A stretch of DNA of 25,982 nucleotides from positions 1 to 25,982 of the forward strand of contig CACXDV010000148.1 of NCBI GenBank assembly GCA_902766585.1. Reading direction: 5' to 3'. Positions 1-25,982 of this stretch are shown here, in pieces. Positions within the stretch are counted from its first letter, which is position 1, and the number at the start of each line of letters is the position of its first letter. The DNA is from an uncultured Ruminococcus sp. (GTDB lineage Bacteria > Bacillota > Clostridia > Oscillospirales > Acutalibacteraceae). The translations under genes were made by a program, and so were the position numbers. The notes beneath the pieces were generated by a model. It worked only from the letters and a program-made list of their open reading frames with translations. It was not told the origin of the DNA and did not search any database.

Positions 1-632
1 TCACGGCAGATAATAGGAGATACACCCTGTAAAATTCCAAGCAAGCCCTTTGAAAGAGGCTGCATCGGCGACAGTGTTTCCACTGCTTTGATTATATCCT
101 CGGCATCATATCCAAGCATACTCATTTTCATCTGTGCCGGAGGCATTTCATACGGTATGCCGGGAAGAACAAGCCTTTTTGAAGACATTGATGCATCAAC
201 CCGCTTTATTGCGTCTATTATCAAACCATTTTCATCAATAAAAACTATATTGCTGTATTGTCCCATGATCTCCATGGATATCTTGAGCGTAACAATATCC
301 CCAAACTCGTTTACAGCTTCAAATTCAAGTATAAGAATTCTCTCAAGCTCCGGCTGGATAACTGATCTGAGCCTTGCACCGGAAAACCTTTTCCTCAGAA
401 GCATACAAAGCATCGGCGGAACCTTCGGATTCTCCGCTGAGGAAGACGTAATATTTATCCTCGGACTGTTTGCTCGCGCAGACAGAAGCAGCTTATCCGT
501 CCCCTCCCTTGATCGCATGGCAAATATAAGCTGATCCCTCGCAGGCTGATATATTTTATCTACCTTACTGCCGATCAGCCTCTGCTCAAGCTCCTTTTTT
601 ATATGTCGTAAAAAAACTCCGTCAAGTGCCAT
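1..632 (-). CDS. rqcH: Rqc2/NFACT-family ribosome quality-control protein (FbpA/YloA), N-terminal part; runs off window edge
   Basis: Not in ORF track. Manual translation from ATG at 632 gives MALDGVFLRHIKKELEQRLIGSKVDKIYQPARDQL...ENPKVPPMLCMLLRKRFSGARL..QPELERILILEFEAVNEFGD, the typical NFACT-N/FbpA N-terminus; AGAGGT RBS lies in the end of the upstream gene. Confidence 0.92.
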   Translation of the reverse strand, partial: MALDGVFLRHIKKELEQRLIGSKVDKIYQPARDQLIFAMRSREGTDKLLLSARANSPRINITSSSAENPKVPPMLCMLLRKRFSGARLRSVIQPELERILILEFEAVNEFGDIVTLKISMEIMGQYSNIVFIDENGLIIDAIKRVDASMSSKRLVLPGIPYEMPPAQMKMSMLGYDAEDIIKAVETLSPMQPLSKGLLGILQGVSPIICR

Positions 633-636
633 AAAT

Positions 637-1398
637 TTACCTCTTATAATATTCTATTCCGTCGCCTCCAGTTTTGGAGGCTATAAAATCAACATTCCTG
701 AACCTTTCGGATAGGCGCTTTACAAGAACATCAACTATCAGCGCCTCTGAATAATAATGTCCGACATCAAATACGGCTATATTCTTCTCCATTGCATAAA
801 GCAGTTCATGGTGCTTTATCTCTCCCGTGATAACAGCATCAACATCTTTAGCCGCTGCCGCAAAAATACTGTCCCCTCCTGCTCCGCAGGCAATGCATAC
901 GCTTCTGATCTTACCATTTCTCTCTGTAAATCTAACGCCTTTACACCTTAAAGCACAGCACAAATCATCTGCAAGTTCCTCTGCCTCGTCATATTCCTTT
1001 GAAAAGCGTCCAAAAAGATGACATGAACTGTCAGTTCCGTTTTCATAAATAACGCCTGCTCTATCCGCAAGCGTATTATTTACTCCACATTCAGCTATAT
1101 CAAGATTTGTATGGGCGCTGATGACTGTTATTCCCAATGATGCCGCTTTGTACGGCACACTATCCGACAAAAGCTTTTTCAGAGGATTGAATATTATCGG
1201 GTGATGGCTCACTATTATCCTTGCGCCTATTTCATTTGCTTCCTGTAAAGTTTTTGAGCTTACATCAAGTGAAACCAATACCTTCTCTGTAATTGTTTCC
1301 TCCGAACCGACAAGCAAGCCAACATTATCAAAGCTCATTGCTGTTTCAAAGGGCGCAATAGAATCAATATATTCATATATTTCTCCTGCTGTTATCAT
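637..1398 (-). CDS. Nif3-like dinuclear metal-centre hexameric protein (YqfO/YbgI family, short form)
   Basis: Motifs DNVGLLVG, VSHHPIIF, SAHTNLD, CGAGG, ITGEIKHH, GHYYSE; 253 aa leaves no room for the PII-like insert; ATGA overlap with trmK. Confidence 0.93.
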   Translation of the reverse strand: MITAGEIYEYIDSIAPFETAMSFDNVGLLVGSEETITEKVLVSLDVSSKTLQEANEIGARIIVSHHPIIFNPLKKLLSDSVPYKAASLGITVISAHTNLDIAECGVNNTLADRAGVIYENGTDSSCHLFGRFSKEYDEAEELADDLCCALRCKGVRFTERNGKIRSVCIACGAGGDSIFAAAAKDVDAVITGEIKHHELLYAMEKNIAVFDVGHYYSEALIVDVLVKRLSERFRNVDFIASKTGGDGIEYYKR

Positions 1399-2078
1399 TC
1401 TGACATCTCCTCCGTTATCTCAAGCAGCTTATGAATCAGTGCTTTGATCTCTTTATACTCTTTTGTTCCTTCTTCAAAGCCGCGGCTCTTTTTTTCAAGC
1501 TTTCCGAGAATGACAGCCGCATATCTTCTTGCTTCAACAGACTTATCGCTTCCCAGACATCCGATATAGGCATATTCATCAGTACATTCTCTTTTTTTGC
1601 CGTCAAATATGCACAGCATTACACTGTAGCTTTTATGACAGGATATGCAAGCTTTCTCCTTACTTATCTCAAATCCGTTTTCACACAGATACCTCCTCAG
1701 AACATCCGCTCTCGTCATAGGCTGGAGTATCAGATGCTTGCTTTTATCCCTCAGCCACGGTGTACGGTCAATAAGCTTTACAATCAGTTCTCCTCCCATC
1801 CCTGCCATAATAATATCATCCGCTTCTTTTTCTGGTATCATATCAAGTCCGTCGGAGAGAACAGTTCTGACTTTTTCACCGGCATTATATGCATTGATCG
1901 TCCGCAGAGCATTTTCAAGAGGTCCCTGCCTGACATCGGCGGCAACTGCCGAGCTTATCCTTCCCTCTTTTGCAAGCCATACCGGAAGATATGCATGATC
2001 TGTGCCGATATCCGCTATTTTCACGCCGTCCCTGACCATTTCCGCGCACAAGGACAGCCTTTCATCAAGACTGAACAT
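1395..2078 (-). CDS. trmK: tRNA (adenine(22)-N1)-methyltransferase
   Basis: LDERL..CA, ADIGTDHAYLP, AADVRQGPL, LSDGL, MAGMGGELI, ILQPM. Start moved to ATG 2078, which has GGAGG 7 nt upstream (track start 2102 is probably too long). Confidence 0.93.
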   Translation of the reverse strand: MFSLDERLSLCAEMVRDGVKIADIGTDHAYLPVWLAKEGRISSAVAADVRQGPLENALRTINAYNAGEKVRTVLSDGLDMIPEKEADDIIMAGMGGELIVKLIDRTPWLRDKSKHLILQPMTRADVLRRYLCENGFEISKEKACISCHKSYSVMLCIFDGKKRECTDEYAYIGCLGSDKSVEARRYAAVILGKLEKKSRGFEEGTKEYKEIKALIHKLLEITEEMSE

Positions 2079-2101
2079 TTTTCTGCCTCCGTATATATAC
2101 A

Positions 2102-2131
2102 AAGCCGCAGAGAATTATCCCCCTGCGGCTT
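2102..2131 (-). terminator. Stem-loop / weak intrinsic terminator between DUF1858 gene and trmK
   Basis: AAGCCGCAG...CTGCGGCTT 9-bp inverted repeat, followed on the minus strand by a short, interrupted T tract (TTTGTATAT, partly overlapping the stem). Confidence 0.55.
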
Positions 2132-2140
2132 CATTTGTAA

Positions 2141-2353
2141 TTATTTATTATTGATATGCTCGTTAAGCTTCTTAACAAGCTCATCAGCATCTACACCGTG
2201 AACCATGCAAGCCTGCTCAATAGTTTCGCCTCTTGAAGCAGGACATCCGAGACAGTGCATACCAATAGAAAGAAACAACGGTGCTGTTGTTTCATCTATA
2301 TCGAGAATATCGCCGATGATAGTATCCTTTGTGATCTGAGTCATTTTTTTCAT
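2141..2353 (-). CDS. DUF1858 / hybrid-cluster-protein-associated redox disulfide domain protein
   Basis: ITKDTIIGDIL...GMHCLGCPASRGETIEQACMVHGVDADELVKKLN with CxxC; alternative start ATG 2344. Confidence 0.88.
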   Translation of the reverse strand: MKKMTQITKDTIIGDILDIDETTAPLFLSIGMHCLGCPASRGETIEQACMVHGVDADELVKKLNEHINNK

Positions 2354-2398
2354 TCCTTTCCTTTTTATTATTTCTTACTCGCAACAGAGTATACTATA

Positions 2399-2427
2399 AT
2401 TATAATATCCCTGAGGGAATTTTTCAA
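2399..2427 (-). promoter_or_regulatory. sigmaA-type promoter for DUF1858 gene
   Basis: TTGAAA (2427-2422), 17 bp, TATAAT (2404-2399). Confidence 0.65.
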
Positions 2428-2447
2428 TACATTTTTTTAATTTGTCA

Positions 2448-4058
2448 TCATCGAGGCTGTTTTTCTGTCAGACGGAAGTCTGCCTCGGCTCCGAACGGAT
2501 GGAAAATAATCCCCTTTACATCCGAAGCACTCGCATAATATCTGTTTTCTGTATAAAGAGGATAGAATATTGCATTATCTGCAAGATACTTCTCAGCATC
2601 CTTGACCTGAGAAACAGAATTAACCGAAAGATTTCTGCGAAGCCCTGAAATAAGGCTGTCGTATTCCTCTGATGCAAGGTTTGCACAGTTATATCTGCTT
2701 TCAGACGAAAACAAATCAAGTGTTGAGACAGGCGTACTGCCGCCTATTGTCAATGGAGCTATGACTATCTCAAACCTACCGCCCTCTATCCTGTCCTTAA
2801 GCTCCGACAGAGGAACGGGCTTTTTATTGAAATATCCGTTTGTAAGTGAATTCCAACATTCAATGATATTATTTACAATTGATTGAGTATCCTCATCATC
2901 TGAGCATAATATGGTTATATTTGTGATGGAATCTACCTTTGCTTCTTTCATTCCCTCTCTCAGAAGCACCTTTGGGCTTTTATCCGAATATGATGGAATG
3001 ATCTCTCCTGCAAGTTTTCTGTATGAAATATCATCAAGCTCTGCGGAATCCGGTACTATATTCTTTGCTGCCGTACAGTGCTCAGGAAACTCCTTAAGGA
3101 TTTTTTCACGGTCGATTGCCGCAAGCAGCGCGCACCTGATATTCTTATTCGACAGAAGCTCATCCTTTGTATTGAAGGATATTCCCCACTCTGTATCACC
3201 GAAGCCTGTAAGCTCCATTTCCAGTGATTCGCATCTTTCTGCCTGAGCTGCGGTGACCGCCGCACAGTCAACATCTCCGTTCTCAATAGCCGAAACCGGA
3301 TCTGACGGAGGATCACCTATATAGACGTTTACACCCGCGGGTACAGCCTTTTTATCACTGTTATAATAATCATTATACCTCAGATAAAGATATCCGTCAT
3401 GCTCCCAGCCATGCTCCCTGAGATAAAACGGACCGTTGCTGATAAGCTTATCCGCCTCCCTGCCGTATTGACCGGTGGTCTTTTCAAAAAATGCCTTGTT
3501 GCAAGGCATTGCTGGCGCTGTTGTCAATAGCTGCAAAAAATCTGAGCAGGGATATTCAAGCTGTATCACTATCGTCTTTTCATTGGTTATATATACTCCG
3601 AGATTATCAGCATCAGTCTTGCCTTTTTTTATCGATTCGGCATTTTTGATACAGAAAAGTGTTTCTGCTGTATCTGACATTGTTCTCGGATCAAAAGTAC
3701 GCTTTAATCCGTATACAAAATCTTCCGCCGTAAGAGGTGTTCCGTCATTCCATTTAAGTCCGTCACGGAGATGAAAGGTATATCTCATCTTATCCCCGCT
3801 TATATCCCATGAGGCTGCCGCTCCGGGAATGATATCATCATTCTTGTCCAGCCTTACAAGTCCTTCAAAAATATTCATTATTATAAGCCTTGCGCCCGAA
3901 TCATTCGCTATCTGTGGATCAAGCGTCACCGGCTCCGAATCTATTCGATAATTTATGATCTGATCCTCCGGTCCCTCCTTATGCCGCTTACACCCGCATA
4001 AACAAAGAAGTAATGCCGCTGCTGTCAGTAAACATAAAAATCTTATTCTTTTATTCAC
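2448..4058 (-). CDS. oppA: Peptide ABC transporter substrate-binding lipoprotein (family 5, OppA-like)
   Basis: Lipobox LCGC; TLDPQ, NIFEGLVRLD, PGAAASWDIS, YTFHLRDGLKWNDGTPLTAEDF, SNGPF motifs. Confidence 0.9.
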   Translation of the reverse strand: MNKRIRFLCLLTAAALLLCLCGCKRHKEGPEDQIINYRIDSEPVTLDPQIANDSGARLIIMNIFEGLVRLDKNDDIIPGAAASWDISGDKMRYTFHLRDGLKWNDGTPLTAEDFVYGLKRTFDPRTMSDTAETLFCIKNAESIKKGKTDADNLGVYITNEKTIVIQLEYPCSDFLQLLTTAPAMPCNKAFFEKTTGQYGREADKLISNGPFYLREHGWEHDGYLYLRYNDYYNSDKKAVPAGVNVYIGDPPSDPVSAIENGDVDCAAVTAAQAERCESLEMELTGFGDTEWGISFNTKDELLSNKNIRCALLAAIDREKILKEFPEHCTAAKNIVPDSAELDDISYRKLAGEIIPSYSDKSPKVLLREGMKEAKVDSITNITILCSDDEDTQSIVNNIIECWNSLTNGYFNKKPVPLSELKDRIEGGRFEIVIAPLTIGGSTPVSTLDLFSSESRYNCANLASEEYDSLISGLRRNLSVNSVSQVKDAEKYLADNAIFYPLYTENRYYASASDVKGIIFHPFGAEADFRLTEKQPR

Positions 4059-4105
4059 TAATTGGCTCAGCTCCGTCCTGTTCTTACATATAATTTATCC
4101 TATTA

Positions 4106-4134
4106 ATCATATTCTTTCAATGAAGCCTTGTCAA
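4106..4134 (-). promoter_or_regulatory. sigmaA-type promoter for oppA
   Basis: TTGACA (4134-4129), 17 bp, TATGAT (4111-4106). Confidence 0.7.
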
Positions 4135-4222
4135 CAACAATTCTGATACAAAAGAATTACAACCCTGTTTCATTAAATTAACTGTGATACAGAAATAATC
4201 GTATAGAAATTGTAAAAAACTG

Positions 4223-4251
4223 TTTAAATTCAATAAAAAATATGATATAAT
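4223..4251 (+). promoter_or_regulatory. sigmaA extended -10 promoter for the 4334-6406 operon
   Basis: TGaTATAAT at 4243-4251; TTTAAA 17 bp upstream; AT-rich upstream sequence. Confidence 0.6.
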
Positions 4252-4333
4252 AAATCCGGGCGTAATGGAATTATTCAAAATCCGTAATTCAAATGCTTTT
4301 ATTGTCCATTATTATATAAAGGGAGGTCGTCTT

Positions 4334-4948
4334 ATGGTTATTACTATTGCCCGTCAATTCGGAAGCGGAGGAAGAAAAATCGGTCAGCAGCTTGCAGAAA
4401 AGCTTGATATCGCTTATTATGACAAAAATCTGCTTACCCTTGTCGCTAAGGAAAGCGGAATGGATCCTGATATTATAGAGAATCTCGATGAAAAAGCTAC
4501 CAACAGCCTTCTGTATTCTCTTTCGATCGGCGCTGCCGCAACACTTGATAACGGCTTCAGGATCGAACCTCAAATGCCGCTTAATGATAAGCTTTTCCTC
4601 GCACAGCATGATGTTATCCGTAAGATATCCTCGGATCCCTGTGTTATCGTCGGTCGCTGTGCGGATTATGTACTCAGAAACAGAGAGGACTGTGTAAGGC
4701 TTTTTATCTATGCCGATATCGAAAAAAGAGTAGAATATGCCGTACATGAATATGGCGTAAATTCAAAAAAGGCTCAGACCTTTGTTTCCCGTACAGATAA
4801 ATCAAGGGCAAATTATTATAACTACTACTCCACAAGAAAATGGGGCGATCCTAATAATTATGACCTTTGCATAGACAGCGGAAAGCTTGGTATTGACGGC
4901 ACAGTAGAGCTGATAATAAGCTACCTCAGACAAAGAGGAATGCTGTAA
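4334..4948 (+). CDS. Cytidylate kinase-like family protein (Cytidylate_kin2 type)
   Basis: MVITIARQFGSGGRKIG..LAEKLDIAYYDK, VIVGRCADYVL, DKSRANYYNYYSTRKWGDPNNYDLCIDS. Start ATG 4334 with GGGAGG RBS (track start 4265 has none). Confidence 0.88.
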   Translation: MVITIARQFGSGGRKIGQQLAEKLDIAYYDKNLLTLVAKESGMDPDIIENLDEKATNSLLYSLSIGAAATLDNGFRIEPQMPLNDKLFLAQHDVIRKISSDPCVIVGRCADYVLRNREDCVRLFIYADIEKRVEYAVHEYGVNSKKAQTFVSRTDKSRANYYNYYSTRKWGDPNNYDLCIDSGKLGIDGTVELIISYLRQRGML

Positions 4949-4950
4949 AA

Positions 4951-5445
4951 ATGAAAAAATATCTTGCTGTCGGTATGCTCTTCGGCTTAATTATTTCTTC
5001 AATGCTTTGCGGGTGCATCAGCGAGCCTGACGAGATCAGCGCTGTTCCGGAAATTAGCTATCTTACTGAGGATACTGAAAGAGATGCTGCTATTATGCTT
5101 CTTCTTGAAAACTATATGACAGCTCTCACTGAACACGACCATAGTGCCGTAACTCTTTATTCTACAGAGGATTTTATCTGGAATTATAACGAAACAGGCT
5201 TTCTGAATTATTCAAGGGATATTATATCGGCAAAAATAACTACACTACATTCCGATCAGATCACTATGGACGGTGATATTATGAACGTACCCGCTGCATT
5301 TGAAATAGAATACAAGGATGTCCATACACTTGACAACGGTGAGGAAGCCCCCGCCGGAACATACCCTTACAACTGTAATTTTGCATTAAAACAGACCGAT
5401 GAGGGATATCTGATCAAATCGATCAGTAATACCCCTATGGGCTGA
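4951..5445 (+). CDS. Hypothetical lipoprotein, possibly NTF2-like fold
   Basis: Signal peptide with lipobox LCGC; helix (AAIMLLLENYMTAL) followed by beta-rich C-terminus ending FALKQTDEGYLIKSI; 2-nt gap to previous gene. Fold is inference. Confidence 0.7.
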   Translation: MKKYLAVGMLFGLIISSMLCGCISEPDEISAVPEISYLTEDTERDAAIMLLLENYMTALTEHDHSAVTLYSTEDFIWNYNETGFLNYSRDIISAKITTLHSDQITMDGDIMNVPAAFEIEYKDVHTLDNGEEAPAGTYPYNCNFALKQTDEGYLIKSISNTPMG

Positions 5446-5465
5446 ATTCAGGAGGTAATACTTAC

Positions 5466-5720
5466 ATGAAGGACTATACCTTTCTTGGTAAATCCAACGG
5501 AAAAAAATTCTGTATAAAAGGAATTGACGTATTTTCATATAAATGGCGGTCAACAGGTAAATGTGATATCGTCCTTGATCCGAAAACCAAAGATCCTTAC
5601 AGCTTTTCCATATATGAAATTGAAACAGATTCCCGCACGATCACCTTCCTTGCGGGTAAGCTTTCTGATGACAACTGGGCTTTCTATATGGAGGCTGATG
5701 AAGATGACTTTATTTTTTAG
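5466..5720 (+). CDS. Small hypothetical protein (84 aa)
   Basis: AGGAGGT RBS 8 nt upstream; fills the operon gap exactly; aromatic/beta-strand pattern and acidic tail. Confidence 0.75.
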   Translation: MKDYTFLGKSNGKKFCIKGIDVFSYKWRSTGKCDIVLDPKTKDPYSFSIYEIETDSRTITFLAGKLSDDNWAFYMEADEDDFIF

Positions 5721-5734
5721 GAGGAATTTCAACA

Positions 5735-6406
5735 ATGAATTCAAATCAGCTTACGATAAGTGAAATGTATGATCTTTCACACACAATTGCAGCAAAGCTT
5801 TTTGAGGGACTTACATATCCGTGGGAAGCTCTTCAGAAAATATCCGATTTCATAAAAAAAATCGGTCCCACTCTCCCAAAGGATATCTATGAACAGCGCG
5901 GTGAGGATATCTGGGTAGCAAAGGATGCCAACATTATGGAATCCGCTTACCTTCACGGTCCGCTTATTATTTGTCCGGGCGCGGAAATTCGTCACTGCGC
6001 TTTCATAAGAGGAAGCGCTATCGTCGGCTCCGGCGCTGTTATCGGAAACTCAAGCGAACTGAAAAACTGCATTGTCTTTGATAATGCCCAGCTCCCCCAT
6101 TACAATTATGTCGGCGATTCGATAATCGGGCATTATTCTCATCTTGGTGCCGGCGCAAAAACCTCTAACCTTAAATCCGACAAAACTTTCGTTACTGTTA
6201 AAGTCGGTGATGAAAAACTGCAAACAGGTCTTAAAAAATTCGGCGCTATGGTCGGCGATCATGTTGAAGTAGGATGCAACGCTATTCTTAATCCCGGTAC
6301 GGTCATAGGCAAAAATACCAATGTCTATCCGCTTTCAATGGTAAGGGGCTTCGTTCCGGCAAACAGTATCTTCAAACAGTCCGGTGAGCTTGTTACAAAG
6401 AAATAA
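5735..6406 (+). CDS. Stand-alone left-handed beta-helix acyltransferase resembling the GlmU C-terminal (glucosamine-1-P N-acetyltransferase) domain
   Basis: Hexapeptide repeats; HYNYVGDSIIG, LGAGAKTSNLK and KFGAMVGDHVEVGCNAILNPG; no N-terminal nucleotidyltransferase domain; AGGAGG RBS. Confidence 0.8.
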   Translation: MNSNQLTISEMYDLSHTIAAKLFEGLTYPWEALQKISDFIKKIGPTLPKDIYEQRGEDIWVAKDANIMESAYLHGPLIICPGAEIRHCAFIRGSAIVGSGAVIGNSSELKNCIVFDNAQLPHYNYVGDSIIGHYSHLGAGAKTSNLKSDKTFVTVKVGDEKLQTGLKKFGAMVGDHVEVGCNAILNPGTVIGKNTNVYPLSMVRGFVPANSIFKQSGELVTKK

Positions 6407-6414
6407 TTCTTTTC

Positions 6415-6445
6415 CGCACAGTCTTTATTGGCTGTGCGTTTTTTT
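6415..6445 (+). terminator. Rho-independent terminator
   Basis: CGCACAGTC-tttatt-GGCTGTGCG followed by T7. Confidence 0.9.
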
Positions 6446-6465
6446 ATTATTACAGCTTTTTTTCA

Positions 6466-6494
6466 TTGATTTTTTATTCATATTAGGGTAAAAT
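6466..6494 (+). promoter_or_regulatory. sigmaA-type promoter for M3 peptidase-ABC unit
   Basis: TTGATT, 17 bp, TAAAAT; 36 nt upstream of the ATG. Confidence 0.55.
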
Positions 6495-6530
6495 ATGTGT
6501 ATGCAATTATAGCAACAGGAGCTGATACTT

Positions 6531-8219
6531 ATGAAATTTTCCGAAATGAAATACGAACGTCCCGATTTTGATAAAGCTAAATCGGATGCCGAAAAAATAA
6601 AAAAATACTTCTCAGAAGCTTCTTCCTTTGAAGAAGCAGATAAAGCCTTTATTGAATGGGATGAGCTTGTTTCCCATATTGATACAATGATAAGTCTCGC
6701 TTATACAAGAAACACGATCAATACCTCTGATGAATTCTATGAAAATGAAATAGCCTACATTGATGAAATATCACCGCTTTTCGCCGAACTTGATCAGAGC
6801 TTTTCAAGACTGCTTACCGAAACACCATTCCGCACACAGCTTGAAGAAAAATACGGTACACTGCTTTTTAAAAATGCAGAAATTTCTTTGAAATCGTTCT
6901 CACCCGAAATCATACCCGAAACACAAAGCACTAACAAGCTTGAAACCACTTATCAGAAACTGCTTGCAAGCGCTCAGATAGATTTTGAGGGAGAAAAGCG
7001 TACTATCTCGCAAATGTCCCCTTTCAAGCAGTCTGAGGATGATAATATCAGAAAAAATGCATGGCTCGCCGAAGGCATTTTCTATAAAGAACATTCTGAA
7101 GAACTTGATGATATATTCGATAAAATGGTGAAGCTGAGAACTGAAATGGCTAAAAAACTCGGCTATGACAACTTTGTTGAACTCGGTTACCTTCAAATGA
7201 TGAGAAACTGCTATACTCCTGCTGATATTGAAAAATTCAGACAGGCTGTCGTTAAATATATCGTTCCGGTCGCTGACAGGCTCTATCGTGAGCAGGCAAA
7301 GCGTACCGGCTTTGATTATCCGCTCAGCTTCTCCGATGCTGCTCTCAGATTCAGGGACGGAAATCCGAAGCCTGTCGGTACTCCTGAGGATATTCTGAAT
7401 ACCGGCAAGGAGCTTTATCACGGTCTTTCTCCTGAAACCTCCGAATTTATTGATACCATGCTCGAAAATGAGCTTATGGATGTACTCAGCAAAAAGGGCA
7501 AGGCAGGCGGAGGCTACTGCACAAGCTTTTCTGATTATAAGCTGCCCTTCATCTTCTCTAACTTCAACGGTACCGCTGATGATGTCGAAGTCATAACACA
7601 TGAAGCAGGTCACGCCTTTGCATATTATATGGCGCGCAATATTTTTCCGCGTTCACTTCAAAGCCCGACTCTCGATGCTTGTGAGATACACTCTATGACT
7701 ATGGAATTCTTCGGCTGGAGAAAAAGTGATGAATTCTTCGGCAAGGATGCCGCTAAATTCAGATATAATCATCTTTTCGGCGCAATAACATTCATTCCGT
7801 ACGGCGCTATGGTAGACCATTTTCAGCATATCGTATATCAAAAGCCCGATATGACACCTCAGCAGCGCCATGAGGTCTGGGCAAAGCTTTTGAATGAATA
7901 TACTCCATGGCTTAAGCTTGACGGTTCTCCCTTCTACGGAGAAGGCAGGGGCTGGCAGCGTCAGATGCACATTTATGAAAACCCCTTCTACTATATCGAT
8001 TATTGTCTTGCTCAGACCGCCGCACTGGAATTCTGGTGCCTGATGCAAAAGGATCACAATACAGCATGGAAAAAATATATGAGACTTGTCAAAAAGGCAG
8101 GTACAATGACATTTACCGAACTTGTAGAAACAGCAGGTCTGAAATCGCCGTTTGACGAGGAGGCTCTTAAGCAGGTTGCTGATGCAGCAAAGCTCTGGCT
8201 CGATGAAAATTCATTATGA
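6531..8219 (+). CDS. M3B-family oligoendopeptidase (PepF-like)
   Basis: MKFSEMKYERPD start; GKAGGGYCT, FIFSNFNGT, zinc motif HEAGH, EIHSMTMEF, QMHIYENPFYYIDYCLAQ. Confidence 0.93.
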   Translation: MKFSEMKYERPDFDKAKSDAEKIKKYFSEASSFEEADKAFIEWDELVSHIDTMISLAYTRNTINTSDEFYENEIAYIDEISPLFAELDQSFSRLLTETPFRTQLEEKYGTLLFKNAEISLKSFSPEIIPETQSTNKLETTYQKLLASAQIDFEGEKRTISQMSPFKQSEDDNIRKNAWLAEGIFYKEHSEELDDIFDKMVKLRTEMAKKLGYDNFVELGYLQMMRNCYTPADIEKFRQAVVKYIVPVADRLYREQAKRTGFDYPLSFSDAALRFRDGNPKPVGTPEDILNTGKELYHGLSPETSEFIDTMLENELMDVLSKKGKAGGGYCTSFSDYKLPFIFSNFNGTADDVEVITHEAGHAFAYYMARNIFPRSLQSPTLDACEIHSMTMEFFGWRKSDEFFGKDAAKFRYNHLFGAITFIPYGAMVDHFQHIVYQKPDMTPQQRHEVWAKLLNEYTPWLKLDGSPFYGEGRGWQRQMHIYENPFYYIDYCLAQTAALEFWCLMQKDHNTAWKKYMRLVKKAGTMTFTELVETAGLKSPFDEEALKQVADAAKLWLDENSL

Positions 8220-8248
8220 TCCCTTCAAAACAGAAATGAGGAATAATA

Positions 8249-8956
8249 GTGCAGGAAAATTTCGTAGAATTCAATAATGTATATAAACGCTATAAAATGG
8301 GTGAAGTAACTATAAATGCTGCTAACGGCGTAAGCTTCTCTATAAATGAAGGTGAATTTGCCGTTGTTGTTGGACTGAGCGGCGCCGGAAAAACTACCGT
8401 TCTGAATATTCTCGGAGGTATTGACAGCTGTGACGAGGGAAAAATCATCGTCGGCGGAAAGGATATCAGCCACCTTAACAGCAAGGAGCTTGCTTCCTAC
8501 AGAAGATATGATATCGGTTTTGTTTTTCAGTTCTATAACCTTATACCCAACCTTACCGCAAAAGAAAATGTAGAGCTTGCAACTCAGATTTGCAGGGATC
8601 ATATGGATGCCTCAGCTGCCCTCGATTCGGTGGGACTTCACGACAGAAAAAACAATTTCCCCGCTCAGCTTTCCGGCGGTGAACAGCAGCGTGTTTCAAT
8701 TGCCCGCGCTCTTGCCAAAAAGCCAAAGCTCCTTCTTTGTGATGAGCCGACCGGTGCTCTCGATTACAGTACCGGTAAGAATATACTTAAACTCCTACAG
8801 ACAAAATGCAAGGAGGACGGTATGACAGTTGTACTTATCACCCATAACTCTGCTATCACTCCTATGGCTGACCGCGTTATCAGCATGAGAAGCGGTAAGG
8901 TCATCAGTAATGTAGTAAATGAAGCTCCTATCCCTATTGAAAAAATAGAATGGTAA
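8249..8956 (+). CDS. ABC transporter ATP-binding protein (LolD/MacB-like)
   Basis: Walker [36 protein letters not shown]-loop ITHN; GTG start with GAGG RBS. Confidence 0.95.
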
Positions 8957-8980
8957 CTCTTCATACAGGACAGGTGTTAT

Positions 8981-11900
8981 ATGAAAGCTCTTACTAAAAA
9001 TATTTTCAGAGAAATTAAACATTCCAAATCAAGATTTCTTTCCATATTTGCCATTATCGCACTCAGTACCGGATTTTTCTCGGGAATAAAGTCCTCAAGT
9101 CCAAGTATGATAACGACCAGCTATGATTATCTGCAAAAAAATAATCTCATGGATATCCGTATCGTTTCAACTGCCGGCTTTGATGATGATGATATCAGGG
9201 CTATTAAAAATATGGATGAAACCGTTGATATTTTAGCCGGATACTGCTCGGACTTAATTGTAACAGATAATAATATCGACTCTGTTGTAAGGGTATATTC
9301 CTTACCGGAAAAAACTGATACTGCTGACAAATTGATAAATGAAACTATTCTGGTTGAAGGCAGATATCCCTCCGCTGACGGCGAATGTGTAATTGACAGC
9401 TATTATTTCCGTTCTAAGGGAATGAAGCTGGGGCATAAGATCAGGTTTAACGAACAAACCGATAATATAAAAACAAAGGAATTTATTAAACAGCTTGAGT
9501 ATAAGGTCGTCGGTGTAATTGATACTCCGCTTTATCTTACTTATCAAAGAGGCAATACTACTGTAGGAGACGGTAAAATTTCTTTCTATATCATGCTTCA
9601 GCCCGATCAGTTCATCACTGAACGTTATACAAATGCTTATGTCACTACAAAGGCTTCGGAATTATACTACGATTCTTTTTCGGATGAATACAAAAACGAG
9701 ATCAAAAAAGAAAAAGATGATTTTCAGAAGCTGTCTGACGAAAGAATAGATGTCTTTCGCAATACTACTCTTGCTGATGCGAAAAAAGAGCTTTCCGATG
9801 CGGAAGCGGAATTCAATGAAAAAAAGAAGGAAGCAGAGGATACAATTTCCGACGGTGAAAAGGAGCTTTATGACGGTCAACAGGAAATGGCTGATAAGCT
9901 TAGTGAAGGCATAAAAAAGCTTAATGACGGCGAAAAGGAACTGGCAGACGGAAAAGAACAGCTTGAAGAAGGCAAAAAGAAATACAATGACGGTATTGAA
10001 GAAGGAAAGGCTAAACTCACGGAAGGTCAGGCAAAATATGACGAAGGTCTGGCTCAGTACAACAAGGGCAAGCTTCAATTCGATACCGAAATATCAAAGG
10101 CTCAGTCTCAGCTTGATAAGGCTCAAGGAGAATTTGATACACAGTATAAGCTGTTCTATGAAACAACTAAGCCTCAGGCAGAAACCAAACTGAATCTGCT
10201 CAGAAGCGCTATTGAGCTGTGCAATAGTATCATTGAAGAAACAGAACGGAAAATAAATGACTTTGAGCTCATAACAGGCTCAGACACTGAACTTACCGCA
10301 CTATATGATAAGCTTGATGAATATAAAAGCAAGGTCAATGAATATGCAAAGCAATATGACAGCGGTATGGATCAGCTTGAAGAGGGCGAAAAAAAGCTTA
10401 ATGACGCAAAGGCTCAGCTTGAAGAAGCAAACAAAGCCTTTGAACAAAAAAAAGCAGAAGGTATGGCACAGCTCAATGATGCTAAAATTCAGCTCGATTC
10501 CGCAAAATCTCAGCTTGAAACAGGTAAGCTTGAATATGATACTGCCCTTGTTCAGGGTATGCTTGAACTTCAGCAGGCTGAAAATAAACTGACTGAGGGC
10601 GAAAAGGAACTCGAAAAGGGTAAAGAAGAGCTTCTTACCGAAAAAGCCTCCGCTATGCTTAAAATGAAGTCGGCAAGAGAAAAGCTCGCCGCTGGTAAAG
10701 CTGAGGCAAGAACTCAGCTTGCGGATGCAGAAGCAAAGCTTGCTGATGCAAGAGAAAATATTTCAAATCTTGATGATGCAAGATGGATAATCTTTGACCG
10801 TACAGATAATACAGGTTTTTCGGGATTGATAGAGGATGCTCTCCGCGTTGATAAGGTTGCAGCAGTATTGCCTGTTTTCTTCCTTCTTATTGCGGCTCTC
10901 GTATGTCTGACAACAATGACACGAATGGTCGAAGAACGGCGTACTGAGATAGGTACCCTTAAGGCTCTCGGCTACAGCAATTTCAAGATAATTTCCAAGT
11001 ATCTGATCTATTCTGCCCTTGCCTCCGTCTCGGGAAGTATTGCCGGAGCTGTGATAGGTATTTCATCACTCCCCTTTATTATCGTAGATACATATTCTAT
11101 GCTCTATACCCTTCCGCCGACTATCCTTTCTATTGACTACCAAAGCTTTATCTTCTCGGCGGCAACAGGAATACTTTGTACCTGCGTTGTTTCTGTTATC
11201 ACCTGTATGGGTGAGCTTAAACAGAATCCGGCTTCTCTTATGCGTCCGAAGGCTCCAAAGCCAGGTAAACGTATCCTTCTTGAATATATTACCCCTCTTT
11301 GGGCTGTTTTCAACTTTATTACAAAGGTGACCTTCAGAAATCTTTTCAGATATAAGTCAAGGCTTCTTATGACCGTTATCGGTATAGCAGGATGTACTGC
11401 CCTTATTATCGGAGGATTGGGACTTAAGGATTCGTTAAGCGTGATAGCACCTCTGCAATATGATGAATTAACTGTCTATGATGAGATCTATTCTCTTAAA
11501 AGCGGAGGTACAGTTCAGGAAAAAGCTTATTTGATGTCTAAGTTCCATGCAGATAAACGCTTCGCTGAAACTGCGCTGGTTGACCAGAATAACATTTCTA
11601 TACAGAATACTCAGAACGAAAAAAAATTCAACTATTATTATATCGTCGCTTCTGATATAAATGATTTTGAAAAGTTTTTCCACCTCCGTGACCGGGTAAC
11701 ACATGAGAAAAAAACTCTGACCGATAATGGTATTATTATTTCCGAACGCATTTCTCAGCTTATCGGTGCCGGTAAAGGCGAAAAAGCCATTATCAATATA
11801 GACGATACTCCTTATACTGTCGATATAACTGATATTGCAGAAAACTACGCCGGAAACTATATCTGCATGACTCCGGCATACTATGAAAAAATAACCGGCA

Positions 11901-12457
11901 AAACAAATAAATATCATATCGTCTATACTCAGCTGACTGAAGACGGCAAACAAAATGAAAAGGCTATTGCAGATGAATGGATGGAAGATGATGATATCCT
12001 TACAGTTTTTCTTCTTAAAGAACAGCTCGAAGGAATCATTTCAACACTTGATTCACTTAATATTATTGTATTTGTTGTCGTTCTCTGCGCTGCGATGCTG
12101 GCAATGGTCGTTCTGTATAACCTTACAAACATCAATATTTCTGAAAGAATACGCGAAATCGCTACAATAAAGGTTCTCGGCTTCTATGACCTCGAAACAG
12201 CAAGCTATATCTACAGGGAAAATATTTTCCTTACAGTTGCAGGAGCATTGGCAGGCTTACCGCTCGGCACCCTGTTTATCAGCTTTATTATTGATGCTCT
12301 TCAGATGGAAATTATTATGTTCCCGAAGTATGTCACCATTATGAGCTATCTCATCGGCTTTGCACTGACCGTTGTTTTCTCACTGTTTGTAAACTTCATC
12401 ATGTTCTTCCGAATGAAAAAGGTCAGCATGGTCGAATCACTAAAATCAATAGAATAA
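8981..12457 (+). CDS. FtsX/MacB-like ABC permease, internally duplicated, with long extracellular coiled-coil insertion
   Basis: N-terminal TM (RFLSIFAIIALSTGFFSG); EERRTEIGTLKALGYS and ERIREIATIKVLGFY FtsX motifs in two halves; C-terminal MVESLKSIE. Confidence 0.92.
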   Translation: MKALTKNIFREIKHSKSRFLSIFAIIALSTGFFSGIKSSSPSMITTSYDYLQKNNLMDIRIVSTAGFDDDDIRAIKNMDETVDILAGYCSDLIVTDNNIDSVVRVYSLPEKTDTADKLINETILVEGRYPSADGECVIDSYYFRSKGMKLGHKIRFNEQTDNIKTKEFIKQLEYKVVGVIDTPLYLTYQRGNTTVGDGKISFYIMLQPDQFITERYTNAYVTTKASELYYDSFSDEYKNEIKKEKDDFQKLSDERIDVFRNTTLADAKKELSDAEAEFNEKKKEAEDTISDGEKELYDGQQEMADKLSEGIKKLNDGEKELADGKEQLEEGKKKYNDGIEEGKAKLTEGQAKYDEGLAQYNKGKLQFDTEISKAQSQLDKAQGEFDTQYKLFYETTKPQAETKLNLLRSAIELCNSIIEETERKINDFELITGSDTELTALYDKLDEYKSKVNEYAKQYDSGMDQLEEGEKKLNDAKAQLEEANKAFEQKKAEGMAQLNDAKIQLDSAKSQLETGKLEYDTALVQGMLELQQAENKLTEGEKELEKGKEELLTEKASAMLKMKSAREKLAAGKAEARTQLADAEAKLADARENISNLDDARWIIFDRTDNTGFSGLIEDALRVDKVAAVLPVFFLLIAALVCLTTMTRMVEERRTEIGTLKALGYSNFKIISKYLIYSALASVSGSIAGAVIGISSLPFIIVDTYSMLYTLPPTILSIDYQSFIFSAATGILCTCVVSVITCMGELKQNPASLMRPKAPKPGKRILLEYITPLWAVFNFITKVTFRNLFRYKSRLLMTVIGIAGCTALIIGGLGLKDSLSVIAPLQYDELTVYDEIYSLKSGGTVQEKAYLMSKFHADKRFAETALVDQNNISIQNTQNEKKFNYYYIVASDINDFEKFFHLRDRVTHEKKTLTDNGIIISERISQLIGAGKGEKAIINIDDTPYTVDITDIAENYAGNYICMTPAYYEKITGKTNKYHIVYTQLTEDGKQNEKAIADEWMEDDDILTVFLLKEQLEGIISTLDSLNIIVFVVVLCAAMLAMVVLYNLTNINISERIREIATIKVLGFYDLETASYIYRENIFLTVAGALAGLPLGTLFISFIIDALQMEIIMFPKYVTIMSYLIGFALTVVFSLFVNFIMFFRMKKVSMVESLKSIE
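9770..10770 (+). repeat. Protein-level heptad repeats (xxxLxxG/A type) forming a coiled-coil stalk
   Basis: KKLNDGEKELADGKEQLEEGKKKYNDG, KAKLTEGQAKYDEG, QLEEGEKKLNDAKAQLEEA, NKLTEGEKELEKG, TQLADAEAKLADA; about 330 aa. Confidence 0.85.
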
Positions 12458-12503
12458 AAAAACGCATCGGCTGTCCTAAAAAACAGTCGATGCGATATTT
12501 TTT
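12456..12503. terminator. Bidirectional intrinsic terminator between convergent permease and ddh
   Basis: CGCATCGGCTGT (12463-74) / ACAGTCGATGCG (12483-94), flanked by A7 on the left and a T-rich tract on the right. Confidence 0.9.
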
Positions 12504-12507
12504 CCTA

Positions 12508-13494
12508 TCAGAGACAGTGTGCGCGAAGCTCCTCGCCAGACATTGTGCTGAGGTATGCCGGCGGAACATCAAGTACGGTCTTTGCTCCTCTTATTCCCTC
12601 ATCATACATACGCTTTGCTGCCCTTGCATATGCAATAAGCACGCTTGTAGTAAACTCGGGGTTTGAATCAAGAGTAAGTCTGTATTCAATAATATGCTTA
12701 TTCTCCTTATTCACTCCTGTGCAGCCGCTGCGGAATACAAAACCGCCGTGTGCCATCCCTGCATGATTTGTAAGAAGCTCTTCCTCGGAAATGAAGTGTA
12801 CAGTTGTATCATAATCAGCAAAGTAGTTGGGCATCTCCTTGATTTCCTTCTCTACTGCTGCTGCATCTGCACCCTCCTCAAGAACTACATAACATTCTCT
12901 CAGGTGCTTCTGACGTGTGGTAAGCTCAGGATTTTCACCGTTTCTGACTGAATCAAGAGCAGCCTGTACGGGTACGGTGTACTGCTTAGCATTCTTTACA
13001 CCCTTTACTCTGCGTATTGCATCTGAATGTCCCTGGCTTACACCCTTGCCCCAGAAGGTGTAGTCATTTCCGTCCGGAAGTATTGCGCTTCCGTATACAC
13101 GATTGAGAGAGAACAGACCGGGATCCCAGCCAACTGAGATCATTGCTACCTTTCCGCCCTCTTTTGCGGCAGCGTCAACATTTGCAAAATGCTCAGGTAT
13201 TCTTGCATGAGTATCAAAGCTGTCAATTACATTGAAAAGCTTTGCATATTTCGGTGTCTGTACGGGAAGATCAGTTGCACTACCTCCGCAGAGAACAAGT
13301 ACATCTATCTTATCTGCCCATGCCTCTATTTCATTAACGCTTACAACAGGCACTCCCTCTGTAAGTATTTTAACGCTTTCGGGTGATCTTCTTGTAAATA
13401 CCGCTGCAAGCTCCATATCCGGCGCAGCCTTAACAGCTATTTCCGTTCCTCTTCCAAGATTGCCGTAGCCGAGTATTCCGATTCTTGTTTTCAT
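12508..13494 (-). CDS. ddh: meso-diaminopimelate D-dehydrogenase
   Basis: GILGYGNLGRG, LCGGSATDLP, DSFDTHARIPEH, VGWDPGLFSLNR, TFWGKGVSQGHSDAIRR, SNPEFTTSVL. Confidence 0.97.
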   Translation of the reverse strand: MKTRIGILGYGNLGRGTEIAVKAAPDMELAAVFTRRSPESVKILTEGVPVVSVNEIEAWADKIDVLVLCGGSATDLPVQTPKYAKLFNVIDSFDTHARIPEHFANVDAAAKEGGKVAMISVGWDPGLFSLNRVYGSAILPDGNDYTFWGKGVSQGHSDAIRRVKGVKNAKQYTVPVQAALDSVRNGENPELTTRQKHLRECYVVLEEGADAAAVEKEIKEMPNYFADYDTTVHFISEEELLTNHAGMAHGGFVFRSGCTGVNKENKHIIEYRLTLDSNPEFTTSVLIAYARAAKRMYDEGIRGAKTVLDVPPAYLSTMSGEELRAHCL

Positions 13495-13555
13495 TTTGAA
13501 TTACTCCTTGTATTGAATTCGTTATCTGCGGTCAGAATGCCGCTGACACATACTA

Positions 13556-13584
13556 ATTATATTATTATTCTCCTTATTCGTCAA
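13556..13584 (-). promoter_or_regulatory. Near-consensus sigmaA promoter for ddh, -35 inside the last codons of the HAD gene
   Basis: TTGACG (13584-13579), 17 bp, TATAAT (13561-13556). Confidence 0.75.
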
Positions 13585-14224
13585 GAAGTTCATAATAGCT
13601 TTTTATAAATTTATCTGCGGCTGACTTTATTCTATCAAGATATTTGTGATTCATGCTATCATATACCGCAACCGTTGACATACCTGCTCCCGCTGCGCTT
13701 TCTATGCCCTCTATGATATCCTCATATACGGTACAGTTTTCAGGTCTGACTCCGAGTTTTTCCGCTGTATAAAGATATATAGCCGGATTGCTCTTATTAA
13801 AGCCTACCTCGGAAGTATAACAGATACAGTCAAAAATTCCTTCAAGTCCGTTATTCGCAAGACACGGCATCAGAAGATACGGATTATTGGAGGTAGCCAT
13901 TCCGAGAAGATATCCGCGGTTTTTGAGCTGTCTGAGGTATTCAGCTGCTCCCGGCTTAAATCGTACATTATTTGCATATTCATCATGCGCCATATCAAGC
14001 CATACCTGCATTATCTCCTCAACACTTTCATTCAGTCCGTATGTATTTTTTGTATATGCCGCTGCTGTTTCAAAAAACATACCGCGCATTTTATCTGTAT
14101 ATTCCTCTGTGACAGGTATATTTCTCTCTGTAAGAAAATCCTTGTCTACCTTCGACCATACATACATTGATTCTGCAAGCGTTCCGTCAAAATCAAAAAT
14201 TGCAGCCTTCCTATCACTTATCAT
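13574..14224 (-). CDS. HAD-superfamily IA phosphatase (beta-PGM / phosphoglycolate-phosphatase-like)
   Basis: Motif I FDFDGTL, motif II ATSN, motif III K(SNP), motif IV YEDIIEGIESA; GGAGG RBS. Confidence 0.9.
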   Translation of the reverse strand: MISDRKAAIFDFDGTLAESMYVWSKVDKDFLTERNIPVTEEYTDKMRGMFFETAAAYTKNTYGLNESVEEIMQVWLDMAHDEYANNVRFKPGAAEYLRQLKNRGYLLGMATSNNPYLLMPCLANNGLEGIFDCICYTSEVGFNKSNPAIYLYTAEKLGVRPENCTVYEDIIEGIESAAGAGMSTVAVYDSMNHKYLDRIKSAADKFIKSYYELLDE

Positions 14225-14242
14225 TTTCTGTCCTCCGGATCT

Positions 14243-15274
14243 TTATTTCAGATATCCGCCAACTACTTTCTTATAATCATTATAATCCATATCCCACAGA
14301 TCAGAAAGCGTATCGCTTCCCCTTCTGTCAGGGATATCATAATTTTTCTTAATGCGCTCCCCTACAAAAAGTGAAACCTTTCTTGCTCCTCTTGTATTCA
14401 GATGAACCCCGCCGTCACGGGTATCCTTTGTCCAATCAAGACCGACAGAGGCTTCTTCCTTTTGTAAATCAAGAAGAGGCACCTTGATTTGCTCCGCATA
14501 TTTATTCAAAGCCTGATAGTTTTTCTTGCTGCCTGTCAATGTATTGGGAACGGAAACAAGTATCAGACTGATACCGTTTTCTTCGCATATGCTTTTGATC
14601 CTGTTTACATAGTATTTTGTAATCGGATTTATCCTGCCATTAAGATAATCCTCCCCTGCTCCGTCCGGCAAATCAAGCTTTTCGCTTTCATAAGGCTCTG
14701 AAACAGATATTATCATCTGTCCCTTGGAGGGCGATTTCCATGAATATTCGATCGGTGAAAACCACTGCTTTGGTCCGGTATACTTCCATCTGTTGTGGTA
14801 ACGTATAATCGGAATTCCTGTTTCGACCTCATCTTGAAAATTCTTATCAAAAAGCTTTTTCGTAGTGTATGGAGCAAATACCACATCAGTCTCAAGCACT
14901 ACTACCTTCGGCTTCTGTGTCTTAAGAAATTCCGTAAGGTTATACTCTATCTCTGCCATGCTCGATGCGCCCTTAGCACAGACAAAGGATGTCATGCCAT
15001 ACTCATGCCAAAGCTCCAACGGCGAAAAGGCTGAATAGGCTTCGCTGTTTCCCATAAACACTACATCAAGAGTATTCTCCGGCTCGGCATAAAAAGCATG
15101 GGCATTCTGGTCGTACATTCCATTATCCTGATCGTTGTATTTAGGATAATACATACACTGTAACATATAAAGCAATATACCGAGGATCAGGAAAAATCCG
15201 AGTATTCTGACTCCCTTTAAAGCATATGTCAGAATACCCTTATTATTTTTTTCTTTATTTTCCTTCTTTTCCAT
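14243..15274 (-). CDS. Membrane-anchored SGNH-family protein (DltD/AlgJ/PatB-like extracytoplasmic acyltransferase)
   Basis: Basic N-terminus plus one TM; block I VFMGNSEAY (Ser nucleophile); block V RDGGVHLNTRGA. Confidence 0.82.
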   Translation of the reverse strand: MEKKENKEKNNKGILTYALKGVRILGFFLILGILLYMLQCMYYPKYNDQDNGMYDQNAHAFYAEPENTLDVVFMGNSEAYSAFSPLELWHEYGMTSFVCAKGASSMAEIEYNLTEFLKTQKPKVVVLETDVVFAPYTTKKLFDKNFQDEVETGIPIIRYHNRWKYTGPKQWFSPIEYSWKSPSKGQMIISVSEPYESEKLDLPDGAGEDYLNGRINPITKYYVNRIKSICEENGISLILVSVPNTLTGSKKNYQALNKYAEQIKVPLLDLQKEEASVGLDWTKDTRDGGVHLNTRGARKVSLFVGERIKKNYDIPDRRGSDTLSDLWDMDYNDYKKVVGGYLK

Positions 15275-15282
15275 TTTATCAC

Positions 15283-16872
15283 CTAAAACTGTGCGTAAAT
15301 ATTATCGACTTCACCGTAATCGGCACCATATGCGCCAAGAATGATAACCGCTATGATAAGCGCCATAAGTACCGGCCATTTTATATATATCCTCCCTGTT
15401 GAAACAGCGCCGAGGACATCCTTTTTGCCTTCCTTAAGTATACCAACGATCAGGAGAGTGAGTATTCCCAAGCCTATGATTATAAAATCCTGCCAGTCGG
15501 TACCAAGCGCAAAGAGCTGACCGTTTACTATATCATTGAGATCCTGAAATGCAAATATCTTACCGATTATTGCTCCGAAATCAGTGACGGAATCCACTCT
15601 GAACAATGCCATGCCAAAGCATACAAGAATTATTGTCCTGAATACGCGAAGACCTTCGGCAATGCCTGATTTACGATCAAGCTTAAGCTTATCCGAAAGC
15701 TTTATCCACAGAGGCTCTGTAACCATTCCTATCAGCATTATCAGGAAATAATATAATCCGTATACAACATACTTTATATCCGCGCCATGCCACAGACCTG
15801 TGCCAAGCCATACTACCAAAAGCGCGCTGGCTGTCGGAACAATTGAAGCCCAGAATTTTGTCATGCTCTTTGTACAAATCTTAGTCAATGCTCCGAATGG
15901 CTTTGAAAGCGATACAGGATAGAATACATAATCCTTGAACCATGTTCCCAGACTGATATGCCATCTTCTCCAGAATTCACTAACCGTCTTTGAGAAGAAT
16001 GGCTGGCGGAAGTTTTCGGACAGCTCCACGCCAAATAAACGCGCTGTTCCTGACATTATATCTATACAGCCGGAAAAATCGGTATAAAGCTGTACGGTAT
16101 ACAGTATAACAGCAACCGCTATCAGCGTTCCGCTGTATCTCGGATAATCATTGAAAACAGTAGATGCCATATATGATGCGCGGTCGGAAATTACTGTTTT
16201 CTTGAATAGTCCCCAGAGTATGAGTACGGCAGCTTTTGTAAAGCGTTCGCTGCTGTAACCCTTGCCCGCCGTCAGCTGAGGCATGAGATGGTCATAGCGC
16301 CCGATTGGGCCCTCAGTCATCTGCGGAAAAAAGCTCAGAAACAATGCCAGCTTCGCAAAATTCTTCTCTGCCTTGTATTTTCCTCTGTATGTGTCAACAA
16401 TATAACCTATCGACTGTAATGTGTAATATGATATGCCCAGCGGAAGAGCAAATGATAACGGTTTGACTTCCGCTGAAAAACCGAATGGTCTCATAAACGC
16501 TGCAAGCATATATGTAAAAAAGCCGGTATATTTCAGCACAAGCAGCATACCGAGATTTACAAGAACAGCGGATAGTACGACCATCTTTTTCTGCTTTGTA
16601 TAATATGCCTTCAGCTTCTTTTTTTCATCCTTCGGAAGCTCTTTTTTTTCAGTATTGAATCTCTCCTGAAGTGATGTCAATACCTTTCCTGTAAAAAATG
16701 TGCAAACTGCCGCAGCAAACAAAAATACCGCAAGCTGCAGATTTTCAAACAGATAAAATGCGGTGCCGGACAGAAGCAGTACAGTCCATCTTGCTTTCTT
16801 CGGAAATATGAGATATACAACATACGTTGCCAGAGCAAAACACAAGAAATAAAGATAACTGTAAAAATTCAA
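15283..16872 (-). CDS. MBOAT family O-acyltransferase (DltB/AlgI/PatA-like) with C-terminal NIYAQF motif
   Basis: LPLGISYYTLQSIGY, FFPQMTEGPI, ENFRQPFFSKTVSEFWRRWHISLGTWFKDYVFYP, catalytic GLWHGA; TTG start with GGAGGAG RBS overlapping the carrier gene stop. Confidence 0.93.
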   Translation of the reverse strand: MNFYSYLYFLCFALATYVVYLIFPKKARWTVLLLSGTAFYLFENLQLAVFLFAAAVCTFFTGKVLTSLQERFNTEKKELPKDEKKKLKAYYTKQKKMVVLSAVLVNLGMLLVLKYTGFFTYMLAAFMRPFGFSAEVKPLSFALPLGISYYTLQSIGYIVDTYRGKYKAEKNFAKLALFLSFFPQMTEGPIGRYDHLMPQLTAGKGYSSERFTKAAVLILWGLFKKTVISDRASYMASTVFNDYPRYSGTLIAVAVILYTVQLYTDFSGCIDIMSGTARLFGVELSENFRQPFFSKTVSEFWRRWHISLGTWFKDYVFYPVSLSKPFGALTKICTKSMTKFWASIVPTASALLVVWLGTGLWHGADIKYVVYGLYYFLIMLIGMVTEPLWIKLSDKLKLDRKSGIAEGLRVFRTIILVCFGMALFRVDSVTDFGAIIGKIFAFQDLNDIVNGQLFALGTDWQDFIIIGLGILTLLIVGILKEGKKDVLGAVSTGRIYIKWPVLMALIIAVIILGAYGADYGEVDNIYAQF

Positions 16873-16886
16873 GCAAAAACTCCTCC

Positions 16887-17111
16887 TTAGTCGCTGAGTC
16901 TTTCTATAAGCTCATAGATTGCTTTTGCAGAATTGAAGTTCTCGGGAACAAGATCAAGCGGAGTTATCTCAATATCATATTCATCCGAAATTGCAGTAAC
17001 AAGACGTATAATTGTCATAGAATCAAGTATTCCTGAATCTACAAGCTCAGTCTCATTTTCAAAATCAACACCGGGTTTTACCTCTTCAAGAATTTCTAAA
17101 AGCTTTTCCAT
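16887..17111 (-). CDS. Acyl/aminoacyl carrier protein (DltC-like)
   Basis: 74 aa, acidic; LVDSGILDSMTII phosphopantetheine Ser motif; ITPLDLVPENFNS. Confidence 0.92.
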   Translation of the reverse strand: MEKLLEILEEVKPGVDFENETELVDSGILDSMTIIRLVTAISDEYDIEITPLDLVPENFNSAKAIYELIERLSD

Positions 17112-17165
17112 TTTAATTTCTCCTTTGTATTTTTATTTTCAAAAGCCTATCGGCTTTATCAGCAT

Positions 17166-18674
17166 TTATTGAGGACAGTATTCCTTTTTTAAAAGCGCAC
17201 GGTCGATTTTTCCGTTGCTGTTATGCGGCATAGCAGCAAGCTTCTTATAAACCGCAGGCATCATATAATCGGGAACTCGCTTTTTGAGCGCTGATAAAAG
17301 CTCATCCTCTGAAAGCGAGCCTTCATAAACAATTATTATCTTATCATTTATTTTATCGAAAAGACAAGCACAGCTTTTCAGCCCCTCTTCCGCAAGAGCA
17401 GCGTTTTCTATTTCACCAAGCTCTATGCGGTAGCCCATGTGCTTTATCTGAAAATCCTTTCTTCCGCAGTAGAGCAATTCTCCGCGGTCATTGTACTTTA
17501 CAATGTCGCCTGTTTTATATACTATTTCCGGATATGCGCTTTGCAGCGGGTTAAGAACAAATGCCTCCGCTGTCTTTTCCGGATTATTATAATATCCAGC
17601 AGCAACAAACGGACCTCCGACATATAGCTCTCCCTCTTCTCCGGGCGCACATTCCTTTCCGTCCTCGGAAATGACCGCAACTGAGCAGTTATCACAGGCA
17701 GCTCCTATGGGCAGCGCTTCGCTGTCCTCAAAGCTTCGGTCAACTGTATAATAAGTACAAATATCGGTGGTCTCCGTGGGACCGAACAGATTTGCATACT
17801 TTACATCCGGATAATAGCTTATCCAGTAATTCAGCTTCTTTACAGGCATTACCTCTCCCGCAAAAAGAACTGTGCGGAGATATTCGGGCTTCATATATTT
17901 GAAAAGATCCATATTTGCCGCTATACAAAGTGCCGACGGAACCCAGTAAATAGTATTGACCTTTTTTTCATTCATATACTGAACAAGCTTTACAGGAAAT
18001 GCAAAATACTTCTTCGGTATTATTGCAAGCTGTGCCCCCGTCCTGAGTGAAGAATAAAAATCAGTTACCGACATACTGAAATAAAATGGAGTCTGGCTTC
18101 CGAATATAGTTTCACTTGTAATATCAAATGTATTTATAAACCAATCGGTATAGGAAAGTACATTTCCATGAGTTACTGCCGTTCCCTTCGGTACTCCTGT
18201 AGAACCAGAGGTAAACAGGCAATACAATAAATCAGTTGATGTCATTTTGCATTGAATTTCAGATAAAAGCTTATCATCTGCCTCAGCTGAAAGCGCTTCT
18301 GCAGAAGTAAGACTTAATCCTTCAAAACCGATATCATTCAGACTTTCTGAAAGTTCCTCCTCATATATTACCGCAAATGGCTTTACCGCTGCGAAAATTG
18401 ACTTAATTCTCTCGACCGGCATTGCTGTATCTATTACAACATAAAAATTTCCGCTGTATGCAGTTCCGAGCATTGCTGCCGCGCAAACCGGAGTCTTTTT
18501 CAGATAAAGCGCAACAGCGCCTTTTCTTTTTCCTGAAACGGCAAGAGACGTACCTATCCTTTTTGCACTGTCTCTCAGTTCGGTATAGCTTAGAGAGCTT
18601 ATCTCATCATTTACTGCTGTCTTATCGGGAAATGTATTTACTGTTTTTTCAAACGACTGTATTATTGTTTTCAT
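17166..18674 (-). CDS. Stand-alone NRPS-type adenylation enzyme (DltA-like, non-canonical pocket)
   Basis: YCLFTSGSTGVPKG, LFGPTETT, GELYVGG, YKTGD, GRKDFQIKHMGYRIELGEIE, NSNGKIDR; A4 motif reads FYFSMSV rather than FDxS. Confidence 0.92.
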   Translation of the reverse strand: MKTIIQSFEKTVNTFPDKTAVNDEISSLSYTELRDSAKRIGTSLAVSGKRKGAVALYLKKTPVCAAAMLGTAYSGNFYVVIDTAMPVERIKSIFAAVKPFAVIYEEELSESLNDIGFEGLSLTSAEALSAEADDKLLSEIQCKMTSTDLLYCLFTSGSTGVPKGTAVTHGNVLSYTDWFINTFDITSETIFGSQTPFYFSMSVTDFYSSLRTGAQLAIIPKKYFAFPVKLVQYMNEKKVNTIYWVPSALCIAANMDLFKYMKPEYLRTVLFAGEVMPVKKLNYWISYYPDVKYANLFGPTETTDICTYYTVDRSFEDSEALPIGAACDNCSVAVISEDGKECAPGEEGELYVGGPFVAAGYYNNPEKTAEAFVLNPLQSAYPEIVYKTGDIVKYNDRGELLYCGRKDFQIKHMGYRIELGEIENAALAEEGLKSCACLFDKINDKIIIVYEGSLSEDELLSALKKRVPDYMMPAVYKKLAAMPHNSNGKIDRALLKKEYCPQ

Positions 18675-18725
18675 ATAAGGTATTCCTCCTGATATAAAAA
18701 ATCTGTCACTGATAAGGCATTTTAT

Positions 18726-18734
18726 ATTATAACA
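18726..18734 (-). promoter_or_regulatory. Extended -10 promoter of the dlt-like operon
   Basis: TGtTATAAT on the minus strand, about 50 nt upstream of ATG 18674; -35 is poor. Confidence 0.55.
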
Positions 18735-18871
18735 TTTTTTCGGGAAATATTAAGGACTCTTACCGTATTTTTTCCCGTTTTCTGACATAAAAAATACACT
18801 TTTGTAGGATTATCGTAAAAAAATTCAAATATATCTTATATTTTATCTATTATTCATTTTTCTTTATCATC

Positions 18872-18903
18872 AAAAAAGCTGCTCCATATAAAAATGAAGC
18901 AGC
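18872..18903 (-). terminator. Rho-independent terminator after pflA
   Basis: Minus strand GCTGCTTCA-tttttata-TGGAGCAGC-TTTTTT. Confidence 0.85.
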
Positions 18904-18926
18904 CGGAATAGTTTATTATAATATTA

Positions 18927-19670
18927 TTATCTGACAAGTATTTCCTCAGCCTGTCTGACCTGTTCCTCGGTCGGAGTTGGTACATCTTCAAGCGTATAAG
19001 GAATATTCAGTTCCTTCCACTTAATAAGTCCGAGGGTATGATACGGAAGCACCTCTACCCTTTCAACAGTTTTCAGACTGTCAATAAATTCTCTCATCTT
19101 CAACAGGTCTTCTTTATCATCTGTTACTCCCGGAACAAGAACATGACGTATCCACATTTTCTTACCGTTATCGGAAAGCCAACGAGCCATTTTCAGAATA
19201 TTGGTATTGTCAACTCCGGTAAGCTCCCTATGTCCTCTCGGATCCATTTGCTTCAAATCAAGCAGCACAAGATCGGTAACGCTCATCAGTTCCTCAAAGC
19301 GCTCCATCCATTCCTTATCCTCAGAAAACGGCTGTCCTGCTGTATCAAGAGCTGTATGGATACCCTCTCTCTTTGCAAGGGCGAAAAGACTATATACAAA
19401 TTCCTTTTGAAGAAGGGGTTCTCCTCCGCTGACGGTTATCCCGCCGTTATTCTTCCAGTAGGTCTTATATCTTTTTGCTCTGTCAAACAATTCCCTTGCA
19501 GTCCATTCCTCTCCCTTATCGCTCCATGTATCGGGATTGTGACAAAAACGGCATCTCATTCTGCATCCGCTTAAAAATATTACATATCTTACGCCGGGAC
19601 CGTCTACAAGTCCGAAGGTCTCCAAAGCATGAACTCTTCCGATAATGTTTTCATCTGTTTCTGACAGCAT
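18927..19670 (-). CDS. pflA: Pyruvate formate-lyase activating enzyme (radical SAM)
   Basis: GRVHALETFGLVDGPGVRYVIFLSGCRMRCRFCHNPDTW (CxxxCxxC), GITVSGGEPLLQ, LPYHTLG. Start ATG 19670 with AGGAGG RBS (track start 19763 overlaps pflB). Confidence 0.96.
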   Translation of the reverse strand: MLSETDENIIGRVHALETFGLVDGPGVRYVIFLSGCRMRCRFCHNPDTWSDKGEEWTARELFDRAKRYKTYWKNNGGITVSGGEPLLQKEFVYSLFALAKREGIHTALDTAGQPFSEDKEWMERFEELMSVTDLVLLDLKQMDPRGHRELTGVDNTNILKMARWLSDNGKKMWIRHVLVPGVTDDKEDLLKMREFIDSLKTVERVEVLPYHTLGLIKWKELNIPYTLEDVPTPTEEQVRQAEEILVR

Positions 19671-19693
19671 GATGATCCTCCTATATACAGATA

Positions 19694-19724
19694 TTCCCTC
19701 CGATACATAAAGCAGCGAAGGGAA
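19694..19724 (-). other. Intergenic stem-loop between pflB and pflA without U tract
   Basis: Minus strand TTCCCTTCG...CGGAGGGAA 9-bp stem including one G-U pair. Confidence 0.45.
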
Positions 19725-19734
19725 CAGCATTTTA

Positions 19735-21993
19735 TTAAAGTGTCTTATGGCAGGTACGGGCAATTACATCAAGCTGCTGCTCTCTTGTAAGGTCAATAAA
19801 CTTAACAGCATATCCTGAAACACGGATAGTAAAGTTTGCATACTCTTCTTTCTCCGGATGCTCCATTGCATCGATCAGCTTTTCTGTACCAAATACATTT
19901 ACATTGAGGTGATGTGCGCCCTGGTCAAAATATCCGTCCATTACCTGAACAAGATTTGTAATGCGCTCCTCCATTGAATGTCCCAAAGCATCAGGACTGA
20001 TTGTCTGTGTATTTGAAATACCATCAAGCGCCCAGTGATAAGGAAGCTTTGCAACGGAATTAAGAGAAGCAAGAAGTCCGTTCTTTTCTGCACCGTAGCT
20101 GGGGTTAGCGCCCGGTGAAAGCGGTGCTCCGGCAGGTCTGCCGTCGGGCATATCCGATGTAGCCTTACCGTATACAACATTTGATGTGATAGTAAGAATA
20201 GATGTGGTAGGCTCGGAATTTCTGTAGGTATGGTGCTTCTTTATCTTATCGAGGAAGGTGCCGAGCAGCCATACTGCAATATCATCAGCGCGGTCATCGT
20301 CATTTCCGTAACGCGGGAAATCACCCTCTGCCTCAAAGTGAAGAACAAATCCGTCTGTATCGCGGATAGTTCTGACATGAGCATACTTTATTGCGCTGAG
20401 TGAGTCTACAACGTGTGAAAAACCTGCAATACCTGTTGCAAAGGTACGTCTTACATCAGTATCTATAAGTGCCATTTCGGCAGCCTCATAGTAGTATTTA
20501 TCATGCATATAATGGATGAGGTTGAGCGCGTTTACATATACCCCCGCAAGCCAATCCATCATCTTTTCAAATTTATCTATTACCTCATAATAATCAAGGT
20601 ATTCTGTGGTGATAGGTCTGAGCATGGGGCCGACCTGATCTCTGCTCTTTGCATCAACACCGCCGTTTATTGCATAAAGAAGACATTTTGCAAGATTTGC
20701 TCTTGCTCCGAAGAACTGCATCTCCTTGCCTGTCTGTGTTGCGGATACGCAGCAGCATATGGAGTAATCATCACCCCATACCGGCTTCATTACATCATCA
20801 TTTTCATACTGTACGGAGCTGGTCTCTATTGATACCCTTGAAGCATATCTCTTGAAATTATCGGGAAGTGCGGATGAGTAAAGAACTGTAAGATTAGGCT
20901 CGGGTGAAGGTCCCATATTCTCAAGCGTATGCAGGAAACGGAAATCGTTCTTTGTTACCATTGAACGTCCGTCAACGCCTATTCCGCCTACCTCAAGCGT
21001 TGCCCATACCGGATCGCCTGAGAAAAGCTGATTATATGAAGGGATACGCGCAAATTTTACAATACGGAACTTCATTACCATATGGTCAATAAGCTCCTGA
21101 GCTTCCTTCTCTGTAAGAATACCCCTGTCAAGATCTCTCTGTATATAAATATCAAGGAAGGTTGATACCCTGCCTACAGACATTGCTGCACCGTTCTGAG
21201 TCTTGATTGCAGCAAGGTATCCGAAATAAAGCCACTGAACTGCTTCTCTTGCATTCTTTGCGGGACCTGAAATGTCATAGCCGTAGATCTTTGCCATTTC
21301 CTTCATGCCCTTAAGAGCGCGTATCTGCTTTGCGATCTCTTCACGAAGTCTGATGACCTCGTCTGTCATTGTACCATCGCCACAGTTTGCAAGATCCTTC
21401 TGCTTCTTTTCAATAAGAAAATCTATTCCGTAAAGTGCAATTCTTCTGTAGTCACCGACAATTCTTCCTCTGCCGTAGGTGTCGGGAAGTCCTGTAATTA
21501 TTTTTGCATGGCGGACAGCCTTCATTTCGGGAGTATAAGCATCAAATACAGCCTGATTATGTGTGGTGAAATATTCGCTGAATATCCTGTGAAGCTCCTG
21601 ATCCGGCTCATATCCGTTGGTAGTGCAAGCCTGCTCTGCCATTTTGATACCGCCGTAGGGCATGAAAGCTCTCTTAAGAGGCAGATCCGTCTGCAGTCCT
21701 ACTACCTTCTCATACTCGGGATGATCTTCATCTATATATCCTGCACCGTATGCTGTAAGACCTGAAACAACCTTTGTTTCCATATCAAGAATACCGCCTT
21801 TGGCACGTTCAGCCTTCTGGAAACGCTGTACCCTATCCCACAGGTAATTTGTTGCCTCGGTCGGACCTTCAAGAAAGGATTCATTTCCGTCATAAGGACG
21901 ATAGTTCTTCTGAATAAAATCTCTGGTATTTACTTCTAATTTCCAGAGTCTTCCTTCAAAGCCTTCCCAAGCCTCTGCATTTTTAATATCCAT
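19735..21993 (-). CDS. pflB: Formate C-acetyltransferase (pyruvate formate-lyase)
   Basis: [44 protein letters not shown], active-site ICCCVS, glycyl radical motif TIRVSGYAV. Confidence 0.98.
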
Positions 21994-22054
21994 TTAAAGC
22001 CTCTCCCCTCTGTAATGTCCTTGTTTTTATTACATATAATATAAGTCTAAATAA

Positions 22055-22083
22055 AATATATAGCTGTTTCCGACTTTTGTCAA
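22055..22083 (-). promoter_or_regulatory. sigmaA-type promoter for pflBA
   Basis: TTGACA (22083-22078), 17 bp, TATATT (22060-22055). Confidence 0.65.
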
Positions 22084-22184
22084 CCGTTTGGAGAATCTTT
22101 ACCGAATTATCGTGCAAACTACATAAAATTACCTATCAGGTTATATTTCTTTATGCTTTTATGGACAAGGCAATTTTCTCCAAA

Positions 22185-22200
22185 ACACAATATATTGTGT
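22185..22200. promoter_or_regulatory. Perfect 16-bp palindrome matching the NrdR-box consensus
   Basis: ACACAATATATTGTGT versus the established consensus acaCwAtATaTwGtgt. Confidence 0.5.
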
Positions 22201-22350
22201 ACCCTCTCTATTTCATGCAATATCTGTTGTGGTTGATGACAAAATCAACAAAAATTTGTCTCAGTTTGTCCGTAAAGTCTAAAAAGGGGAAATTATTTCT
22301 GCAAGCATCATTTTAATATGCTTTTTTGGGGTATTTTTTGTTCTTTTTGT

Positions 22351-22379
22351 TTGACAAAAAGCATCATCTCTGTTAGAAT
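22351..22379 (+). promoter_or_regulatory. Strong sigmaA promoter for DEAD-box helicase
   Basis: TTGACA, 17 bp, TAGAAT with extended TG (22371-72) and T-rich upstream tract. Confidence 0.8.
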
Positions 22380-22413
22380 AAATGAGTTATAAAAGGAAAA
22401 GTGAGGAAATCAA

Positions 22414-24141
22414 ATGATAAATAATTCCGTTTCCAACGGTTTCAGTGAGCTTTTACTTCCTGAGGGAATACAAAGGGCAATAAATGACCTCGGCTTTGAC
22501 GAGCCAACAGCAATACAGAAAAAGGCTATCCCCGCCATGAGAAGCGGCAAGGATATTATCGGCCGTTCACAGACAGGTACAGGCAAAACCGTTGCCTTCG
22601 CCGTACCTGCAATAGAAATGATTACGCATGAAAATGACAAAAGCCATGTGCTTGCAATTATCATGCTCCCGACAAGAGAGCTTGCAATACAATGCTGTGA
22701 AGAAATAAAAAAGCTGACAAAATACTGCGAGGGTATACGTCCTGTTGAGGTATACGGCGGTGCACCCATGGACAGACAGATAACACGTCTTAAAAGAGCA
22801 AATATCGTTATCGGTACTCCGGGCAGAATAATGGATCATATGAGAAGGCGTACCCTTAAGCTTGATCATGTGAAGCTTGCGGTTCTTGATGAGGCTGACG
22901 AAATGCTGAGCATGGGCTTTAAGGAGGATATGGAAACGATACTCAGGGAAACACCTTCCTCACGTCAGACCGTTCTCTTTTCCGCAACTATGCCGGATGC
23001 TATTCTTTCTATAACCGAGGAATTTCAGGATTCTCCAGTAATGATCGAAGCAGGAGATAAAAAAATCGCTCTGGACAACATCACACAATCCTATGTCAAT
23101 GTACCGATGGGCAGAAAAACTGATGCTCTTTGTCTTCTTCTGCATTATTATTCCCCATCGCTCTCTATTGTATTCTGCAATACTAAAAAAATGGCTGAGG
23201 AGCTTTCCCTCGCCCTTGTGAAAAACGGATTTAATGCCGAGGCTCTTCACGGAGACCTTAAACAGTCTCAGCGTACCGCAATTATGGATCGTTTCCGAAA
23301 CGGCGCTTTATCTGTTCTTGTTGCTACCGATGTAGCCGCAAGAGGTATTGATGTAAGTGATGTCGAATATGTTTTTAATTATGATATACCGCAGAATAAC
23401 GAATACTATGTTCACCGTATCGGCAGAACAGGCAGAATAGGCAAAAAGGGTGATTCTGTTACTATTTGCAGCGGTCACAGACAAGTTCTTTCACTTACGG
23501 AAATTGCCCGTATGACAGGCAGTACCCTTACAGAAATAAATGTACCGACCGCGGATGATATAAACTATCGTATAGCTGAAAGCAATATTTCCTCTGTCGA
23601 ACAAACTCTCAGCAAGCCTATCCCGGACAGGTACAGAAATATGGTCAATATGCTTTTAGCAAACGGTCATTCCCTTTTCGATATCGCCTGTGCTGCTCTG
23701 AGTATGAGCTTCTCCGAAAAGGAAATCAAGATACAGGATATTGTTTCAGAAAAAAAGCAAAGAAACCACAGCAACGGAGAATTTATCCGTATCATTCTTG
23801 ATATCGGCCGTTCAAGCAGAGTTGCTCCGAACCATCTTGTTGCTTCAATTACCGAAAGAAGCATTCTTCACGGCAGTGATATCGGTAAGATCGAAATTTT
23901 TGACGATCATTCGCTTGTTTCTATCCCCAAATCTTCGGCTGAGGATGTTCTCGACAGTATGTACGGTGCAAAGGTATGCGGCAGACCTGTAAAAACCGCT
24001 ATTTACGAAAAGCATGAGCCGAAAAGAAATAATCCCGCCCGCCGCGGCAGTTTAAAAAGGAATGACCGGGACAGATCGGACAAAAAGAAAAAGGATGCCC
24101 GCAAATCTTATAAAAAATCTTCCGGCCGTCACAGACAATAA
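22414..24141 (+). CDS. DEAD-box RNA helicase with DbpA-type C-terminal RNA-binding domain (CshA/DeaD-like)
   Basis: Q motif GFDEPTAIQ, QTGTGKT, PTRELA, TPGR, DEAD, SAT, HGDL.Q..R, TDVAARGID, HRIGRTGR; C-terminal IGKIEIFDDHSLV and basic tail. Confidence 0.96.
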   Translation: MINNSVSNGFSELLLPEGIQRAINDLGFDEPTAIQKKAIPAMRSGKDIIGRSQTGTGKTVAFAVPAIEMITHENDKSHVLAIIMLPTRELAIQCCEEIKKLTKYCEGIRPVEVYGGAPMDRQITRLKRANIVIGTPGRIMDHMRRRTLKLDHVKLAVLDEADEMLSMGFKEDMETILRETPSSRQTVLFSATMPDAILSITEEFQDSPVMIEAGDKKIALDNITQSYVNVPMGRKTDALCLLLHYYSPSLSIVFCNTKKMAEELSLALVKNGFNAEALHGDLKQSQRTAIMDRFRNGALSVLVATDVAARGIDVSDVEYVFNYDIPQNNEYYVHRIGRTGRIGKKGDSVTICSGHRQVLSLTEIARMTGSTLTEINVPTADDINYRIAESNISSVEQTLSKPIPDRYRNMVNMLLANGHSLFDIACAALSMSFSEKEIKIQDIVSEKKQRNHSNGEFIRIILDIGRSSRVAPNHLVASITERSILHGSDIGKIEIFDDHSLVSIPKSSAEDVLDSMYGAKVCGRPVKTAIYEKHEPKRNNPARRGSLKRNDRDRSDKKKKDARKSYKKSSGRHRQ

Positions 24142-24158
24142 ATCGAGGAGGTATCATT

Positions 24159-24791
24159 ATGAAAAAAATAACTCTTATTCTTTCAGCAGCATTATTGATC
24201 GCTGCTCTTGCAGGCTGCAGCGGAAAGAGCGAAGAAAGCAGTACCGGAAGCTCCGAGCAGGAAACCACATCTTCCGCTGTTTCCACGACCGAAAGCTCAC
24301 AGATCAGTATAAAGCGTCCGGCTGAATCATCTGTTGTCAGCCAGGTCAGTGAGGAAAGCCGTCTGCCCGAAAAAGTAACGGTCAAGGACAAGGATACTCT
24401 GAATTACAAGGACAGTGCATCAAATCTTAATGCAGATTTCCCAAAAGAGTTTGATACCGTAAGCAGCGAATATAAACCCTCAAAGGGAATTTATCTAAGT
24501 AATCCGGAGGGTACCGCTACACTGCAGATCGAGGCTGTAAAAAATCCCGGTATCTCAAGTACTGATCTTGTTGACTATCTCAAAAAGAAATATCCCTCTG
24601 CTGATGTTTCAATCGACAACAAGAAAAAAATCATCTGCAAGACTACCGTAAAAAACTCCAAAGGACAGACTGTTGCCTCTTACCTTAAAGCAGAAGTTAC
24701 AACAGAAGGTTATAATGAGATGATACTCTATTTTCAGCCGGAGGATAAAGCTGTTTATGAACAGGTTTTTAATAAAATAAACTTTGTATAA
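24159..24791 (+). CDS. Hypothetical lipoprotein with Ser/Thr/Glu-rich linker, possible PsbP-like domain
   Basis: MKK..signal with lipobox LAGC; SEESSTGSSEQETTSSAVSTTESS linker; GAGGAGGT RBS. Domain call is inference. Confidence 0.78.
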   Translation: MKKITLILSAALLIAALAGCSGKSEESSTGSSEQETTSSAVSTTESSQISIKRPAESSVVSQVSEESRLPEKVTVKDKDTLNYKDSASNLNADFPKEFDTVSSEYKPSKGIYLSNPEGTATLQIEAVKNPGISSTDLVDYLKKKYPSADVSIDNKKKIICKTTVKNSKGQTVASYLKAEVTTEGYNEMILYFQPEDKAVYEQVFNKINFV

Positions 24792-24797
24792 AAAATA

Positions 24798-24831
24798 AAG
24801 TCACCGATCTGCTGATGCATTTCGGTGACTT
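24798..24831. terminator. Bidirectional terminator between convergent lipoprotein and rluD
   Basis: AAGTCACCGA...TCGGTGACTT 10-bp stem, A-rich on the left and T-rich on the right. Confidence 0.8.
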
Positions 24832-25750
24832 ATTGTTTTTCTTCCAGACTTTTCAGGAATGATGTAAAATAATCAGGCAGCGGAGCGAATAATGTCAGTG
24901 TTTCCCCGCTTCTCGGATGTACAAATGAAATATAATATGCATGGAGGCACTGACCGTGAAGTGAGGTTATCACCTTTTTCGGACCGTAAACAGCATCTCC
25001 GGCAACAGGATGACCTATATATGACATATGCACCCTTATCTGATGTGTCCTGCCTGTTTCAAGCTTTAATTCAAGATGTGTAAATCCGTTATATCTCCCC
25101 AGCACTCTGTAATGTGTAACAGCGTTTCGGGAATTTTTTTCGGTAACTGCCATCTTTTTTCTATCTGTCGGATGACGTCCGATCGGTGCATTTACCGTTC
25201 CCTCGTCATCCTTAAAATTGCCGTATACTACCGCCTGATATTTTCTTGTAAAGCTATGCTCCTTTATCTGCTCCGCAAGCAAACGGTGAGAAAAATCATT
25301 TTTTGCTACGATAAGAAGTCCGCTGGTATCCTTGTCTATCCTATGAACTATCCCCGGTCTGAGTACGCCGTTTATTCCGGAAAGACTGTCCCCGCAATAA
25401 TATAACAATGCATTGACAAGAGTTCCGCTCGTGTTTCCCGCAGCAGGATGCACCACCATATCCTTTGGCTTATTTACAACAAGAAGATCATCATCCTCAT
25501 AAGCTATATCCAAGGGAATGTTTTCAGGCTCCGCATTCAATTCAACAGGATCGGGTACGATAACATCTATCATATCACCCTCACGAAGCTTATAATTCTT
25601 CTGTGCCGGTTTCCCGTTTACAGTAACACTCTCCCCTTCTAAAAGCCTCTGCACCGCTGACCGCGTCAGTTCTTCACAGCAGGAGGATATAAAGCTGTCT
25701 ATCCTTTTTCCTTTATCCTCAAAGGAGGCTGTAAGATTTATTTCATTCAT
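24830..25750 (-). CDS. rluD: RluA-family 23S rRNA pseudouridine synthase with S4 domain (RluD/YlyB)
   Basis: GKRIDSFI..LTRSAVQRLL (S4), VVNKPKDMVVHPA, GIVHRIDKDTSG, LETGRTHQIRVH. ATG 25750 has GAAGTGAT RBS and overlaps the lspA stop. Confidence 0.93.
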   Translation of the reverse strand: MNEINLTASFEDKGKRIDSFISSCCEELTRSAVQRLLEGESVTVNGKPAQKNYKLREGDMIDVIVPDPVELNAEPENIPLDIAYEDDDLLVVNKPKDMVVHPAAGNTSGTLVNALLYYCGDSLSGINGVLRPGIVHRIDKDTSGLLIVAKNDFSHRLLAEQIKEHSFTRKYQAVVYGNFKDDEGTVNAPIGRHPTDRKKMAVTEKNSRNAVTHYRVLGRYNGFTHLELKLETGRTHQIRVHMSYIGHPVAGDAVYGPKKVITSLHGQCLHAYYISFVHPRSGETLTLFAPLPDYFTSFLKSLEEKQ

Positions 25751-25982
25751 TGTTATCACTTCCGCTGTCCGTTTCTGCTGCCGTATCCTTTTTAGAAGGC
25801 TCCGGTATCAGAATAATGCTGAGTACAAACAATACAGCTCCGATAGTTATGCAGTAATCCGCAAAATTACAAACAGGCGGGAAAAAGCTCAATGAAAGAA
25901 AATCAACTACAAATCCCCTGAATATCCTGTCTATAAGATTTCCTATGCCTCCTCCGATTATCAAGGCTGATGCGGCATAGAA
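25743..25982 (-). CDS. lspA: Lipoprotein signal peptidase II, C-terminal part; runs off window edge
   Basis: FYAASALIIGGGIGNLIDRIFRGFVVDFL...VCNFADYCITIG; conserved lspA-rluD order. Confidence 0.95.
   Translation of the reverse strand, partial: FYAASALIIGGGIGNLIDRIFRGFVVDFLSLSFFPPVCNFADYCITIGAVLFVLSIILIPEPSKKDTAAETDSGSDNNE

Follow-up and report, generated by a model that had tools for sequence, protein, structure and literature searches.

The window analysed here, the whole stretch of 25,982 nucleotides from an uncultured Ruminococcus sp., carries five closely spaced genes, all on the minus strand, together with a promoter-like and a terminator-like site, which from upstream to downstream are as follows.

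18877..18904, minus strand: terminator-like hairpin and T-run after pflA, an 11-pair stem and then TTTTTGATGA (sequence scan)
18726..18753, minus strand: promoter-like site with an extended -10 (TTAATA, 16 nt, TG-n-TATAAT), a consensus match only
17166..18674, minus strand: gene of a stand-alone adenylating enzyme, 502 aa (Pfam AMP-binding; NCBIfam amino-acid adenylation domain)
16887..17111, minus strand: gene of a carrier protein, 74 aa (PP-binding)
15283..16872, minus strand: gene of an MBOAT protein, 529 aa (Pfam and NCBIfam MBOAT)
15286..15303, minus strand: codons of the C-terminal hexapeptide N-I-Y-A-Q-F of the MBOAT, an FxYxxF-type acyl-shuttle motif fused to the protein
14243..15274, minus strand: gene of an SGNH protein, 343 aa, in which an SGNH-hydrolase-fold domain follows a single N-terminal membrane helix
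13574..14224, minus strand: gene of a HAD-IA phosphatase, 216 aa (Pfam, NCBIfam)

From the coordinates, the gaps between the five genes are 54, 14, 8 and 18 nt, and the MBOAT and SGNH genes each have a Shine-Dalgarno sequence that overlaps the stop codon of the gene before. An earlier note on this DNA had drawn this arrangement, and its five genes, spacing, two overlapping ribosome-binding sites, promoter-like site, terminator and altered motifs were all found as described by ORF coordinates and sequence scan; neither did an ORF search around the adenylating-enzyme and carrier genes find any DltX-like small ORF, as that note had also stated. Upstream lie pflB and pflA, and the predicted hairpin, situated just past the pflA stop, sets the cassette apart from the pflBA unit. 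Promoter-like sites are frequent in this AT-rich window (29 found, 18 expected), so that the one preceding the adenylating-enzyme gene is plausible, if unproven. In four bovine-gut RNA libraries, contigs of low depth cover the cassette and span the adenylating enzyme-carrier-MBOAT and the MBOAT-SGNH junctions, this shallow coverage being of a kind that could include DNA carry-over; depth is about zero over 18880-19203 in three of the four runs, and the longest contig across the start of the adenylating-enzyme gene ends at 18699, downstream of the promoter-like site. The HAD gene starts 18 nt past the SGNH gene and is probably co-transcribed with the cassette. No wall-polymer genes were found near the cassette within the window.

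The conserved unit comprises four genes, encoding the adenylating enzyme, the carrier, the 529-aa MBOAT and the membrane-anchored SGNH-fold protein. The HAD gene, which the earlier note had counted as part of the system, does not belong to it: the congeneric genome G231 has the order pflB-pflA-HAD-DAPDH with no cassette between, so the HAD gene is an older resident neighbour, and homologous cassettes at other loci have no HAD gene. On synteny, the idea that it supplies substrate as a fifth cassette gene was therefore rejected. So was a role in the system for the large downstream FtsX/ABC pair (8249-12457), because that pair adjoins DAPDH in relatives that have no cassette there.

The block of adenylating enzyme, carrier, MBOAT and SGNH protein recurs in Coprococcus, Oscillospiraceae, Acutalibacteraceae and other Clostridia, and a close homologue of the cassette is present in cultured Coprococcus strains. 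Adenylating enzymes of the cassette clade occur in about 60 of 398 sampled species (the subtype of the window in roughly 6-7), which bears out the expectation that similar clusters are common in gut Clostridia; DltA close to the canonical model was found in only about 5 of 200 sampled Clostridia species. In some relatives (L022 and L033), a phosphopantetheinyl transferase gene lies directly 3′ of the SGNH gene, which fits a real carrier-dependent system. Several cassettes adjoin two-component systems or ABC/FtsX transporters; separately, in L020 the cassette shows translational coupling to a gene that fuses ABC and FtsX. The mislabelling as dltA, dltB and dltC that had been predicted occurs in part, since some JGI records say DltA or DltB, whereas NCBI uses the generic names 'amino acid adenylation domain-containing protein' and 'MBOAT family O-acyltransferase'; the protein atlas clusters for the SGNH partner are named only 'hypothetical' or 'SGNH/GDSL hydrolase family protein'. 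No description of a carrier-fed MBOAT with a fused shuttle was found in the literature covered, from which subscription journals were mostly absent.

The adenylating enzyme possesses the full set of core A motifs, and its specificity code reads S-M-T-S-L-A-L-D-I-K, including Lys489. Ser200 (codon 18077-18075) stands in the column of the alpha-amino-binding Asp of DltA and NRPS A domains, an Asp that DltA and almost all alpha-amino-acid A domains of the aligned set keep; Ala272 stands in the DltA Cys column, and Asp304 (codon 17765-17763) corresponds to Stachelhaus position 330. Among the 120 nearest cluster representatives, which reach down to 54% identity, the code holds without exception in the form S-M-(T/S/L)-S-(L/M)-A-L-D-I-K, while DltA proteins adjoining DltB in Clostridia have D-L-M-S-L-C-T-V-C-K, so the claim of an altered pocket was confirmed. 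No convincing match was recognised among known Stachelhaus codes. Against the DltA model TIGR01734, the enzyme scores 307.8 bits (cut-off 559.85), and NRPS A domains in Clostridia score about 220-330 bits. The enzyme does not cluster within DltA, the placement that the earlier note had named as contrary to its reading: in a midpoint-rooted tree whose DltA set consists of four Clostridia sequences, one of them above the cut-off, the cassette enzymes and DltA make up sister clades (100/99 each). The carrier has the phosphopantetheine attachment site L-D-S-M and matches PP-binding at 32.6 bits; its best family match is DltC, below cut-off (NF003464, 37.6 bits versus 68; TIGR01688, 23.1 bits versus 52.35). 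A complex prediction of the carrier with the MBOAT and SGNH proteins scored 0.07, the mark being 0.34, which speaks neither for nor against an interaction.

The MBOAT protein has the conserved, predicted catalytic residues His305 (in W-R-R-W-H) and His362 (in W-H-G), both invariant in 18 homologues and aligning to the DltB structures 6BUG and 8JEM, and its C-terminal part contains two additional hydrophobic stretches (about 458-483 and 492-520). It ends in the fused shuttle that had been proposed from the sequence: the homologue consensus there is F-I-Y-A-Q-F, in which the first position is Phe in most relatives and Asn here, and I525, Y526 and F529 are invariant among the 18 homologues; Tyr526 is the predicted acyl acceptor. 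A shuttle role for motifs of this type has been shown in PatA and DltX, and PatA/PatB-type systems take acetyl from acetyl-CoA and have no adenylating enzyme or carrier (PMC12148441). Against the DltB model TIGR04091, the MBOAT reaches 151.8 bits (cut-off 375). In a midpoint-rooted tree, the cassette MBOATs form a clade (99) nested among carrier-less MBOATs ending in FxYxxF, and the DltB proteins (384-395 aa, without the motif) sit on a very long separate branch; in this tree-based assignment, the cassette MBOAT is of the AlgI/PatA-type lineage, far from DltB. For 39 of the 44 members of the cassette clade, an adenylating enzyme, a carrier gene or both were found in the locus.

The SGNH protein gives a weak GDSL match (24 bits, below cut-off), and neither it nor its own genome matches Pfam DltD (PF04914). 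Gly75, Gly93, His160, Asp287, Gly289, His291 and Asn293 are invariant across the family, and position 77, a Ser within G-N-S-E, is Ser or Cys, with Cys in one subgroup; Ser77, His291 and Asp287 are predicted to form the catalytic triad. The predicted structure (pLDDT 90.5) matches the SGNH fold (E about 3e-6), and in Foldseek the top matches are TesA/GDSL proteins, with PatB at rank 22 and DltD at rank 29 or lower (TM 0.33-0.42). Therefore, of the reading given in the earlier note, the Dlt-like logic of adenylating enzyme, carrier, MBOAT and transferase stands, but the MBOAT and SGNH proteins are not divergent forms of DltB and DltD, being AlgI/PatA-type by tree and fold.

In its own genome (76% complete), no DltA, DltB or DltD above cut-off was found; the only other MBOATs encoded there, two proteins of about 470 aa, have F-L-Y-F-(K/R)-F at the C terminus, and there is one NRPS-like A domain. 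As its hosts lack canonical Dlt, the cassette could be a functional replacement for it. TagF-type PF04464 was found in all five carrier genomes and LtaS-type PF00884 in none of the five (four of them at least 99% complete), and in G163 the cassette is the last part of a TagF/TagD/TagGH cluster whose genes run in the same direction; the teichoic-acid link thus draws on one lineage and on presence and absence in five genomes. PanD is present in three of the four complete carrier genomes and missing from G163; its absence there does not favour beta-alanine made in the cell, and its co-occurrence with the cassette does not discriminate between substrates.

Based on these findings, we propose, with a probability of about 0.6, that the four genes constitute a carrier-fed MBOAT-SGNH acylation cassette for a cell-envelope polymer, Dlt-like but not a member of Dlt, and that it entered the site between pflA and the resident HAD-DAPDH pair as one block that brought its own promoter. 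All the computational tests run (tree, cut-offs and pocket) upheld what the sequence had first suggested, namely that this would be an ATP- and carrier-dependent, Dlt-like but non-Dlt route. First, to judge from its motifs, the 502-aa enzyme would adenylate a small carboxylic acid and thioesterify it to the phosphopantetheine of the 74-aa carrier. Second, the 529-aa MBOAT would take the acyl group from the carrier at the cytoplasmic face and pass it across the membrane to its own C-terminal Tyr, a DltX being unnecessary because the x-I-Y-x-x-F shuttle is fused to the MBOAT. Third, the acyl group would move to Ser77 of the membrane-anchored SGNH protein, acting with His291 and Asp287; these second and third steps follow the published PatA/DltX mechanism and the conserved residues. 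Finally, as the genome context suggests, the SGNH protein would esterify the acyl group onto a wall glycopolymer, most likely a teichoic-acid-like polymer made by TagF.

As to the acyl group, our tentative best guess, somewhat short of even odds, is a small amine-bearing acid with its amine placed on Asp304, either a non-alpha amino acid (beta-alanine or one like it) or, bound in another pose, a small alpha-amino acid. Since Asp304 presumably adjoins the position of the alpha-amino group in solved A domains, an alpha-amino acid may fit, D-Ala included, although D-Ala itself is unlikely. It is also doubtful that the same machinery handles an amine-free group (lactyl, glycolyl, glyceryl or another small acid), with Ser200 and Asp304 hydrogen-bonding its hydroxyls. 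Loss of the alpha-amino-binding Asp, as seen here, is typical of A domains for non-amino acids in NRPS codes, and such a group would suit the 2-hydroxyacid dehydrogenase gene after the cassette in Coprococcus, the HAD phosphatase after it in the window and the polysaccharide pyruvyl transferases before it in L120. However, not one of these neighbours is shared throughout the subfamily and the HAD gene was in place before the cassette arrived, a conserved buried Asp is better suited to a cationic group, and the two-component systems and ABC/FtsX transporters beside several cassettes form a context that goes with charge modification in the case of Dlt.

A strongly diverged dlt operon, still transferring D-alanine onto teichoic acid with Asp304 in place of the lost amine-binding Asp, has a small chance of being correct. 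DltA and DltC are the nearest characterised relatives of the adenylating enzyme and the carrier, with the enzyme clade sister to DltA, the pocket is DltA-sized except at three positions, and the Dlt niche in its own, incompletely recovered genome appears free. Yet Ser replaces the conserved Asp and Ala the Cys that DltA uses against L-Ala, this differing code is conserved over the 120 representatives, the MBOAT is no DltB and the SGNH protein no DltD, and the five carrier genomes have no LtaS-type enzyme that could be found. It is very unlikely that the product is something other than a wall-polymer ester, whether an acylated membrane lipid, peptidoglycan, a secreted polysaccharide or a small secreted metabolite, because the TagF/TagD/TagGH cluster of G163, the TagF-type genes of all five carriers and the lack of Pfam or NCBIfam condensation or thioesterase domains pointing to a metabolite pathway outweigh the cardiolipin-synthase-like gene immediately upstream in L033, the glycerol-3-phosphate dehydrogenase gene downstream in L022, the position of the L120 cassette within a polysaccharide locus and the action of PatB-type SGNH partners on peptidoglycan (PMC12148441).

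Returning to the carrier-fed cassette, a more specific form of this proposal, conceivable with the odds leaning against it, is that in gut and rumen Clostridia without Dlt and LtaS the TagF-made polymer bears an undescribed ester of a small amine-bearing, non-alpha-amino acyl group, such as beta-alanyl, installed by a hybrid machine in which a DltA/DltC-type loading module is coupled to an MBOAT of AlgI/PatA type that carries its own tyrosine shuttle. If true, this would overturn the published generalisation that fused-shuttle MBOATs use acyl-CoA and no carrier, and the MBOAT-SGNH acyl-shuttle mechanism would accept carrier-protein donors without DltX. Teichoic-acid D-alanylation governs surface charge, cationic-peptide resistance and host interaction in Bacillota; should these cassettes attach acyl groups other than D-alanine, much of the gut and rumen microbiota would have an undescribed surface chemistry.

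Compared with known systems, the cassette resembles Dlt in that a stand-alone adenylating enzyme and a small carrier feed an MBOAT and then an extracytoplasmic SGNH-fold transferase, with a tyrosine shuttle motif. However, none of its four proteins reaches the cut-off of a Dlt family, where there is a match at all, its gene order is adenylating enzyme, carrier, MBOAT and SGNH protein without DltX, and its shuttle is borne on a 529-aa MBOAT of another lineage, whereas DltB is about 400 aa, has no shuttle motif of its own and relies on the separate DltX microprotein; in addition, the fold of its SGNH partner lies nearer to TesA/GDSL and PatB than to DltD, and LtaS-type matches are lacking in the five host genomes.

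The AlmE/AlmF/AlmG system, which modifies Vibrio cholerae lipid A with glycine, offers a parallel: a ligase resembling DltA and a carrier resembling DltC have been recruited there to aminoacylate the envelope in a way other than teichoic-acid D-alanylation. It differs in that AlmG is a cytoplasmic-face LpxL-type acyltransferase, in place of the MBOAT-SGNH pair of the cassette. VinN/VinO/VinL-type systems load beta-amino acids in macrolactam biosynthesis, and related PDB entries were among the matches of the adenylating-enzyme search. Sister cassettes (L025, L026, L029 and others) likewise bring together an adenylating enzyme, a fold-type-III PLP decarboxylase and a carrier, which by analogy points to a beta- or gamma-amino acyl group formed by decarboxylation on the carrier; the cassette of the window has no decarboxylase and another pocket code, and its link to such substrates is one of analogy only.

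PatA/PatB, AlgI/AlgJ/AlgX and WssH/WssI are MBOAT-SGNH systems for the acyl-CoA-dependent O-acetylation of peptidoglycan and exopolysaccharides. With the PatA/PatB type, the cassette shares the two extra C-terminal MBOAT helices ending in an FxYxxF-type shuttle and the separate SGNH partner, but differs from it in the dedicated adenylating enzyme and/or carrier of the 39 loci, some with a phosphopantetheinyl transferase of their own, and this association argues against an acyl-CoA donor used without a carrier.

The cassette lies on the minus strand. ORF calling, combined with domain searches or, for the SGNH-fold protein, with structure prediction, delimits five close-packed genes, and a sequence scan places two putative transcription signals ahead of them:

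18904..18877, minus strand, terminator-like hairpin 3' of pflA (sequence scan)
18753..18726, minus strand, promoter-like site with an extended -10 (sequence scan)
18674..17166, minus strand, adenylating enzyme, 502 aa (ORF and domain searches)
17111..16887, minus strand, carrier protein, 74 aa (ORF and domain searches)
16872..15283, minus strand, MBOAT, 529 aa (ORF and domain searches)
15274..14243, minus strand, SGNH-fold protein, 343 aa (ORF and predicted structure)
14224..13574, minus strand, HAD-IA hydrolase (ORF and domain searches)

The overall span of the five ORFs, and the intergenic gaps of 54, 14, 8 and 18 nt, match what the earlier note had claimed; the ribosome-binding sites said to overlap upstream stop codons were seen for the third and fourth genes (MBOAT and SGNH), and the absence of an evident dltX was borne out, as a search around the first two genes for a DltX-like small ORF found none. 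By domain searches, the genes upstream are pflB and pflA, and the gene downstream is diaminopimelate dehydrogenase (DAPDH). The site at 18753..18726 is a plausible cassette promoter, and only plausible because promoter-like sites are frequent in the region. In contigs from four bovine-gut RNA libraries, cassette depth was 3-10 versus several hundred for pflB, the ligase-carrier-MBOAT and MBOAT-SGNH junctions were spanned, and one contig ended at 18699, a little way past the predicted promoter, which fits low-level transcription as a single unit, the contigs being shallow and unstranded, with DNA carry-over possible.

The best promoter-like match of the region (window 13556-13584, minus strand; TTGACG, 17 nt, TATAAT, 11/12) straddles the 3' end of the HAD gene, in front of DAPDH, and the depth of DAPDH in these contigs was about 10 times that of HAD and the cassette. 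The longest ORF for pflA (window 18927-19763, minus strand), of 278 aa from a TTG start, shares 29 nt with the end of pflB; its alignment to the PflA model begins only at residue 43, pflA of the syntenic relative encodes 257 aa, and the true start probably lies further downstream than this TTG. On the plus strand, window 8249-12457 encodes a 235-aa ABC ATPase and an FtsX-type permease of unusual length (1158 aa), convergent with DAPDH, and congeners keep this pair beside DAPDH regardless of the cassette.

The recurring block comprises four genes, A enzyme, carrier, MBOAT (~529 aa) and SGNH, and is found in Coprococcus, cultured strains included, in Oscillospiraceae and Acutalibacteraceae, and in many uncultured Clostridia; only in the closest relative, which is syntenic (MBOAT 74% identical), does a HAD gene come after it. 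The congeneric genome G231 reads pflB-pflA-HAD-DAPDH, no gene separating pflA from HAD, and in G013 and G018 the cassette and the HAD-DAPDH pair lie on different contigs. Because of this synteny and of the recurrence without HAD, the cassette appears to have been inserted, own promoter included, ahead of a resident HAD gene. On these gene orders HAD, proposed earlier as the fifth operon member, is judged no cassette component by descent, although it may be co-transcribed with the cassette nowadays.

The three modules that match a Dlt model all score below its cut-off: the adenylating enzyme 307.8 bits against 559.85 for DltA, the carrier 37.6 against 68 for DltC, and the MBOAT 151.8 against 375 for DltB; Pfam DltD had no match in the 343-aa protein or anywhere in the window's genome. 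Among 200 sampled Clostridia genomes, DltA reached at least 520 bits in five, and the window's enzyme scores within the range of NRPS adenylation domains. The maximum-likelihood tree separates both the cassette enzymes and DltA from NRPS domains and resolves them as sister clades (100/99 each), so that the A enzyme falls outside DltA; the window's subtype, sharing the Ser200/Asp304 pocket code, is monophyletic (100/100). The MBOATs linked to carriers group in one clade (support 99), itself nested within Clostridia MBOATs that have a terminal FxYxxF and no carrier, and the DltB proteins encoded beside DltA, of 384-395 aa and without FxYxxF, occupy a separate, very long branch. Because the two trees differ in this way, the cassette looks like a hybrid, with a loading module akin to DltA/DltC and a putative export module of the AlgI/PatA type.

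The predicted structure of the SGNH partner, built from 20 homologues (pLDDT 90.5, pTM 0.88), has SGNH hydrolases (TesA, GDSL acylhydrolases) as top matches (E ~3e-6), with PatB ranking 22nd and DltD 29th and below; one membrane helix lies at the N-terminus. Gly75, Gly93, His160, Asp287, Gly289, His291 and Asn293 are invariant in the alignment, and at the presumed nucleophile of G-N-S-E the window's subgroup has Ser and another subgroup Cys, an exchange to be expected of a catalytic nucleophile. The Cys form (G-D/N-C-E) occurs at eight loci (L032, L037, L039, L042, L048, L050, L068 and L074), all of whose SGNH proteins also have a ~20-residue insertion; four of their ligases read D-A-K-S-A-G-L-G-M-K or D-A-K-T-C-M-L-G-T-K, the rest being other or unread. 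The core of the earlier reading, a Dlt-like acylation system that is not Dlt, stands, but HAD membership does not, nor does the ancestry read for the MBOAT and SGNH protein, since the MBOAT nests with FxYxxF MBOATs and PatB outranks DltD structurally.

The altered A pocket described earlier was confirmed. From an alignment of 58 adenylating sequences, the ten-position code (window residues 200, 201, 204, 247, 270, 272, 296, 304, 305 and 489) reads S-M-T-S-L-A-L-D-I-K, versus D-L-M-S-L-C-T-V-C-K in the two top-scoring DltA proteins (L099, L100). By this comparison, Ser replaces the alpha-amino-binding Asp, Ala replaces the Cys by which DltA disfavours L-Ala, and position 330, window residue 304, gains an Asp. 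As all 120 of the nearest cluster representatives, the most divergent at 54% identity, keep S-M-(T/S/L)-S-(L/M)-A-L-D-I-K, the code is read as selected specificity rather than decay.

A sister subfamily with the code D-V-K-S-x-S-L-C-N-K nearly always has in its cassette a gene for a fold-type-III PLP decarboxylase of the Orn/DAP/Arg decarboxylase family, adjoining the carrier gene and usually between ligase and carrier (L025:4438-5646; L026:3330-4562; L029:4552-5751; L031:4203-5510; L038:6736-7929); L027 (4746-5927) is the exception in code, with I-A-R-A-C-S-Q-A-S-K. Macrolactam pathways decarboxylate aspartate or glutamate on a carrier, and by analogy the sister cassettes suggest an acidic amino acid decarboxylated on the carrier. 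The tandem-ligase outgroup retains Asp235, plus an Asp at 330 or 331 (58-sequence alignment). From the window, sister-subfamily and tandem-outgroup codes together we weakly infer that Asp304 holds a cationic group, in which case the window enzyme would activate a small amine-bearing acid that lacks a normal alpha-amine or is bound differently. A small hydroxy acid, or D-Ala itself, may instead be the acyl group, and PanD, found in three of the four complete carrier genomes and missing from the fourth, speaks neither for nor against beta-alanine. The outgroup loci, L105, L107 and L108 (G159:C158, G105:C3, G132:C42), encode three tandem stand-alone adenylating enzymes of ~504-518 aa, with codes D-N-L-T-M-C-L-D-V-K and D-N-F-T-V-A-L-V-D-K, branching just outside the cassette clade. 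An NRPS-like open frame, at least 1103 aa long, is present in the window's own genome too (G000:C61:312-1742; code D-A-I-Q-I-G-A-I-C-K).

The window itself offers no clue to the acceptor, because its other genes are housekeeping. Among five carrier genomes examined, four of them at least 99% complete, all have TagF-type glycerophosphotransferases and none gave an LtaS-type (sulfatase-domain) match. In G163, a window-type cassette is the final block of a co-directional cluster encoding three TagF-like enzymes, a TagD-like cytidylyltransferase, a TagGH-like ABC-2 exporter, UDP-glucose pyrophosphorylase, an epimerase and a GT4 transferase; neighbours elsewhere include an LCP gene, polysaccharide pyruvyl transferases, two-component systems or a fused ABC-FtsX gene. 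From this gene content, the leading candidate acceptor is a wall polymer resembling teichoic acid. In two window-type cassettes a gene crowds the ligase: at L020 (1454-4240) the stop of a fused ABC-ATPase/FtsX gene abuts the ligase start, and at L033 (2593-4083) a cardiolipin-synthase-like gene with two PLD domains ends 3 nt ahead of it.

Homology search returned more than 7,500 MBOAT homologues. Cassette-clade ligases (E at most 1e-90) occur in 63 of 398 sampled Clostridia species, six or seven of which fall in the score range of the window subtype. The 529-aa MBOAT has a scattered distribution in the genus, at ~60% identity in 3 of 18 other species and 38% in two. Bovine gut metagenomes contain cassette sequence, and the nearest named records are rumen Acutalibacteraceae MAGs. 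NCBI names the proteins 'amino acid adenylation domain-containing protein', 'AMP-binding protein' and 'MBOAT family O-acyltransferase', and some JGI records use DltA, DltB or AlgI.

The cassette probably works like Dlt yet is no Dlt member, and is best described as a variant of MBOAT-SGNH polymer acylation in which the acyl group would come from a carrier protein. Its MBOAT ends in N-I-Y-A-Q-F, preceded by two extra hydrophobic segments, and Ile525, Tyr526 and Phe529, together with His305 and His362, are invariant across 18 homologues, which upholds the fused shuttle motif noted before. Phosphopantetheinyl transferase genes lie directly 3' of SGNH in two window-type cassettes (L022:8521-9069; L033:8491-9270). 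Two more MBOATs of the window's genome, of ~470 aa and ending F-L-Y-F-(K/R)-F (G000:C111:299-1462; G000:C115:214-1410), are presumably of the acyl-CoA type. The fused-shuttle MBOAT joined to an A enzyme and carrier, and in L022 and L033 to a phosphopantetheinyl transferase, is the main departure from published systems. PatA acetylates itself on the Tyr of the FxYxxF at its C-terminus, and PatB accepts that acetyl; in PatA and the remaining MBOAT-SGNH pathways, the donor is acyl-CoA and no carrier protein takes part (PMC12148441, 2025), whereas an adenylating enzyme and/or carrier gene is at the locus for 39 of the 44 MBOATs of the cassette clade. In Dlt, the same motif is carried by a separate microprotein, DltX (PMC12148441), whereas in the cassette it is on the MBOAT itself.

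Follow-up and report, generated by a model that had tools for sequence, protein, structure and literature searches.

Gram-positive bacteria adjust their surface charge, their resistance to antimicrobial peptides and their interaction with the host, and the standard example is the D-alanylation of teichoic acids. [quoted passage not shown] The ligase described here shares these features, and is encoded on the minus strand at positions 17166..18674 of the window (the whole 25,982-nucleotide stretch of DNA that was analysed) as a stand-alone adenylation enzyme, or carrier-protein ligase, of 502 residues. It differs from DltA in the specificity code, which is SMTWLALDIK instead of DLMSLCTVCK, so that Asp197 and Cys269 of DltA are missing, Trp is present at position 278 and Asp occupies the site of Val301. 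The locus also differs from the Dlt operon in its gene order, A-C-B-D', and in an MBOAT protein of about 530 residues with a fused Tyr shuttle hexapeptide; no separate DltX was seen in an analysis that included no dedicated small-ORF search.

Asn occupies position 235 (GrsA numbering, as for all code positions below) in DhbE, whereas in VinN an Asp at the equivalent position reads a β-amine, and the β-alanine code has V235, D236 and D331. The ligase lacks the Asp present at the 235-equivalent position of VinN-type β-amino-acid ligases (PDB 7DQ5, 5JJQ), whose match to it (E about 1e-44 to 1e-47) is weaker than that of DltA or NRPS domains. Asp235 is conserved in the A domains that activate α-amino acids, and position 330 belongs to the ten residues of the specificity code (PMC12283262, PMC11355689); in DltA complexes, it is the backbone carbonyl at position 330 that hydrogen-bonds the substrate amino group (PMC8972799, PMC9338922). 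Asp235 is likewise replaced in A domains for α-keto, α-hydroxy and aryl acids (e.g. StsA-A and DhbE), which fits the missing α-amino group (PMC11355689), but the combination of Ser235 and Asp330 is absent from the codes that were found, and the present locus has no KR domain or assembly line and would have envelope acylation as its output. In the NRPS A domains for serine (DVWHLSLVDK), homoserine (DLKNVGSDVK) and diaminobutyrate (DVWQMIGDDK), Asp330 and/or Asp331 accompanies a side-chain hydroxyl or amine: Asp331 is found in the published Ser code, Asp330 in the homoserine code, and Asp330/331 in one diaminobutyrate code that is specific for a β-hydroxylated residue (PMC12283262). All of these domains keep Asp235 and lie inside multi-domain synthetases, whereas the ligase here stands alone and lacks it; a sister enzyme with the code DNLWLALVDK is identical to the NRPS serine code at 6 of 10 positions. 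[quoted passage not shown] The literature search returned no match for four β-alanine codes and no paper describing a DltA-like variant with Ser235 and Asp330.

The pocket of the ligase was located from the translation together with alignments. The A4 motif FYFSMSVTD (residues 197–205; 18060..18086, minus strand, as for all features that follow) places Ser200 at the site of the α-amino-binding Asp (GrsA 235, Bacillus cereus DltA 197), with Met201 at position 236 and Thr204 at position 239. The Ser200 codon is AGT (18077-18075), two base changes from GAT. Trp244, in the segment IYWVPSA (17931..17951), takes position 278, and the segment LFAGEV (residues 270–275; 17850..17867) supplies Leu270 at position 299 and, at position 301, Ala272 in place of the enantiomer-selecting Cys269 of B. 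cereus DltA. The A5 motif NLFGPTETTDIC (residues 295–306; 17757..17792) contains Leu296 at position 322, Asp304 (codon GAT, 17765-17763) at position 330 and Ile305 at position 331, and the code is completed by the catalytic Lys489 (position 517) of the A10 motif PHNSNGKIDR (17199..17228). In HMMER alignments to LgrA, Ser200 falls under the Asp of FD(G/I)S, and in the MAFFT alignment Ser200, Ala272 and Asp304 fall on Asp197, Cys269 and Val301 of DltA; the B. cereus numbering (3FCC/3DHV; D197, C269, T297, V301) was obtained by counting residues in an alignment with a canonical clostridial DltA. An earlier note on this DNA had read the A4 sequence FYFSMSV, the FAGE segment and the Asp of TETTD in the same way, and codons and translation agree with it; its manual alignment of the code was also correct, and the choice it left between Asp and Ile resolves to Asp330 and Ile331.

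The remaining core motifs are intact, namely TSGSTGVPKG (155–164), YKTGD (386–390), GRKDFQIKHMGYRIELGEIE (404–423) and NGKIDR with Lys489. The ligase matches TIGR01733 with 333.5 bits, above the cut-off of 317.4, and PF00501 with 209 bits; this model score and motifs A3, A5, A7, A8 and the A10 Lys identify an ANL enzyme of the NRPS-type amino acid adenylation class. DltA crystal structures match it over its full length with E values of about 1e-59 to 1e-61. The sequence thus supports an intact ligase that is not decaying, as the earlier note had argued from the catalytic Lys and the ATP motifs.

By NCBIfam cut-offs, the ligase is outside DltA. It scores 307.8 and 311.8 bits on the two DltA models, whose cut-offs are 559.85 (TIGR01734) and 476 (NF003417), whereas canonical clostridial DltAs score 520–565 bits. 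It also departs from DltA at Asp197 (Ser200) and at Cys269 (Ala272), the latter being absent from some near-canonical clostridial DltAs as well (codes DLTSIVGVAK and DLSSLIGVGK), and it does not group with characterised DltAs in the tree. Trp278 marks the whole non-canonical clade (support 97 in a quick tree, 99/98 in a more careful one), outside which canonical DltA lies. With canonical DltA (code DLMSLCTVCK) as the outgroup, the ligases that carry Ser at position 235 (S type) form one clade with support of 96/97, nested in a 96/96 group in which Asp330/331 occurs alongside Asp235. We take the gene to encode a working carrier-protein ligase within an extensive radiation that is sister to DltA and has no name. 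Clostridium beijerinckii HUN142 has an S-type ligase and a near-canonical DltA of 542 bits in one genome, and databases label the S-type proteins generically or as DltA.

An Asp at position 330 or 331 is common to the S type, to a type with Val235 and to several lineages that keep Asp235 (with codes such as DNLWLCLDAK and DNLWLALVDK). Since sister types that keep Asp235 also have Asp330/331, Asp330 predates the loss of Asp235, and the phylogeny, read with the canonical DltA outgroup, shows it as inherited from an ancestor in which Asp235 was still present. What created the S type is therefore the loss of Asp235 itself, to Ser and with Met236, in a pocket that already contained an Asp suited to reading polar groups. 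The earlier note had proposed that the pocket lost the α-amino-binding Asp and gained a compensating one at the opposite wall; the loss stands, as a fixed and clade-defining feature, but the compensating gain is not supported.

Ser235 and Asp330 are unchanged in every readable homologue of three overlapping samples (120, 52 and 106). FYFSMS and GPTE..D are present in at least 119 of 120 clusters of proteins with identities as low as 54%, and in all 52 loci of the S type within a set of 80 genome loci. A further 112 loci were picked solely by the DNA pattern for QTPFYFSMS, which proved clean (3 chance matches in 115), and the downstream part was readable in 106 of these; F(A)GE is found in 105 and Asp330 in all 106, even though selection was by the A4 motif alone. 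Across the same overlapping samples Ser235, Met236, Ala301 and Asp330 are essentially invariant in S-type homologues to 46% identity. Residue 235 does not drift: the S type has only Ser there and the Val type only Val, a pattern that favours selection for a specific ligand over relaxed constraint. A shorter, 21-base pattern matched 8 of 401 genomes of the class, with a reversed control about equally frequent; one of the eight matches lacked FYFSMS, and three (G000, G139 and G165) were checked against a ligase gene. A HMMER search of 1.84 billion representatives returned solely giant multi-module NRPSs with scores summed across several domains and was uninformative for this family.

Downstream of the ligase lie the other genes of a Dlt-type pathway, none of which reaches the equivalog cut-offs for DltB, DltC or DltD. 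A DltC-like carrier protein of 74 residues with an LDSM serine (16887..17111; PF00550, 32.6 bits; below the cut-offs of the DltC models) is followed by a DltB/AlgI-like MBOAT protein of 529 residues (15283..16872; PF03062; TIGR04091 at 151.8 bits, below the cut-off of 375) that ends in NIYAQF, and by a membrane-anchored SGNH/DltD-like protein of 343 residues (14243..15274) with a weak GDSL match of 24.2 bits, below cut-off. The carrier gene is adjacent to that of the ligase in nearly every S-type locus, the MBOAT protein is present in 48 of 52 and the SGNH protein in 47 of 52, and all 47 scored S/DI-type MBOAT proteins terminate in x-[IM]-Y-x-x-F. Carriers of the cassette include C. beijerinckii, Oribacterium parvum ACB1 and Petralouisia muris. 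Among the neighbours of S-type loci are TagF-type glycerophosphotransferases, a Bce-like module that combines a two-component system (histidine kinase and response regulator) with a MacB-type ABC component, VanZ, and PPTases. No conserved substrate-making gene was found beside the cassette in the S-type loci, and the one recurring family consists of mixed ABC ATPases. An HAD-family phosphatase of 216 residues (13574..14224; PF13419, 99.7 bits) is co-directional with the cassette and outside its conserved core; among 80 loci it is shared only with the closest relative (L004), and it was rejected as a core substrate maker. It is still a weak local hint of an acid produced by dephosphorylation, for instance glycerate or glycolate. 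In five Erysipelotrichaceae loci a seryl-tRNA synthetase gene is found upstream, apparently reflecting shared synteny.

By analogy with the Dlt and PatA/PatB mechanisms, the ligase would adenylate a small carboxylic acid and thioesterify the adjacent carrier, the MBOAT protein would move the acyl group across the membrane, probably via the Tyr of its fused C-terminal hexapeptide, and the SGNH protein would place it on an envelope polymer, probably of the teichoic-acid type. Within the pocket, Trp278 keeps the available space small, and Ser235 and Asp330 would read polar groups of the substrate. Because the loss of Asp235 is fixed and clade-defining, the ligase falls outside the DltA cut-offs and an S-type ligase coexists with a near-canonical DltA in one genome, the substrate is most likely something other than an amino acid bound in the ordinary way by Asp235. 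On balance we favour a polar acid of small size that is bound without Asp235, with a hydroxy acid (such as glycerate or lactate), a β- or ω-amino acid or an amino-hydroxy acid as the leading candidates. No PanD or GadB-type (group-II) decarboxylase scored above cut-off in the five S-type genomes searched, of which two are 100% complete, and this weakens the case for β-alanine or GABA made in the cell, unless the acid is imported. For the S type as a whole, we lean somewhat towards ligases that load a non-α-amino acid, perhaps a hydroxyacyl group such as glyceroyl or else a β- or ω-aminoacyl group, onto teichoic-acid-like polymers, as one branch of a wider radiation of carrier-protein ligases, each supplying its own acyl group for export by MBOAT and SGNH proteins.

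A less likely but serious alternative is that the substrate is still a small α-amino acid (D-Ala, Gly, L-Ala or Ser) and that the cassette does the work of D-alanylation with its anchor moved to another site, the amine being held by the Asp330 side chain, by the backbone carbonyls of the Gly of GPTE and of residue 330, and by Ser235. Residue 330 lies next to the α-amine in the DltA complexes, where the contact is through the backbone, and an Asp side chain at this position might reach the amine in place of Asp235. Sister enzymes combine Asp235, Asp330 and a DltA-like Cys301 (DNLWLCLDAK), so Asp330 and an amino acid substrate are compatible. The S type is the sole stand-alone DltA-like ligase found at E <= 1e-80 in several genomes, among them G139 and G165, which are both 100% complete, and could therefore perform the usual D-alanylation there. 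The TagF-type, Bce-like and VanZ neighbours are what one would expect near an envelope system that modifies charge. On the other hand, Asp235 is described as conserved in all A domains that activate α-amino acids, the strict Ser here against the strict Val of the sister type points to different ligands and not to a redundant position, and C. beijerinckii also keeps its near-canonical DltA.

We regard it as improbable that Asp330 has no role in reading the substrate and is instead a clade-wide structural or catalytic feature, positioning for example the pantetheine arm or a neighbouring residue, so that specificity would come from Ser235, Met236, Trp278 and Ala301 alone and a plain short acyl or keto acid would be permitted. 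Asp330/331 is indeed common to types with Asp, Ser or Val at position 235 and with differing gene contexts, but between close relatives the Asp shifts from 330 to 331 (DNLWLALDVK and DNLWLALVDK), as is typical of a ligand-contacting residue, and other clade members lack it altogether (DAKWAGLGMK and DVKWMSLCNK); it would also be unfavourable to bury a carboxylate without a partner next to a hydrophobic acyl chain. Low scores on the DltA models and a source genome that is a fragmented, 76%-complete MAG might suggest a DltA paralogue in decay or without catalytic activity, or a Ser codon produced by a sequencing or assembly error. However, the catalytic motifs are intact, two bases separate the codon from GAT (as the earlier note had pointed out), and the recurrence of the same Ser and Asp, with the cassette conserved, in well over 100 species-level genomes effectively refutes this reading.

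If the substrate is indeed a non-α-amino acid, these loci would specify an ester of the cell envelope that has yet to be described, shared by well over a hundred species of gut and rumen Firmicutes. The type of enzyme suggests that the same export logic serves a different acyl group in many gut and rumen Clostridia, Erysipelotrichaceae and their relatives, and many gut Firmicutes species probably attach a group other than D-alanine. Knowing which acyl group is attached would extend the list of envelope modifications and correct the generic and DltA annotations. The pockets with Asp, Ser or Val at position 235 in a constant Asp330 background form a natural series in which to follow how adenylation enzymes switch between amino and non-amino acid substrates. 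Other branches of the radiation include Val235 ligases encoded with importers, ligases with Asp235 and Asp330 encoded with a formyltransferase, and ligases with a Lys-lined pocket.

The ligase gene of the window occupies 1509 bases of the minus strand (17166-18674) and encodes the 502-residue protein P0001, whose translation contains the complete set of adenylate-forming motifs: TSGSTGVPKG (residues 155-164), FYFSMSVTD (197-205), NLFGPTETTDIC (295-306), YKTGD (386-390), GRKDFQIKHMGYRIELGEIE (404-423) and NGKIDR, which includes Lys489. The protein scores 333.5 bits against the NCBIfam "amino acid adenylation domain" model, above the cut-off of 317.4, and fails both NCBIfam DltA models (307.8 vs 559.85 and 311.8 vs 476). 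Its similarity to solved DltA structures is full-length (3E7W, E 5.7e-61; 3FCC/3DHV, about 3e-59), and NRPS A domains match it as well as, or better than, these. Because P0001 lies below the DltA cut-offs, lacks both the Asp197 and the Cys269 of DltA and belongs to a separate clade, it stands outside the DltA family, though it probably works in a DltA-like way. Homologues sharing its serine at specificity-code position 235 (the Ser type) carry the database names "amino acid adenylation domain-containing protein", "AMP-binding protein" or DltA, the last of which is wrong; a literature search found no paper describing a Ser-type ligase. The genome that the window comes from encodes a second A domain (G000:C61:309-1742, 33% identity to P0001) in an open reading frame, 1103 residues or longer, at a contig end; this is probably an NRPS-like protein.

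The minus-strand codons at 18077-18075 (AGT, Ser200) and 17765-17763 (GAT, Asp304) are as read in the earlier note. In HMMER alignments to LgrA the serine of P0001 lines up with the aspartate in FD(G/I)S. DltA numbering was obtained by aligning a canonical clostridial DltA (L106; 564.7 bits, TIGR01734) to B. cereus DltA (3FCC/3DHV) and counting residues, which yielded D197, L198, M201, C269, T297 (the GPTE threonine) and V301. The ten code columns, read from a MAFFT alignment of 109 stand-alone ligases, hold S200, M201, T204, W244, L270, A272, L296, D304, I305 and K489 of P0001, giving the code SMTWLALDIK, as against DLMSLCTVCK in canonical DltA. The code that the earlier note had derived by hand is correct, and its ambiguity is settled as D330 and I331. 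The Asp that it had placed at the opposite wall of the pocket is present, its site being not an arbitrary wall but position 330, one of the ten specificity-code residues (PMC12283262; PMC11355689 Table 1). When complexed with D-Ala-AMP, the DltA enzymes of B. cereus and L. plantarum bind the D-alanyl amino group through Asp197/198, Gly296 or Thr297, and Val301/302 (PMC8972799; PMC9338922). In near-canonical clostridial DltAs (L086 of C. beijerinckii HUN142 and L108-L110; 520-549 bits) Val or Ile replaces the enantiomer-selecting Cys269, with the codes DLTSIVGVAK and DLSSLIGVGK.

Conservation was followed in three samples that partly overlap, so that their counts are not independent. FYFSMS is present in 120/120 of the best protein clusters (54-100% identity), GPTE..D in all but one fragment and FAGE in nearly all of them, and 52 of 80 species-level genome loci are of the Ser type. 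A further sample, picked solely by a DNA pattern for QTPFYFSMS, provided at least 115 new loci, 112 of which encode the motif; wherever the downstream part was covered, position 330 is Asp (106/106; 100 DI, 6 DT). The expected covariation of FSMS with TETTD therefore holds in one direction, FSMS always being accompanied by Asp330; the converse fails, as Asp330 also occurs with Asp235 or Val235.

This asymmetry is also seen among the sister ligases. Trp278 is common to a radiation of stand-alone enzymes that vary at the other code positions, with both Asp235 and Asp330 (DNLWLCLDAK, DNLWMCLDVK), Asp235 and Asp331 (DNLWLALVDK), Val235 and Asp330 (VM[FL]W..DIK; the Val type), or Lys239 and no Asp at 330/331 (DAKWAGLGMK, DVKWMSLCNK). 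After a quick tree, a maximum-likelihood tree of 69 rows was calculated with IQ-TREE (ultrafast bootstrap / SH-aLRT supports). All Trp278 enzymes fall in one clade (99/98) with canonical DltA outside; the Ser type (96/97) and the Val type (100/99) are each monophyletic, and the Ser type is nested in a 96/96 group whose remaining members mostly carry Asp235 with Asp330/331. The tree requires three changes for "Asp at 330/331" and three for "Asp235". If the tree is rooted on canonical DltA, the most parsimonious scenario has Asp330 in place first and Asp235 lost later, separately on the Ser-type and Val-type stems. The earlier picture of an Asp loss coupled to a compensating Asp gain is not supported, because Asp330 predates the loss on this reconstruction. 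Met236, Thr195, Tyr243 and Ile331 are common to both types, and residue 235 never varies within either, being Ser throughout the Ser type and Val throughout the Val type, which looks like selection for particular ligands and not relaxed constraint. Three genomes of one genus contain a tandem triplet of DltA-like stand-alone ligase genes (G108:C42:6719-11238; G081:C3:63930-68432; G135:C158:6422-10942), two of the ligases having the pocket codes DNLWMCLDVK and DNFWVALVDK.

In the window the ligase gene is followed by genes for a 74-residue carrier protein (16887-17111), a 529-residue MBOAT protein (15283-16872) and a 343-residue SGNH-like protein (14243-15274), a core found in 47-48 of the 52 Ser-type loci. 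The MBOAT ends in NIYAQF (15283-15303), and x-[IM]-Y-x-x-F forms the C-terminal end of all scored Ser-type MBOATs (47/47 with Ser235 and Asp330-Ile331, plus two variants; loci L004-L083), most commonly as FIYGQF or FIYAQF. This is the acyl-shuttle hexapeptide, which Dlt systems carry on a separate protein, DltX, and acetyl-CoA-using systems as a fusion; the latter are described as lacking carrier proteins (PMC12148441). The Ser-type cassette differs from both, combining the fused motif with a carrier of its own. Subsets of the Ser-type loci have TagF-type glycerophosphotransferases or PPTases near the cassette, or, immediately upstream of it, genes for a response regulator, a histidine kinase and a MacB-type ABC module that is fused, and C. 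beijerinckii has VanZ and GalU; these neighbours point to an envelope, teichoic-acid-like acceptor. The window itself encodes an ABC ATPase followed by a 1158-residue FtsX-type permease whose long extracellular region is a coiled coil (8249-12457, plus strand), and several related loci have fused MacB-type ABC transporters directly upstream of the ligase.

Carriers of the Ser type are mostly uncultured gut MAGs of Ruminococcaceae, Acutalibacteraceae, Oscillospiraceae, Lachnospiraceae, Erysipelotrichaceae and "Bacilli/Mollicutes"; cultured carriers include Clostridium beijerinckii HUN142, Oribacterium parvum ACB1 and Petralouisia muris. Ser-type contigs in bins named Bifidobacterium, Bifidobacteriaceae, Parabacteroides, Bacteroides and Olsenella (L170, L176, L193, L139 and L148) are probably mis-binned from Firmicutes and not genuine occurrences. 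HUN142 encodes both a near-canonical DltA (542 bits) and a Ser-type ligase. The Ser-type enzyme is the only stand-alone ligase at E <= 1e-80 in the 100%-complete genomes G139 and G165, and the only match at E <= 1e-60 in G004 and G005.

As to the substrate, we tentatively favor a hydroxy acid, for example glycerate or lactate. No conserved substrate-making gene was found beside the cassette in the 52 Ser-type loci. In the window a HAD-family phosphatase gene (13574-14224, minus strand) lies 18 nt downstream of the cassette in the same orientation, and its product could provide a dephosphorylated acid locally. Only the closest relative, L004 (73% identity), has this gene as well, and it lies outside the conserved system. 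An ordinary alpha-amino acid, held through Asp330, is a serious alternative, judged only slightly less likely. Published NRPS codes place Asp331 in the serine code (DVWHLSLVDK), Asp330 in that for homoserine (DLKNVGSDVK) and both in a diaminobutyrate code for a beta-hydroxylated residue (DVWQMIGDDK) (PMC12283262), so by analogy an Asp at 330/331 can read a side-chain hydroxyl or amine; the sister code DNLWLALVDK agrees with the serine code at 6/10 positions. A beta/omega-amino or amino-hydroxy acid is judged less likely than either. PanD and a GadB-type decarboxylase were not found above the cut-off in five Ser-type genomes and were found in control genomes, which makes synthesis of beta-alanine or GABA in these five cells unlikely; import is possible. 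Any other class of substrate is improbable.

The gene contexts of the sister ligases fit a polar substrate series without settling the question. For the Asp235/Asp330 type, a formyltransferase gene lies between the ligase and carrier genes, implying a substrate with a free amine. At L076:6847-13799 (also L078, L081 and L082) a DNLWLCLDAK ligase gene and a 285-residue formyltransferase gene precede the carrier gene, and the locus further holds DUF1574, MBOAT, DUF6056, DUF6020 and two GT4 glycosyltransferases; it may specify an N-formyl-aminoacyl envelope decoration. The Val235/Asp330 ligase genes L073:2760-4355, L053:6356-7957, L057:4466-6055 and L071:9776-11239 adjoin transporter genes, encoding an unclassified sodium:solute symporter at three loci and an APC amino-acid permease at one, which suggests that the acid of the Val type is imported.
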